Program-made: the position numbers and the translations under genes | In this document: positions 1 to 64,000 of the stretch, piece by piece | Layout: each line of letters begins with the position of its first letter | Numbering within the stretch: the stretch's first letter is position 1 | Origin: an uncultured cyanobacterium | Lineage (GTDB): Bacteria; Cyanobacteriota; Cyanobacteriia; PCC-6307; Cyanobiaceae | Reading direction: 5' to 3' | DNA length: 64,000 nt | Assembly (NCBI GenBank): GCA_963765575.1 | Contig: CAVXWZ010000002.1 | Coordinates: 544,001 to 608,000, forward strand | Notes under the pieces: model-generated | Told to the model about the DNA's origin: nothing | Seen by the model: the letters and a program-made list of their open reading frames with translations, nothing else | Database searches by the model: none

Positions 1-427
1 CCGTGGGACATGGCCCAGGTGGTGAACAAGCTGGGGGAGGGCGGCCTGACGCCCGAGAGCGGCCGCCTCTGGCTCACGGAGCGCGGCTCCAGCTTCGGCT
101 ACAACACCCTGGTGGTGGACTACCGCAGCGTGCCCCAGATGCAGGCGCTGGGCTGCCCGGTGATCTTCGATGCCACCCACGCCGTGCAGCAGCCGGGCGG
201 CCAGGGCACCAGCTCCGGCGGCCAGCGGGAGTTCGTGGCGCCCCTGGCCCGGGCGGCGGTGGCGGCGGGGGTGGACGGGCTGTTCATGGAGGTGCACCCC
301 GACCCCGACCAGGCCCTCAGCGACGGGCCCAACATGGTGCCCCTGCACCGGCTGGAGGCCCTGCTGCGCCAGCTGATGCAGCTGCGGGCCGTGGTGCAGG
401 ACGACCTGGCCGTCAGCACGCTACTGA
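1..427 (+). CDS. kdsA: KDO-8-phosphate synthase, 3' part (truncated at window start; as sequenced it reads in-frame into kdsC)
   Basis: Motifs [30 protein letters not shown] and [19 protein letters not shown]. The end coordinate is approximate. Confidence 0.9.
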
Positions 428-432
428 CCCCC

Positions 433-1008
433 ATGGCCGCCCCCCTGCACGCCCTGCGCTCCCGCCTGCAGCGCCTGGCGATCGGGCCGCGGCTGGCGGC
501 GGTGCAGCTGCTGGTGTGCGACGTGGACGGGGTGCTCACCGACGGCGGCCTCCACTACGACGAGGCCGGCGCTGTTGTGAAGCGCTTTGATGTGCGCGAC
601 GGCCTGGCCATCCGGCTGCTGCAGCAGGCCGGCCTCGAGGTGGCTCTGCTCAGCGGCGGCCGCAGCGGGGCGGTGGAGCACCGGGCCCGCCATCTGCAGA
701 TCCGCCACTGCCGCGTGGGGGTGGGCGACAAGCTGACGGGGCTGCGGCAGCTGCAGGCGGAGCTGGGCGCGGCGCCGGCCCACACGGCCTTCATCGGCGA
801 TGACCTCAACGATCTGGTGGTGCGGCCGGCGGCGGGGCTGCTGGTGGCGCCGGCCGATGCCGCCCGGGGCCTGCGTCGCCGGGCCGACTGGGTGCTGCGG
901 CAACGGGGTGGCCACGGCGCCGTGCGGGAGCTGGCGGAGGCGCTGCTGCAAGCGCGCGGCGCCCTGCAGGCCCTGCACCGGCAGGGCTGGCGCGACGGCA
1001 ACGGCTGA
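433..1008 (+). CDS. kdsC: KDO-8-phosphate phosphatase (HAD family)
   Basis: HAD motif [26 protein letters not shown] and GGHGAVRE; own ATG at 433. Confidence 0.85.
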
Positions 1009-1025
1009 TCAGGACAGTGCTGTGC

Positions 1026-1808
1026 TCAGGCTCCGGCGGCAGAGGAGCTCAGCCACCGCCTGGCTTGCTCCAGCTGCTCGGCGGTGTCCACCGAGAAGCA
1101 GTCCTGCTCCACCACGAAGGTGGCGATCGGCACGCCGGCCTCGATCAGCCTCAGCTGCTCGAGCTTCTCCAGCTGCTCCAACGGCGAAGGCGGCAAGGCC
1201 CCCCAGCCCGCCAGCACATCGGCTCGGTAGCCGTAGAGGCCCACGTGGCCCCAGTAGGTGGTGCGGCTGGCCCAGAGCTCGGGCGGCAGGTCGCGCACGT
1301 GGGGCAGGGCGCTGCGGGAGAAGGTGATGGCCCGACCATCGGCGGCTCGCAGCACCTTCACCACGTTGGGGTCGTGCAGCTTGGCGGCCTCGAGGGGGTA
1401 CACGGGCGTCAGCACCGGCGGAGCCCCCAGGGCCCGGAAGCGCTCCACCATCGCCTCGATGATCGAGGGATCGAGCAGGGGCTGATCTCCCTGCACATTG
1501 ATCACCAGGGTTTCGGCGGCGAGCCCGCCACCAGCTGCCACCAGCGCGTCGACCACCGAGGCCAGCCTCTCGCTGCCGCTGCTGCAACGGGGGGAGGTGA
1601 TCAGGGCCGCAAACCCCCAGGCGGCCGCCGCCTCCCGCACCAGCTCGCTGTCGGTGCACACCACCACGTGGTCCACCCCCCGGGCCTGGCCGCAGCGCTC
1701 GAGCACGTGGCGCAGCATCGGCCGGCCGGCGATGTCGGCGAGCACCTTGCCGGGCAGCCGCGAGGATTCCAGCCTCGCCGGAACGGCCACCACCACCGGG
1801 CAGGACAT
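1026..1808 (-). CDS. kdsB: 3-deoxy-manno-octulosonate cytidylyltransferase
   Basis: PARLESSRLPGKVL, VINVQGDQP, HVGLYGYR and LEKLEQLR; adjacent to kdsA/kdsC. Confidence 0.93.
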   Translation of the reverse strand: MSCPVVVAVPARLESSRLPGKVLADIAGRPMLRHVLERCGQARGVDHVVVCTDSELVREAAAAWGFAALITSPRCSSGSERLASVVDALVAAGGGLAAETLVINVQGDQPLLDPSIIEAMVERFRALGAPPVLTPVYPLEAAKLHDPNVVKVLRAADGRAITFSRSALPHVRDLPPELWASRTTYWGHVGLYGYRADVLAGWGALPPSPLEQLEKLEQLRLIEAGVPIATFVVEQDCFSVDTAEQLEQARRWLSSSAAGA

Positions 1809-1941
1809 CACAGCGGCCAAGCGGGGTGATCGGCTGGGCGGATCCTATGGGGCAGGTGAGCGGTGCGCTGCGGGGTGGGGGGCTTGAGGAGGAGTCCAGA
1901 ACGACCAGACCACCCCACGGCTCGGACCGGAAGCCAGGGCG

Positions 1942-3177
1942 CTACAGCTTCTCCTGCTCCAGTCGCTCGGCTCGCAGCTGTCGCAGCCGCTCCCCCAGCC
2001 CAGGCCCCGGCGCCTGTCCCTGGGCGATCAGTTCCCTGGCCGCCAGCGGCGATTGGAGGTCCCGCCAGCGCAGCCACCAGCGCAGCAGTGGCCGGCGAGC
2101 GCCGCTGCCCGTGACCAACGCCAGCGCCACGGCCTCGGGGGCGATCCCGGGGGTCTCCAGCACGGCACACCAGGACACCACCGAGCGCGGCGCCGCCTCG
2201 CCGCCCAGCGCCGCCAGGGCGGCCCGCAGCTCCAGCCACTGGGCCAGCAGGCGGTGCTGGCGGTGGGGCAACTGCAGCCGCTCGGCCAGGGCGAGGGGAT
2301 CGGCGGCCCCGGCCACCAGGGCCACCAGCAGCGGCAGGCCGGCCCGCTGGGCCCAGCGCAGGCGGCGGTGCCAGTGGTGATCGGCCTGCAGCTGGGCATC
2401 CAGCAGGGCCAGACCACCCCAGTTCTGCAGCAGCGCCAGGGCCTGGGGCCAGGGTTCACGCCGCAGCAGCAGCTCCAGCTCCATGCGCAGCCGGGTGCCG
2501 AGGGCGGCTGGCGCCTGGCCCGGCCGCTCGCCGGAATGCCAGGCCCAGGGCCAGGCCGCCAGGGTGCGCCGGGCCTGCTCCCGGCTGCCGGCCTCCAGCT
2601 GGAACCCCAGCCGGGCCCCATAGCGGGCGCCGCGCACCAGCCGGCTGGGGTCGTCCCGCAGGCTGTGGGGGTGCAGCAGCCGCAGCTGCCGCCGCTGCAG
2701 GTCGGCCTGGCCGCCATGGGGGTCGAGCAGCTCGCCGCTGGCCAGATCCAGGGCGATGGCATTGATCGTGAAGTCGCGGCGGGCCAGGTCGTCGGCGAGC
2801 CGGCCCGGCACCACCTTCGGGTTCTCGCCCGGCTGCGGGTAGGTCTCGCGGCGGGCTGTGGCCACATCCAGCAGCACCGTCTGCCCCTCGAGGTGCAGCT
2901 CCAGCTCCACCGTGCCGAAGGCCCCGTGCTCCTGGGCCCCCCGCAGGGCCCCCGGCGGCAGGGCCGCCTCCAGCCGCCGCACCAGGGCGCTGGCGGAGCC
3001 ATCCGCCACCAGATCCAGGTCGGGCACGCCGCGCCAGGGGTCGTTGTGCACCCGGTGCAGCAGCAGATCGCGCACGGCGCCCCCCACCAGCGCCAGCCGC
3101 TGCCCGGAGGCCTCTCCCTGCCGCGCCACCGCGGCCAGGGCGGCCGAGAGCACCGCGGGAATGCCGGGAACGTCCAA
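1942..3177 (-). CDS. tRNA nucleotidyltransferase (CCA/A-adding enzyme family)
   Basis: LVGGAVRDLLL, DLDLV, DLARRDFTINAIA and SLRDDPSRLVRGARY; probable TTG start at 3177, just after the pcrA stop. Confidence 0.85.
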   Translation of the reverse strand: MDVPGIPAVLSAALAAVARQGEASGQRLALVGGAVRDLLLHRVHNDPWRGVPDLDLVADGSASALVRRLEAALPPGALRGAQEHGAFGTVELELHLEGQTVLLDVATARRETYPQPGENPKVVPGRLADDLARRDFTINAIALDLASGELLDPHGGQADLQRRQLRLLHPHSLRDDPSRLVRGARYGARLGFQLEAGSREQARRTLAAWPWAWHSGERPGQAPAALGTRLRMELELLLRREPWPQALALLQNWGGLALLDAQLQADHHWHRRLRWAQRAGLPLLVALVAGAADPLALAERLQLPHRQHRLLAQWLELRAALAALGGEAAPRSVVSWCAVLETPGIAPEAVALALVTGSGARRPLLRWWLRWRDLQSPLAARELIAQGQAPGPGLGERLRQLRAERLEQEKL

Positions 3178-3185
3178 GGCCGGCC

Positions 3186-5592
3186 TCAGAGCGGCTCGAT
3201 CGGCGCCAGGCGCGGATCGAGGATCTTGGGGCCCATGCCGTCGAATTTCACGGCGATCGAGATCTTCTCGCCGCTGCCGAACAGGTGGGTCACGTGCCCC
3301 TCCCCGAAGGCGCTGTGGCGCAGCCGATCGCCCACCGCCCAGGTCTTGCCGGCGCCGCCGCCATCGCGCGCGGCGCACCGCATTGGCCGGGGCACCGGCG
3401 GCGCCGCCGGCGGCCACCCGGCGGCTGTCCTCGCGGTCCACCCGGCTGAGGCGATCGAGGCGCTGCTCGCGGCGGATGGCGGCGCCGCCGCTGCGGGGGA
3501 TGTCGCCCTGCACCAGCTCCTCGGGCAGCTCCGAGAGGAACACCGAGGGCACCGCCGGCTCCCGCATGCCCCCCCACAGCCGCCGCTCGCTGGCATGGGA
3601 GAGAAACAGCCGCTCCTTGGCGCGGGTAATGCCCACGTAGCAGAGGCGCCGCTCCTCCTCCAGGGCGGAGGGGTCATCCAGGGAGCGGTAGCTGGGGAAC
3701 AGGCCCTGCTCCATCCCCACCAGGAACACCACCGGAAACTCCAGGCCCTTGCTGGCGTGCAGGGTCATCAGCGTCACCCGATCCTGCTGGGTGTCCTTGC
3801 TGTCGGCATCGCTGGCCAGGGCCGCTGAGGCCAGGAAATCCTCGAGCGAGCCCTCCTCGTTCTCCTCCTGGTACTGCAGGGCGGCGTTCACCAGCTCGTT
3901 GAGGTTGCGGCGGCGGTCTTCGGCCTCGTCGGTGCCGGCGGCGATCAGCTCGGCCAGATAGCCGCTCTGCTCCATCACCCGCTGCAGCAGCTCCGACGGC
4001 GGCACGTCCTGGGCACAGCGCTGCAGGCCGTTGATCAGCTCGCAGAACTGCAGCAGACCCTTCGCCGATCGTCCCCCCAGCGAGCGCACCGCCTCGGCAT
4101 CGCTGACCACATCCCAGAGGGGGATGGCGAGCTGGCTGGCGGCATCGGTGAGGCGCTCGATCGTGGTCTTGCCGATGCCGCGGCGGGGCACATTCAGCAC
4201 CCGCAGCAGGCTCACCGTGTCGGCCGGATTCACCAGCAACTTCAGGTAGGCGAGGATGTCCTTCACCTCGCGCCGGTCGTAGAAGCGCAGGCCCCCCACC
4301 ACGATGTAGGGGATGCCCCAGCGCACCAGCGACTCCTCCATGGCCCGGCTCTGGGCGTTGGTGCGATAGAGCACGGCCATGTCGCCCCAGCGCAGCTCCT
4401 CGTGGGCGGCATCCAGCAGGCGCATGCGCTGCACCACCGCCTCGGCCTCGGCGATCTCGTCGTCGCAGCGGGTGAGGGTGATCGGCTCGCCCTCGCCGCG
4501 GGTGGGGCGCAGCACCTTGTCGATGCGCTCGCTGTTGTGGGCGATCAGGGCGTTGGCCGCCTCCAGGATCGTGGCGGTGGAGCGGTAGTTCTCCTCCAGC
4601 TTCACCATCGTGCGGGTGGCCTCATCGGCGGCGCCATCGCCGAAGTCGTCCTGAAAGCCCATCAGGATCGTGAAGTCGGCGGCGCGAAAGCTGTAGATGC
4701 TCTGGTCGGCATCACCCACCACGAACACCGAGCGGCCGCTCCAGTCGTCGAAGGTCTCCGGATCGCGGCCACCGGTGACCAGCAGCTTGATCAGGTCGTA
4801 CTGGGTGCGGTTGGTGTCCTGGTATTCATCCACCAGCACATGGCGAAAACGTCGGTGCCAGTAGTGGCGGATCTGCTCGTTCTGGCGCAGCAGCTGCACC
4901 GGCAACAGCAGCAGGTCGTCGAAGTCGAGGGCGTTGTTGGCCGCCAGGGCGCGGCGGTAGCGGCGGTAGGTGTCGGCCATCAGCTTGCCCCGCTGGCCGC
5001 CGGCATCGGCCTCCAGTTGCTCGGGCATCCAGCCCTGGTTCTTGGCGTTGCTGATCGCCCAGCGCACCTTCTTGGGCTCGAAGCGCTTGGGGTCGAGGCC
5101 CAGCTCCTGGGTCACGATCTCCTTCACCAGGCTCTGGGCGTCGCCCTCGTCGTAGATCGAGAACTGGCGCGTCCAGCTCAGCCCTTCCTGATCCCTGTAC
5201 TTGTCGATGTCGAAGCGCAGCAGCCGCGCGAACAGGGCGTGGAAGGTGCCGATCCAGAGGTCCTTGATCACCTCGCGGTAGATGCGGCTGCGCAGCTGGC
5301 GCTGCTCCACCGGCGGCAGGGTGCTCCAGGGCTGGCCGAACTGGCTCTGGGCCAGCTTCTGGGCCAGCAGCAGCTCCAGCCGCTCCTTCATCTCCCGTGC
5401 CGCCTTGTTGGTGAAGGTCACCGCCAGCAGCTCGGCCGGATCCACGCCGTGGTGGCCCACCAGGTGGGCGATGCGGTGGGTGAGGGCGCGGGTTTTGCCG
5501 CTGCCGGCACCGGCCACCACCAGCAGCGGACCGCTGTGGTGGTCCGCCGCCCGGCGCTGGGCGTCGTTCAGGCCGCTGAGAAAGGCGCTCAT
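3186..5592 (-). CDS. pcrA: ATP-dependent DNA helicase PcrA/UvrD (one frameshift near 3370, probably an assembly error)
   Basis: AGAGSGKT, VDEYQDTN, VVGDADQSIYSFR and EEERRLCYVGITRA. The Tudor-like tail WAVGDRLRHSAFGEG...KILDPRLAPIEPL* lies in another frame and ends at 3186. Confidence 0.9.
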
Positions 5593-5602
5593 CGATCCAA
5601 CC

Positions 5603-6676
5603 CTAGGCACCGCGCCGCAGCCGGCCCGGGGGCAGCAGCCGGCGCAGACGGTCGCGCCAGCGGCGCCAGCGCAGGGCCATCAGCGCCGGCGCCCGCAGCG
5701 GCGGCTCGCCCGCCTCCAGCCGATCGAGGTGGCCATTGATCGCCTCCAGGGCCTGGCACCAGCACTGGCGCAGGCGGGGTTCGCTGTGCTCCTCCAGCAG
5801 GGCCTCCAGCCGCCGCGCTGGCGGCAGCCAGGCCCCCGGAGCGGCGACGGCGGCGGCGATGTGCTCCACGTCGGCCGCCAGGGTGCCGGCGCCGAGCTGG
5901 TGGGCCATGCCGCCGGGGTCGAGGCTGTCGGCCAGGGCGTGGTTGAAGCTGCTGAACACCACGCAGCCGCAGGCCAGGGCCTCCAGGGGCGGCAGGCCGA
6001 AGCCCTCGCTCACGCCACTGGCGCGCCAGTGGTCGGCCGAGTCGTAGAGCACCACCGTGGCGCTGTTGAACAGATCCACCAGGTCGTCCACCCAGCCGTC
6101 CTGCACCGTCACCGCCAGGCCGCGGGCGCGCAGGGCCGGCAGCAAGCGCTCCAGCAGGTAGGCACTGCTCTTGCGCCGCTGCACCAGCACATCAATCGAG
6201 CGCCCGCCCGGGGCTGGTTCGCCGGACAGGTTGGAGCCGCGATCGCCGCGCTGGTGCCAGCTCGGTGCGAGGGCGTTGGGCACCAGGAACAGGGGGTTGC
6301 GGCTGGCCCACTGACCCCAGTAGCCCAGGGTGTTGCGGCTGGCGGCGAGCACCGGCACCCCGGGCGGCAGCCGGAAGCCGTAGCCGCTGCTGTGGGCGTG
6401 GTAGGCCACCGGCCGGCCGCGCAGGGCGCGCAGCTGGCGCGGCACCTCAAATCCCCAGCTGACGATCCAGAGCGCCTGCCGGGCCGCGGCGCCGCTGAGC
6501 GGCTCGGCGCGCAGCAGATCGGCCAGAAACGGCCGGCCCGGCTCCCGCTGCCGGTAGGTCACCACCTCGGTGGGCAGCACATCCGCCAGCAGGCGAGCCG
6601 TCTGCAGCTCCACCAGCAGGCCACCGCTGCGCAGGCGGCCGCTGGTGCCGGGCACCAGAAAGCGGAGGGGACGCAA
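5603..6676 (-). CDS. Glycosyltransferase (GT-B/GT4-like)
   Basis: EGFGLPPLEALACGCVVFSS motif. Confidence 0.75.
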   Translation of the reverse strand: MRPLRFLVPGTSGRLRSGGLLVELQTARLLADVLPTEVVTYRQREPGRPFLADLLRAEPLSGAAARQALWIVSWGFEVPRQLRALRGRPVAYHAHSSGYGFRLPPGVPVLAASRNTLGYWGQWASRNPLFLVPNALAPSWHQRGDRGSNLSGEPAPGGRSIDVLVQRRKSSAYLLERLLPALRARGLAVTVQDGWVDDLVDLFNSATVVLYDSADHWRASGVSEGFGLPPLEALACGCVVFSSFNHALADSLDPGGMAHQLGAGTLAADVEHIAAAVAAPGAWLPPARRLEALLEEHSEPRLRQCWCQALEAINGHLDRLEAGEPPLRAPALMALRWRRWRDRLRRLLPPGRLRRGA

Positions 6677-6737
6677 GGGTGACTCAGCCGGGCGAGCCGA
6701 CTTTGCCGCAACCGGGAGGCAACTCAGGCGCGGCGAC

Positions 6738-7457
6738 TCAGGCGGCGACGGGCTCGGTGCTGCCGGTGCGCTGGCGGCGGGTGAGGAAGCCGAACAGCAC
6801 CTTGCCGATGGCGGCGATCAGGTTGCCTTCCAGCTCCTGGAACATCTTCATGTTCAGGTGGAAGGCGTGGTTGGCCTCAGCCACGATGCGATCGGCGGTG
6901 GCCTGGTCGATCGGCAGGGCGTCGAGGGTGGCGCGATAGCCCACCTTGAAGGCCTTCTCGTCGGGGATGGCGTCGAACTCGTAGAAGCGCAGACCGTCGT
7001 GCTCCCCCAGGTTCATGGCCTTCTGGGCGATGTTCTTGAGGATCTGGCCACCGGAGAGATCACCGATGTAGCGGGTGTAGTGGTGACCCACCAGCAACTC
7101 GGGGCTCTCGGCCGCCAGCTGGTGGATGCGCGCCACATACTCCTGGGCGGCGGGGGTGGCGACGATGACCTTGCGCCAGTCGGCACCGAAGTAGTAGGCG
7201 AGGTCTTGCTCGAGGGCCTCCCGGCGGTTGAGTTCTGGAGAGCCCACCGGTGCCATCACCGGATGGCCCTGCTCGCGCAGCTTGCCGATCTCCTCCTCCA
7301 TCGCCGCGTACACGAAATAGAGGTCGGCCACCAGGGTGCGGTAGCTGGCCTTGTCCACCACACCCTTGAGGAAGCAACTCACGAAGCCGGTGTTCTCCGC
7401 CATCGTGTGGGCTTTCTTGGTCCCTTCACGAAGCTGGGAGGCGAGGGCAACGGCCAT
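6738..7457 (-). CDS. ho1: Heme oxygenase (biliverdin-producing)
   Basis: LREGTKKAHTMAENTGF, HHYTRYIGDLSGGQIL and EANHAFHLNM. Confidence 0.95.
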   Translation of the reverse strand: MAVALASQLREGTKKAHTMAENTGFVSCFLKGVVDKASYRTLVADLYFVYAAMEEEIGKLREQGHPVMAPVGSPELNRREALEQDLAYYFGADWRKVIVATPAAQEYVARIHQLAAESPELLVGHHYTRYIGDLSGGQILKNIAQKAMNLGEHDGLRFYEFDAIPDEKAFKVGYRATLDALPIDQATADRIVAEANHAFHLNMKMFQELEGNLIAAIGKVLFGFLTRRQRTGSTEPVAA

Positions 7458-7535
7458 GGGATTGGGGGCTCGACGCAGTCAGGCAGCCACCGTAGTTCTG
7501 CCGTCCCGTGGCGGGCCTGTTCAGGTTGCGAAGGG

Positions 7536-8009
7536 TTACGCCACAGCGGCGTCACTGCCGCTGTCGGCGTCGCTGAACAGCTCGAACAGATCGCGGCAGA
7601 ACTGCTGCAGCTGGGCCACCACCACCGCCTGGGGCAGGTGGCTGCCGGAGGCCTGCCAGTCGCCCATGGTGGCCAGCCGCCAGCGTTCGCGCTCGTAGGT
7701 GAGGCCGCGGATCAGCACGCCGATCAGCCGCGGCCGCGCCGGCAGCTGCAGGGCCTGGGCCGGCCCCTGGGGCGGCTGCTCCAGGCGCAGCTGCACCAGC
7801 ATCGAGCGGCACTGGTTGCGCGGGTTCCAGCCGGGAAAGTGAAAGGAGAGGTCGAGGCTCTCCTGCTCGGCCCAGGCGCGGGTGAGCGGGTCGTCGCGCC
7901 AGGGGGTGAGGTTGGCCCGGGCGTCGGGAAAGCGGCTGCGAAACAGGGCACCCACCGAGGCGATCGCCTGGGCCAGTTCCAGATTGCGGGCCTGGTCGGC
8001 GGCGTTCAT
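7536..8009 (-). CDS. Conserved hypothetical protein
   Basis: 157-aa ORF with host-like codon usage filling the ho1-icd gap. Confidence 0.7.
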   Translation of the reverse strand: MNAADQARNLELAQAIASVGALFRSRFPDARANLTPWRDDPLTRAWAEQESLDLSFHFPGWNPRNQCRSMLVQLRLEQPPQGPAQALQLPARPRLIGVLIRGLTYERERWRLATMGDWQASGSHLPQAVVVAQLQQFCRDLFELFSDADSGSDAAVA

Positions 8010-8121
8010 GCCGGATGCGCTGGTGAGCTGGTTTGGTGCGTCGTTGCGGACAAGCGGTTGCTGCTGAGCAGAACCGGCCGGACCTGAAACCTAATGTCGG
8101 CGCTGCATCAGTGCCGCAGGA

Positions 8122-9564
<1,443 letters not shown>

Positions 9565-9607
9565 GGCCCAGCCCCCAGCCCGCAACATCGCCGGGCAGAG
9601 TGAAGCC

Positions 9608-10939
9608 ATGACACTGCCCGGCCTACCGCAAGGGATCACCGACCCCTGCGTGCACTGCGGCTTCTGCCTGCCCAGCTGCGCCAGCTACCGGGTGCTGGGC
9701 ACGGAGATGGACTCGCCCCGGGGCCGCATCCACGCCCTCAAGGCGATCGAGGCCGGTGAGCTGCAGCTCGATGCCACGGTGGCGCAGCACTTCGACAGCT
9801 GCCTGGGCTGCCTGGCCTGCGTGAGCGCCTGCCCGTCGGGGGTGCGCTACGACCAGCTGATCGAGGCCACCCGCCCCAAACTGAACGCACCCGAGCTGCG
9901 CACGCCGGCCCAGCGCGCCCTGCGCCGACTGCTGTTCGCCCTTCTCCCCTACCCCAAACGGCTGCGGGCGGTGCTCACGCCCCTGCGGGCCTACGCCGGC
10001 ACACCGCTGCAGGCCCTGGCGCGGCGCAGCGGCCTCACCAAGCTGTTCGGGCCCCAGCTCGAGGCGATGGAGCGGCTGCTGCCGGCACTGGCGCCGGAGG
10101 CCTTCCGCGACGACCTCCCCCGGGTGGTGCCCGCCCAGGGAGAGCGGCGGGCGCGGGTGGGGCTGGTGCTGGGCTGCGTGCAGCGGCTGTTCGATCCGGC
10201 GGTCAACCGGGCGGCGCTGGAGGTGCTCAGCGCCAACGGCATCGAGGTGGTGATTCCGGCGGAGCAGGGCTGCTGCGGGGCCGCCACCCACCACCAGGGC
10301 GAACTGGAGCAGACGCGGGAGCTGGCGAGCGCCCTGGTCGAGAGCTTCGCGGCGGCGGGACCGCTGGATGCGGTGCTGGTGGCCGCCTCCGGCTGCGGCC
10401 ACACGCTCAAGCACTACGACGCGATCCTGGCCGAGGAGCCCGACTGGGCGGAGCGCGGCGCGGCCTTCGCGGGGCAGGTGCGGGACGCCCATGAGTTCCT
10501 GGCAACGCTGGGGCTGAGCGCGGCCTTCCGCTCGCGGCTGGCGCCGCTGCAGCACGCCGACGGCAGTGCGGCCAGTGCCGAGCGGCCGCTGGCGGTGGCC
10601 TACCACGACGCCTGCCACATGCTCCACGGCCAGGGCATCCGCGAGCAGCCACGCCAGCTGCTGCGCCACATCCCCCACCTGCGGCTGAAGGAGGCGGTGG
10701 AGGCGGGCGTGTGCTGCGGCAGCGCCGGCATTTACAACCTGGTGCAGCCGGTGGAGGCGGCGGAGCTGGGCCAGATCAAGGCCGCCGACCTCTGCGGCAC
10801 TGGCGCCGAGCTGGCGGCGAGTGCCAACATCGGCTGCACACTGCAGATCCGCCAGCACATGGCCAGCCAGGACCAGCCCCTGCCGGTGCTGCACCCTCTG
10901 GAGCTGCTGCAGCGCAGCTGGCAAGCGGGCAGGCGATGA
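9608..10939 (+). CDS. glcF: Glycolate oxidase iron-sulfur subunit
   Basis: Two CxxCxxCxxxC ferredoxin motifs plus two CCG domains (QGCCGA, VCCGSAGIYN). Confidence 0.88.
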   Translation: MTLPGLPQGITDPCVHCGFCLPSCASYRVLGTEMDSPRGRIHALKAIEAGELQLDATVAQHFDSCLGCLACVSACPSGVRYDQLIEATRPKLNAPELRTPAQRALRRLLFALLPYPKRLRAVLTPLRAYAGTPLQALARRSGLTKLFGPQLEAMERLLPALAPEAFRDDLPRVVPAQGERRARVGLVLGCVQRLFDPAVNRAALEVLSANGIEVVIPAEQGCCGAATHHQGELEQTRELASALVESFAAAGPLDAVLVAASGCGHTLKHYDAILAEEPDWAERGAAFAGQVRDAHEFLATLGLSAAFRSRLAPLQHADGSAASAERPLAVAYHDACHMLHGQGIREQPRQLLRHIPHLRLKEAVEAGVCCGSAGIYNLVQPVEAAELGQIKAADLCGTGAELAASANIGCTLQIRQHMASQDQPLPVLHPLELLQRSWQAGRR

Positions 10940-11676
10940 GCCGCGAAGCGCCCAACCTGGCCGTGCTGATTGATTCCGACAACGCCCAGGCGGCCGTGAT
11001 CAGCGACCTGCTGGCGGAGATCGCCCAGGTGGGCACCGCCACCGTGAAACGCGCCTACGGCGACTGGACCACGCCGCAGCTGGGCAGCTGGAAGGAGGTG
11101 CTGAATGTGCACGCGATCGTGCCGGTGCAGCAGTTCAGCTACACCAGCGGCAAGAACGCCACCGATTCGGCCCTGATCATCGACGCCATGGACCTGATGC
11201 ACAGCGGCCGGGTGGAGGGCTTCTGCCTGGTGTCGTCAGACAGCGATTTCACCCGCCTGGCCACCCGCATCCGCGAGCAGGGGCTGCTGGTAATCGGCTT
11301 CGGCGAGCGCAAAACACCCAAGCCCTTCGTGGCCGCCTGCGACCGCTTTCTTTACACCGACATCCTCAAGCGCGGCGGCAGCTCCAGTGGCGGGAGCCGT
11401 CGCTCGGCCGGCGACAGCAGCGACGACAGCGCGCCACCACTGAAGCCTTTCCTGAGCGAGGCGATCATGGCTGTGACCCAGGAGGACGGCTGGGCGCCGC
11501 TGGGCATGGTGGGCAGCCTGCTGCAAAAGAACGACCCCTCCTTCGATGCCCGCAGCTATGGCTTCCGCAAACTGAGCGAGTTGGTGAAGGCCCAGACCTA
11601 CCTCAGGGTGAAGGAAGTGCCGATGGCCCAAGGCAGCCAGCAGATGCATCTGTTCGTGCAGGTGCATGGGGGGTGA
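10936..11676 (+). CDS. NYN-domain (PIN-like, LabA/DUF88) protein with C-terminal OST-HTH/LOTUS domain
   Basis: LIDSDN, KRAYGDW, KNATDSALIIDAMD and LVSSDSDFTRLA; C-terminal PSFDARSYGFRKLSELV; ATGA overlap with the glcF stop. Confidence 0.85.
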   Translation: MSREAPNLAVLIDSDNAQAAVISDLLAEIAQVGTATVKRAYGDWTTPQLGSWKEVLNVHAIVPVQQFSYTSGKNATDSALIIDAMDLMHSGRVEGFCLVSSDSDFTRLATRIREQGLLVIGFGERKTPKPFVAACDRFLYTDILKRGGSSSGGSRRSAGDSSDDSAPPLKPFLSEAIMAVTQEDGWAPLGMVGSLLQKNDPSFDARSYGFRKLSELVKAQTYLRVKEVPMAQGSQQMHLFVQVHGG

Positions 11677-11697
11677 GGGTGGCAGGACTGGGCCGTG

Positions 11698-11857
11698 GAT
11701 ACCGGGTCCGCCTAACAAGCCAGGCCGCGGAGAGGGCAGCTTCAGACGTGTGATTGACACTGGCATTGAGGCTCTGGGAAGCGCAATGCAAAGCGGGATA
11801 GGCGGCAAGGGGCTGGCTACGCTGGTGGTTAACGGACCCGCATAATGAGCGTTAGGC
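11698..11857 (+). mobile_element. Long attC-like site, left arm degenerate (attC0)
   Basis: R' core GTTAGGC at 11851; inner arms CGGGTCCG (11703) / CGGACCCG (11833); CCGCCTAAC (11708) is a perfect complement of GTTAGGCGG (11851). Confidence 0.6.
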
Positions 11858-11942
11858 GGGCGAGAGCGTTACCAGCCTTCTGCAAGCCTCCCTGACGAAG
11901 CTCTAGGCTGTCAGCAACAGAGCCAAGCATTCATCTATCCGC

Positions 11943-12788
11943 ATGCCAAGTGCCACGATCAAAATATTCTTGGTTCATGGTGATCCGAAACGACTGCGAA
12001 CTGCTGAGATATCTAACTGGACCGGAAAAGCTGTCGCTGGGCCAAGAAGCGAGTTTGAAGGCGTCATCTCACGTGAAGAAGCCGAAGGCTCTGGCATCTA
12101 TCTTTTGACGGGTTCAGATCCTGAAAGTGGCAAGCCTTCAATCTACGTCGGAGAGGCCGAATGCATTCGTGATCGCCTGAAGTCTCACCTGCAAAAGGAT
12201 TTCTGGAATCAGGTTGCCTTCTTCGTCAGCAAAGACGAGAATCTTACCAAGGCTCATATCAGGCACCTGGAGGGAAAACTGATTGAGAAAGCACGCGAAG
12301 CCTCTCGAGCTGTAGTTGTTAACAATCAGAGCAGTGGCGCTCGTCTTCCTGAGTCGGACCGAGCGGATCTAGAGACTTTCCTTGAGAAAGTAAATCAACT
12401 CCTGCCTGTTCTTGGGATCGAACTCCTAGTCCCGACAGTAGCCAAACCCGAAGCCGAATTGGAAGTAGAGATGTTGTCATGTGAAATCAAGGGAGTCAAA
12501 GCACGAGGGCACCTGTCTCCGAACGGCTTTGTCATTCTTTCGGGCTCCCAGGCGGTGCTGAATGAGCGCCCATCAACGCAGAAGTATCCCTGGGCTCTGA
12601 ACATGAGGCTGAAGCTCAAGGAAGAAGGCTCTCTTGCTATCGCAACAGACGCTCTTGTCTTTACAAGAGATGTCGAGTTCACCAGTCCGAGTGCCGCGGC
12701 GGCAGTAGTCCATGGCGGACATGCCAATGGGCTTACTGCATGGAAGGATTCAGAGGGTCGCACCCTTAAGCAGGTTGAAGCCGTATAA
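11943..12788 (+). CDS. Cassette 1: GIY-YIG nuclease with C-terminal DUF4357-like domain
   Basis: GIYLLTG...IYVGEAECIRDRLKSH; C-terminal GFVILSGS...FTSPSAAAAVVHGGHANGLTAWK. Confidence 0.82.
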   Translation: MPSATIKIFLVHGDPKRLRTAEISNWTGKAVAGPRSEFEGVISREEAEGSGIYLLTGSDPESGKPSIYVGEAECIRDRLKSHLQKDFWNQVAFFVSKDENLTKAHIRHLEGKLIEKAREASRAVVVNNQSSGARLPESDRADLETFLEKVNQLLPVLGIELLVPTVAKPEAELEVEMLSCEIKGVKARGHLSPNGFVILSGSQAVLNERPSTQKYPWALNMRLKLKEEGSLAIATDALVFTRDVEFTSPSAAAAVVHGGHANGLTAWKDSEGRTLKQVEAV

Positions 12789-12869
12789 CATCCAGATACA
12801 GAAGGCAGGAGCGGAAAGCTGGCTCCTTGACTCTGATCAAGTGCCCGCTTCTGATCTGGAGCGTTAGGG
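12783..12869 (+). mobile_element. attC site (attC1, 87 bp)
   Basis: R'' GTATAAC, 5-nt spacer, L'' GAT(A)CAGA with one extra base, L' TCTGATC, 6-nt spacer, R' GTTAGGG. Confidence 0.9.
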
Positions 12870-12889
12870 GTCAATAAGGCATTGAGACA

Positions 12890-13825
12890 ATGAAAGGAAA
12901 CGGAATGGACGCGCTAGAAAAGCACCTCAAGCAATGGAAGCAGATATCTGATCGATTGCACGGGCAGTTAGGGCCCGTTATGGAAGCGCAGAAGGCCATT
13001 GAGAAAGCTTTGCGCCCAACTCTTGAGTTACAGAAAGCTCTCAAATCTCCATTGGAGCCCTTCCTGGAAGAGCAAAGGATACTTCAGAAAACTTTCGAGG
13101 GTATAAAGTTACCCAGCTATCAGTTGCCTGACTTAAGTCCTTTTACAAAGGAAATTGAACAATACCAAAAATCTCTCAGTGGCATTATTAGTCCCGCCTT
13201 TGAGGAATTGCAGCGCTCTTTTGAAGAGCTACCTCCAAGAATTCAAGAGGCTCTGCTATTGCTGGCACAACACGGTTGGTATTTAGATTTCAATATGCCA
13301 CTTTCAAGTCTCTGGGAAATTAAGAAGGCAATATCCAGTGGCGAGATCGAAGAGGTAGAAGAGGCGCTAGTAGAATATTTTGAAGGTCAACTGGATGAAA
13401 TAGAAAAATCAATTAACGCTCAATTCCCACATAGATCGCATATCATAAGCTCTGCTGTTGAGGCGCATCGTAACGACGAATACTTCCTGTCAATCCCCGT
13501 GTTGCTGGCGCAAACAGACGGAGTATGCAAAGAAGTTGTAGATCAGTACTTATTTATGAAAAAAGATAGGAAGCCACGAACTGCTATTTATGTTGAGCAA
13601 GTAGCGGCGGACACTTTTAAAGCTGCACTATTAAGTCCATTGGCGGCCAGTTCACCAATAAGTGCCTCTGAGCACGAACGTGAAGCGGGTTTTGATCTTC
13701 TCAATAGGCATATGGTCCTGCACGGTGAGTCATTGGACTACGGAAATAAAACAAACAGTTTAAAAGCGATTTCGCTTATGAATTACGTATCGCAGGTACT
13801 GAAGCCAGATGCAGACTACCCCTAA
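12890..13825 (+). CDS. Cassette 2: hypothetical protein with helical N-terminus and C-terminal HEPN-like RxxxxH motif
   Basis: 311-aa AT-rich ORF (alternative start at 12905); LNRHMVLHG near the C-terminus; bounded by attC1 and attC2. Confidence 0.75.
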   Translation: MKGNGMDALEKHLKQWKQISDRLHGQLGPVMEAQKAIEKALRPTLELQKALKSPLEPFLEEQRILQKTFEGIKLPSYQLPDLSPFTKEIEQYQKSLSGIISPAFEELQRSFEELPPRIQEALLLLAQHGWYLDFNMPLSSLWEIKKAISSGEIEEVEEALVEYFEGQLDEIEKSINAQFPHRSHIISSAVEAHRNDEYFLSIPVLLAQTDGVCKEVVDQYLFMKKDRKPRTAIYVEQVAADTFKAALLSPLAASSPISASEHEREAGFDLLNRHMVLHGESLDYGNKTNSLKAISLMNYVSQVLKPDADYP

Positions 13826-13900
13826 CAAGAACGTAAACTCGGACGCATTTTTTATTCGCTGCGCTCACTACAAATGCGCCGGTTACGGCAAGCGTTACAC
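13820..13900 (+). mobile_element. attC site (attC2, 81 bp)
   Basis: R'' CCCTAAC, 5-nt spacer, L'' CGT(A)AAC(T), inner stem GCATTT/AAATGC, L' GGTTACG, 6-nt spacer, R' GTTACAC. Confidence 0.9.
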
Positions 13901-13919
13901 TTACCAAAGGAAGAGACAT

Positions 13920-14395
13920 ATGAAGATTTTACTGGTCGGCGCAACAGGCACGATTGGAACTGCTGTAGCACATAAACTCGAAGCGCGGCACGAGGTCTTG
14001 TGCGCTAGCCATACCGGTGGGGCGCTCACGGTGGACCTAGCAGACCCTCTCATGGGCCAGGTGAACCTTGTCCGCCTCGGCATCGAGCTCGTCGCCAACG
14101 GGGGCTCCTTCACACTGACGAGCGGGATTGCGAGTCGGCAGCCGATGCCCGGCGGTGCGGTGATCAGCTTGGTAATGCCGGGCTGGAAGGATTTATACGC
14201 GCGGCGGCATTGGAGCTCCCCCGTGGTGTCCGTGTCAATGCAGTCGCTCCCGGTTGGGTGCGGGAGACGCTCGTGGCGATGAAGGCGGACCCCAGTTCTG
14301 GGGTGCCAGCGGCGCAGGTGGCGCAGACCTATGTGAGGTCGGTCGAGGGACTCATGACCGGACAAGTCCTCGATGCAATCGCTGGAGCTGGCTAA
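13920..14395 (+). pseudogene. Cassette 3: short-chain dehydrogenase/reductase, internally deleted and frameshifted
   Basis: MKILLVGATGTIG Rossmann start; VDLADP is joined directly to LMGQVNLVR (the central segment typical of this family is absent); frame change near 14172 into ELPRGVRVNAVAPGWV. Confidence 0.8.
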
Positions 14396-14515
14396 CCCAT
14401 CGTTCGAGGTGAAGAAGATGGGCACATGTCACTGCGAAACTTCCCGGAAATGGGGCGCTGGCCCTGCAGGCACGCCCCGCCAGGGCCAGCAGTGACCTCA
14501 ACGTCGACATCAACA
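14390..14515 (+). mobile_element. Degenerate attC site (attC3)
   Basis: R'' GGCTAAC, 5-nt spacer, L'' GTT(C)GAGG, L' CCTCAAC, 6-nt spacer; the R' position reads ATC instead of GTT. Confidence 0.7.
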
Positions 14516-14800
14516 GCATGTGTGCGGGTCTTGCCGTGATCAATCAGGAGCTCGGCGCCACGGCCGCCCGGGCACACCGATGGGTCGATGCATGCAGAAG
14601 GACCTGCTGATCACGGCGGCGCAATACGGGGCGCTGGTCTGATCGTGCAATCTCAGCCGCGCCATGGGGCGTTCTCTGGCTGCAGCAACGCCGCGAGGCG
14701 GCGCTCCAGGGCGGGCTGGGGCTGCCGGTCGGCCTGGCCAGCCCCCAGCAGCCCCCGGCAGCAACGAGGATGGCAGCGGTCTTTCGCCACGCCCGCTCCC

Positions 14801-15694
14801 GTGCAACTCTCCCTTGGCTGCCGGCTGGAGCTGCAATGTGAGGCGCCCACGCCGGTGCTCACCCTGGTGCGGCCCCACCTCGGTCTGTTGCCGGATCTGC
14901 AGGCCCCGGAACGGGTGGACCTCAGCCCCGATCGCACCCTCGAGGCGCTCACCGATCGCAGCGGCAACCGCTGGAGCCGGATGGTGGCCCCCAGCGGCGT
15001 CACCCGCTTTCACTACGCCACCAGCATCAGCTGCCCGGACGGGCCCGATCCGGTGCAGCCCTCCGCCCGCCAGTGCCCGGTGGAGGCCTTGCCGATCGAC
15101 ACCTACCCCTTTCTCACCGCCAGCACCTACTGCGACACGCCAGCCCTGATGTCGCTGGCCTGGCGGGAGTTCGGTGCGACCCCCGCGGGCTGGAAGCGCG
15201 TGCAGGCCATCTGCGACTGGGTGCATGGGCACATCCGTTTCGATTACGAGGCGGTGCAGCCCCACAAGACCGCCAGCCACACCCTCAGCGACGCCGCCGG
15301 TGTGTGCCGCGACTTCGCCCATCTGGCCATCAGCTTCTGCCGCTGCCTCAACATCCCCGCCCGCTACTGCACCGGCTACCTCGGGTACACGGGCATCCCG
15401 GTGGGCGAAGCGCCGGTGGACTTCTCCGCCTGGTTCGAGGCCTTCCTCGGCGATCGCTGGTATGTGTTCGACGCCCGCCACAACATCCCCCGCTGCGGCC
15501 GGGTACTGATCGCCCGCGGCCGCGACGCCGGCGATGTGCCCTTCCTGCTCTCCTTCGGTGAGCACCAGCTGCTCAGCTTCGAGGTGATCACCGAGGAGCT
15601 GATCCCCAGCCCGCTCAGCGGCACCGCCACGGGTGGGACCTCCGGCAGGGAGTCGATGGCCCTGGGAACTGCAGATGTGGGCAGTTCAACCTAA
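14801..15694 (+). CDS. Transglutaminase-like family protein
   Basis: GVCRDFAHLAISFCRCLNIPARYCTGYLG and DFSAWFEAFLGDRWYVFDAR; probable GTG start at 14801. Confidence 0.85.
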   Translation: MQLSLGCRLELQCEAPTPVLTLVRPHLGLLPDLQAPERVDLSPDRTLEALTDRSGNRWSRMVAPSGVTRFHYATSISCPDGPDPVQPSARQCPVEALPIDTYPFLTASTYCDTPALMSLAWREFGATPAGWKRVQAICDWVHGHIRFDYEAVQPHKTASHTLSDAAGVCRDFAHLAISFCRCLNIPARYCTGYLGYTGIPVGEAPVDFSAWFEAFLGDRWYVFDARHNIPRCGRVLIARGRDAGDVPFLLSFGEHQLLSFEVITEELIPSPLSGTATGGTSGRESMALGTADVGSST

Positions 15695-15771
15695 GAGTTC
15701 AAGCCAGAATTTCCCTGCAAAACAACATCGCCTCTCGTTTCAGGCATGCCTGTAAAATCCCAGCCAGCAAC

Positions 15772-16086
15772 GTGTTTCCCATGGGATTTGCTGCTGCGCT
15801 TGCCGCCGCAATCATCCTCGCCCCAACGGCCGCCCGCGCTGAGGATCCCGGAACCGATTGGCGCTCCTTCAGAGACTGGCTGTTGAGCAGTGGCCGGCCC
15901 GAACTGCTGAAAATCTGCGCCATCGGTCAACAGGTCAACGCCCGGGACCAATCCCTTCGCGATCCCGCCGTCGCCAAGCAATACACCGACCAACTGCTGC
16001 TGGCCGGCAACGGCCTCGCCTGGATTTCGGCCACCAGGGCGGGCTTCTCCACGGCGATGGATCAGGCCTGCCCGGACGTGTGGTGA
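15772..16086 (+). CDS. Small putative secreted protein
   Basis: Signal-peptide-like N-terminus (AAALAAAIILAPTAARA) and two Cys. Confidence 0.55.
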   Translation: MFPMGFAAALAAAIILAPTAARAEDPGTDWRSFRDWLLSSGRPELLKICAIGQQVNARDQSLRDPAVAKQYTDQLLLAGNGLAWISATRAGFSTAMDQACPDVW

Positions 16087-16113
16087 GTTCGTGTGGTGAG
16101 CTCGTGTGGTGAG
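16077..16113 (+). repeat. Tandem 13-bp repeat CGTGTGGTGAG(Y)T, about 3 copies
   Basis: cgtgtggtgagtt cgtgtggtgagct cgtgtggtgag, overlapping the stop of the upstream ORF. Confidence 0.8.
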
Positions 16114-16263
16114 CGTGAGGCCCCCCGTCAGGCGCACGGCCCACACCAGCAAGTTTGACAAGCCGAATCAGGCAGCCGACTGACACCAACGGCTGCCGAG
16201 GCTGATGGCAGGTCTGGGGCACAGAGCCGGTAATTTCGATGGACCGCCGGTGCCCAGCCCAGG

Positions 16264-17334
16264 ATGTCCCAACGTCGACCTGACGGTCCTCCCAGCCCTT
16301 CCGGCACCGGGCCCGCCCGCGGCCGCCGCCTCGCGGCGGGACTGCTGGCCGCTGGCGCCCTGGCCGTGGTAGGGGGCGTGGCCTTCCGAGCGCAGCTGCG
16401 CTCCAGCGCCCCGGCCCTGGCCGACGCCGCCGCTCCGGCGGTCATGGAGGCCCCTGCCACGGCCGTGACCCTGCCCTCGGATCCGGCCCAGCCGCGCCTG
16501 GCCGATGGCCGTCACTACCCCTTGGTGCCGGCCGATCCGGCCGAGCTGGCGGCCCTGCTCACGGCGGTCGAGACGGCCCTGCGCGAGCCCACCACCCCCG
16601 CCGCACAGCTGCCGCGCCTCGGCCACCAGCAGCAGGTGATCTACCGCCGGCTCTCCCACGACCCCGCCCGCTCCGACGCCGTCCTGGCTCGCCTGGATCC
16701 GGCCTGGCGCAGCGTGGCCGACCGCCACCTGGCGGCCCGCCGCGAGTTCCTGAGCATGCAGCGCCGCAGCCGGCCGCTCACGACCCTGCCGGCCTGGCGG
16801 ATCATCCCCCCCGCCCCGGCCGAGGAGTTGCTGGCCCACTACCGCAAGGCCGCCGCCACCACCGGTATCGACTGGGAGGTGCTGGCGGCGATCAACCTGG
16901 TGGAAACCGGCATGGGCCGCATCGACGGCGTGTCCGTGGCCAACGCCCAGGGCCCGATGCAGTTTCTGCCCACCACCTGGGCCCAGCCCGGCGTGGGCCA
17001 GGGCGACATCCGCGATCCCCACGACGCCATCCAGGCCGCCGCCCGCTACCTGGTGCGCCGCGGTGGCGCCCAGGACATCCGCAAGGGCCTGTGGGGCTAC
17101 AACAACAGCGACTACTACGGCCGCGCCGTGCTGCTCTACGCCTCGCTGCTGCGCGACGACCCGCGGGCCTACACCGGCCTCTACCACTGGGAGATCCACG
17201 TGCAGTCGGCGGCCGGTGACCTCTGGCTGCCGGTGGGCTATGCCCAGAGCCAGCCGGTGCCGGTGGCCACCTACCTGCAGCAGGTGCCTGCCAGCGCCCC
17301 ACCCAGGAGCGCCCCTGGCGCGGCCGGGGGATGA
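16264..17334 (+). CDS. Lytic transglycosylase (SLT domain)
   Basis: WEVLAAINLVETGMG, AQGPMQFLPTTW and LWGYNNS; N-terminal membrane/signal anchor. Confidence 0.85.
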   Translation: MSQRRPDGPPSPSGTGPARGRRLAAGLLAAGALAVVGGVAFRAQLRSSAPALADAAAPAVMEAPATAVTLPSDPAQPRLADGRHYPLVPADPAELAALLTAVETALREPTTPAAQLPRLGHQQQVIYRRLSHDPARSDAVLARLDPAWRSVADRHLAARREFLSMQRRSRPLTTLPAWRIIPPAPAEELLAHYRKAAATTGIDWEVLAAINLVETGMGRIDGVSVANAQGPMQFLPTTWAQPGVGQGDIRDPHDAIQAAARYLVRRGGAQDIRKGLWGYNNSDYYGRAVLLYASLLRDDPRAYTGLYHWEIHVQSAAGDLWLPVGYAQSQPVPVATYLQQVPASAPPRSAPGAAGG

Positions 17335-18650
17335 GCAACACGCTCGTGCTGTTGGCCGCCGCAGCGGGGCTGGACCCCCTGCTGGACTGGCTGGAACTGC
17401 AGCAGACCAGCCTGGCCGGGTTCCGCCTCCTGGCCAACACCGAGCTCGCCCAGGCGCTCGCCAGCCGCCCCGTCAGCGCCGGGCTGAAACTCAGCGAGCA
17501 GCACACGCTGGGCAGCCTCGAGGGCGGCGCCGACATCCGCGCCGCCGCCCTGGTGCTCGACGGCGACGCAGCCGCCGTGGTGGCCTTCCCCGATCCCCGC
17601 TCAGCCGCCCATCAGCAGGCGGATACGGCGCTGCTGATCCGGGCCTGCGCCATCGCCCAGACCCCCCTGGCCCTCAACGCCGCCAGCGCCGATCTGGCCC
17701 TGCGGGGCCTGGGCCGCAGCCGGCTGGCCTACCTGCTGTTCAATCCGGTGGCGGGCAACGGCGATGCCGGCGCCGAGCTGGCCCGCATCCGCTTCCTGCT
17801 CGAGCCCCAGCTGCTGGTGACGGTGGTGCACACCCGCGCGGACGTGGATCCAGCCGCCCAGACCCACAAGCTGGTGGAGCTGATCGAGGCCAGGCCCGAG
17901 GGCCATCCCGCCGGCGCCATGGTGGTGGCCTGCGGCGGTGACGGCACCGTGTCGGCCGCGGCCAGTGTGCTGGCCGGCACCACCATCCCCCTGGGGGTGA
18001 TCCCCCGCGGCACCGCCAACGCCTTCGCCACCGCCCTCGGCATCCCCACCGACCTGACGGCCGCCTGCCAGGTGCTGCTGGCCGGCCACGAACGACGCCT
18101 CGACACCGCCCTGTGCAACGGGCGGCCGATGGTGCTGCTGGCGGGGCTCGGCTTCGAGGCCGGCATGGTGGAGCGGGCCAACCGCGAGCTCAAGAGCCGC
18201 TTCGGCTCCCTGGCCTACGTGCTCGCCGGAGCCCAGCAGCTGCTCAGCCAGCAGCCGTTCCAGGCCCGCCTCAGCATCGACGGCAAGACCAGCGAGCTGC
18301 AGGCAGTGGCGATCACCGTGGCCAACGTGGCCCCCGGCACCTCCGTGCTCGCCCAGGGCTTCGGGGAGGTGGTGCCCGATGACGGGCTGCTGGAGGTGAC
18401 CGTGGCCACCCCCGCCAGCCGCCTGCAGGGCCTCAATGCCCTGGCGGCGCTGATGGCCTCGGCCGTGGTGCAGTCACCCACCAGCCACCCCGACCTGCTC
18501 TGCCTGCGGGCCCGCGAGATCCGCATCGAGACCGACAGCCCCCAGAAGCTGGTGATCGATGGGGAGATGATCACCAGTGCCAGCGTGGAGATCGGCTGCC
18601 GTCCCGATTCCCTCAGCGTGGTCACCCCCCTGGCCGTCACGCCGGCCTGA
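17331..18650 (+). CDS. Methylglyoxal-synthase-like domain fused to a YegS/DAG-kinase family lipid kinase
   Basis: N-terminal MGS-like fold; LFNPVAG, ACGGDGTV and IPRGTANAFA. Confidence 0.82.
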   Translation: MSNTLVLLAAAAGLDPLLDWLELQQTSLAGFRLLANTELAQALASRPVSAGLKLSEQHTLGSLEGGADIRAAALVLDGDAAAVVAFPDPRSAAHQQADTALLIRACAIAQTPLALNAASADLALRGLGRSRLAYLLFNPVAGNGDAGAELARIRFLLEPQLLVTVVHTRADVDPAAQTHKLVELIEARPEGHPAGAMVVACGGDGTVSAAASVLAGTTIPLGVIPRGTANAFATALGIPTDLTAACQVLLAGHERRLDTALCNGRPMVLLAGLGFEAGMVERANRELKSRFGSLAYVLAGAQQLLSQQPFQARLSIDGKTSELQAVAITVANVAPGTSVLAQGFGEVVPDDGLLEVTVATPASRLQGLNALAALMASAVVQSPTSHPDLLCLRAREIRIETDSPQKLVIDGEMITSASVEIGCRPDSLSVVTPLAVTPA

Positions 18651-18675
18651 TCCGCCCCTGGCGCCGCATCCGCCC

Positions 18676-20253
18676 ATGACCTTCGCCAGCGAAGCCGGTA
18701 TCCCCACCAAGATCCGGCGCATGGCCGAGAGGGTGCGCTGGGGGCATCCGGCCCTGGCGGCGGCGGGCGTCGATCCCTGCCGGTTGGCTCTGGAGGGCGA
18801 CCCGGGTGGCAGCGGGGCCTTCAGCTTCCTGGTGATCGGCGACAGCGGCACCGGCCGCCGCGGCCGCAACGACCCCCAGCGGCTGGTGGCCGAGCTGCTG
18901 CTGGCCCATGGCGACGACGCCAGCTTCCTGCTGCACACCGGCGATGTGGTGTACCTGGTGGGCTCCAGCGAGCAGTACCGCCGCAACTTCATCCGCCCCT
19001 ACCGCGAGTGGCTGGTGGGGGGCGAGCAGTGGCGACGGCTGCGCCCCCGCGAGCTGGTGTTCCGCCGGCCGTTTCTGCCGGTGCTCGGCAACCACGACTA
19101 CTACGACCTGCCCCTGGCCCTGGCCCTGCTGTCGGTGCTCACGGCCCTGCCCCGCCGGCTGCTGCGGCCCTGGGTCAACCTCGATGTGGGCTGGCACGGT
19201 TCCTTCTGCGGCCAGGCCTGGAGCGAGGCCTTCGTGGATGGGCTGGCGGCCGTGCCGGAGGGGCGCCTGGCCGCCCACCTGGCGTCCACCCGCAGCGCGC
19301 CGGTGGATGGCCCGGGCGGACGCCGGGCCCTGCTCTACCGCCCCGGTCACTTCACGCGTCTGCCCAACCGCTACTACGCCAGCCGCTGGGCGGGGATCGA
19401 CCTGTTCGCCCTTGACTCCAACACCTTCAACGCCCCCCTCGCCGAGGCCTGGGGCGAGGCGGAGCGCCAGGACCTGCTGCGGCAACGCCAGACCCTGGAG
19501 GCTGAACGGGCAGAGCTGCTGCGGGAGCTGGGGGGCACCTGGCTGGCGGGGCGCCACGACGAGCAGGCCGACGACAGCCTCGCCGATGCCCTGGGCCTGG
19601 TCGAGGAGCTGGACGAGCGCATCCACGACATCAACAAGCAGCTGGCCAGTGCCGCCGCCGCCCGCTCCGGCCGTTCCCCCGCCCTCGACCAGGAGCAGCT
19701 GGCCTGGTTCGAGCGCGAGCTGCTGGCCTCCTGGCGCAACCCGGCCGTGCGCGGCCGGCTGCTGGTGCTGCACCACCCGCCCTACGTCACCGAGGCCACC
19801 AAGTGGAACCAGGCCCAGACCCTGGCGGTGCGCCACCAGCTGCAGCAGGTGCTGGATCGGGTGGCCGACCAGCTGGGGGAGCGGCCGGGCGGCAGGCCGC
19901 TGCTGGATCTGGCCTGCAGCGGCCACGCCCACTGCCTGGAGCTGGTGCGGGTGGGCGCCACCGGCCGCGGCGATGCCGGCATCCCCTGGCTGGTGTGCGG
20001 TGGTGGCGGCTACAGCCTGCGCCGCCAGCGGCCAGAGGGGCCGGTGCTCAGCGATGCCGGCGGCCGCCCCCTGGCCCGCTCGCACCTGTTCCATGGCCGC
20101 GACGGCCATGGCGCCGAGCTGCGACGCCGCTACTCCGGGGTGCGCGTGGATGTGGACGCCGGTTCGCCGCCGCGGTTCACGCTCACCCCCCTGGTGGCGG
20201 AGCGGGCCAGGGGCCGCTGGCACTGCCGGCCGTTGGCACCGATCCGGATCTGA
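18676..20253 (+). CDS. Metallophosphoesterase
   Basis: IGDSG, HTGDVVY, VLGNHDYY, HHPPY and SGHAH motifs. Confidence 0.85.
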   Translation: MTFASEAGIPTKIRRMAERVRWGHPALAAAGVDPCRLALEGDPGGSGAFSFLVIGDSGTGRRGRNDPQRLVAELLLAHGDDASFLLHTGDVVYLVGSSEQYRRNFIRPYREWLVGGEQWRRLRPRELVFRRPFLPVLGNHDYYDLPLALALLSVLTALPRRLLRPWVNLDVGWHGSFCGQAWSEAFVDGLAAVPEGRLAAHLASTRSAPVDGPGGRRALLYRPGHFTRLPNRYYASRWAGIDLFALDSNTFNAPLAEAWGEAERQDLLRQRQTLEAERAELLRELGGTWLAGRHDEQADDSLADALGLVEELDERIHDINKQLASAAAARSGRSPALDQEQLAWFERELLASWRNPAVRGRLLVLHHPPYVTEATKWNQAQTLAVRHQLQQVLDRVADQLGERPGGRPLLDLACSGHAHCLELVRVGATGRGDAGIPWLVCGGGGYSLRRQRPEGPVLSDAGGRPLARSHLFHGRDGHGAELRRRYSGVRVDVDAGSPPRFTLTPLVAERARGRWHCRPLAPIRI

Positions 20254-21673
20254 GCCCAGGCCGCATCAGCGCCCAGGCCTGGCGCAGGGTGCCGGCATCA
20301 CCCAGGTTGCCGGGGAAGGTGAGCAGCGGCAGCCCCGCCAGCGCCCGATCGCCGGCGGGCAGGAGCACCAGCGACAGCCCCGGCAGCAGCTGGCCCTGCA
20401 GCTCCACCAGCCCCGCCCCCAAACCGTCGGCCAGCAGGGTGTGGGTGGTGATGCCGCCCTTGCTGATCACGTAGCCCAGCCGCGGCGCCAGGGCTGCGAC
20501 CAGCCGCGCCATCAGGGCCGCCAGCTCCAGCCCCAGCCGGCGCCGCTCGCCGGCCGAGCGGCAGGCCAGCTCGCCGCGGCTGCTGAACAGCACCGGCGTG
20601 CGTCCGGCGGCCAGCGCCGCCTCCAGCCGCTGCAGCCAGGTGCGCTCCAACGAGGCCAACAGCGCGCCGGGCAGGGGGCCCTCCAGCACCCGGGCCACCT
20701 TGGCCACCTGCACCTCGATCGCGGCGCAGCCGGGTTCAGCCAGCAACGCCTCCAGCTGGGCATCGGCCAGGGGCACATGGGAGCCCACCAGCACCAGGCC
20801 CGGCAGCGGCACCCCCTGGGCGTCCCGGCGGCGCAGGCCCGCCAGGGCCGCCGGATCCAGGGGCTGGGGGTCGAGGGGCGCCAGGGCATTGAGCAGGCTG
20901 GCGGCCGCCTGGAACAGAAACTGGCGCGGCCGGCCCCAGCGCTGTGCGGCGGCGGGCCCCGTGAGCTCCCGCACCGCCGCCCCCAGGGCCGCCAGCTGCT
21001 GGGGCTGCTCCGCGTCCACCGCCACGCAGCAGTTGTCCGCCAGCGCCGCCAGCCGCCCACACAGCGCCCCAAACCCCGGCCCCTGAGGATCGCCTGCGGC
21101 GGCATCCAATGTCGCCAGGTCGATGCGCTGCACCGCGGCCGCCGGAATCCGCCCGCCGCTCTTCTCCTCCACCCACGCCGGCAGAAAGCTGCTGCGGTAG
21201 CCCAGCAGGCGGTCGCGGGCGAAGGCGGTGGTGTGCACCGGCTCACCCTGCAAATAGTGGACGCCGCCCCGGGTGGTGCGCCCCCCCGGCAGGAAGGCCG
21301 GCACCAGCAGGGTGGCATCGATGCCGGCGGGTCCGCCCAGCTCGGCGGCGATCACCTCCAGCTCCAGGGGGAAATGGCTGCGCAGGGTGGAGTCGCCGCG
21401 GCTCACCAGCAACCAGCGCCCGATCAGCCCCTCGCGGCGGGCCGCCGCCAGGGCCGGCGCCAGGGCCCGGCAGATCTGCCCCACCCGCGCCGCCGCCGCC
21501 GCCGGATCCAGGGCGCGGGTGTTGGCCAGGAGGAACAGAAACGGTGAGGGATGGGCCAGGCCGGCGCGCAGGCTGGCGGCATCCCAGCGCAGCAGCAGCG
21601 GACAGCTGTGCAGGGTCTGGGAGCCGGTGGGGTCGTCGTCGAAGACAACGATCTTGAGGGGGACGGCGGCCAT
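20183..21673 (-). CDS. Four-carbon acid sugar kinase family protein (YgbK/DUF1537)
   Basis: VVFDDDPTGSQT, SRGDSTLRSHFPLE, SKGGITT and TFPGNLGD. Confidence 0.85.
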   Translation of the reverse strand: MAAVPLKIVVFDDDPTGSQTLHSCPLLLRWDAASLRAGLAHPSPFLFLLANTRALDPAAAAARVGQICRALAPALAAARREGLIGRWLLVSRGDSTLRSHFPLELEVIAAELGGPAGIDATLLVPAFLPGGRTTRGGVHYLQGEPVHTTAFARDRLLGYRSSFLPAWVEEKSGGRIPAAAVQRIDLATLDAAAGDPQGPGFGALCGRLAALADNCCVAVDAEQPQQLAALGAAVRELTGPAAAQRWGRPRQFLFQAAASLLNALAPLDPQPLDPAALAGLRRRDAQGVPLPGLVLVGSHVPLADAQLEALLAEPGCAAIEVQVAKVARVLEGPLPGALLASLERTWLQRLEAALAAGRTPVLFSSRGELACRSAGERRRLGLELAALMARLVAALAPRLGYVISKGGITTHTLLADGLGAGLVELQGQLLPGLSLVLLPAGDRALAGLPLLTFPGNLGDAGTLRQAWALMRPGLRSGSVPTAGSASGPWPAPPPGG

Positions 21674-21690
21674 GGCACCATCGTGCCGTG

Positions 21691-22989
21691 ATGCGCCCTG
21701 AGCCCAGCGAACTGCAGGAGCTGGTGCGGGATCTGCACCGGCAGGCCACCCCCTGGCTGCCGGCCGGCAGCGGCAGCCGCCTGGACTGGGGGCCGCCGGT
21801 GCAGCCCGGGCCTGAGCGCAGCGAGCCCCTGGCGCTGAGCACCGCCCGCCTGGACCGGATCGTGGAGCACAACCCGGGCGACTTCACCATCACCGTCCAG
21901 GCCGGCACACCATTGGTAGTGGTGCAGCAGGAGCTGGCACGCCACCGGCAGTGGCTGAGCCTGGACTGGCCCTGGGGCACCGCCGAGCTTGCCGGCGCCC
22001 CCGAGGCCAGCAGTGGCAGCTTTGGTGCCAGCAGTGGCAGCCTTGGTGCCGGCAGCGTCGGCGGGCTGGTGGCCCGGGGTCTGGCCGGCGGCTACCGCCA
22101 GCGCCACCTGGGGGTGCGCGACCAGCTGATCGGCATCGCCCTGCTGCGGGCCGACGGCACCGCCGCCCGCGCCGGCGGCAAGGTGGTGAAGAACGTGGCC
22201 GGCTACGACCTGATGCGGCCGCTGTGCGGCAGCTGGGGCTCCCTGGCCCTGATCACCGAGGTCACCCTGCGCACCCAGCCGTTGCCGCCCCAGCGCCGCG
22301 GGCTCTGGCTGCCCGGCCCGCTGTCGCAGCTGCAGCCCCTGGCCCGCTGGCTGCTCAACTCCAGCCTCAGCCCGGAACGGCTCGACTGGCACCGCCACAC
22401 CCTGCCCGCCGCGCCGGAGCCAGCCGAGAGCGGCAGCGAGACCGCGGCCCTGCTGATCAGCCTGGCCAGCATCAGCCCCGAAACCCTTGAGGATCAGCTC
22501 ACCTGCATCGGCCGCGAAGCCGACCAGGCCGGCCTGGTGGCCGAGCGCCTCGACCCCGAGCGCCTGGAGGCCCACCTGGAGCTGGGCCGGGGGGCGGCAC
22601 AGCCACGGCCCGACTGGCTGCTGCGTGGCGGCGTGCTGCCCAGCCGGGTGCCGGCGCTGTTGGAGGCCCCCGAGCTGCGCGGCGTGAGCGCGGTGATCGG
22701 GGCCGGCAGCGGCCTGGGTGACCTCTGGGCCGCTGCCGCTGCGCTGCCGGCCTACCGGGTGCAGGCCCTGCGCCGCCGCTGCCAGGAGCTGGGCGGCCAC
22801 CTCACCGTGCTGCGCCAGCCGCCCGGCCCGCCGGACAGCGCCATTCCGGCCTGGCTGGATGCCCCGTCGCGGCCACTGATCGAGGCGCTCAAGCGGCAGT
22901 TCGATCCGAAACAGCAGCTGGCCCGGGGCCGGTTGCCGGGGGTTCAGCCCCAGCCCCTTCCCCGGCAGCGGGACTCGCCGCCGAACTGA
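21691..22989 (+). CDS. glcE: FAD-binding glycolate oxidase subunit
   Basis: GSGSRLDWG, GGKVVKNVAGYDLMR, GSWGSLALITEV and LKRQFDP. Confidence 0.8.
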   Translation: MRPEPSELQELVRDLHRQATPWLPAGSGSRLDWGPPVQPGPERSEPLALSTARLDRIVEHNPGDFTITVQAGTPLVVVQQELARHRQWLSLDWPWGTAELAGAPEASSGSFGASSGSLGAGSVGGLVARGLAGGYRQRHLGVRDQLIGIALLRADGTAARAGGKVVKNVAGYDLMRPLCGSWGSLALITEVTLRTQPLPPQRRGLWLPGPLSQLQPLARWLLNSSLSPERLDWHRHTLPAAPEPAESGSETAALLISLASISPETLEDQLTCIGREADQAGLVAERLDPERLEAHLELGRGAAQPRPDWLLRGGVLPSRVPALLEAPELRGVSAVIGAGSGLGDLWAAAAALPAYRVQALRRRCQELGGHLTVLRQPPGPPDSAIPAWLDAPSRPLIEALKRQFDPKQQLARGRLPGVQPQPLPRQRDSPPN

Positions 22990-23866
22990 GGCCGGCCAGC
23001 CACTCCAGCAGGGCGGCATTCACCTGTTCCGGCACTTCGTCGTGGGGACAGTGGCCGGCCTCCAGCACCACCTCGCTGGTGGCCGCCGGCGCGTGCCGCT
23101 GGAAGGCGGCCCGGCGGCCGGCGGCGTTGATCCAGGGATCGCGGATGCCCCAGAGCAGCAGCAGCGGGCAGTTCAGCTCGGCGAAGAGTTCATCGAGGGG
23201 CTGGCCCCGGGGGATGTCGAACACGGTGCGGAACACCCCGAACGCCCCCGGATCCAGCGAGGGACGACGGATCGCCTCCACCAGCTCCGCATCGACATGG
23301 GTGCGGTCGATGTACACCTGGTTGAGGGTGCGGCGAATGGTCGCCGGACGGCGCAGGTTCTCGAACAGCAACCGCTGCAGCACCGGGCTGCGCAGCAGGG
23401 CGCCGCCGATCGTCTGACGGGCGATCGCCCCCCAGCCCCGCGGCGGCGCCTGCTCATCGCTGAAGGGCCCGGCGGCATTGAGCAGCGCCACCCCCGCCGC
23501 CTGCTCAGCCAGGGCCACGGCCGCGGCCAGGCAGGCGAAGCCGCCCAGGGAATTGCCCACCAGCACCGTGGGCCGGCCGATGCGCTCGGCCACATAGGCA
23601 CTGAGCTGGTCGCGCCAGAGGGCGCCGCCGTAGGCCAGGCCGGCGGGCTTGGCGCTGCGTCCAAACCCCAGCAGATCGATGGCATGCACCTCATGGCGGC
23701 GGGCCAGCACCGGCAGGTTGTGGCGCCAGTGGTCGGTGGAGGCGCCGAAGCCATGCACCAGCAGCAGCGCCGGCCCCTGCGGCCGCTCCGGCACGGCCTT
23801 CAGCGCATGGACTGCATGGCCGCGGTACTGCCAGGGCTGCACCCGGATCGCCGCGCCCGATTCCAT
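22889..23866 (-). CDS. Alpha/beta fold hydrolase
   Basis: LVHGFGAS, GNSLGG nucleophile elbow and AGHCPHDE; start uncertain. Confidence 0.85.
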   Translation of the reverse strand: MESGAAIRVQPWQYRGHAVHALKAVPERPQGPALLLVHGFGASTDHWRHNLPVLARRHEVHAIDLLGFGRSAKPAGLAYGGALWRDQLSAYVAERIGRPTVLVGNSLGGFACLAAAVALAEQAAGVALLNAAGPFSDEQAPPRGWGAIARQTIGGALLRSPVLQRLLFENLRRPATIRRTLNQVYIDRTHVDAELVEAIRRPSLDPGAFGVFRTVFDIPRGQPLDELFAELNCPLLLLWGIRDPWINAAGRRAAFQRHAPAATSEVVLEAGHCPHDEVPEQVNAALLEWLAGLSSAASPAAGEGAGAEPPATGPGPAAVSDRTAA

Positions 23867-23954
23867 CTTGCCGCTCACCGCACTCACCGCCGACTCCCTG
23901 GGGTGGTTGATGCTAGGGATCACACCCCAGCGTCGGCCCCGCCCCGGCTCCCCC

Positions 23955-24263
23955 ATGGTTGTGCCCCACTGGATTCCCCTGCTGCCCGGCACCGCCTTCT
24001 GGGCGCTGGCGCTCTACCTGCCCCTGAGCCTGCCGCTGGCGCGCCTGGAGGCGGCGCTGGCCGCCGGCAGCCTGCCCGAGAACCTGCAGCAGCTGGTGCT
24101 GGTGGTCGGCAGCCTGCTGCTGGCCCTGGCGGTGGGGGGCCTCACCAACCTGGCCCTGAGCTGGGCCCTGGGCCCCAGCTGGGCCAGCAGCATGGGGCTG
24201 ATCGCCGCCGGCTGGGGCGCCTTCACAGCCCTCGCCAGTCAAGCCAGGGACAACGGGGAATGA
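23955..24263 (+). CDS. Small membrane protein
   Basis: About three hydrophobic segments; host-like codon usage. Confidence 0.6.
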   Translation: MVVPHWIPLLPGTAFWALALYLPLSLPLARLEAALAAGSLPENLQQLVLVVGSLLLALAVGGLTNLALSWALGPSWASSMGLIAAGWGAFTALASQARDNGE

Positions 24264-24825
24264 TCGCCGGCGTGCTGCTGCGGTAGGCGGCATAGCTGGG
24301 ATGGAGGCGCTGCAGGCCCCGCTCCTCGCGCCGGGCCTTGCCCCCCAGCACCACCACCAGGGCCAGCAACAACCCGAGGTGCAGCAGGCTGCCCAGGGCC
24401 AGCGTCAGGCCCAGGGAGCACACCAGCACCGCCTGGTAGAGGGGGTGACGGCAGCGGGCGTAGGCACCCGTGGTCACCAGCGCCGCGTCAGCCATCGGCT
24501 CGGGCAGGGGCGTGAGGTTGGATCCCAGCCGCAGGAAGGCCTGCAGCGCCAGCAGCAGCCCCGCCAGCAGCAGCGCAGCGCCAGCGAAGGCCAGGGGCAG
24601 CGGCCAGGCGACACCCCAGGAGCCCGGGGCCGGCCAGGCAGGCAGCAGGTGGGCGGCGATCAGCAGCAGCTGGGCCAGCAGCCACCACTCGCCACGCCGG
24701 TTGTCGAGCCAGCCGCCCCAGCTCAGGCCCCAGCGCCGGGGCAGCTCCAGCAGGGGGCGGGAGGCAGGGCCAGCGGCCGGATCAGGTGGGGATTTCGGCG
24801 AGGGGGTCAAGGTCCGGTCCTCCAC
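24223..24825 (-). CDS. Isoprenylcysteine carboxyl methyltransferase family membrane protein
   Basis: LVTTGAYARCRHPLY and KARREE...YAAY. Confidence 0.8.
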   Translation of the reverse strand: MEDRTLTPSPKSPPDPAAGPASRPLLELPRRWGLSWGGWLDNRRGEWWLLAQLLLIAAHLLPAWPAPGSWGVAWPLPLAFAGAALLLAGLLLALQAFLRLGSNLTPLPEPMADAALVTTGAYARCRHPLYQAVLVCSLGLTLALGSLLHLGLLLALVVVLGGKARREERGLQRLHPSYAAYRSSTPAIIPRCPWLDWRGL

Positions 24826-26137
24826 TGCTGCCGCTGAGCACCACCCGTAGCAGAATCGGCGCCAGGAAGGTGGTACCGATCACCATCAGCAGGATGGCGG
24901 CCTCCAGGGGCTTGGTGAGCAGGCCGGCCTGGGTGCCCAGGCCCAGAAAGATCAGACCCACCTCACCCCGCGGCATCATCCCCAGACCCACCACCAGGCG
25001 GTTGGTCTTCTCCTTGCTGATGTAGCTCCAGCCGGCGGCGATCTTGCCGGCGATCGCCACCACCAACAGGAAGGCGGCGATGATCAGCCCCTCGCGGTTG
25101 TCGGGGTTGAAGGGGTTGAGCACCGCCAGGTCCATGCTGGTGCCGATCAGCACGAAGAAGATGGTGGCGAACAGGGCCACCAGGGGCTTGACCGCCGCAT
25201 CGATGGCGTGGGTGTGCTTGGAGGCGCTGAGGATCAGGCCGGCGGCGAAGGCGCCCAGGGCGGCCTCAAGGCCGATCGCCTGGGCGGCGAAGCAGCAGAG
25301 CGAGAGCACCACGAAGGAGGCCACCACCACCTCACCGGGGGCCTTGAGGCGATCCAGCAGCCAGTCGAAGCCTGGGGCGGCGGTGCGGCTGAGGAACAGG
25401 GCCGCGGCCACGAACACGCCGGCGGCGGCCACCAGCTTGAGGATCGGTCCGAGGCTGAAGCCGGCACCACCCGCCAGGCTCACCACCACCGCCAGGATGA
25501 CGATGCCGAGGATGTCATCGAGCACGGCGGCGCCGATCACGGTCTGGCCCTCGCGGGTCTTGAGAAACTTGAGCTCCCCGAAGACGCTGGCGGTGATGCC
25601 GATCGAGGTGGCGGTCATCGCCGCGCCGGCGAAGATCGCCGGAATCAGCGGCACATCAAAGAAGTAGTAGAGGCCGGCGGTGCCCAGGGCGAAGGGGAGC
25701 ACCACCCCGGTCACGGCCACGGTGGTGGCCTGCATGCCCACGGCCACCAGCTCGTCGAGTTCGCTCTCCAGGCCGGTGAGGAAGAGCAGCGCGTAGAGGC
25801 CGATCTCCGAGACGGCCTGGAGGTTGGGGAAGGTTTCGCTGTAGAGCTCCTGCACGGTGTCGGGCGAGACCTCGGAGAGGGAGCCCACCAGGGAGAGCAG
25901 CCAGCCGCTGAGCTGGGCCTGGGTTTCAGGGGGCACGATCAGGTGCAGGCCGGAGACGCCGATGAGCACACCGGCCACCAGCTCGCCGAGGATGGTGGGT
26001 AGCTGGATGCGCACCATCAGCTCAGCGAGCAGCCGCGCCGCCACGAAGATCACCAGAAATTCGCCCACGGCGATGAGGGTTTCGGCCACCTCGAGCTGAT
26101 GGCTGCCCACCTCCAGCAGCAGCGACGGCAGGATCAT
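24782..26137 (-). CDS. Na+/H+ antiporter (CPA2 cation:proton antiporter)
   Basis: TATSIGIT, AAVLDDILG and GMMPRGEVGLIF; many TM helices. Confidence 0.88.
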   Translation of the reverse strand: MILPSLLLEVGSHQLEVAETLIAVGEFLVIFVAARLLAELMVRIQLPTILGELVAGVLIGVSGLHLIVPPETQAQLSGWLLSLVGSLSEVSPDTVQELYSETFPNLQAVSEIGLYALLFLTGLESELDELVAVGMQATTVAVTGVVLPFALGTAGLYYFFDVPLIPAIFAGAAMTATSIGITASVFGELKFLKTREGQTVIGAAVLDDILGIVILAVVVSLAGGAGFSLGPILKLVAAAGVFVAAALFLSRTAAPGFDWLLDRLKAPGEVVVASFVVLSLCCFAAQAIGLEAALGAFAAGLILSASKHTHAIDAAVKPLVALFATIFFVLIGTSMDLAVLNPFNPDNREGLIIAAFLLVVAIAGKIAAGWSYISKEKTNRLVVGLGMMPRGEVGLIFLGLGTQAGLLTKPLEAAILLMVIGTTFLAPILLRVVLSGSSGGPDLDPLAEIPT

Positions 26138-26300
26138 GGGCAACTCCATGGTCAGGGGGATCGATAGGGAAAAGCGGGCCCGACCATAAGGCGATTCGCC
26201 GCAGCGCAGCCGCAGGCCGGTGTTCGCTTGCTGATCCCTAGTCGCAGGAGGCAGTCGGCCGTGGCAGCGGTGGCTACGGTCGGCAGACTCCGGTTCCCGC

Positions 26301-28871
26301 ATGACGCAGGCCAACCCGCTCACCCCGATCGAGCCCGAGCGGCTCGCCGCCAGTCGGCCGGCCAACCTGCGCCTGCCCACCCCGGGCTGCTACGCCGACC
26401 CCCACCGCAGCGGCCTGGGCGCCAGCGAGGTGTTCGACGGCATGACCGAGCACCTCTTCTACACGCTCGGCAAGCTCGCCCCCACCGCCAGCCGCCACGA
26501 CCTCTACATGGCGCTCAGCTTCGCGGTGCGCGACCGGCTGATGACCCGCTATCTGGCCGGCGTGGAGGCCCTGCGCGCCACCCCCACCCGGGTGGTGGCC
26601 TACCTCTCGGCCGAGTTCCTGATCGGGCCCCAGCTGGGCAACAACCTGCTGATGCTCGGCATTCAGGAGGCGGCGGCCGAGGCCCTCAAGGGCTTCGGCA
26701 TCCAAGACCTCGGCGAGATCCTCGATGTGGAGGAGGAGCCGGGGCTGGGCAATGGCGGCCTCGGCCGCCTGGCGGCCTGCTTCCTGGAATCCCTGGCCTC
26801 CCTGGAGATCCCGGCTACCGGCTACGGCATCCGCTACGAATTCGGCATCTTCGACCAGCTGATCCGCGACGGCTGGCAGGTGGAGATCACCGACAAGTGG
26901 CTGAAGGCCGGCTGGCCGTGGGAGCTGCCCCAGCCCGACCAGGCCTGCTTCGTGGGCTTCGGGGGCCGCACCGAGACCTACAGCGACAGCCACGGCGTGC
27001 AGCGCAGCCGCTGGATCCCGGCCGAGCACGCCATCGGCGTGCCCCACGACGTGCCGGTGCTGGGCTACCGGGTGAACACCTGCGACCGGTTGCGGCTGTG
27101 GCGGGCCGACGCCACCGAGAGCTTCGATTTCTACGCCTTCAACATCGGCGACTACTACGGCGCCGTGGAGGAGAAGGTGGGCAGTGAAACCCTCTCCAAG
27201 GTGCTCTACCCCAACGACGGCACCGATGAGGGCCGGCGGCTGCGGCTCAAGCAGCAGCACTTCTTCGTGAGCTGTTCCCTGCAGGACATGATCCGCAGCC
27301 TCGAGGCCCGCGGCATCCCGGTGCAGGAGTTTCCCCAGCACTGGGCGGTGCAGCTCAACGACACCCACCCCTCGATCGCGGTGGCCGAACTGATGCGGCT
27401 GCTGCTCGATGAGAAGCATCTCGAATGGGAGGACGCCTGGACGATCACCACCGCCTCACTCGCCTACACCAACCACACCCTGCTCCCCGAGGCGCTGGAG
27501 AAGTGGGGGGTTGATTTGATGGGCTCGCTGCTGCCGCGCCACCTGGAGATCATCTACGAGATCAACCGCCGCTTCCTGCAGCAGGTGCGGATACGCCATC
27601 CCGGCGATGAACAGATGCTGCGACGCGTGTCGATCATCGATGAGGACGGCCCCAAGGCCGTGCGCATGGCCCACCTGGCCACGATCGGCTGCCACCATGT
27701 GAACGGTGTGGCGGCCCTGCACAGCGATCTGGTGCAGCGGGACCTGTTCCCCGACTTTGCCGCTCTGTGGCCGCAGAAGTTCACCAATGTGACCAACGGC
27801 GTCACCCCACGGCGCTGGCTGGCCCTGGCCAATCCCCGACTCTCCAGCCTGATCAGCGACGCCATCGGCGACGGCTGGGTGAAGGATCTCGATCAATTGC
27901 GCCGACTGGAGGCCTTTGCCGACGACGACGGCTTCCTGGAGCGCTGGGGTGACACCAAGCTGGCGGTGAAGACCCAGCTTGCCAATTACATCAAGAGCCA
28001 CACTGGCGTGCTGGTGGATCCCACATCCCTGTTCGACGTGCAGGTGAAGCGCATCCACGAATACAAACGCCAGCACCTCTGCGCCCTGCAGGTGATCGCC
28101 CACTACCTGCGCATCAAGAGCGGCACCGGCGACGATCTGCCGTCACGCACGGTGATCTTTGGTGGCAAGGCAGCTCCCGGCTACTACATGGCCAAGCTGA
28201 TCATCCGCTTCATCAACGGCATCGCCCAAACGGTGAACTCCGATCCCGATATGGACGGGCGCCTGCGGGTGATCTTCCTGGCCGATTACAGCGTCAAGCT
28301 GGGTGAGAAGGTGTATCCGGCCACCGACCTCTCCGAGCAGGTCTCGACTGCCGGCAAGGAGGCTTCGGGCACCGGCAACATGAAGTTCGCCATGAATGGT
28401 GCGCTCACCATCGGCACCCTCGATGGCGCCAACGTGGAGATTCGCGAGCAGGTGGGCGCGGACAACTTCTTCCTGTTCGGCCGCACCGCCGACGAGATCG
28501 CCGCCCTGCGCGCCGAGGGCTACCGCCCCTGGGAATGGATCAGCTCAATCCCCGAGCTGGGGGAGGTGCTGCGCCTGATCGAGCAGGGCCACTTCAGCGA
28601 CGGCGACAGTGATCTGTTCCGGCCGCTGCTGCAGAACCTCACCGGCCAGGACCCCTTCTTCGTGCTGGCCGATTTCCAGGACTACCTGCGCGCCCAGAGC
28701 GAGGTGAACCAGGCCTGGGCCGATCGCCGGCGCTGGAACCGCATGGCCCTGCTCAATTCGGCCCGCACGGGCTTTTTCTCCTCCGACCGCTCGATCCGCG
28801 AGTACGCCGAGCGCATCTGGGACGCCCAGCCCTACCCGGTGACGATCACCTGCGAGACAGATCAGGCCTGA
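26301..28871 (+). CDS. glgP: Glycogen phosphorylase
   Basis: LGNGGLGRLAACF, QLNDTHP, KRIHEYKRQ and KEASGTGNMKF. Confidence 0.97.
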   Translation: MTQANPLTPIEPERLAASRPANLRLPTPGCYADPHRSGLGASEVFDGMTEHLFYTLGKLAPTASRHDLYMALSFAVRDRLMTRYLAGVEALRATPTRVVAYLSAEFLIGPQLGNNLLMLGIQEAAAEALKGFGIQDLGEILDVEEEPGLGNGGLGRLAACFLESLASLEIPATGYGIRYEFGIFDQLIRDGWQVEITDKWLKAGWPWELPQPDQACFVGFGGRTETYSDSHGVQRSRWIPAEHAIGVPHDVPVLGYRVNTCDRLRLWRADATESFDFYAFNIGDYYGAVEEKVGSETLSKVLYPNDGTDEGRRLRLKQQHFFVSCSLQDMIRSLEARGIPVQEFPQHWAVQLNDTHPSIAVAELMRLLLDEKHLEWEDAWTITTASLAYTNHTLLPEALEKWGVDLMGSLLPRHLEIIYEINRRFLQQVRIRHPGDEQMLRRVSIIDEDGPKAVRMAHLATIGCHHVNGVAALHSDLVQRDLFPDFAALWPQKFTNVTNGVTPRRWLALANPRLSSLISDAIGDGWVKDLDQLRRLEAFADDDGFLERWGDTKLAVKTQLANYIKSHTGVLVDPTSLFDVQVKRIHEYKRQHLCALQVIAHYLRIKSGTGDDLPSRTVIFGGKAAPGYYMAKLIIRFINGIAQTVNSDPDMDGRLRVIFLADYSVKLGEKVYPATDLSEQVSTAGKEASGTGNMKFAMNGALTIGTLDGANVEIREQVGADNFFLFGRTADEIAALRAEGYRPWEWISSIPELGEVLRLIEQGHFSDGDSDLFRPLLQNLTGQDPFFVLADFQDYLRAQSEVNQAWADRRRWNRMALLNSARTGFFSSDRSIREYAERIWDAQPYPVTITCETDQA

Positions 28872-28909
28872 CAAATCAGGCCTGAACGCCGGATCGGGGC
28901 TGATCGCGC

Positions 28910-29407
28910 TCAGCCCCGGTCCGGCAGATCGGGGGTCTGGTGCAGCAGCCGGTTGAGCCGCAGCCGGTCCGCGTTGAGGGGGTCGGGGGCCAGCTCGCCG
29001 GCCTGCTCATGGAAGGTTTGCTCCACCTCCTCGGGCACGCGCACATCGAAGATGCGCTCCATCAGCGCCTCGATCGAGAACAGGTGGGCATTGATGTTCT
29101 CCAGATCAGCCAGGGCCTGCTGCATGGCATCGGGCTCGCTCTGCTCGTCCGGCTCGGCCCCAGGGGCGACAACGGCTCCGGCAGGGCCGGCGACGGGCTG
29201 GGCCTCATTGGCATCCTGCCGCTTCTGCAGCTCCTCCATCACCCGACCGGCGAGGGTGCGGAACGACTGCAGGGCCGCCCAATTGAGTTCCTGCTGCTGT
29301 CGCAGGCTGGGATTTTCGCGGATCAGTCGGTCATGCTCCCGATAGAAACGCTGGCAATCAGGGCACTGGCAGGGCTCTTCGGGCACCGCGCTCCCTATCC
29401 GTCGCAA
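28910..29407 (-). CDS. Conserved hypothetical protein (N-terminal CxCxxC, helical)
   Basis: Open frame with host-like codon usage; start could be GTG at 29386. Confidence 0.65.
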   Translation of the reverse strand: MRRIGSAVPEEPCQCPDCQRFYREHDRLIRENPSLRQQQELNWAALQSFRTLAGRVMEELQKRQDANEAQPVAGPAGAVVAPGAEPDEQSEPDAMQQALADLENINAHLFSIEALMERIFDVRVPEEVEQTFHEQAGELAPDPLNADRLRLNRLLHQTPDLPDRG

Positions 29408-29433
29408 CCCCCATCATGGCATCAGGGAACACA

Positions 29434-29733
29434 TCAGGCCGCTGATGGGTCGGATTCGTCGGCCGACGGCAGCGGAATCTCGATTGAGGTCACCACGTTG
29501 ATCACATCGCGCAGCCGCATCGAATCGGCAAACCAGCCCATGGCCTGCTCGGTGTCGCCCCGGCGCTCGGCATCACAGGCCTGCTCCTCGTGGGCTTCGA
29601 TCAACAGGGCCAGCCAGCAGAGGCAGCGGGCCTGCACCACGGAGAGGTCGAGTTCATCGGGCTGGGTGTCGAGGATCTGCTGGGTTTCCTGCTGAACCAG
29701 CAGACGCAGCCTGAGGTCGTGCAGCTGGGTCAT
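29434..29733 (-). CDS. Conserved hypothetical protein
   Basis: 99-aa helical ORF co-oriented with the downstream gene. Confidence 0.65.
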   Translation of the reverse strand: MTQLHDLRLRLLVQQETQQILDTQPDELDLSVVQARCLCWLALLIEAHEEQACDAERRGDTEQAMGWFADSMRLRDVINVVTSIEIPLPSADESDPSAA

Positions 29734-29793
29734 CGCGGGATGGCGACTGCTGACACGCTAGCGGCAGTGGCTGATTTCTCCAGGGCACCATTC

Positions 29794-29807
29794 GTAGCGT
29801 TCACTAC
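29794..29807. promoter_or_regulatory. Possible NtcA binding site
   Basis: GTA-GCGTTCAC-TAC matches GTA-N8-TAC, in a divergent intergenic region. Confidence 0.4.
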
Positions 29808-29907
29808 CACAGCTCCACAAAGCGGCCGCCGCAGCGATGGTTGACATCAGGGGCGGCTCTGCGCAGGGTTTAGGAGATCCCCACCTGAGCCCCGAAGCCC
29901 AGAGCTG

Positions 29908-31524
29908 ATGCCCATTGTGATTCCTGAAGCCATACCCTCGCTCGTGCCCATGCCAGGCCCGTCGACGGCGCCCCTGGCCGTCCTTCCCGACGCCGCCGGA
30001 GCGGCCGGCAACCCGCTCCAAGCCGTGATCGGACCCCAGCTGATGGGCATGGTGGGCAACCTGCTGGGCGCCCTGGGGGTGCTGGTTCTGGGCTTCGTGG
30101 TGGCCGCCCTGCTGGCCCGCGGAGTGCGCCGCCTGGCGCGCCGCACTGGCTTGGACGGGCGCATCGCCGGGGCCGTGAGCGGCGACGGCGAGCGCCGGAT
30201 GCCGCGGCTTGAACGCCTGCTGGCGGCGGTGGTGTTCTGGGTGGTGATGGTGCTGGCCATCGTGGCCGCCCTGAACGTGCTGCAGCTCACGACCGTCTCG
30301 GAGCCGCTCAACGAGTTTCTCAATCAGATCTTCGCCTACCTGCCCAAGCTGGGCGCGGCCGCCTTGCTGGCGGCGCTCGCCTGGCTGCTGGCCACCGTGG
30401 CCCGGGCCGCCCTGCGGCGTGTGACCCAGGGTCTCGGCCACAACCAGCTCCTGGCCCCTCCGGCCGATGGGTCCGAAGCGGCCGCCGCCCCGGTGGCCCA
30501 GGTGGGCAACGCCCTGGCCGAGGTCGTCTACTGGCTGGTGCTGCTCTTCTTCCTGCCGCTGATCCTCAACGCCCTCAACCTGGGCTCCCAGGTCACCCCG
30601 GTGGTGAACCTGTTCGACACCTTCCTCGGCGCCCTGCCCCAGATCGCCAAGGCCGCCCTGATCGCGGCGGTGGGCTGGTTTGTGGCCCGCACCGTGCGGC
30701 TGCTGGTGGCCAACCTGCTGGCCTCCAGCGGCATCGACCAGGTGGGCGCCGGCCTCGGCCTCGACCCCAGCCAGGGCGGCCGCAAGCTGTCCTGGCTGGT
30801 GGGCACCGTGGCGTACGTGCTGATCCTGATCCCCACCGCCACCGCCGCCCTCGATGCCCTGGCGATTCCGGCGATCTCTGAGCCGGCCACGGCGATGCTC
30901 GACCGCATCCTCACCGCCCTGCCCCAGATCTTCACCGCCGTGCTGGTGCTGGCGCTGGGCGTGGTGGCGGGCCGCTTCATCGGCCAGCTGGTGAGCCGTC
31001 TACTGGCGGGGGTGGGCTTCGACCGCCTCTACAGCTGGATGGGGCTGGAGGGGCTGAACCGCAGCGGCGGCAGCGCCACGGGCCGCAGCCCCTCGGAACT
31101 GCTGGGGGTGGTGGCCCAGGTGGGCGTGGTGCTGTTCGCCGCCGTGGCCGCCACCAACGTGCTCAACCTGCCCGGCCTGGCCGAGGTGGTGGAAGGACTG
31201 CTGCTGCTGTTCGGCCAGATTCTCTCGGGCCTGGTGGTGTTCGCCGTGGGCCTCTACCTGGCGCAGCTGGCGCACCAGCTGGTGAGCAGCTCCAGCGGCC
31301 ACCAGGCGCCGCTGCTGGCCCAGATCGCGCGGGTGGCGATCATCGGTTTCACCGGCGCCATGGCGCTGCAGCAGATCGGCGTTGCCCCGAACATCGTGGG
31401 CCTGGCCTTCGGGCTGGTGCTGGGGTCGTTGGCGGTGGCCGCTGCGGTGGCCTTCGGACTCGGCGGCCGCGAAGTGGCGGGCGAGCAACTGCGCGAGTGG
31501 GTGGCGAGTCTCAAGCGCCGCTGA
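29908..31524 (+). CDS. TM-helix repeat membrane protein (CmpX / mechanosensitive-channel-associated)
   Basis: Repeated LPKL/LPQI TM-helix units and C-terminal AFGLGGRE. Confidence 0.75.
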   Translation: MPIVIPEAIPSLVPMPGPSTAPLAVLPDAAGAAGNPLQAVIGPQLMGMVGNLLGALGVLVLGFVVAALLARGVRRLARRTGLDGRIAGAVSGDGERRMPRLERLLAAVVFWVVMVLAIVAALNVLQLTTVSEPLNEFLNQIFAYLPKLGAAALLAALAWLLATVARAALRRVTQGLGHNQLLAPPADGSEAAAAPVAQVGNALAEVVYWLVLLFFLPLILNALNLGSQVTPVVNLFDTFLGALPQIAKAALIAAVGWFVARTVRLLVANLLASSGIDQVGAGLGLDPSQGGRKLSWLVGTVAYVLILIPTATAALDALAIPAISEPATAMLDRILTALPQIFTAVLVLALGVVAGRFIGQLVSRLLAGVGFDRLYSWMGLEGLNRSGGSATGRSPSELLGVVAQVGVVLFAAVAATNVLNLPGLAEVVEGLLLLFGQILSGLVVFAVGLYLAQLAHQLVSSSSGHQAPLLAQIARVAIIGFTGAMALQQIGVAPNIVGLAFGLVLGSLAVAAAVAFGLGGREVAGEQLREWVASLKRR

Positions 31525-31560
31525 CGCCAGAGGCCAGTGCCGGCAGCCAGGGGTTGTCAA

Positions 31561-31634
<74 letters not shown>

Positions 31635-31692
31635 AGGAACCGGGCTGACGCCCAGCACTTGGTCATTATCCGCCACAGGTGATGATGGGCTG

Positions 31693-32106
31693 GAAAGCAG
31701 GCGAGGTGATCGCGATCAGGGGGCTGGCGGTCTTCGGGCCGCCGCTCCACCTGGTTGAGGAAAGTCCGGGCTCCCCAATGGCCAGGCTTGCTGGGTAACG
31801 CCCAGTGCGGGTGACCGTGAGGACAGTGCCACAGAAACACACCGCCGATGGCCCGGAGGCTCGCCTCCGCGGCACAGGCAAGGGTGCAAGGGTGCGGTAA
31901 GAGCGCACCAGCAGCATCGAGAGGTGCTGGCTCGGTAAACCCCGGCCGGGAGCAAGGCCCAGGGACAACGGTTGGCCATGACACCCGTCCCGCCACAAGT
32001 GCGCCGCTCGAGGCCGTCGGAGACGGCGGTCCCAGACAGATGATCGCCCCCCCGGGCGGCTACCGCCGCCTGCGGGTGAACAGAACCCGGCTTATGTCCT
32101 GCTTTC
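31693..32106 (+). ncRNA. rnpB: RNase P RNA (type A)
   Basis: GAGGAAAGTCCGGGCTC, CAGTGCCACAGAAA, GGTAAACCCC and AACAGAACCCGGCTTA; terminal pairing GAAAGCAGG/CCTGCTTTC. Confidence 0.96.
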
Positions 32107-32131
32107 ACCCCCTTCCAGTCCAGTCCCCGCC

Positions 32132-32887
32132 GTGACCCCGGAGCGCCGTCGCCAGCTGCTGGCCTTCCTGGCCGGCCTGGGACTGAATCCAGCCCCGCCG
32201 CACGGCCCCGGCGATGGGCCCGAGCTGCTGGCGCCGATCGAGGAGGCCCTCACCCACACCTCCGCCCGCCAGCCTCGCAACCACGAGCGGCTTGAGTTTC
32301 TCGGCGATGCGGTGTTGCGCCTCGCCGCCTCGGAGTACCTGGAGCGCCAGCACCCCCGCCTGAGCGTGGGCCGCCGCTCGGCCCTGCGCGCCCAGCTGGT
32401 GAGCGACCGCTGGCTGGGGGAGCTGGGGGAGCACTGCGGCATCGAGACGGTGTGGCGGATCGGCGCCATCGCCGCCGGCGACCGCGCTGGCCAGGCCACC
32501 GTGCGCGCCGAACTCTGCGAAGCCCTGATCGGCGCCCTTTATCAGCTGTGGGGGGGAACGGCGGGCGGCCTGGAGCCGGTGCTGCAGTGGCTCACGCCCC
32601 ACTGGCAACGCAGCAGCGCCGAGCTGCTGGCCGATCCCCACCGCCACAACTGGAAATCCGCCCTGCAGGAGTGGAGCCAGGGCTGCGCCCTGGGGCTGCC
32701 CGCTTACCACTGCCGGGAGCAGCACCCCCTGCACGGCCATCCCCAGCGCTTCCAGTGCACGGTCGCGCTGCCGCGGCCCGGAAGCGATCCGTGCGTCGCC
32801 GAGGGTGCGGGCCCCTCACGCCGCGCCGCCGAGCAGGACGCCGCCCGCTCGCTGCTGGCCCTGCTCAGGCCTGCTCCAGGGTGTTGA
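32132..32887 (+). CDS. rnc: Ribonuclease III
   Basis: NHERLEFLGDAVL, EALIGALY and dsRBD (NWKSALQEWSQ...SRRAAEQDAA). Confidence 0.9.
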   Translation: MTPERRRQLLAFLAGLGLNPAPPHGPGDGPELLAPIEEALTHTSARQPRNHERLEFLGDAVLRLAASEYLERQHPRLSVGRRSALRAQLVSDRWLGELGEHCGIETVWRIGAIAAGDRAGQATVRAELCEALIGALYQLWGGTAGGLEPVLQWLTPHWQRSSAELLADPHRHNWKSALQEWSQGCALGLPAYHCREQHPLHGHPQRFQCTVALPRPGSDPCVAEGAGPSRRAAEQDAARSLLALLRPAPGC

Positions 32888-33044
32888 GCGGCACAGTCAC
32901 CAGCTTGTCCCAGTTGCCGCCCTCAAACAGCACAGCCGCCCGGCTGCCGCTGATGCGTTGCACGAAGCCCCGGTAGCCGTTGTAGATGGAGCGTCCATCG
33001 CGCACCACCACGGTGGTGCCGGGCAGGATCGGCAGAGCGGTCAT
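32865..33044 (-). CDS. ndhS: NDH-1 subunit S (59 aa, absent from the ORF track)
   Basis: Manual translation [59 protein letters not shown]. Confidence 0.9.
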
Positions 33045-33109
33045 GGTGGGCTGGCGAGGGACAGGTGCGGGCTCTGGCCCATTATCGGGGGCCGATGGCT
33101 GCGGCAGGA

Positions 33110-33643
33110 ATGGCGGACGCTCCGGCCGACGAATTGATGGTGGTGGGGCGCGTGGTGGCGGCCCAGGGCCTGAAGGGGGAACTGCGGATGCTGCCCCTGA
33201 GTGATTTCCCCGAGCGCTTCACCCGGGCGGGCCAGCGCTGGTTGCGGCGGCCGGGGGGAGACGTGCGCAGCGTCGAGCTGCTGGGCGGGCGGGTGCTGCC
33301 GGGCAAGGAGCTGTTCGTGGTGCGCCTGGAGGGCATCGACAGCCGCGAGGCCGTCGAGGCGCTGGTGGGGGAGGAGCTGCTGGTGCGCGCCAGCGACCGG
33401 CCGCGGCTGGGGAAGGGGGAATTCCACCTGCTCGATCTGGTGGGACTGGAGGTGCGGCTGCTGGAGAGCGGCGCGGCCCTGGGCACGGTGACCAACCTGC
33501 TGCACGCCGGCAACGACCTGCTGGAGGTGACGATCGACGAGCGGCGCGTGCTGATCCCCTTCGTGCGCCCAATCGTGCCGGAGGTGCACCTCGACCAGGG
33601 CTGGATCGGCATCACGCCGCCGCCAGGGCTGCTGGAGCTCTGA
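33110..33643 (+). CDS. rimM: Ribosome maturation factor RimM
   Basis: [28 protein letters not shown] and LIPFV...PPPGLL. Confidence 0.93.
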
Positions 33644-33716
33644 GCCCAGCTGGTTGCCCTGGCCCCTGCTTGCCGGCTGGCCTTGAATGGGGCCACCGCC
33701 GTCCCCGCAGAGCCCC

Positions 33717-35214
33717 ATGGCCCCCAGCAACCTGGTTCCGGTGATTCTCTGCGGCGGCACCGGCACCCGGCTGTGGCCGCTGTCGCGCGCCAGCTACCCC
33801 AAGCAGTACTGGGCCCTGGCCGGTGACGGCGAGGAAACCCTGCTGCAGCAAACCCAGCTGCGCCTGGCGGGACTGCCGGGCCTGGCACCACCGCTGCTGA
33901 TCTGCAACGAGGACCACCGCTTCATCGTGGCCGAGCAGATGCGCCAGATCGACGTGGATCCGGCCGGCATCCTGCTGGAGCCGATCGGCCGCAACACCGC
34001 CCCGGCGGTGGCGGTGGCGGCGCTGCAGGCCACGGCCCAGGGCGACGATCCGCTGCTGCTGGTGCTGGCGGCCGACCATGTGATCCGCGACGCCGAGCGC
34101 TTCCGCGCCAGCGTCTGCGCCGGCCTGGCGGCGGCGGCGGCGGGCCGGCTGGTGACCTTCGGGATCGTGCCCACGGCAGCGGAAACCGGCTACGGCTACA
34201 TCGAGGCCGCCGAAGCGCTGCCCCTCGATGGCGACGCGGCGCCGGCTCGACCGGTGCCCATCGCCCGCTTCGTGGAGAAGCCCGACCAGGCGACGGCCGA
34301 GGCCTTCCTGGCCACCGGGCGCTTCACCTGGAACAGCGGCATGTTCCTGTTCCGCTCCAGCGCCATCCTGGCGGAGCTGGAGCGGCTGGCCCCGGAGGTG
34401 GTGAGCGCCTGCCGCTCGGCCCTGGAGCACGATGCCGCCGATCTCGACTTCCTGCGCCTGGAGCGCGAGGCCTTCGCCGGCTGTCCCAACGTGGCGCTGG
34501 ATGTGGCGGTGATGGAGCAGACCACCCTGGGCAGCGTGCTGCCGCTGCAGGCCGGCTGGAGTGATGTGGGCAGCTGGAGCGCCCTGTGGGAAACGGCCGA
34601 CCAGGACGCCGCCGGCAATGTGCTGCGCGGACGGGTGATCAGCCAGTCTTCCCGCAACTGCTACCTGCGCAGTGAACACCGGCTGGTGGTGGGGCTGGGC
34701 GTGGAGGATCTGGTGGTGGTGGAAACCGACGACGTGGTGCTGGTGGCCCACCGCGACTGCGCCCAGGACGTGAAGAGTGTGGTGGGCCTGCTGGAGCAGG
34801 CGGGGGCGCGCGAGAGCCGGGCCCACCGCAAGATCTACCGGCCCTGGGGCTCCTACGACGGCGTGGTGGAGGGCGAGCGCTGGCAGGTGAAGACGATCGT
34901 GGTCAATCCCGGCGCCAGCCTGTCGCTGCAGATGCACCACCACCGGGCCGAGCACTGGGTGGTGGTGCAGGGCACGGCCCTGGTGGAGAAGGACGGCAGC
35001 CAGGAGCTGCTGAGCGAGAACCAGAGCACCTACATCCCGCTGGGGTCCCGCCACCGGCTCAGCAACCCCGGCCGCATCCCCATGGAGATGATCGAGGTGC
35101 AGAGCGGCTCCTATCTGGGCGAAGACGACATCCTGCGCTTCGAGGACCGCTACGGCCGCAGCGACCAGCCCCAGGCCCAACCCCAGCGGGCGCAGGCGGC
35201 GGTGGGCGGAGCCC

Positions 35215-35228
<14 letters not shown>
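33717..35228 (+). CDS. manC: Mannose-1-phosphate guanylyltransferase / mannose-6-phosphate isomerase
   Basis: ILCGGTGTRLWPLSR, EPIGRNTAPA, WSDVGSW and cupin LSLQMHHHRAEHW. Confidence 0.92.
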
Positions 35229-37164
<1,936 letters not shown>

Positions 37165-37190
37165 AGGGCTGTGGCAACAAAACCTGGGGC

Positions 37191-37218
37191 AACAAAAAAG
37201 CCCGGCTTGCGGCCGGGC
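37191..37218 (-). terminator. Intrinsic terminator downstream of psaC
   Basis: Minus strand GCCCGGC-CGCAA-GCCGGGC followed by TTTTTTGTT. Confidence 0.8.
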
Positions 37219-37345
37219 CTGAGCTTATGGAAGCCCAGCGGAGGGGCAAGGGCACACCCGTCAGGGCACCTGAGAGGGGGCCTTGAAAGGAGCGTTGAAA
37301 CACTGGAGCAGGATCGCCAGCCTGGGGCGATCCGTGACTCGCGGC

Positions 37346-37684
<339 letters not shown>

Positions 37685-37781
37685 TCATACGCAGGCCCGG
37701 TGCGGGGCCGGCAGGGGCTGGGCGCCGGCCCGGGGAGGCCGGCCCGGTGACCCGTAGAGTGCCTCGATTCTCACAGCGGCC

Positions 37782-38024
37782 ATGTCACAGGAAGCGATCT
37801 ACGAGAAAGTGCGCTCGATCGTTGCCGAGCAACTCAGCGTCGATGCCGCTGAGGTCAAGTCCGAGTCGAACTTCCAGAACGACCTGGGCGCCGATTCCCT
37901 GGACACGGTGGAACTGGTGATGGCGCTTGAAGAGGCCTTCGACATCGAGATTCCCGATGAGGCCGCCGAGGGCATCGCCACCGTCGGTGATGCCGTCAAC
38001 TACATCCAAGAGAAACAGGCCTGA
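37782..38024 (+). CDS. acpP: Acyl carrier protein
   Basis: [20 protein letters not shown]. Confidence 0.98.
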
Positions 38025-38032
38025 ACCGCTCC

Positions 38033-39280
38033 ATGGTTGAGGGTCTTCAGCGCGTCGTCGTCACCGGCCTCGGTGCGCTCACACCGATCGGCAACGACGT
38101 GGCCAGCTACTGGGAGGGTCTCAGCAGCGGTCGCAATGGCGTGGCGGGCATCACCCTCTTCGACCCCAGCCGCCATGCCTGCCGCTTCGCCGCGGAGGTG
38201 AAGAATTTCGATGCCCGCGGCTGGCTGGAGCCCAAGGAAGTCAAGCGCTGGGATCGCTTCTGCCAGTTCGCCGTGGTGGCCGCCAGGCAGGCCGTGGCCG
38301 ATGCCGGCCTGAGCATCACCGACAGCAACCGCCAGCGCGTGGGCACCGCCATCGGCTCGGGCGTGGGTGGCCTGCTGATGATGGAAACCCAGGCCCAGGT
38401 GCTCGTTGACCGCGGCCCCGATCGGGTCAGCCCGTTCTGCGTGCCGATGATGATCCCCAACATGGCCACCGGGCTGACGGCGATCGCCCTCGGTGCCCAG
38501 GGCCCCAGCAGTGCGGTGTCCACCGCCTGCGCCGCCGGCTCCAACGCCATTGGCGATGCCTACCGCCTGATCCAGCTGGGTCTGGCCGACGCCATGGTGT
38601 GCGGCGGCGCCGAGTCAGCGATCACGCCCCTGGGGGTGGCCGGTTTCGCCAGCGCCAAGGCGCTGTCGTTCCGCAACGACGATCCAGCCACGGCCAGCCG
38701 GCCCTTCGATGCCGAGCGCAATGGCTTCGTGATCGGCGAGGGCGCCGGCATGCTGGTGCTCGAGAGCCTCGACCACGCCCGCTCCCGCGGCGCCCGCATC
38801 CTCGGCGAGGTGGTGGGCTACGGCATGACCTGCGATGCCCACCACATGACCGCCCCCGCCCCGGGCGGCATCGGCGGCGCCGAGGCCATGCGCCTGGCCC
38901 TCCGCGATGCCGGCCTCGAAGCCGAAGCGGTGGATTACGTCAACGCCCACGGCACCAGCACCCAGGCCAACGACAGCAACGAGACGGCCGCCATCAAGAG
39001 CGCCCTGGGGGACCATGCCCGGCAGATCCCAGTGAGTTCCACCAAGTCGATGACCGGCCACCTGCTGGGCGGCAGCGGCGGCATCGAGGCGGTGGCCGCC
39101 ATCCTGGCGATGGAGCACGGAGTGGTGCCGCCTACCATCAACTACAGCAATCCGGATCCGGCCTGTGATCTGGATGTCGTACCCAACCAGGCCCGGGAAG
39201 CCAAGCTCGATGTGGTGTTGTCCAACTCCTTTGGATTCGGAGGCCACAACGTCTGCCTGGCCTTTCGACGGCTGAGCTGA
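38033..39280 (+). CDS. fabF: 3-oxoacyl-ACP synthase II
   Basis: TACAAG, NAHGTST, KSMTGHLLG and SNSFGFGGHN. Confidence 0.96.
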   Translation: MVEGLQRVVVTGLGALTPIGNDVASYWEGLSSGRNGVAGITLFDPSRHACRFAAEVKNFDARGWLEPKEVKRWDRFCQFAVVAARQAVADAGLSITDSNRQRVGTAIGSGVGGLLMMETQAQVLVDRGPDRVSPFCVPMMIPNMATGLTAIALGAQGPSSAVSTACAAGSNAIGDAYRLIQLGLADAMVCGGAESAITPLGVAGFASAKALSFRNDDPATASRPFDAERNGFVIGEGAGMLVLESLDHARSRGARILGEVVGYGMTCDAHHMTAPAPGGIGGAEAMRLALRDAGLEAEAVDYVNAHGTSTQANDSNETAAIKSALGDHARQIPVSSTKSMTGHLLGGSGGIEAVAAILAMEHGVVPPTINYSNPDPACDLDVVPNQAREAKLDVVLSNSFGFGGHNVCLAFRRLS

Positions 39281-39370
39281 GCCTTCCCGCCCAGCCTGAA
39301 TTCCCCACCTGTGCCCGAGCGCCCACGGCGCTTCAGCCCAGCCCCTTCTCCCACCTTTCGCTTTTCAACG

Positions 39371-41398
39371 ATGGTCGCAGCTCCCCCGTCCCCCGTCACC
39401 GCCGCCGGTCCGCTGGAGGCGCTGTGCGTCAACAGCATCCGCTTTCTCGCGGTCGACGCGATCAACAAGTCGAACTCCGGCCACCCGGGGCTGCCGATGG
39501 GCTGCGCGCCCATGGCCTTCGCGCTGTGGGACAAGCTGCTGAAGCACAACCCCAAGAACCCCAAGTGGTTCAACCGGGATCGCTTCGTGCTCTCGGCCGG
39601 CCACGGCTGCATGCTGCTCTACGCGCTGCTGCACCTCACCGGTTACGACTCGGTGAGCCTCGACGACATCAAGCAGTTCCGCCAGTGGGGCTCCAAGACC
39701 CCGGGCCACCCGGAGACCTTCGAAACCCCCGGGGTGGAAGTGACCACGGGCCCGCTGGGGCAGGGCATCTCCAGCGCCGTGGGCCTGGCGATGGCCGAGG
39801 CCCATCTGGCCGCCCGCTTCAACAAGCCCGACTGCACCCTGGTGGACCATTTCACCTATGTGCTCATGGGTGACGGCTGCAACCAGGAGGGAGTGAGCTC
39901 GGAGGCCGCCTCCCTGGCCGGCCACCTGGGCCTGGGCAAGCTGATCGCCCTCTACGACGACAACCACATCACCATCGACGGCAACACCGAGGTGTCCTTC
40001 ACCGAGGATGTGCTGAAGCGCTACGAGGCCTACGGCTGGCACACCATCCACATCGCCGACGGCAACACCGACATCGCCGCCATCAGCGGCGCGATTGAGG
40101 CGGCCAAGGCGGTCACGGACCGTCCCTCGCTGATCAAGGTCACCACCACCATCGGCTACGGCTCCCCCAACAAGGCCAACACCGCCGGGGTCCACGGTGC
40201 CGCCCTGGGGGCCGATGAGGCCGAGCTCACCCGCAAAAACCTGGGCTGGACCTTTGGCGCCTTCGAGGTGCCCCAGCAGGCTTACGACCACTGGCGTCAG
40301 GCCGTGGGCCGCGGCGCCGCCGCCGAGGCCGACTGGAACAGCCGCCTCGACGACTACCGCCGCAGCTACCCCGCCGAGGCGGCCGCGTTCGAGCGCCAGC
40401 TGCGCGGTGAACTGCCCCAGGGCTGGGATGGCGGCCTGCCCGCCTACGGCGCCGAGGACAAGGGCAAGGCCACCCGCGCCCACTCCTTCGACTGCCTCAA
40501 TGCCATCGGCCCCAACCTGCCGGAACTGATCGGCGGCTCGGCCGACCTCACCCACTCCAACCTCACCGACATCAAGGGGGAGAAGAGCTTCCAGAAGGGC
40601 GCCGAAGCCAACCGCTACCTGCACTTCGGTGTGCGCGAGCACGCCATGGCGGCGATCCTCAATGGCCTCGCGTATCACGGCAGCGGCCTGATCCCCTACG
40701 GCGGCACCTTCGCCGTGTTCGCCGGCTATGCCCTCGGCGCCATCCGCCTTTCGGCCCTGAGTGAGCTGGGCGTGATCTACGTGCTCACCCACGACTCCAT
40801 CGGCCTGGGCGAGGACGGCCCCACCCACCAGCCGATCGAGACCCTGGCCAGCCTGCGGGCCCTGCCGAACCTGCTGGTGATCCGCCCCGGCGACGGCAAC
40901 GAGACCAGTGGTGCCTACCAGGTGGCGATCAACAACCGTCACCGCCCCACGGCCCTGATCCTCAGCCGCCAGGCGATGGCCAACCAGGCCAACTCCAGTG
41001 CCGCCGCCGTGGCCAGGGGCGGCTACGTGCTGGAGGACAGCAACGGCAGCACCCGATCTGATCCTGATCGGCACCGGCACCGAGCTGGAGCTCTGCACCA
41101 AGGCCGCCGCCGCGCTGCGCGCCGAAGGCAAGGCCGTACGGGTGGTGTCGATGCCCTGTGTGGAGCTGTTCGAGGAGCAGGACGCCAGCTACCGCGAGAG
41201 CGTGCTGCCCGCCGCCTGCCGCAAACGCCTGGTGGTGGAGGCCTCCAGCAGCTTCGGCTGGCACAAGTTCACCGGCTTCGAGGGCGACACCGTGTCGATC
41301 GACCGCTTCGGCGCCTCCGCCCCCGGCCCGGTGTGCATGGAGCAGTTCGGCTTCACCGTGGACAACGTGCTGGCCAAGGCCAGGGCCTGCTGGGCTGA
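39371..41398 (+). CDS. tkt: Transketolase (two compensating frameshifts near 41050 and 41385, probably errors)
   Basis: [17 protein letters not shown] and [16 protein letters not shown]; the C-terminal domain [11 protein letters not shown]...FGFTVDNV lies in another frame. Confidence 0.93.
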
Positions 41399-41467
41399 TC
41401 CAGCCGGCCTGGGTATCCCGCCAGCTGATCAGGGTCGGCCAGCCAATCTGCTTGTCTGAATCCTTAG

Positions 41468-41492
41468 GGCCCCGCAGATGGCGGGGCTTTTT
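41468..41492 (+). terminator. Intrinsic terminator after tkt
   Basis: GCCCCGC-AGATG-GCGGGGC followed by TTTTT. Confidence 0.8.
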
Positions 41493-41685
41493 GCTGAGGG
41501 CGCCTCGTCAGAGCCCGACACGACAGGGGAGGAAGGCAGAGTGCTCAACGTGATCGCACTGCTGTGACAACCAGCACCCCAGGCCCTGGAAACCATCTGA
41601 CGGAGATTGCCGAAGAGTCCCCTGCCTGAGCAGGGAACACCTCCAAGCCGAACAAAGGGATAACAGTAAAGAAAGACTACAGGCT

Positions 41686-42865
41686 ATGCGCTTGTCCCAA
41701 GACGCACGCTTGGAGGCGGCTAAACAAGAACGATTAATTCTTTAGAGGCGCCGATGCGACTCAGGAACAAGGGCGCCAATGGCGCTTCGGGCGCCAACTC
41801 CGGCCAGAATGGTGCTCCCGGATCCCAAGAGGAGGTCGCCGCAGCAGCTGGCCGACGTGGCAGCGATGGTGCAGACGGCAGGAATATTGTTACCAATCCC
41901 AACGGGACGGATGGGCGCAATGGTGGCAATGGCCGGAATGGCGTCGATGGCGGCAACGGCAGGGATGGGGGCGATGGCGACTCGGGCCAGAATGGATTGG
42001 TTGGCTTAAGACTGAGACAAAAGGATATCGGGAAAGGGACGAGGCAGAGACAGAATCCTGGGATTGGCGGCAGGGGTGGAAACGGCCGAGATGGCGGCGA
42101 TGGAGGCGAACGGTGGTGCTGGTCAGAGGGGTGGATCGGGTGGACGGGGTGGCGATGGTGGGGACGCCGCAATGCCGTGTTCGCGAAGTGCCGGTGATGG
42201 CGGCAATGGTGGGAATGGTGGACGATGGAGGTAATGGCGGAAATGGTGGTGATGGGGGTGATGGCGGCGATGGGGGCAGCGGCGGTTCCGGCATTGTCTT
42301 CCGCTCTCGTTTCAATACCGGCGCCGGTAACGATGTGATCATCGGCAGAGGGGGGGCCGGAGGGCTTGGGAGCTCAGGGCGGAAGTGGTGGCGAGCTCGG
42401 AGCTGGGGGTAGAGGTGGGTCTTTGGTGGCGTTGGCAGGGGACTCGGGGGTAAGTTCAAGGGCGCAAGCCTTGCCAGGAATGGAGAAAACGGCAGTTGTG
42501 GAACTTTGGCAGTGGGTGGAAACCCTGGGAGCTCCGGCGACCCTGGAGAAGATGGAGAAAACGGCAGCAGAGGTTTCGCCATTTTTAGCAAAACAACAGT
42601 CAAAACAGGCGCTGGAAACGATACGATCAATGGCCTACGAGGAGGTTTTGGAGGTAGCGGCAAATATCTGCTGGGCAGCGGCAAGGACCGAGTGCTGGGC
42701 TTTGGGAATGGCACCTTTAATGGCGGCAAAGGGAAAGACTCCCTGTTCCTGCCAGGACAAGCCAGTGATTACAACACCAGAAATATCAAAGGCGGCTTCT
42801 CGTATACCATGGGATCTATGACCATGCGTGCGATAAGCTTTGAGGAAATTACATTCCTGGGCTAA
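41686..42865 (+). CDS. Glycine-rich (G-x-x)n protein with RTX-like C-terminal repeats, broken by several indels
   Basis: GGNGGNGGDGGDGGDGG-type tracts spread over three frames; TGAGND (x2), GSGKD and GGKGKD repeats; AT-richer DNA; 5' boundary uncertain. Confidence 0.6.
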
Positions 42866-42929
42866 TCCTCGACCAGGAAGTCATCACCAGAATGACTCCA
42901 GGAGCCTCTGCGACTCTCGCGCAGGGGCT

Positions 42930-45169
<2,240 letters not shown>

Positions 45170-45226
45170 TCACGACCGTACGAAGGGCGATCAGCGCCGA
45201 GCGCGGCCCTCACATTCCGTAGCCCT

Positions 45227-45994
45227 TCACGGCCCCGCCAGGGCCGCGCGCAAGGCCGCCGAATCGAGGATCGGCGTGTTGTGGTCGAGATCGCTCACCA
45301 CCACCAGCTCGGCCACGCCCGGCCGGAAGGCCCGCTGCAGGGCTTCGGCATGGCGCAGCGGCACCACCGCATCCAATTCGGCCGCCACGATCGTGGTGGG
45401 GGCGCGCACCCGGGGCGCCTCGGCCGCCGCGTCCCAGCGGTCGCGCAGCAGCAGCCGCACCGGCAGCCAGGGCATGGCGCCGCGGGCCACCGCCAGCAGG
45501 CTGTCGAAGGGCACCAGCAGCACCAGCCGCTGCACCTCGCGGGTGGCGGCCAGGTGCACGGCCGGCCCGGTGCCGAGGCTGCGGCCCGCCACACTCACCT
45601 CGCGGTGCCGCTGGCTCACGTGGGCGTAGAGCGCCTGGGCGTCGGCGCGCAGAGCGGCTTCGCTGGGCCTGCCGCCGCTGCCGCCATAGCCGCGGTAGTG
45701 GAGCAGGTAGAGGGCGGTGTCCGGCAGCAGGGCGGCCAGCTCGGCGCGGGTCAGCGACACATCCTCGGCATTGCCGCCGAAGTAGATCAGCGCCTTCGGC
45801 CCCGCATGGGGACGCTGGGCCACCAGCACCCGCGCGCCCTCCACCTGCAGCGCCAGCTGATTGCGGGGATCGGCGGCCGGCCTCGGGAAGTAGATGAACG
45901 AGCGCTGGGCCACGGCCATCAACAGGCAGACGCTGCCGTAGCCCAGGGCCAGCCAGGCCGCCCAGCCCAGCAGGCGGGCCGTGGGTGGGTTCAT
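45227..45994 (-). CDS. Alpha/beta hydrolase
   Basis: [21 protein letters not shown] and DHN; N-terminal TM segment. Confidence 0.85.
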
Positions 45995-46021
45995 CGCTGC
46001 TCCGGCATCGCCATCACCACC

Positions 46022-48925
46022 TCAGCAGCCCAGGGTGAGCGGTGCCACCGGGGCGATGCGCGGGTTGCGCCCGCCCACCTGGTTGGCCCGCAGCACCAGG
46101 GCGGAGGCCCCCAGGTTGAGGAACACCTTCAGCACCGACTCGCAGGCCAGGCGCGGCAGCAGCGAGCGCCAGCTGCCGAGGCCCTGGAGCAGGTCGTGGA
46201 GGGGCTGGTCGTCGAGGCTGCTGCCCAGGCGGAAGGAATCGCGCTGCCAGTCGTCGCGCAGGGGGGGCACCGGCAGCAGGCGAGCGCGCAGGATCCGCTC
46301 CAGCTCCAGCAGGCTGCCCAGGCGCTCGGCCTGCTCGGGGTGACGCTGCTCCCAGGCCCGGCGTTGCTCTGGATCGAGGCCGCGGATCTCGGCATCCAGG
46401 TCGCGGATGGCCGCGAACAGGGCCAGGTTGGAGTCCTGGGCGCAGTTGTGGGCCGGCCCCACGAAGCTGCCGCCGCTGCCATCGCCGATGCGGTAGCGGG
46501 CCGTCATCGCCGTGAGCTGGCGAGCGAAGGCATCGAGCGGAGAGCGCTGCTGCTCGGCGCCTGGCAGCCCCAGGGTGTAGGTGCCGGTGAAGGGGGGAAA
46601 GCGCACCAGGATGTCGGCCACCGGCCGGCTGCCCAGCCAGCCCCACTGGCGCTCGCCCAGGTAGCGCCAGCGGTCCTGGGCGCCAGCGACGATGCCATCG
46701 CGGTTGTGGGCGTACACCTGGCGGTAGTCCACCGCCACGCAGAGCTCGCCGCCAGCCAGCGGGTCGCGCCGCACCCGGCCGAAGCCATAGGCGAAGTGGC
46801 CGCTGCAGAGGCCGCCGCGCAGGGCCTGCTCGCGCTGCTCGCCGCCGATGCCGCCGAACACGTGCAGCACCAGCAGCCGGTCGCCCTCCTGCCACGACGC
46901 CAGCAGGGCCTGGTCAGCGGCTCCGGGGGTGGCTCCAGGGGTGGCACCGGGGGCGGCCCGCCGCGACACCAGCACCGAACTGGCGGCGCCCGCGGTGGTG
47001 TCGGCCCAGGCCTGGTGGCGCAGGTAGCGCCAGGCGGCACGGGGATGGGCGATCAGCCGCTGGGGCGCCAGCCGGCGCAGCCGCCGCGGCAGCAGCGCCT
47101 GCACCACGAAAGCGCCGTCGCCGTCGCCCACGCCACTCACCAGCCAGCCCTCCCGGTTGAGCTCCCCCTCCGCCAGCCCGGCGGCGCTGGCCGGCAGGAT
47201 GCCCTCCTGGTTGGCCACCGGCGGCGGCAGCCGCAGGCGCAGGGGCGGGCCCGTGAACGCGCCCCGGGCGGGATCGAACACCAGCGCCTCCCAGGCATCG
47301 CCATCGAGGGGCCGCACAAAGCGCACCAGGGCCTGGGCCAGGCCGGCGGTCTGCAGCGGTTCAGCGCTCACCTGCAGCCGCAGCGGAGCCGTCGACGCTG
47401 ATGGCACCCCGCCCGCCAGCACGGTCACCGGTTCCTGCAGGCGCACCAGGAGGTCGTCGTGGGGATGGGCCCCGGCCAGGGACTCCAGCGGGTTCACCTG
47501 CGCCCAGCCATCCAGCCGCAGCGGGTGCTGGTTGCCGGCCCGGGCGCTGTCGCGGGCCTCATCGCTGAAGGCCACGTCCATCGTCACCGGGGCCAGGGCC
47601 GGATCCCGCCAGACCAGGGCGGCGATACGGCCGCAGCAGTGCCGCCAGCCGGGGGGTGCCTGCAGCACCTCGAAGCCCACGGCGCCATCGCGGGCGTCGG
47701 CCGCCGGCAGGATCAGCCGGCCGATCCAGTGCGGCCGCGGCTGGAGGCGCGGATCGGGCAGGGGGGCACCGTCGCGGGCCCCATCGGGGCGGTGCCAGGG
47801 GTTGGTGATGAAGCGGCCGTAGTTGCCGCTGGAGGCCATCAGCTCTGCCTCGCCGCCACGGGGGGTGGCGACGATGGCGCTGACCAGATCCAGGGTCTGC
47901 TGCATGGGCGTGCGTCCATCGGGGAGGGTGGCGACGGCATCCATGACCCCGCCGGGCAGCTCGTGCCCCACCGGGCCCAGCGGCACCAGGCTCACCCTGC
48001 CGCGCCGCAGCGCCCGGTTCCAGTCGGAGAAGAGATAGGCCGGCCAGCGGCGCGGGAAGAGGATCGAGCCCAGGGGCGCCACCCGGTCGCGGTCGCCCAC
48101 CAGGTGGAAGAGGTGCTCGGCCTGCAGCACGCGGTTGTTGCCCGCAAACACACCGGCCAGGGAGATCACCTGCACCGGTGCGCCGAGCAGCCGACGCACA
48201 TGGGGCAGGGCCCCGAGGGAGATCTGGCCGCCGCCGCTGAAGCCCAGCAGCGTCACCGGTGTGCCGCTGCCGGGGGCATAGCCGTTGGCCAGCAGGGACC
48301 CCACGATCAGCTCGGCCATGCCGGCGTTGTACAGCGGGCCATAGCGGCCATCGGCCGACACCGCCACCACGGTGAGGTTGCGCAGGTTCACCAGAAGGCC
48401 CAGCCAGGAGAGCGGCCGCCGCACCCGCCAGGCGTCCACCCAGCGCCAGAAGCGCGCCAGCCAGCGGCCCTCGGTGAGGGGCTGGTTGGTGATCGAGTAG
48501 GGCATGATCCCGCGCAGGATGGCGATGTCGGCCGGCAGGGCCGCCGCCAGGCGGCGCAGGAAGTCTTCCCCCTCTGGCAGGGCCTGCTGGGAGGCCTGGC
48601 CGATGCCGTCGAGATACACCACCCAGCGCCGCACCCTGTTGCCGGCGCTGACGGGAACCGCCAGCTCACCGAGGCTCGGCGGCCGCTCTTCGGCAGCGCC
48701 GAACCAGCCGGCCCACCACCCCAGCGACTCCAGCGGCGCCAGCAAGGCGGCGACCAGGAACAGCACCAGGCCGATGCCGATCAGATCCACCACAACGCCG
48801 AAGCTGCGCACCAGGGCCTGACGGGCCAGGGCCAGCAGCAGGCCGGTGCCCGGCACCAGCACCGCCAGCACCAGCAGCAGGGCCGCCAGCAGCCAGCGGC
48901 GATGGCGGCGCCACCAAAATCTCAT
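46022..48925 (-). CDS. Large membrane-anchored protein: alpha/beta-hydrolase-like domain plus uncharacterised C-terminal domain
   Basis: 967 aa from ATG 48925; N-terminal TM helices, VYLDGIG and GFSGGG; later [21 protein letters not shown] and NCAQDSN. Confidence 0.7.
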
Positions 48926-49560
48926 CGCCGTGGCCCGCCGCGGGGATCGCTGGCCAGCAGATCGCGCAGGCCGCGGCGGCCCTGCACCAGCTGCACCCCC
49001 GCCGTGCGGTTGAGCAGGCCACTGCCCAGGCGCATCAGCGGCTGGCCGGCGCGGCGCTGCAGCAGCAGCATCACCAGCCAGCCGCCCAGCAGGGCGATGA
49101 AGGCCTGCCAGGGCCCGAGGCCCGCCACCTCCACCAGGGCGACCACGAAGGCGATCGCCGTCCACAGCGACAGCAGGGTGAGCCAGGGCACGCCGAGGTA
49201 GGGCAGGGCGCCGAGGAAGGCCAGCAACTGGGGGGCATGGGCCACGCCCAGGGCCAGGACGATGGTGGCGGGGGCCACCGGCACCGCAAAGGCCAGGCGG
49301 GCCACCAGCCAGGTGCTCAGGGCCCAGAACAGAAAGCCCACCACCACCAGGATCGCCTCCACCACCAGGCTGAGGGCGAAGCGCACCGGCGACACCCGGT
49401 TCACGAACAGGATGAAGGCATGGCCGATGCCCTGGGACAGGGCCGCCAGCAGGGCGATCAGCACGCCCCACCAACCCGGCACCTGGGCGCCGCTGAGCAG
49501 GCGGAAGCCGGTGGGATGCAGCCGCAGGGTGTGCCCCACCAGCTCAGCGAAGGTGTCCAT
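48922..49560 (-). CDS. Yip1-like multi-pass membrane protein
   Basis: About five TM segments; ATGA overlap with the downstream gene. Confidence 0.65.
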   Translation of the reverse strand: MDTFAELVGHTLRLHPTGFRLLSGAQVPGWWGVLIALLAALSQGIGHAFILFVNRVSPVRFALSLVVEAILVVVGFLFWALSTWLVARLAFAVPVAPATIVLALGVAHAPQLLAFLGALPYLGVPWLTLLSLWTAIAFVVALVEVAGLGPWQAFIALLGGWLVMLLLQRRAGQPLMRLGSGLLNRTAGVQLVQGRRGLRDLLASDPRGGPRR

Positions 49561-49648
49561 CACCGCGGGCCGGGCGGCAGCAGCACTCTGCCAGGGGCAG
49601 ATCTCCCCGGCGCCTACGCCAGGCTGGAGCGATGCTGGCAGCTGCTCC

Positions 49649-50197
49649 ATGGCCATCCGACCCGTTCTGCGCCTCGGAGATCCGCGCCTGCGCCAAGTGG
49701 CGGCGGCGGTGCCGCCTGAGGCCTGCGGCGGCGCCGGGCTGGCGGCCCTGATCAACGACCTGCGCGACACCATGGCCGCCCGCGATGGGGCGGGCCTGGC
49801 GGCACCCCAGATCGGCGTGGCGCTGCGGGTGGTGATCTTCGGGATCACCCACAACTGCCGCTACCCCGAAGCACCGCCGATTGCCGAAACGGTGCTGATC
49901 AACCCGCTGATCACCCCCCTGGGCGCGGCGCGCAGCAGCGGCTGGGAGGGCTGCCTGAGCGTGCCCGGCCTGCGCGGTGCGGTGCCCCGCTGGACGCGGA
50001 TTCGCTACGCGGGCCTGGATGCGGATGGCCAGGGGCTGGAGCGGGAGGTGGACGGCTTCCATGCGCGGGTGGTGCAGCACGAGTGCGACCACCTCGATGG
50101 GGTGCTGTTCCCCGATCGGGTGGAGGAGCCCAGCGCCCTCGGCTTCACCGAGGAGCTGGTGGCGGCGGGGGTGCTGGGAACGGGGGGCACGGATTGA
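49649..50197 (+). CDS. def: Peptide deformylase
   Basis: GAGLAAPQIG, EGCLSVPG and QHECDHLDG. Confidence 0.93.
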   Translation: MAIRPVLRLGDPRLRQVAAAVPPEACGGAGLAALINDLRDTMAARDGAGLAAPQIGVALRVVIFGITHNCRYPEAPPIAETVLINPLITPLGAARSSGWEGCLSVPGLRGAVPRWTRIRYAGLDADGQGLEREVDGFHARVVQHECDHLDGVLFPDRVEEPSALGFTEELVAAGVLGTGGTD

Positions 50198-50269
50198 GTC
50201 GCGGCCCATGGGGTTGGTGGTGCAGCTGAGTCTCAATCTGAATCGGTTTTCTGCCGGTGAGGCCAGGCC

Positions 50270-51050
50270 CTAGGCCAGCCAGTTGAGGAAGCGCTGGATC
50301 ACGATCGCGTTGCTGAAGTCCACGCAGAAGCCCGAGGAGATCACCGCGGCGTCGTAGCTGCGGCCCATGGCCGGGAACACCACCACGATGGCGAAGGTCA
50401 GGGCCACCAGGAACTGGGCCGCCATGATCAGCAGGATCGGGCCGGCCAGGCCGGCGATCGTCCAGAGCTGCAGGCTCATCAACGACATCGTGAGGAAGAT
50501 CCCCAGCGCGATTTCCGACACCGGGGCCAGCGACCTCACCGCCGGCCAGCGCAGGCGCGGCACCGCCAGAGGCACGATGTTGGTGAGCAGGATCGCGCCG
50601 AACAGGGCGCAGACGAACAGCGGCAGATTGCTGCCGATGGTCTGCAGGGTGTAGTGGAGACCTTCGCCCAGCACCAGGCTCATGTTCAGCCAGAAGAGGG
50701 TGCGCAGCAGGCTGAAGTAGTTCACCGGCCGCTGGTGGGTAGGGGGGTCAGCTCGCTCGCCCAGGCCATCGCCGGCGGCCGGCCCTGAGGGTTTTCACAT
50801 CGGCATTGAGGCCGATGGCGGCGAAGAAATAGAGCGGCAGGAAATCGCGGCTGGCCAGGTTGAAGCCCACCTCCAACCCGCTCAGCGCATGCGCCAGGGC
50901 AAGCAGCCCACACACCAGCAGGCCACTGCTCACCGGCTCGGGAATGTTGAACTGGCGCAGCAGCGCGAAGCGCTGGTTCAGCCAGCGGCCAATCGCCAGC
51001 ACCACGATGGCGATGTTGAACGTGGCGAAGCTGGAGATCTCGATGGGGGC
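50270..51050 (-). pseudogene. gltS: Sodium/glutamate symporter remnant with large internal deletions
   Basis: FNIPEPVSSG, FFAAIGLNA, FLTMSLMSLQLW and MGRSYDAAV fragments in about 780 bp across two frames. Confidence 0.75.
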
Positions 51051-51336
51051 TGGCGCCCCGGCTTGCAACCTGCTCTGGATCAAGGCTGTGAGGCCCAGAT
51101 GGCATGGCCGGCACTGGTCCTTACCAATGCCACCTGTCACTTTCCGCCCGTGGCAAGACCCCGTTCTCAAGGGTTCTGGATTCCGACCTCGGTGGGCAAC
51201 CAGGGAAGCTCTGGATAATCGGGAGAGAGCTCAGACAACGCGAGGACGTTGTCAGAAATTGCCTACAACATTGACAAGAGTAACTGTAACGGAGCCCCCG
51301 GCATCAGCCAGGGGCGGGGTGTTCTCAAGCCTGGTG

Positions 51337-51360
51337 AGGAGGCCTCCCTGGGGGCCTCCT
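51337..51360 (-). terminator. Hairpin after the Hsp20 gene (possible terminator)
   Basis: AGGAGGCC...GGCCTCCT inverted repeat just beyond the stop; no clear U-tract. Confidence 0.45.
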
Positions 51361-51371
51361 GCTGCTGGGAT

Positions 51372-51836
51372 TCAGCCCACCACCTTCACCGACACGCTGG
51401 TGAGCTTGTGGGCCTTGGGGGCCTTGACCGTGAGCAGGCCATCGCGGTAGGTGGCGTTGATCTGCTGGGGATCAATCGGTGTCGAAAAGCGGAAGCTGCG
51501 GCTCCAGGTGCCGTAGCGGAACTCGCTGATCAGGGGTTGCGGGCGGGGGGAAGCGGCCGCCTCGGGTTGGTCGCCAGCCTGGCTGGGCTCGGAGCCGCTC
51601 ACGGGAGCTGCCGTGGCGGCGCGGCGCTCAGCGCTGATCACCAGGGTGCGATCGGTGGCCTTGACATCAATGGCGTCGCGGTCAACACCGGGGAGCTCGA
51701 GGCAGATGGCATAGGCCTCGGGGGTGTCATGCACTTCAGCGGCAGGCACGCGCTCGGCGTCCTGACGTTGTTGGGTGAGCTGTTCTTCGAGGCGATCGAA
51801 CAGTTCAAAGGGAGAGGTGGTGCGCAGGTTCAGCAT
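51372..51836 (-). CDS. Hsp20/alpha-crystallin small heat-shock protein
   Basis: ELPGV, SEFRYGTWSRSF and ATYRDGLLTVKAPK. Confidence 0.9.
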   Translation of the reverse strand: MLNLRTTSPFELFDRLEEQLTQQRQDAERVPAAEVHDTPEAYAICLELPGVDRDAIDVKATDRTLVISAERRAATAAPVSGSEPSQAGDQPEAAASPRPQPLISEFRYGTWSRSFRFSTPIDPQQINATYRDGLLTVKAPKAHKLTSVSVKVVG

Positions 51837-52020
51837 GGTTTTGGTGGCGAAGTTGCGTTGATGCGGGGTCTCATCGCCCCCGTGCAACAACCTTTGCAGG
51901 CCCAGACAGCAGCCGGGATGGGATGAACCGAACACAGAGATTCGGCCCTCACGACAACATTCGGCTCACCCACCTGCCGTGGGCGGAGAACCGAATCAAC
52001 CCCGCTTCAGCCCTCGCGTT

Positions 52021-52624
52021 TCAGGATCCGGGCAACGAGCTGGGTGGCCAGCAGGGGCGGGGCACGTAGCGGGCCGCCAGGCCGATGCGCCGTTGATTCG
52101 AGGAGTTCGCGGGCGAGCTGTGCACGATCCAGCGATCGAAAATCACAAACTCTCCCGGGGCCAGGATGATCGGCACAGCCCGCTCGGCCTCGCCTGGTTC
52201 CAACGCGATCGCCTGGGCGAAGCGGCCGCCTGTGGCGCAGGCCTGGTGGGGCCGCTGACGGTGATGGCGATCACATGAGCGCTCACGCAGTGCGATCGGA
52301 TCCAGGGGCCAGAAGGCGCCGTCCTGATGCCAGGGCACAGGCGGCGACCCCAACGGCCTTGTCAAACAGGCGGCTGTTCCAGAGCAGCAGGTCGTCACCC
52401 AGCACGGCGGCGAGCCGCTCGATCACGGGCGGCGCCGAGGCGAGGGCATGGACCGGGGCGCAATCGATGTGCCGGTACAGCCGGGGGTCCTGGGTGGGCC
52501 CATCGCTGCCGATCAGCGGCTCAAGGGCAGCCAGCAGCGGGATAGCCCACTCACCCCGGCCACGGCAGCAGATCAGAAACCCCTGCTCCTGGAACTGATG
52601 GCGCTCGGCAACGGTGAGCGTCAA
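52021..52624 (-). pseudogene. Phytanoyl-CoA dioxygenase (PhyH, 2OG-Fe) family remnant
   Basis: FQEQGFL, VPWHQDGAFWP and IVHSSPANSSNQRRIGL fragments over several frames, with segments missing. Confidence 0.7.
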
Positions 52625-52762
52625 ACTGGTGCTCAGGACTCCAGCATTGAAGGTTAGCCGGAGAGCTGCACGCGCCCAGATTCAATCGGTTTGGGCTTGG
52701 TGGTGCCCAGCCGGTGGGGATGAGCTGCCGCCTCAGGAATCGGGTGACACGAGACGTGAAAT

Positions 52763-53122
52763 TCAGGATTCACGCCTGGAGGCCTCGAGGGCAAGCATCA
52801 GGAACTCGCACACTCTTTTGGTCTTGATGTCGCCGAGAGATCTGAGCTTCAGATGGCGACGGAACTGTCCCGAGCCCTCCAGAAGCCCATCGGAATCAAC
52901 GATGTGTGCACCATGGCTGAATTCCACGGAGACATGGTGCTTGTAGGCGAAGACACCAGCAAATGGAACATCTGACGCAAACATGATGCCTCCATACTTC
53001 ACCTCTTCCGAGAGCGGCTGGATGGTTGCCGCAGCCAACGCACGAACCGCTTCGACGATCTGAAATTGGTCTTCCCCAAGCAGCAGGACACCATCTACGA
53101 GGGTCTGAACTGATTGGGTCAT
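52763..53122 (-). CDS. DUF1801 (YdhG-like) domain protein
   Basis: EEVKYGG, HVSVEFSHGA and LEGSGQFRRHLK; AT-richer than the core genes. Confidence 0.75.
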   Translation of the reverse strand: MTQSVQTLVDGVLLLGEDQFQIVEAVRALAAATIQPLSEEVKYGGIMFASDVPFAGVFAYKHHVSVEFSHGAHIVDSDGLLEGSGQFRRHLKLRSLGDIKTKRVCEFLMLALEASRRES

Positions 53123-53205
53123 GGATGCTGGGTCATGAGATTGTTCTTGTTCGATGACTCGAAACTCCTCGCATCAACGGGGCCGTCGTTTCAGCCCAGG
53201 TCGTG

Positions 53206-53246
53206 CAGCTGAGCCAACGAACTGAATCCACCAGTTGGCTCAGCTG
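53206..53246. repeat. Perfect 13-bp inverted repeat downstream of thiC
   Basis: CAGCTGAGCCAAC-N15-GTTGGCTCAGCTG. Confidence 0.7.
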
Positions 53247-53260
53247 GTCCTGTGACCTGC

Positions 53261-54658
53261 TCAGACCCCCACCGGCTGGCCGGACGGCTCCTGGGCCTTC
53301 TGCTGTTCCGCCAGCACCTCTTCCAATCCGGCCAGATCCTCATCGGTGATCTTGGTCTGCATCGGGCAGTGCTTGGGGCCGCACATCGAGCAGAACTCGG
53401 CTTCTTTGTAGATGTCGGCCGGCAGGGTTTCGTCGTGGTATTCGCGGGCGCGTTCGGGATCGAGCGAGAGGTCGAACTGCTTGTTCCAGTCGAAGGCGTA
53501 GCGGGCACGGCTGAGTTCGTCGTCGCGGTCGCGGGCGCCCGGGCGGTGGCGGGCGAGGTCGGCGGCGTGGGCGGCGATCTTGTAGGCGATCAGGCCCTCA
53601 CGCACGTCTTCGGCATTGGGCAGGCCCAGGTGTTCCTTGGGGGTCACATAACAGAGCATCGCCGTGCCGTGCCAGCCCGCCAGCGCCGCGCCGATGGCAC
53701 TGGTGATGTGGTCGTAGCCGGGGGCGATGTCGGTGACCAGCGGGCCGAGCACATAGAAGGGTGCCTCGCTGCACTCCTCCATCTGCTTTTTGACGTTGAA
53801 CTCGATCTGGTCCATCGGCACGTGGCCCGGACCTTCCACCATCACCTGGATATCGTGCTCCCAGGCGCGGCGGGTGAGCTGGCCGAGGGTTTTCAGCTCC
53901 GCCAATTGGGCGGCATCGGAGGCGTCGTGCTGACAGCCGGGACGCAGCGAATCACCCAGCGAGAAGCTGCAGTCGTAGCGCTTGAAGATCTCGATGATGT
54001 CATCGAAGTGGGTGAACAGCGGATTCTGCTTGTGGTGATACAGCATCCACTGGGCCAGGATGCCGCCGCCACGGCTCACAATGCCGGTGAGGCGACCCTT
54101 CACCAGCGGCAGGTGCTCGATCAGCAGGCCGGCGTGGATGGTCTGGTAATCGACCCCCTGCTGGCAGTGCTTTTCGATGATGTGCAGGAAATCATCGGCA
54201 TCGAGCTTCTCGATCGAGCCGTGCACACTCTCGAGTGCCTGATACACCGGCACGGTGCCGATCGGCACGGTGGAGGCGTTGATGATCGCCGTGCGCACCT
54301 CATCGAGGTTGACGCCGCCGGTGGAGAGATCCATCACCGTGTCGGCGCCGTACTTCACGGCCAGCTGCAGCTTGGCCACCTCTTCATTGAGGTCGGAGGC
54401 ATTCGGGGAGGCGCCGATGTTGGCGTTCACCTTGCACCTGGAGGCGATGCCGATCGCCATCGGCTCCAGGTTGGGGTGGTTGATGTTGGCCGGGATGATC
54501 ATGCGGCCCCGGGCCACCTCCTCCATCACCAGCGATTCGGGCAGATTCTCCCGCTGGGCCACGAAGGCCATCTCCTCGGTCACCACGCCCTGGCGGGCGT
54601 AATGCATCTGCGACACATTGGCGTCGCCACGACGCTTCTCAATCCAGGCGCTGCGCAT
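53261..54658 (-). CDS. thiC: Phosphomethylpyrimidine synthase
   Basis: [28 protein letters not shown] and CSMCGPKHC. Confidence 0.97.
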
Positions 54659-54765
54659 GATCGGTTGGGGCAAAGAACGGAACGGGAAGCGGCCGGTCTG
54701 CGGCCGAGGCGGGGTTCCGGTTCCGGTTGCCGAGATCGCTTCGCCCACCAGGACGGTGGGCGGCT

Positions 54766-54862
54766 CACTTCCCTGCGCCGGCATGACCCGGATCAGGTTC
54801 GGAGGGTGTGATCTCAGCCCTGGGTCGGACGGCGTGAAGCCGCTGACCGGGCACCCCTAGTG
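54766..54862 (-). ncRNA. TPP riboswitch
   Basis: Minus strand CTAGGGGTGC...GGGCTGAGATCACACCCTCCGAACCTGATCCGGGTCATGCCGGCGCAGGGAAG, upstream of thiC. Confidence 0.95.
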
Positions 54863-54920
54863 ACGCCCAGATCCTAGCCAGGCCACACCAATCCGGCCGA
54901 ACCGGCGCCCTTGGGGGGCA

Positions 54921-55544
54921 TCAGCCCTGCAGGCCATTGAGGGCGGCGGCCACCACCCGGTGATCGGGATCGGCCTGCAGCCGCTGCAGCAGCTCCCGCG
55001 CCGTGGCCGCAAGCCCGCCACCAGCGGCCGAGGCCGAGGCCGACGCCGAGCCGTCCCGCACCACCCGGCCGAGGATCTCGGCGCCACCCACGCGCACGGT
55101 GCCGTCATCGGCGTCGATGGCCAGGCTGGCGAGCTCCAGCAACTCCTCGGCACCGGCCTCGGGATGCTCCGCCACCGCCGCCAACACGCTGCAGCGCAGC
55201 AGCCACTGGTCGTCGCGGCGGAAGGCCTCCAGCAGCAGCGGCCAGGCCTGCTCCAGCCCATGGCTGACCAGCGAATTGGCCGCCTCGGCGCGCACGTTGG
55301 GGTCGGCGTCGTGCTCCAGGGCCCGCACCAGCGCCTCCCGGCCCGCCCCATTGCGCTTCACTCCCAGGCCGGCGCAGCTCAGCGAACGCACCAGAAACGC
55401 CTCCTCCTCCAGCCCCAGCAGCAGCAGCGGCACCGCGTCCTCCACCGCCGCCGCCCGCAGCGCCACAAGGGCGGGCATGGAACGGCCGGGATCGCCACAG
55501 GTGATGGCGTCGCGCAACTGCTGGAGATCGGGCTTGTCAGTCAT
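54921..55544 (-). CDS. HEAT-repeat (PBS lyase-like) protein
   Basis: Repeats DADPNVRAEAA, DDQWLLR, DGTVRVGGA and DPDHRVVAA. Confidence 0.8.
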   Translation of the reverse strand: MTDKPDLQQLRDAITCGDPGRSMPALVALRAAAVEDAVPLLLLGLEEEAFLVRSLSCAGLGVKRNGAGREALVRALEHDADPNVRAEAANSLVSHGLEQAWPLLLEAFRRDDQWLLRCSVLAAVAEHPEAGAEELLELASLAIDADDGTVRVGGAEILGRVVRDGSASASASAAGGGLAATARELLQRLQADPDHRVVAAALNGLQG

Positions 55545-55562
55545 GTCCCCAGCTTGCCTGGA

Positions 55563-55793
55563 TCAGCCGCGCTCCTGTCGCAGGGCCAGCAGCAGGGCGC
55601 GCCGCCGACGCTGCCGCCGCACCCGGCTGGCCACCAGCAGGCCAGCGCCGATCAACAGGGCCGGCACCACCTGGATGCGGTCCTGCCCCTGCCGCTGCAG
55701 CAGCACCACCAGCGCCAGCACGATCAGCAGCGGCGCCGAGAGCATCAGCAGGCCATCGAGCAGGGGCCGGGGGCGCAGCGGTTTCGGCGTCAC
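55563..55793 (-). CDS. Small two-TM membrane protein (DUF3188-like)
   Basis: Two hydrophobic helices and a basic C-terminus; co-transcribed position. Confidence 0.65.
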   Translation of the reverse strand: MTPKPLRPRPLLDGLLMLSAPLLIVLALVVLLQRQGQDRIQVVPALLIGAGLLVASRVRRQRRRRALLLALRQERG

Positions 55794-57085
55794 GGCGATG
55801 GAGCGGCTTCGGCGCGGGCTTCGATCCAGCGCAGCAGGCTGAGGCTGAGCACCTTCACCCCCACCGCCAGGGCGCCCTCATCGGGGGCGAAGGTGTTGCT
55901 GTGCAGCGGTGTGCAGCCCTGCGGCCCCGCCACCCCCAGGCGAAACATGGTGCCGCGGATACCGTCGAGAAATTCGGCGAAGTCTTCAGCCCCCAGCGAC
56001 GGCTGCTCCAGCCACTGCACCCGCTGCGCCCCCAGCAGCTCCACCCCGGCCGCGGCCACCAGGCCGGTGAGCTCCGGATCGTTGTGCACCGGCGGCGAAA
56101 TGCGCCGGTAGCGCACCCGGGCCTCACCGCCATGGCCGCGGCAGAGGGCATGCACCGTGTCCTCGATCCACAGCGGCAGCCGGTCGTGCAGCTCCAGATC
56201 CAGGCAACGCACCGTGCCCAGCAGACGCACGTGGTCGGCGATCACGTTGAAAGCCCGACCCCCCTCGATGCGGCCGAAGCTCACCACCACCGGATGCAGG
56301 GCATCGAGCCGGCGACTGATCGCCTCCTGCAGGCCGCTCACCACCCGGGCCGCGATCCAGATGGCATCGGTGCTCTGGTGGGGCCGGGCACCGTGGCCGC
56401 TCTCGCCGAGCACCTCGATTTCGAGTTCACCGGCGGCGGCGGTGAGGCTGCCGCTGCGCACACCGATGCTGCCCACCGGAATGGAGGGGAAGACATGCAC
56501 CCCGAACAGGGCTTCGATGCCCTCGGTGGCGCCGTCGGCCTTCATCCAGGCCGCCCCCTCGGCGGTTTCCTCCGCCGGCTGGAACAGCAGCCGCACCCGG
56601 GCGGCGAGCCGTTCGGGATGGCGCTTGGCCAAGGCCGCCAGCAGGGCGGCCACCCCCAGGCCCACGGCGCTGTGCAGGTCGTGGCCGCAGGCGTGCATCA
56701 GGCCCTGGACCGTGGAGGCGTAGTCGAGACCGGTGCGCTCCTCCACCGGCAGGGCGTCCATGTCGACCCGCAGGGCCACCACGGGCGCCGGCGAACCATC
56801 GGGCCGCAGCCGGGGGCCGAGTTCAGCCAACACGCCGGTGCGGCCCACGCCTTCGCGCACCTCCCAGCCCCAGCGCCGCAGTTCTCCAGCCACCAGGGCG
56901 GCGGTCTGCTGCTCATGGCCGCTCAGCTCCGGGTGGCGGTGCAGGTGGCGGCGCAGCTGGATCAGCTCGGGCAGCACGGCGGCCAGATCCGCCTCCAGCC
57001 CCAGTTGCCGCCAGCTCAGCGGCGTGGGCGGCATTGGGCCTCCGCCGTCAGCGGCAGCGGATCGGGGCTCGAGATCACAGGGCAT
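55790..57085 (-). CDS. M20D family amidohydrolase
   Basis: RRHLHRHPELS, RVDMDALP, MHACGHD, FQPAEE and AEDFA; start could be 57034. Confidence 0.9.
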   Translation of the reverse strand: MPCDLEPRSAAADGGGPMPPTPLSWRQLGLEADLAAVLPELIQLRRHLHRHPELSGHEQQTAALVAGELRRWGWEVREGVGRTGVLAELGPRLRPDGSPAPVVALRVDMDALPVEERTGLDYASTVQGLMHACGHDLHSAVGLGVAALLAALAKRHPERLAARVRLLFQPAEETAEGAAWMKADGATEGIEALFGVHVFPSIPVGSIGVRSGSLTAAAGELEIEVLGESGHGARPHQSTDAIWIAARVVSGLQEAISRRLDALHPVVVSFGRIEGGRAFNVIADHVRLLGTVRCLDLELHDRLPLWIEDTVHALCRGHGGEARVRYRRISPPVHNDPELTGLVAAAGVELLGAQRVQWLEQPSLGAEDFAEFLDGIRGTMFRLGVAGPQGCTPLHSNTFAPDEGALAVGVKVLSLSLLRWIEARAEAAPSP

Positions 57086-57891
57086 CAAGCGATCGCCAGG
57101 AACTGCTGCAGCGCCTGCACCGGCCCGGGGGGCCAGCGCCGGGTGCTCAACAACCATTCTTGCTGGCGGTAACGGGGATCGAGGCCGGAGGCCGACACCC
57201 AGTTGCTCTCGGCCTCACCGCGGGCGCCCCGCTGCCAGAGCAGGGCGGTGAGGCCGGCTCTGGCATCGGCGAACAGGGGATAGCGGCGGATCAGGGAGCG
57301 CAGACTGCGCTCTGCCTCTTCAAACTCCCCGAGCTGGAAGGCGGCCAGGGCGGCACTGGAGCGGGCCATGGCGAAGCCGGGCCGCAGATCGGCGGCGGCG
57401 GCAAAACTGCTGCGGGCCGCCGACCAGTCGCCGCGCGAGCCCTGCACGTTGCCCAGGTTGTAGAGGGCGGAGGCCCGCACCTCGCCGGCATCAGGGCGCT
57501 CCAGGATCCAGCGGTAGTCGGCCTCGGCGGCATCCCAGCGCTGCAGCGACTCCTCGGCGGTGCCGCGGTTGAGATGGGGGTCGGCGCTGGCCGGCTCCAG
57601 CTCAATGGCCCGGCTCTGGTCGGCGATGGCCGCCCGGGCATCCCCCAGCGCCAGCTGCACATTGCCGCGGTTGCTCCAGGCCGCCGCATCGCCCGGCGCC
57701 ACCTCCAGCACCTGGTTCCAGAGCGGCAGGGCATCGCCGAATCGCCCCTCACGGCTGGCGCGCAGGGCCTGATCAAACAGCTCCGGCAGTGGCGGCTGGC
57801 CCGCTGCCGCCACTGCCGCCGCCGCCGGCAGCGGGCCCAGGGCCAGCAGCGCCGGCAGCAACAGACCCGCCAGCAGCAGGGCCCAGTTCAT
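57085..57891 (-). CDS. Tetratricopeptide repeat protein
   Basis: AWSNRGN, HLNRGTA and ALYNLGN repeats; signal-like N-terminus. Confidence 0.85.
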
Positions 57892-59019
57892 GGCGCCTCC
57901 GCCGCGGCCACCGCGGCTGGAGCGAGGTGGGCGGTGGCCAGATGGGTCCGGCCGGCCTCGGTGAGCAGGCGCCCGCGCGGGGTGCGCTGCAGCAGGCCCT
58001 GCTGCAGCAGGTAGGGCTCCACCACCGCCTCCAGGGTGGCGGGGTCCTCGCCCAGGCCCGCCGCCAGGGTGTCGAGGCCCACCGGCCCGCCGCCATAGCC
58101 CTCCAGCATCAGCGTCAGCAACCGGCGGTCATGGGCATCGAGGCCACGGGCGTCGACCCGGTGCAGGCTCAGGGCCTCATGCACCAGCTCGGCGCGTCAC
58201 TGGGTCTGGCCACGCACGCTGGCCACATCGCGCACCCGGCGCAGCAGCCGGTTGGCGATGCGCGGGGTGCCGCGGCAGCGGCGCGCCACCTCCAGGGCCG
58301 CTGCGGCGTCGAGCCGCACCGCCAGCAGCCCGGCGGCGCGCAGCACGATCGCCTGCAGGTCGTGGAGGCCATAGAACTCCAGCCGCTGGATCAGCCCGAA
58401 GCGATCCCGCAGCGGCGAACTCAACGCCCCGGCGCGGGTGGTGGCCCCCACCAGGGTGAAGGGGGCGATCGACAGGCTGCGGGTGCGGGCGGTGCTGCCC
58501 TTGCCCACGGTGAGATCGAGGCGGTAGTCCTCCATCGCCGGGTAGAGCAGCTCCTCCGCCACCCGGTTGAGGCGGTGGATCTCGTCGATGAACAGCAGCT
58601 CGCGGGGCTGCAGGTTGACCAGCAGGCCCACGATGTCGCGGGGACGCTCCAGGGCCGGCGCGCTGGTGATCGCGGCAGCGCACCCCCAGCTCCTCGGCCA
58701 GCACCAGGGCCATGGTGGTCTTGCCCAGCCCGGGCGGGCCGTAGAGCAGCACGTGATCGAGGGCCTCGGCGCGGGCCCGGGTGGCCTCCACGGCGATGCT
58801 CAGCACCTGCTTGAGCTCGCTCTGGCCGATGTAGTCGGCCAGTCGCCGCGGCCGCAGCGAGTCCTCCCGCGGGATCGCGGCCTGCGGCCCCTCGGCAGCC
58901 TCCGCCACTGCCCCGTCAGCCCCGGCAGCGTCCACCACCGCCGGATCCAGCAGCCGCCGCGGCGCCGGGGCGGACCTGGGGCGGCCCGGGCCCTGGGATC
59001 CGGAGGAGACGATCGCCAT
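57888..59019 (-). CDS. ruvB: Holliday junction branch migration helicase RuvB (frameshifts near 58672 and 58200)
   Basis: [46 protein letters not shown] and [17 protein letters not shown] spread over three ORF segments. Confidence 0.93.
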
Positions 59020-59077
59020 GGCTGGAGGGTACCGGCCCCGCCCAGGGGATGGGCTGCCGGCACTGCGGCTAGGCGGC

Positions 59078-60202
59078 TCAGAGGGGTGCCGAGGGGTGCT
59101 CCAGCGGCAGCCCCTGGGCCTTCCAAGCCCGCACGCCCCCGCGCATGTTGGCCACCTGGCCGAACCCCCTCTTCAGCAGTTGCTGGGTGGCCAGGGCGGA
59201 ACGGCTGCCGGAATGGCAGAGCACCACTGCGGGGCGGCCATCGGGTATCTCAGCGGCCCGTTGCTCGAGCTCGGGCAGGGGGATCAGCAGGCTGCCCTCG
59301 ATACGCCCATCCGGACCCAGCACCTCCGCCTCCGAGCGCACATCCACCAGGGTGACGGCGTGGCGGTGGGCGGCCACCCAGGGGATCCTCAGCTCCGGCA
59401 GCCCGGCGTAGCTGCGCTCGATCGGCGCCCAGTCGTCGGCAGGCATCTCCCCCTCGTCGCTGGGCCTGCCGCAGCGCAGGTTGGCCGGCAGGGCCACGGC
59501 GATCCGGTTGGGGTGGGGCAGATGCAGGTTCTCCATGTAGCCCACGAAGTCGCGCTCATCGGCGCCGCCCCCGAGCCTGGCGTTGTAGGCCTTCTCCTCG
59601 GCCACCGACGTCAGCGAACGGCCGCTGTAGTCATGGCCCGGATAGAGCAGGCAGTGGTCGGGCAGCGAGAGGATCTGCTCGGTGATCGAGCGGTAGAGGG
59701 TGTGGGCGTTGCCCTCCTGGAAGTCGCAGCGGCCACAGCCCCGCACCAGCAGGGCGTCGCCGGTGCAGGCCATGGTGTGGTCATCGAGCACGAAGGTGAG
59801 ACAGCCGTTGGTGTGCCCGGGGGTGGCGCGCACCTCCAGATGGCGGCTGCCGAAAGCCACCCGCTGGCCATGCTCCAGGGGCAGGGTCACGTTCTCCGCC
59901 CGCGCCACCGCTGCCAGGCCGATGGCGCAACCGGTGGCCCGGTGCATGCGCCAGCTGCCGGTGACATGGTCAGCATGCACATGGGTATCGAGGCAGGCCA
60001 CCAGATCGATGCCCAGCTCGCGGATCAGCGACAGATCGCGGGGGTGCTGGTCGTAGAGCGAATCGATCAGCACCCCCGCCCCGCTGGCCACATCGGCGAG
60101 CAGCAGCGTGAAGGTGCCGGTATCGGCATCGTGGAGCTGCCGGACCAGCAGCGGCCCGCCGCCGGCTGCGGCCTCCAGGGGACAGGGGGCTGAGAGATCC
60201 AT
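59078..60202 (-). CDS. Persulfide dioxygenase (ETHE1-like MBL fold) fused to rhodanese
   Basis: [23 protein letters not shown] and YPGHDY; C-terminal VDVR...CHSGSRS. Confidence 0.88.
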
Positions 60203-60239
60203 CGGAGCCGGTGGCAGTGACCGCGATCAGCCTGGCCGA

Positions 60240-60681
60240 TCAAACCGGGCGATCAAGGGGGCGATCAGGGCTGGGCCTGCCGGCGGCGATCACCCCCTGC
60301 AGGTAGGCCCCCAGGAACATGGCGGCCAGACCGATCAGCACCGGCCCGTTGCCGATGCCCACGCTGGCCACCGCCGCCCCTGGGACAGAGGCCGGACAGG
60401 CCCCAGCCCACCCCGAAGATCAGCGCACCGGAGACCGTGCCCGGCAGCATCCGCTTCACCTCGTGGGAGAAGGGCAGCCCCAGCAGGGTTGTGGAGCGCA
60501 GGCGCGGGGCCAGGTGGAAGCCGATGGCCGTGACCGCCAGAGCGGCCGCCATCACCAGCAGCAGGCCGAGGTCGCGCAGCTGCAGGAAGCTCAGCACCAC
60601 CTCCGGCCGGGTCATGCCGCTCCAGGCCAGTCCATAGCCGAACAGCCCACCGCCGAGCAGGATCGCGGCCAGCCGCTTCAT
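60240..60681 (-). CDS. YeeE/YedE family sulfur-transport membrane protein (frameshift near 60381)
   Basis: GLAWSGMTRP and IFGVGWGLSGLCP(G); the tail continues in a shifted frame to TGA at 60240. Confidence 0.78.
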
Positions 60682-61139
60682 GGCGTCACCCCCAACAGGA
60701 GCACGACCCGGGCCGTGACGATCGCCACCCCCATGAACACGGCCACCGCCAGCAGCGAGGCCCGCGAGAACGACGCCAGGCCGCAGATGCCGTGACCGGA
60801 GGTGCAACCTGAGGAGAGCCGGGTGCCGTAGCCCACCAGCAGGCCCCCCACCCCCAGGCGCCACCAGCCCACCGCCGTGACGAAGAAGGCCTGCTGGCTC
60901 CAGGCATAGAGCCAGGCGCCGAACACCAGGCCGAGCGCGAACAACAGCCGCCACTGGCGCGAGGCGCGCTCCGCCGTGAGCGGGGTGAAATAGGTGAGGG
61001 TGGAGCTGAGAAAGGAACTGGCTCCCGCCTTCACCCCGAGGGTGAGGTACATCACCACCAACCCGGCCCCGATGAGCAGCCCACCGCCCAGATAGGACGT
61101 GATGCCATGGGGGAAGGGGAAGCCCGTCGCCGTACTCAT
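60678..61139 (-). CDS. YeeE/YedE family sulfur-transport membrane protein
   Basis: GGLLVGYGTRLSSGCTSGHGICG. Confidence 0.85.
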   Translation of the reverse strand: MSTATGFPFPHGITSYLGGGLLIGAGLVVMYLTLGVKAGASSFLSSTLTYFTPLTAERASRQWRLLFALGLVFGAWLYAWSQQAFFVTAVGWWRLGVGGLLVGYGTRLSSGCTSGHGICGLASFSRASLLAVAVFMGVAIVTARVVLLLGVTP

Positions 61140-61265
61140 TGCGTTCAGCCCGGGGTTCACCGGGAACCTAGCCAGCCGCCGCCGGGCTGCCCACGGCAGT
61201 CATCCGGAGGCAGCTGGCAGGGCACCTAGGGTCAACAGCTGAGCGGGCGCTGCGAGAGCGAAACC

Positions 61266-61766
61266 ATGGCCAAGGGCGGCACCAAGAAGCTGGCCGCCAG
61301 GGCCCAGCGCGACGCGGCCCAGCGGCTGCTGGCCGACAACCGCTTCGCCCGGCACCAGTACGAGATCCTCGACAGCCTCGAATGCGGCATCGAGCTGGTG
61401 GGCACGGAGGTGAAGTCGATCCGGGCGGGGCAGGCCAACCTGCGCGACGGCTTCTGCCTGATCCGCAACGGCCAGTTGCAGCTGCACAACGTGCACATCT
61501 CCCCCCACAGCCACGCCGGCGCCTACTTCAACCACGAGCCCCTGCGGGTGCGGCGGCTGCTGGCCCACAGCCGTGAGATCGACAAGCTGCGCGTGGCCCT
61601 GGAGCAGAAGGGCCTCACCCTGATCCCCCTCAACCTGCACCTCAAGGGCTCCTGGATCAAGGTGACCCTGGGCCTGGGCAAGGGTCGCAAGCTGCACGAC
61701 AAGCGCCAGGAGGAGCGGCGCAAACAGACGGAGAAGGAAACCCGCACCGCCATCGCCCGCTACTAG
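61266..61766 (+). CDS. smpB: SsrA-binding protein
   Basis: [16 protein letters not shown] and [10 protein letters not shown]. Confidence 0.97.
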
Positions 61767-63856
61767 GGCTGGGGGTCTTCCGGCGACACCGGAGGGGGCA
61801 CGGGCTCCTCGGTGGCCTCCTCCGGGGCCTCGTCCTCCGGCGCCGGTTCGGGTGGATCGTCCGCCTCGGGTTCGGGCACCGGCGGCGGCGGCTCGGGGGC
61901 AGGGGGATCGCTGCGCACCGAGAGCGTGACCATCCCCGCCGCCACGCCGTCGTTGCTCACCAGCAGCTGCAGCGGCCTGGCGTTCTCCGCGCCCACGCTC
62001 ACCACCCGCAGCGGCCCGCGCGACTCCAGCAGGGTGCCGTCAGCCGCGAACACGCTCATCTCCATCAGCGGCGAGCCGTTCAGCCCCAGCACCACCGAGT
62101 GGCCGGCGGGTGCCTGCACTGGAAACAGCCGCGCGCCGCCGGCGGCCACCGAGGCGCGGCGCACCTCGGTGCGCAGGGGGCGGGCCTGGATCGCCTCGAT
62201 CTGCAGGTTGGAGAGGCCCTGCACGGCGGCGGCGAACCAGAGCTGGCGGAAGGGCTCCGGGGGAATGGCGGTACCGGAGCGGCCGGGCAGGAGGTTCTGG
62301 GCATTGGCCGACACCAGCTGGCGCAGCACCGGGCCGCTGAGCCCCTGGGACTCCAGCTGGCTCTGGCGCCGCTCCCAGTCGGCATTGGTGAAGCGGCCCA
62401 GCCGCTGGCGCAGGGTCAGGGGCAACTGCTCCACCCGGGCCAGCAGCTCCTCCGCCAGCTCGTTCCAGGCCTGGCGCAGGGGTGCATCCTGCGCTGAGTC
62501 GCCGGGCAGACGCCCACCCCGCTCGGGGAAGCGGGCGAGCAGGCTGGCATCCACGAGCTTGAGGAACCAGGCCCGGTTCACCTGCATCGCCCGCAGGCGG
62601 TTGAGCAGCTGCTGGCGCTGGTTCACCTCCTCCTGGGGCAGGCTGCTGGGCAGCTGCAGGGCCACATCGGGGGTGCCCGGATCGGGGCTGGTGCCGCGGC
62701 TCAGCCACCACCAACCCAGGGCGGTGCCCACCACGGCCGACAGCACCAGGGCCATCACCACCGGCCAGACACTGCCTTCGGCTTGCAGCTCCCGTTCCTC
62801 GCCGCGGCGGCGGCTGCCGGAGGAGCGGCGGCGCTCGAGGGAGCGCAGGGGGGGCAGTTCCGGCGGCGGCTCCGCCGCGGGCGGCTCGAAGGGCAGCTGG
62901 GGAGCCGCCCGGGACGGATCGGCGGCGGCCGCGGCGCCGAGGCTCGGCGGCAGGGGCGGCTGGGATGGGAAGGGTCCGACGGCAGGGGCGGCGACGGGCG
63001 GCGCGGGGGGCGGCACCAGGGCCAGGGTGCGGTCGGCCCGGGGCACCGGCCCGGTGCTCTCCGGCATGGGCAGGGTCTGAAGGGCCGCCAGCGCCTGGGA
63101 GGCGGAGCCGAAACGCTGCTGGGGATCGCTGGCCAGCAGCCGCTCCAGGGCAGCCCGCAGCCCAGGCTCATCGCCCAGGGACGCGGGCCAGCGCCAGGCC
63201 ATCGAGGCGGGGTCCAGCAGCCGCTCGGGGGGATCGCCACTGAGCAGCACCAGGGCCGTGACGCCGAGGGCGTGGAGATCCATCCAGGGCTCGGGCCGCT
63301 GGCTGGGGACCAGAGCTGGCGGGGCATAGCCGGGAGTCACGGCCGCGCCACCGGCCACCAGGCCGTAGTCAAGCGGCACCGGCAGCCCGTCGCTGTCCCG
63401 GCGCAGCAGGTTGGCGGGGCAGAGGTCACCGTGCACCAGCTGCTGGCCGTGCAGCACCGCCAGCACCGGCAGGATCTGGCGCAGCAGCAGCAGCACCTCA
63501 CCGGCACCGAAGACCATCTGGCGCTGGCCCCGGGCCGTGAGCAGCTCGGCAAAGGTGCGCCCGGCCTGCCACTCGCGCACCAACCAGAGGCTGCCGCCGT
63601 CGCGGATGGCCCCCCCCAGGCGAGGCACCTGGGGATGGAGCACCCCCTGCAGCCGGGACCAGAGCTCCTGGGCCCGGCCCTGGTCGTGCTCCGGGCCCAG
63701 CTGCCGCAGCACCACCGGCGCGTCGCTGGCGAGCTGGTCACAGCCGCGCCACACAGTCCCCTGGGACCCATCCCCCAGCTGCTGCTGCAGCCGATAGCGA
63801 TCACCGATCAGCTCGCTCGGCCGGCTGGCACCTGCCTGCTCAGAATCAGATGTCAT
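61763..63856 (-). CDS. Membrane-anchored Ser/Thr protein kinase-like protein
   Basis: [27 protein letters not shown] and TPGYAPP; Pro-rich linker; single TM helix. Confidence 0.8.
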
Positions 63857-64000
63857 CAGCCGGCGGCCACCGCTGCGCGCTCAGGTTGCCGCAGTCCGCG
63901 GCTCGCCAGCCAGGCGCGGTCGTAAAGCCGGGACCGGTAGCGATCGCCGCTGTCACAGAGCACGGTGACGATCGTGTGACCCGGTCCCAGCCGCCGCGCC
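63856..64000 (-). CDS. Cysteine synthase family protein, C-terminal fragment
   Basis: Manual translation ARRLGPGHTIVTVLCDSGDRYRSRLYDRAWLASRGL...*. Confidence 0.75.
   Translation of the reverse strand, partial: ARRLGPGHTIVTVLCDSGDRYRSRLYDRAWLASRGLRQPERAAVAAG

Follow-up and report, generated by a model that had tools for sequence, protein, structure and literature searches.

In this work we analyse a cassette array on the plus strand of a 64,000-nucleotide stretch of DNA from an uncultured cyanobacterium; the whole stretch is called the window below. Judged by its sequence, the array is not a bare attC cluster, because it begins with an attI site homologous to the one found behind the integrase gene (intI) in this lineage. 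The array is probably a leftover integron platform, from which intI was deleted and which is still loaded with cassettes in trans. The first-pass annotation of this DNA had described a detached array of the CALIN type with no integrase in the window; indeed, no significant intI DNA match was found and two attC sites stand with no intI nearby, while the attI at the left end had been missed.

The attI lies at 11680-11853 (plus strand) and was recognised at E 1.9e-7 by a profile of 21 intI-adjacent sites from other genomes, with no row from the genome under study. The same leave-out profile found two further attI sites without intI in this genome (E 1e-6 and 6.7e-4) and scored the resident attI at E 0.36 only; with the reversed genome as a control, the full attI profile gave a best E of 9.9. 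A near-palindromic repeat occupies 11697-11716, a half repeat 11796-11806 and a core repeat with an L box 11827-11846, and the crossover G|TT is at 11851-11853 (plus strand). In the available part of PMC12614218 an attI is recognised by L and R boxes 4-5 bp apart and ending in G|TT; the window site has this spacing and this ending, with repeats upstream, its core being of the 4-nt spacer type with three related repeats. The preceding NYN gene has its stop codon 3 nt ahead of model position 1, just where intI ends in complete integrons. An exact motif pattern taken from this genome matched in 0 of 31 relatives because attI types differ, so that a profile was needed. The segment 11710-11857 was at first taken as a long attC on account of its complementary ends; this was ruled out, as its L boxes are unpaired, its fold has a z of -1.51 and it matches attI. 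A scan of 11600-12000 for the sigma-70 promoter consensus, which may not fit this organism, gave none, and no match was obtained in the phage sequences searched with the attI.

To the left of the array stand an Fe-S protein gene at 9608-10939 (plus strand; Pfam CCG and Fer4_8), which we take to be glcF, and an NYN and OST-HTH gene at 10936-11676 (plus strand). To the right, outside the array, there is a small host-gene remnant at 14458-14636 (plus strand), with 72-80% DNA matches near the same locus in four relatives (G002, G009, G012, G019), and a transglutaminase-like gene at 14588-15694 (plus strand), conserved from about 14740. The flanks are thus host genes, as expected for the core region in which the array had been placed, but comparison of the locus among relatives, suggested earlier as a check, revealed the spot behind the NYN gene to be variable and not stable core. 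Five empty sites lack the 170 bp left of the first GTT, and likeness to empty sites returns near 14690. Because these five sites are too diverged, the exact insertion site could not be fixed from them; no precise one was fixed either for the resident integron, at what is presumably the mtnB-mtnA locus. These comparisons bear on the first explanation of the array as a plain CALIN, which would mean cassettes placed at a secondary site of the chromosome (attG) and no attI at all. Two attC sites and no intI near agree with the CALIN definition, and attG insertion is documented in the available part of 10.1101/2022.09.11.507474. However, the 170 bp absent from the empty sites are the very segment homologous to the site behind intI, which contradicts an attG origin, and we consider this explanation very improbable.

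Cassette 1 (11852-12863, plus strand) carries a GIY-YIG-like/DUF4357 gene for 281 aa at 11943-12788. In Pfam its protein matched DUF4357 at E 3.6e-19 and GIY-YIG weakly, at E 0.03; the match to PADLOC PDC-S14 covers the full length (E 3e-101), PDC-S14 itself being a candidate label only. On these matches we regard the gene as a candidate anti-phage gene. No functional test of PDC-S14 was found in the literature, and the main text of a defence preprint mentions neither PDC-S14 nor GIY-YIG nor DUF4357. In one relative (G023, locus L131) a homolog 83% identical to cassette 1 is the first cassette behind another attI, with a different attC. The site attC1 (12783-12869, plus strand, 87 bp) is complete in its boxes and fold: its L boxes agree at 7/7 with an extra base at position 4, the spacers are 5 and 6 nt, GTT is present, and the bottom-strand fold (z -3.70) was equalled by 0 of 200 shuffles. 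It is 80% alike to one attC of the resident integron, and its family is present there and in many relatives. The attC sites found in the different arrays of this genome resemble one another at 73-80% without being identical.

Cassette 2 (12864-13894, plus strand) contains a gene of unknown function for 311 aa at 12890-13825. Proteins 78-89% identical to its product come mostly from Gammaproteobacteria, and the gene together with its attC has 80-85% DNA identity to gammaproteobacterial copies; of 10 close loci, 4 (L119, L120, L122, L123) have the whole cassette with the same ends, its DNA being 78-85% identical. No Pfam, NCBIfam or PADLOC family scored above threshold for this protein, and the protein atlas returned unnamed clusters only. 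Cassette 2 was covered by 0 of 4 metagenome runs, an absence which proves nothing. The proposal of foreign cassettes from different donors therefore holds for cassette 2 only, the attC1 family being at home in the resident integron and relatives. The site attC2 (13820-13900, plus strand, 81 bp), which arrived with cassette 2, is complete, with L boxes at 6/7 and GTT. The proposed check of bottom-strand folding, clear for attC1, was less so here: in the array form the L-box stem of attC2 forms, but z is -0.66 and 46 of 200 shuffles were as good, whereas with its own R' box the site closes fully (-18.1 vs -11.6 kcal/mol).

The third cassette (13895-14409, plus strand) is decayed. Its short-chain dehydrogenase gene (13920-14395) is a pseudogene that has lost an internal part and is frameshifted near 14173, where runs X1 and X4 have one extra base relative to the window. 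Only pieces of it match PRK07578, below the cut-off; the region gave two short plasmid matches only and was found in none of 85 metagenome loci. Its attC3 is a stump (14390-14409, plus strand) of R'', spacer and L'' only. Its first 17 nt correspond to the left arm of a frequent attC family: among 80 readable metagenome matches to this arm, 55 are complete attC sites. Consequently, of the three sites said to have attC geometry attC1 and attC2 stood and the third did not: it has no GTT, its L boxes are unpaired in the fold, and its supposed L' (14496-14502) lies inside the decayed host gene at 14458-14636.

The remaining observations on the reading frames were borne out in most respects. The three co-oriented ORFs have their stop codon TAA within a TAAC box (12786, 13823 and 14393), the start of cassette 2 (12863-12871) is a perfect 9-bp complement of its end (13818-13826), and the ends of cassette 1 are complementary at 7/9; the ORFs had also been called AT-richer, which hardly suits the third ORF (63% GC), while the cassette 2 gene has 44% GC. 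Since a loose attC grammar worked near shuffle level (25 hits in the genome vs 19 and 14 in shuffles), a stricter grammar and folding were used. Over 11851-14520 the strict grammar gave 2 hits, while among 500 shuffles 496 gave none, 4 gave one and 0 gave two; the pair, at 12783 and 13820, lies on one strand less than 4 kb apart, as CALINs are defined. An Rfam search gave no match in the array.

An IntI encoded elsewhere, as had been supposed, does exist. The genome's one intact IntI gene lies about 230 kb (229.8 kb) from the array, with an open frame for 326 aa, 463.7 bits against TIGR02249 (cut-off 265) and the catalytic residues R-K-H-R-H-Y, with motifs at 140, 166, 273, 297 and 307. Across genomes the attI core type tracks the IntI tree, and the core motif of the window attI groups with an IntI clade other than that of the resident enzyme. 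With a site type of another clade, and with the resident attI scored so poorly by the leave-out profile, service of the window site by the resident IntI is only tentative; this mismatch lowers the case for the resident enzyme and leaves the identification of an attI intact.

In the lineage a conserved site of about 170 bp ending in G|TT follows intI on the same strand. Within the genus the full site to G|TT, in this layout, was found at 25 of 30 intI loci, and the remaining 5 are incomplete because of contig ends, insertion sequences or truncation of intI. The sites far outnumber the integrases: the genus has 161 attI matches in 30 of 32 genomes vs 41 IntI matches in 24 of 32, and the family 339 in 62 of 151 vs 73 in 51 of 151, with 13 of the 62 attI-bearing genomes having no IntI match. 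Among sites away from a full intI and with at least 2.5 kb downstream, an attC occurs within 3 kb in 32 of 58, vs 3 of 58 in shuffles; by the attC grammar used, 26 of the 58 have none. Four intI pseudogenes with internal deletions (L143, L145, L146, L148) retain attI, and the last 50-175 nt of intI persist at 7 of 69 sites, the other 62 having no detectable remnant. The motif columns of those 62 match the columns of intI-adjacent sites, an agreement biased by the fact that they were found with that same profile.

The leftover platform probably arose as follows. A co-oriented integron at the window would have lost intI by successive internal deletions, as displayed in relatives, and attI would have been left; behind the NYN gene no trace of intI remains. 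None of 17 relatives has intI behind this gene, and so its loss at this spot is what we infer. In integrons, IntI recombines double-stranded attI at G|TT with the attC of a cassette, which takes part as a folded bottom strand. Each new cassette thereby enters in first place, and the dehydrogenase would have arrived before cassette 2 and cassette 2 before cassette 1. Comparative data suggest that loading continues after the loss, either through the resident IntI at a distance of 230 kb or through IntI genes gained and lost in the lineage. Expression of cassette 1 might come from glcF-NYN read-through or from an unrecognised promoter in the attI. The genome would then run one integrase and four docks.

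A different origin of such sites would be excision by IntI of a circle bounded by a secondary site upstream and an attC downstream, followed by re-insertion of attI with its cassettes, so that intI was never present here. The 62 of 69 sites lacking a detectable remnant agree with this, as do the start of the attI 2-3 nt past a host stop codon, both in the window and at L079 and L084, the presence in G000, G002 and G019 of at least two attI types following that NYN gene, all without intI, and four close tandem attI pairs. (The idea that a common start after such tandem sites represents the right half of an empty attI was dropped, as the same start follows attC too.) Against it, a full series of intI decay is observed, and L071 has the same flank as the remnant-bearing L075, from which it follows that intI remnants fade below detection. 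Moreover, the left junctions of truncated intI have, by eye, no common GWT motif, the array does not pass cleanly from attC into host DNA at its right end, and attI1 did not insert into genomes in the assay described in the available part of 10.1101/2022.09.11.507474. We judge this route quite unlikely. The wider notion of a distributed integron, in which attI docks are seeded to new loci without intI and 1-3 IntI genes supply all docks of a genome (up to 18 or more, placed behind host genes), the window site being one such dock, seems to us doubtful.

That such sites are still loaded is suggested by the sequences around their crossover. Sites sharing their upstream flank were compared in 43 pairs; likeness was 0.68 over the 30 nt leading up to G|TT and 0.31 beyond it. 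A single locus contributed 28 of these pairs, related genomes are not independent of each other, and 9 of 69 sites had no anchor and were left out. Likeness between orthologous sites without intI reaches 89% and stops exactly at G|TT, and no pair across genomes has a common first 600 nt. Two intI-less sites of different type in the closed genome G012 begin with the same 138-nt cassette, letter for letter; between the arrays of the present genome no cassette is duplicated. Runs X1 and X4 continue from the window attI into cassette 1, and a contig of run X2 equals 11684-11853 with one difference and then has other letters directly after GTT, this being one 195-nt contig of depth 4.9 which ends 8 nt short of the NYN stop. 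In several genomes the first element of X2 encodes its own tyrosine recombinase, and IntI need not have placed it.

The same data could describe a frozen relic, fixed since its cognate intI was lost, whose differences predate the loss or come from recombination between strains or from a self-inserting element. The mismatch with the resident IntI clade, the decay of cassette 3 and attC3, the 13 family genomes with attI and no IntI match, and the recombinase of the X2 element are in its favour. However, orthologous sites align through an upstream flank without intI and yet break at G|TT, an identical cassette sits at two intI-less sites of one closed genome, and remnant-free sites keep the motif columns of intI-adjacent ones (a count biased by the profile). 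On balance we regard a frozen relic as unlikely.

CALINs and co-oriented integrons are already known, and the following comparisons refer to the available parts of the cited sources. As in CALINs, there are here at least two attC on one strand, no intI nearby and an IntI elsewhere in the genome; among the origins proposed for CALINs is intI loss, and 95% of them have no visible pseudogene. They are described as cassette donors for integron attI, which was sought in classes 1-3 only, whereas arrays of the window type have their own attI and seem to acquire cassettes. In PMC4889954 and PMC8618304 it is stated as open how CALINs originate and what status they have, partly because attI is not detectable outside classes 1-3. 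In the co-oriented ('inverted integrase') integrons of Treponema (PMC3607928) intI is transcribed toward attI and cassettes, as in the resident integron, and the Treponema IntI clusters with Synechococcus; that paper, in the part available, treats one locus without analysing attI, while here attI to intI stands at about four to one, with type following IntI clade. The SALIN/attG route (10.1101/2022.09.11.507474) likewise has cassettes placed in trans by IntI far from intI, but attG is a short GWT host site, unlike the attI of about 170 bp missing from empty sites here. Xanthomonas CALINs (PMC12444791) also occupy recurring loci away from intI amid widespread intI decay; in the portion available no attI is reported and one CALIN is called frozen. 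No paper on many attI docks per genome was found in the literature searched.

With a lineage-specific attI profile, many arrays without intI are seen to keep a full attI and to differ between genomes exactly at the crossover. If they are loaded from elsewhere, 'orphan' arrays are not dead relics, and natural pairs of IntI clade and attI type offer a means of probing integrase specificity. If confirmed, the unit of the integron would be the genome and not the locus, with one integrase and many expressed first positions, and such docks would be an engine for the small variable islands of picocyanobacteria, which are loaded with genes of other phyla for toxin-antitoxin systems and candidate anti-phage functions.

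The array is a low-GC patch, falling to 42% in surrounding DNA of 70% GC, with a glcF-like gene and an NYN gene on its left and a transglutaminase-like gene on its right, in a genome of 2.71 Mb (11 contigs, completeness rating 99.97%). Judging by GC content, genes and a hit to a named Synechococcus, this genome, with the window at C2:544001-608000, probably comes from a Cyanobium/Synechococcus-like picocyanobacterium. The tRNA, RNase P RNA and TPP riboswitch of the window (31561-32109 and 54753-54868) are ordinary. The first-pass annotation described a bare attC cluster and overlooked the attI that heads it. Of 30 intI loci in the genus, 25 have a conserved site of ~170 bp directly after the intI stop codon; in it a near-palindromic repeat is followed by a half repeat and then a core repeat, and beyond the crossover point G|TT the sequence varies. 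A profile of 21 such intI-adjacent sites, all from other genomes, matches the window at 11695-11853 (E 1.9e-7) and two sites on contig C11 (E 1e-6 and 6.7e-4), the best match of the full profile in the reversed genome having E 9.9. Counting the resident site, these bring the genome to four attI, set against a single intact intI. The window attI starts 3 nt past the NYN stop codon, with no trace of intI detected upstream. Both C11 sites head low-GC cassettes with attC and likewise lack intI (C11:393634-395600 and C11:664049-665500, loci L025 and L026); their arrays include a HicB-like gene and a DUF4160/DUF2442 pair. A hydrogenase-like gene, presumably hoxH, precedes the first of them, and seven relatives also have an intI-less attI at that position. 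That the window locus is a cassette array with an attI is close to certain. The attI left end often resembles, across many loci of alignment A2, a further simple site of the form AAC, 5 nt, GTT that overlaps a 20-bp palindrome; it is degenerate in the window.

Two of the three attC sites claimed for the array are sound. A strict attC grammar applied to 11851-14520 returned attC1 and attC2 and nothing else, two hits occurring in 0 of 500 shuffles. On folding, as had been proposed, attC1 (12783-12869) performed well (z -3.70), and it has 80% similarity to one attC of this genome's resident integron; attC2 (13820-13900) has correct boxes, folds weakly in its array form (46 of 200 shuffles equally good) and gains 6.5 kcal/mol once the start of its own cassette supplies the R' box. 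Of the third site a stump remains: GTT is absent and the would-be L' box lies inside a decayed host gene. Its left 17 nt had 85 metagenome matches, 80 of them readable, and in 55 of these they begin a complete attC. The 298 nt holding this stump (14320-14617) are skipped in metagenome runs X2, X3 and X4. Cassette 3 holds the remains of a short-chain dehydrogenase gene; at its frameshift (14173), runs X1 and X4 have 1 extra base.

The product of cassette 1 has matches to DUF4357 and to a PADLOC candidate, PDC-S14; a term search of the main text of 10.1101/2024.07.02.601686 gave no mention of PDC-S14, GIY-YIG or DUF4357. A homolog 83% identical is the first cassette behind a different attI in another genome (G023), with an attC of a different family. 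Cassette 2 was found at 11 loci, 10 of them close relatives and mostly in Gammaproteobacteria, and 4 of the 10 align over the entire unit, from cassette start through attC, at 78-85%. It also stands behind an attI-like site in Synechococcus sp. HJ21-Hayes (L123:1313-1465), the examined stretch giving no intI match.

An IntI encoded elsewhere, as the first-pass annotation had allowed, is indeed present: the single intact gene lies at C2:324905-325840, 229.8 kb upstream of the array. It belongs to a complete, co-oriented integron (C2:324869-328330; L003:14869-18330) with intI, attI, a MazE/MazF cassette, a PemK-like cassette and a DUF1349 gene; its right end joins the following host gene at that gene's stop codon, at a GTT. 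The resident intI points toward its cassettes, a layout shared with the Treponema integron as described in the available part of PMC3607928. The resident cassettes (L004:1909-3385) are 94-97% identical to copies in four relatives (G002, G007, G008, G012), against 80-89% similarity in core genes, suggesting recent cassette exchange. A second, decayed intI at C1:347594-347870 indicates that the lineage hosted other integrases; it keeps the upstream motif, lacks attI and follows what we take to be a glutamine-synthetase-like gene, where several relatives carry a full intI. This motif, 10 nt long, is conserved in L001 and L027-L055 at ~30 nt ahead of the intI start codon; the host DNA further upstream is unrelated, and the motif may be a promoter or an insertion scar.

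Content behind the NYN gene varies among relatives, as the locus comparison proposed earlier brought out. Twenty stretches were fetched; none of the 17 containing the NYN gene end has intI behind it. Five close relatives run from NYN directly into the transglutaminase gene, two have an attI belonging to a different type, at 44 and 56 nt past the NYN gene, and one has an attI ~3.3 kb away on the opposite strand. Such sites may have been seeded to new loci without intI. Elsewhere, intI genes have suffered internal deletions that leave attI, the 3' end and the 5' motif in place, so that decay of intI on the spot is the simplest origin for the window site.

We consider it likely that attI are used after intI loss. 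Across genomes, intI-less sites sharing an upstream flank are at most 89% alike, yet in none of these pairs are the first 600 nt shared; in 43 pairs with the same flank (28 from one locus; 9 sites without anchor excluded) identity falls from 0.68 before G|TT to 0.31 after it. The closed genome G012 has an identical 138-nt gene-less first cassette at two intI-less sites of different type. Cassettes of this kind (~138 nt) stand first behind attI at six sites (L028, L033, L072, L073, L074, L086), with copies identical within G012 and likewise within G008, and may carry a promoter.

Behind the window attI itself, the sequence leads into cassette 1 in runs X1 and X4; a more distant strain with an empty locus is present in X1 as well. 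A 195-nt contig of run X2, ending short of the NYN gene, matches 11684-11853 with one difference and diverges from the window directly behind GTT. The sequence there is the start of a recurring element (L162-L178; L030:195-1323) that has GTT plus a short hairpin at its start and, in several copies, its own tyrosine recombinase of ~300 aa; of 32 genomes, 9 contain it, the 17 copies lying at attI (9), behind attC-like ends (3) or elsewhere (5), and it is possibly an att-targeting mobile element. The window attI thus acquired something new, not surely via IntI. Use by the resident enzyme is, in our judgement, a possibility slightly short of even. The main weakness of this reading is that attI core types follow the IntI tree and the window site falls in with the L029-L034 clade rather than with the resident enzyme.

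The survey model had 22 rows, one of them the resident site and none an intI-less site. In the genus it gave 161 attI matches in 30 of 32 genomes, compared with 41 IntI matches in 24; in the family there were at least 339 attI matches in 62 of 151 genomes and 73 IntI matches in 51, the highest per-genome counts being lower bounds with up to 18 candidates scored per genome. The other 89 family genomes, GC-rich 3-Mb genomes with >1500 candidates included, gave no attI match. Thirteen family genomes have an attI match and no IntI match, and the model overlooks some attI, since two genomes have the reverse. We fetched 60 stretches around matches away from listed IntI, hand-picked from 150 listed with good assemblies favoured; without two that lacked a long match, and with three sites of the source genome and three of the NYN locus, they gave 69 sites. 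A 3' piece of intI is retained at 7 of these, and no remnant was found within ~1.5 kb upstream at 62, one of which (L086) may be separated from its intI by an insertion sequence. An attC lies within 3 kb at 32 of the 58 sites with enough downstream DNA, against 3 of 58 shuffles, and GC falls behind attI at 53 of 56. Tandem attI pairs, 150-330 nt apart, were seen in L099, L106, L118 and L142, an intI 3' remnant preceding the second attI in L099.

CALINs, their proposed origins and the frequent inactivation of intI are established, taken together, by the parts available of PMC4889954, PMC12444791, PMC8618304, PMC9892861, PMC3108266, PMC12614218, 10.1101/2022.02.06.479319 and 10.1101/2022.09.11.507474, whereas PMC8876359 yielded nothing of relevance; attI outside classes 1-3 are not searched for, according to the accessible portions of PMC4889954 and 10.1101/2022.02.28.482270. 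These arrays may already figure as CALINs in supplements to the IntegronFinder papers. In a literature search covering few subscription papers we found none on attI-bearing intI-less arrays, or on many attI per genome, in picocyanobacteria. Taken as a CALIN, the array is an ordinary finding; what is new is an array headed by attI, of a kind present several times per genome across the family and apparently still being loaded.
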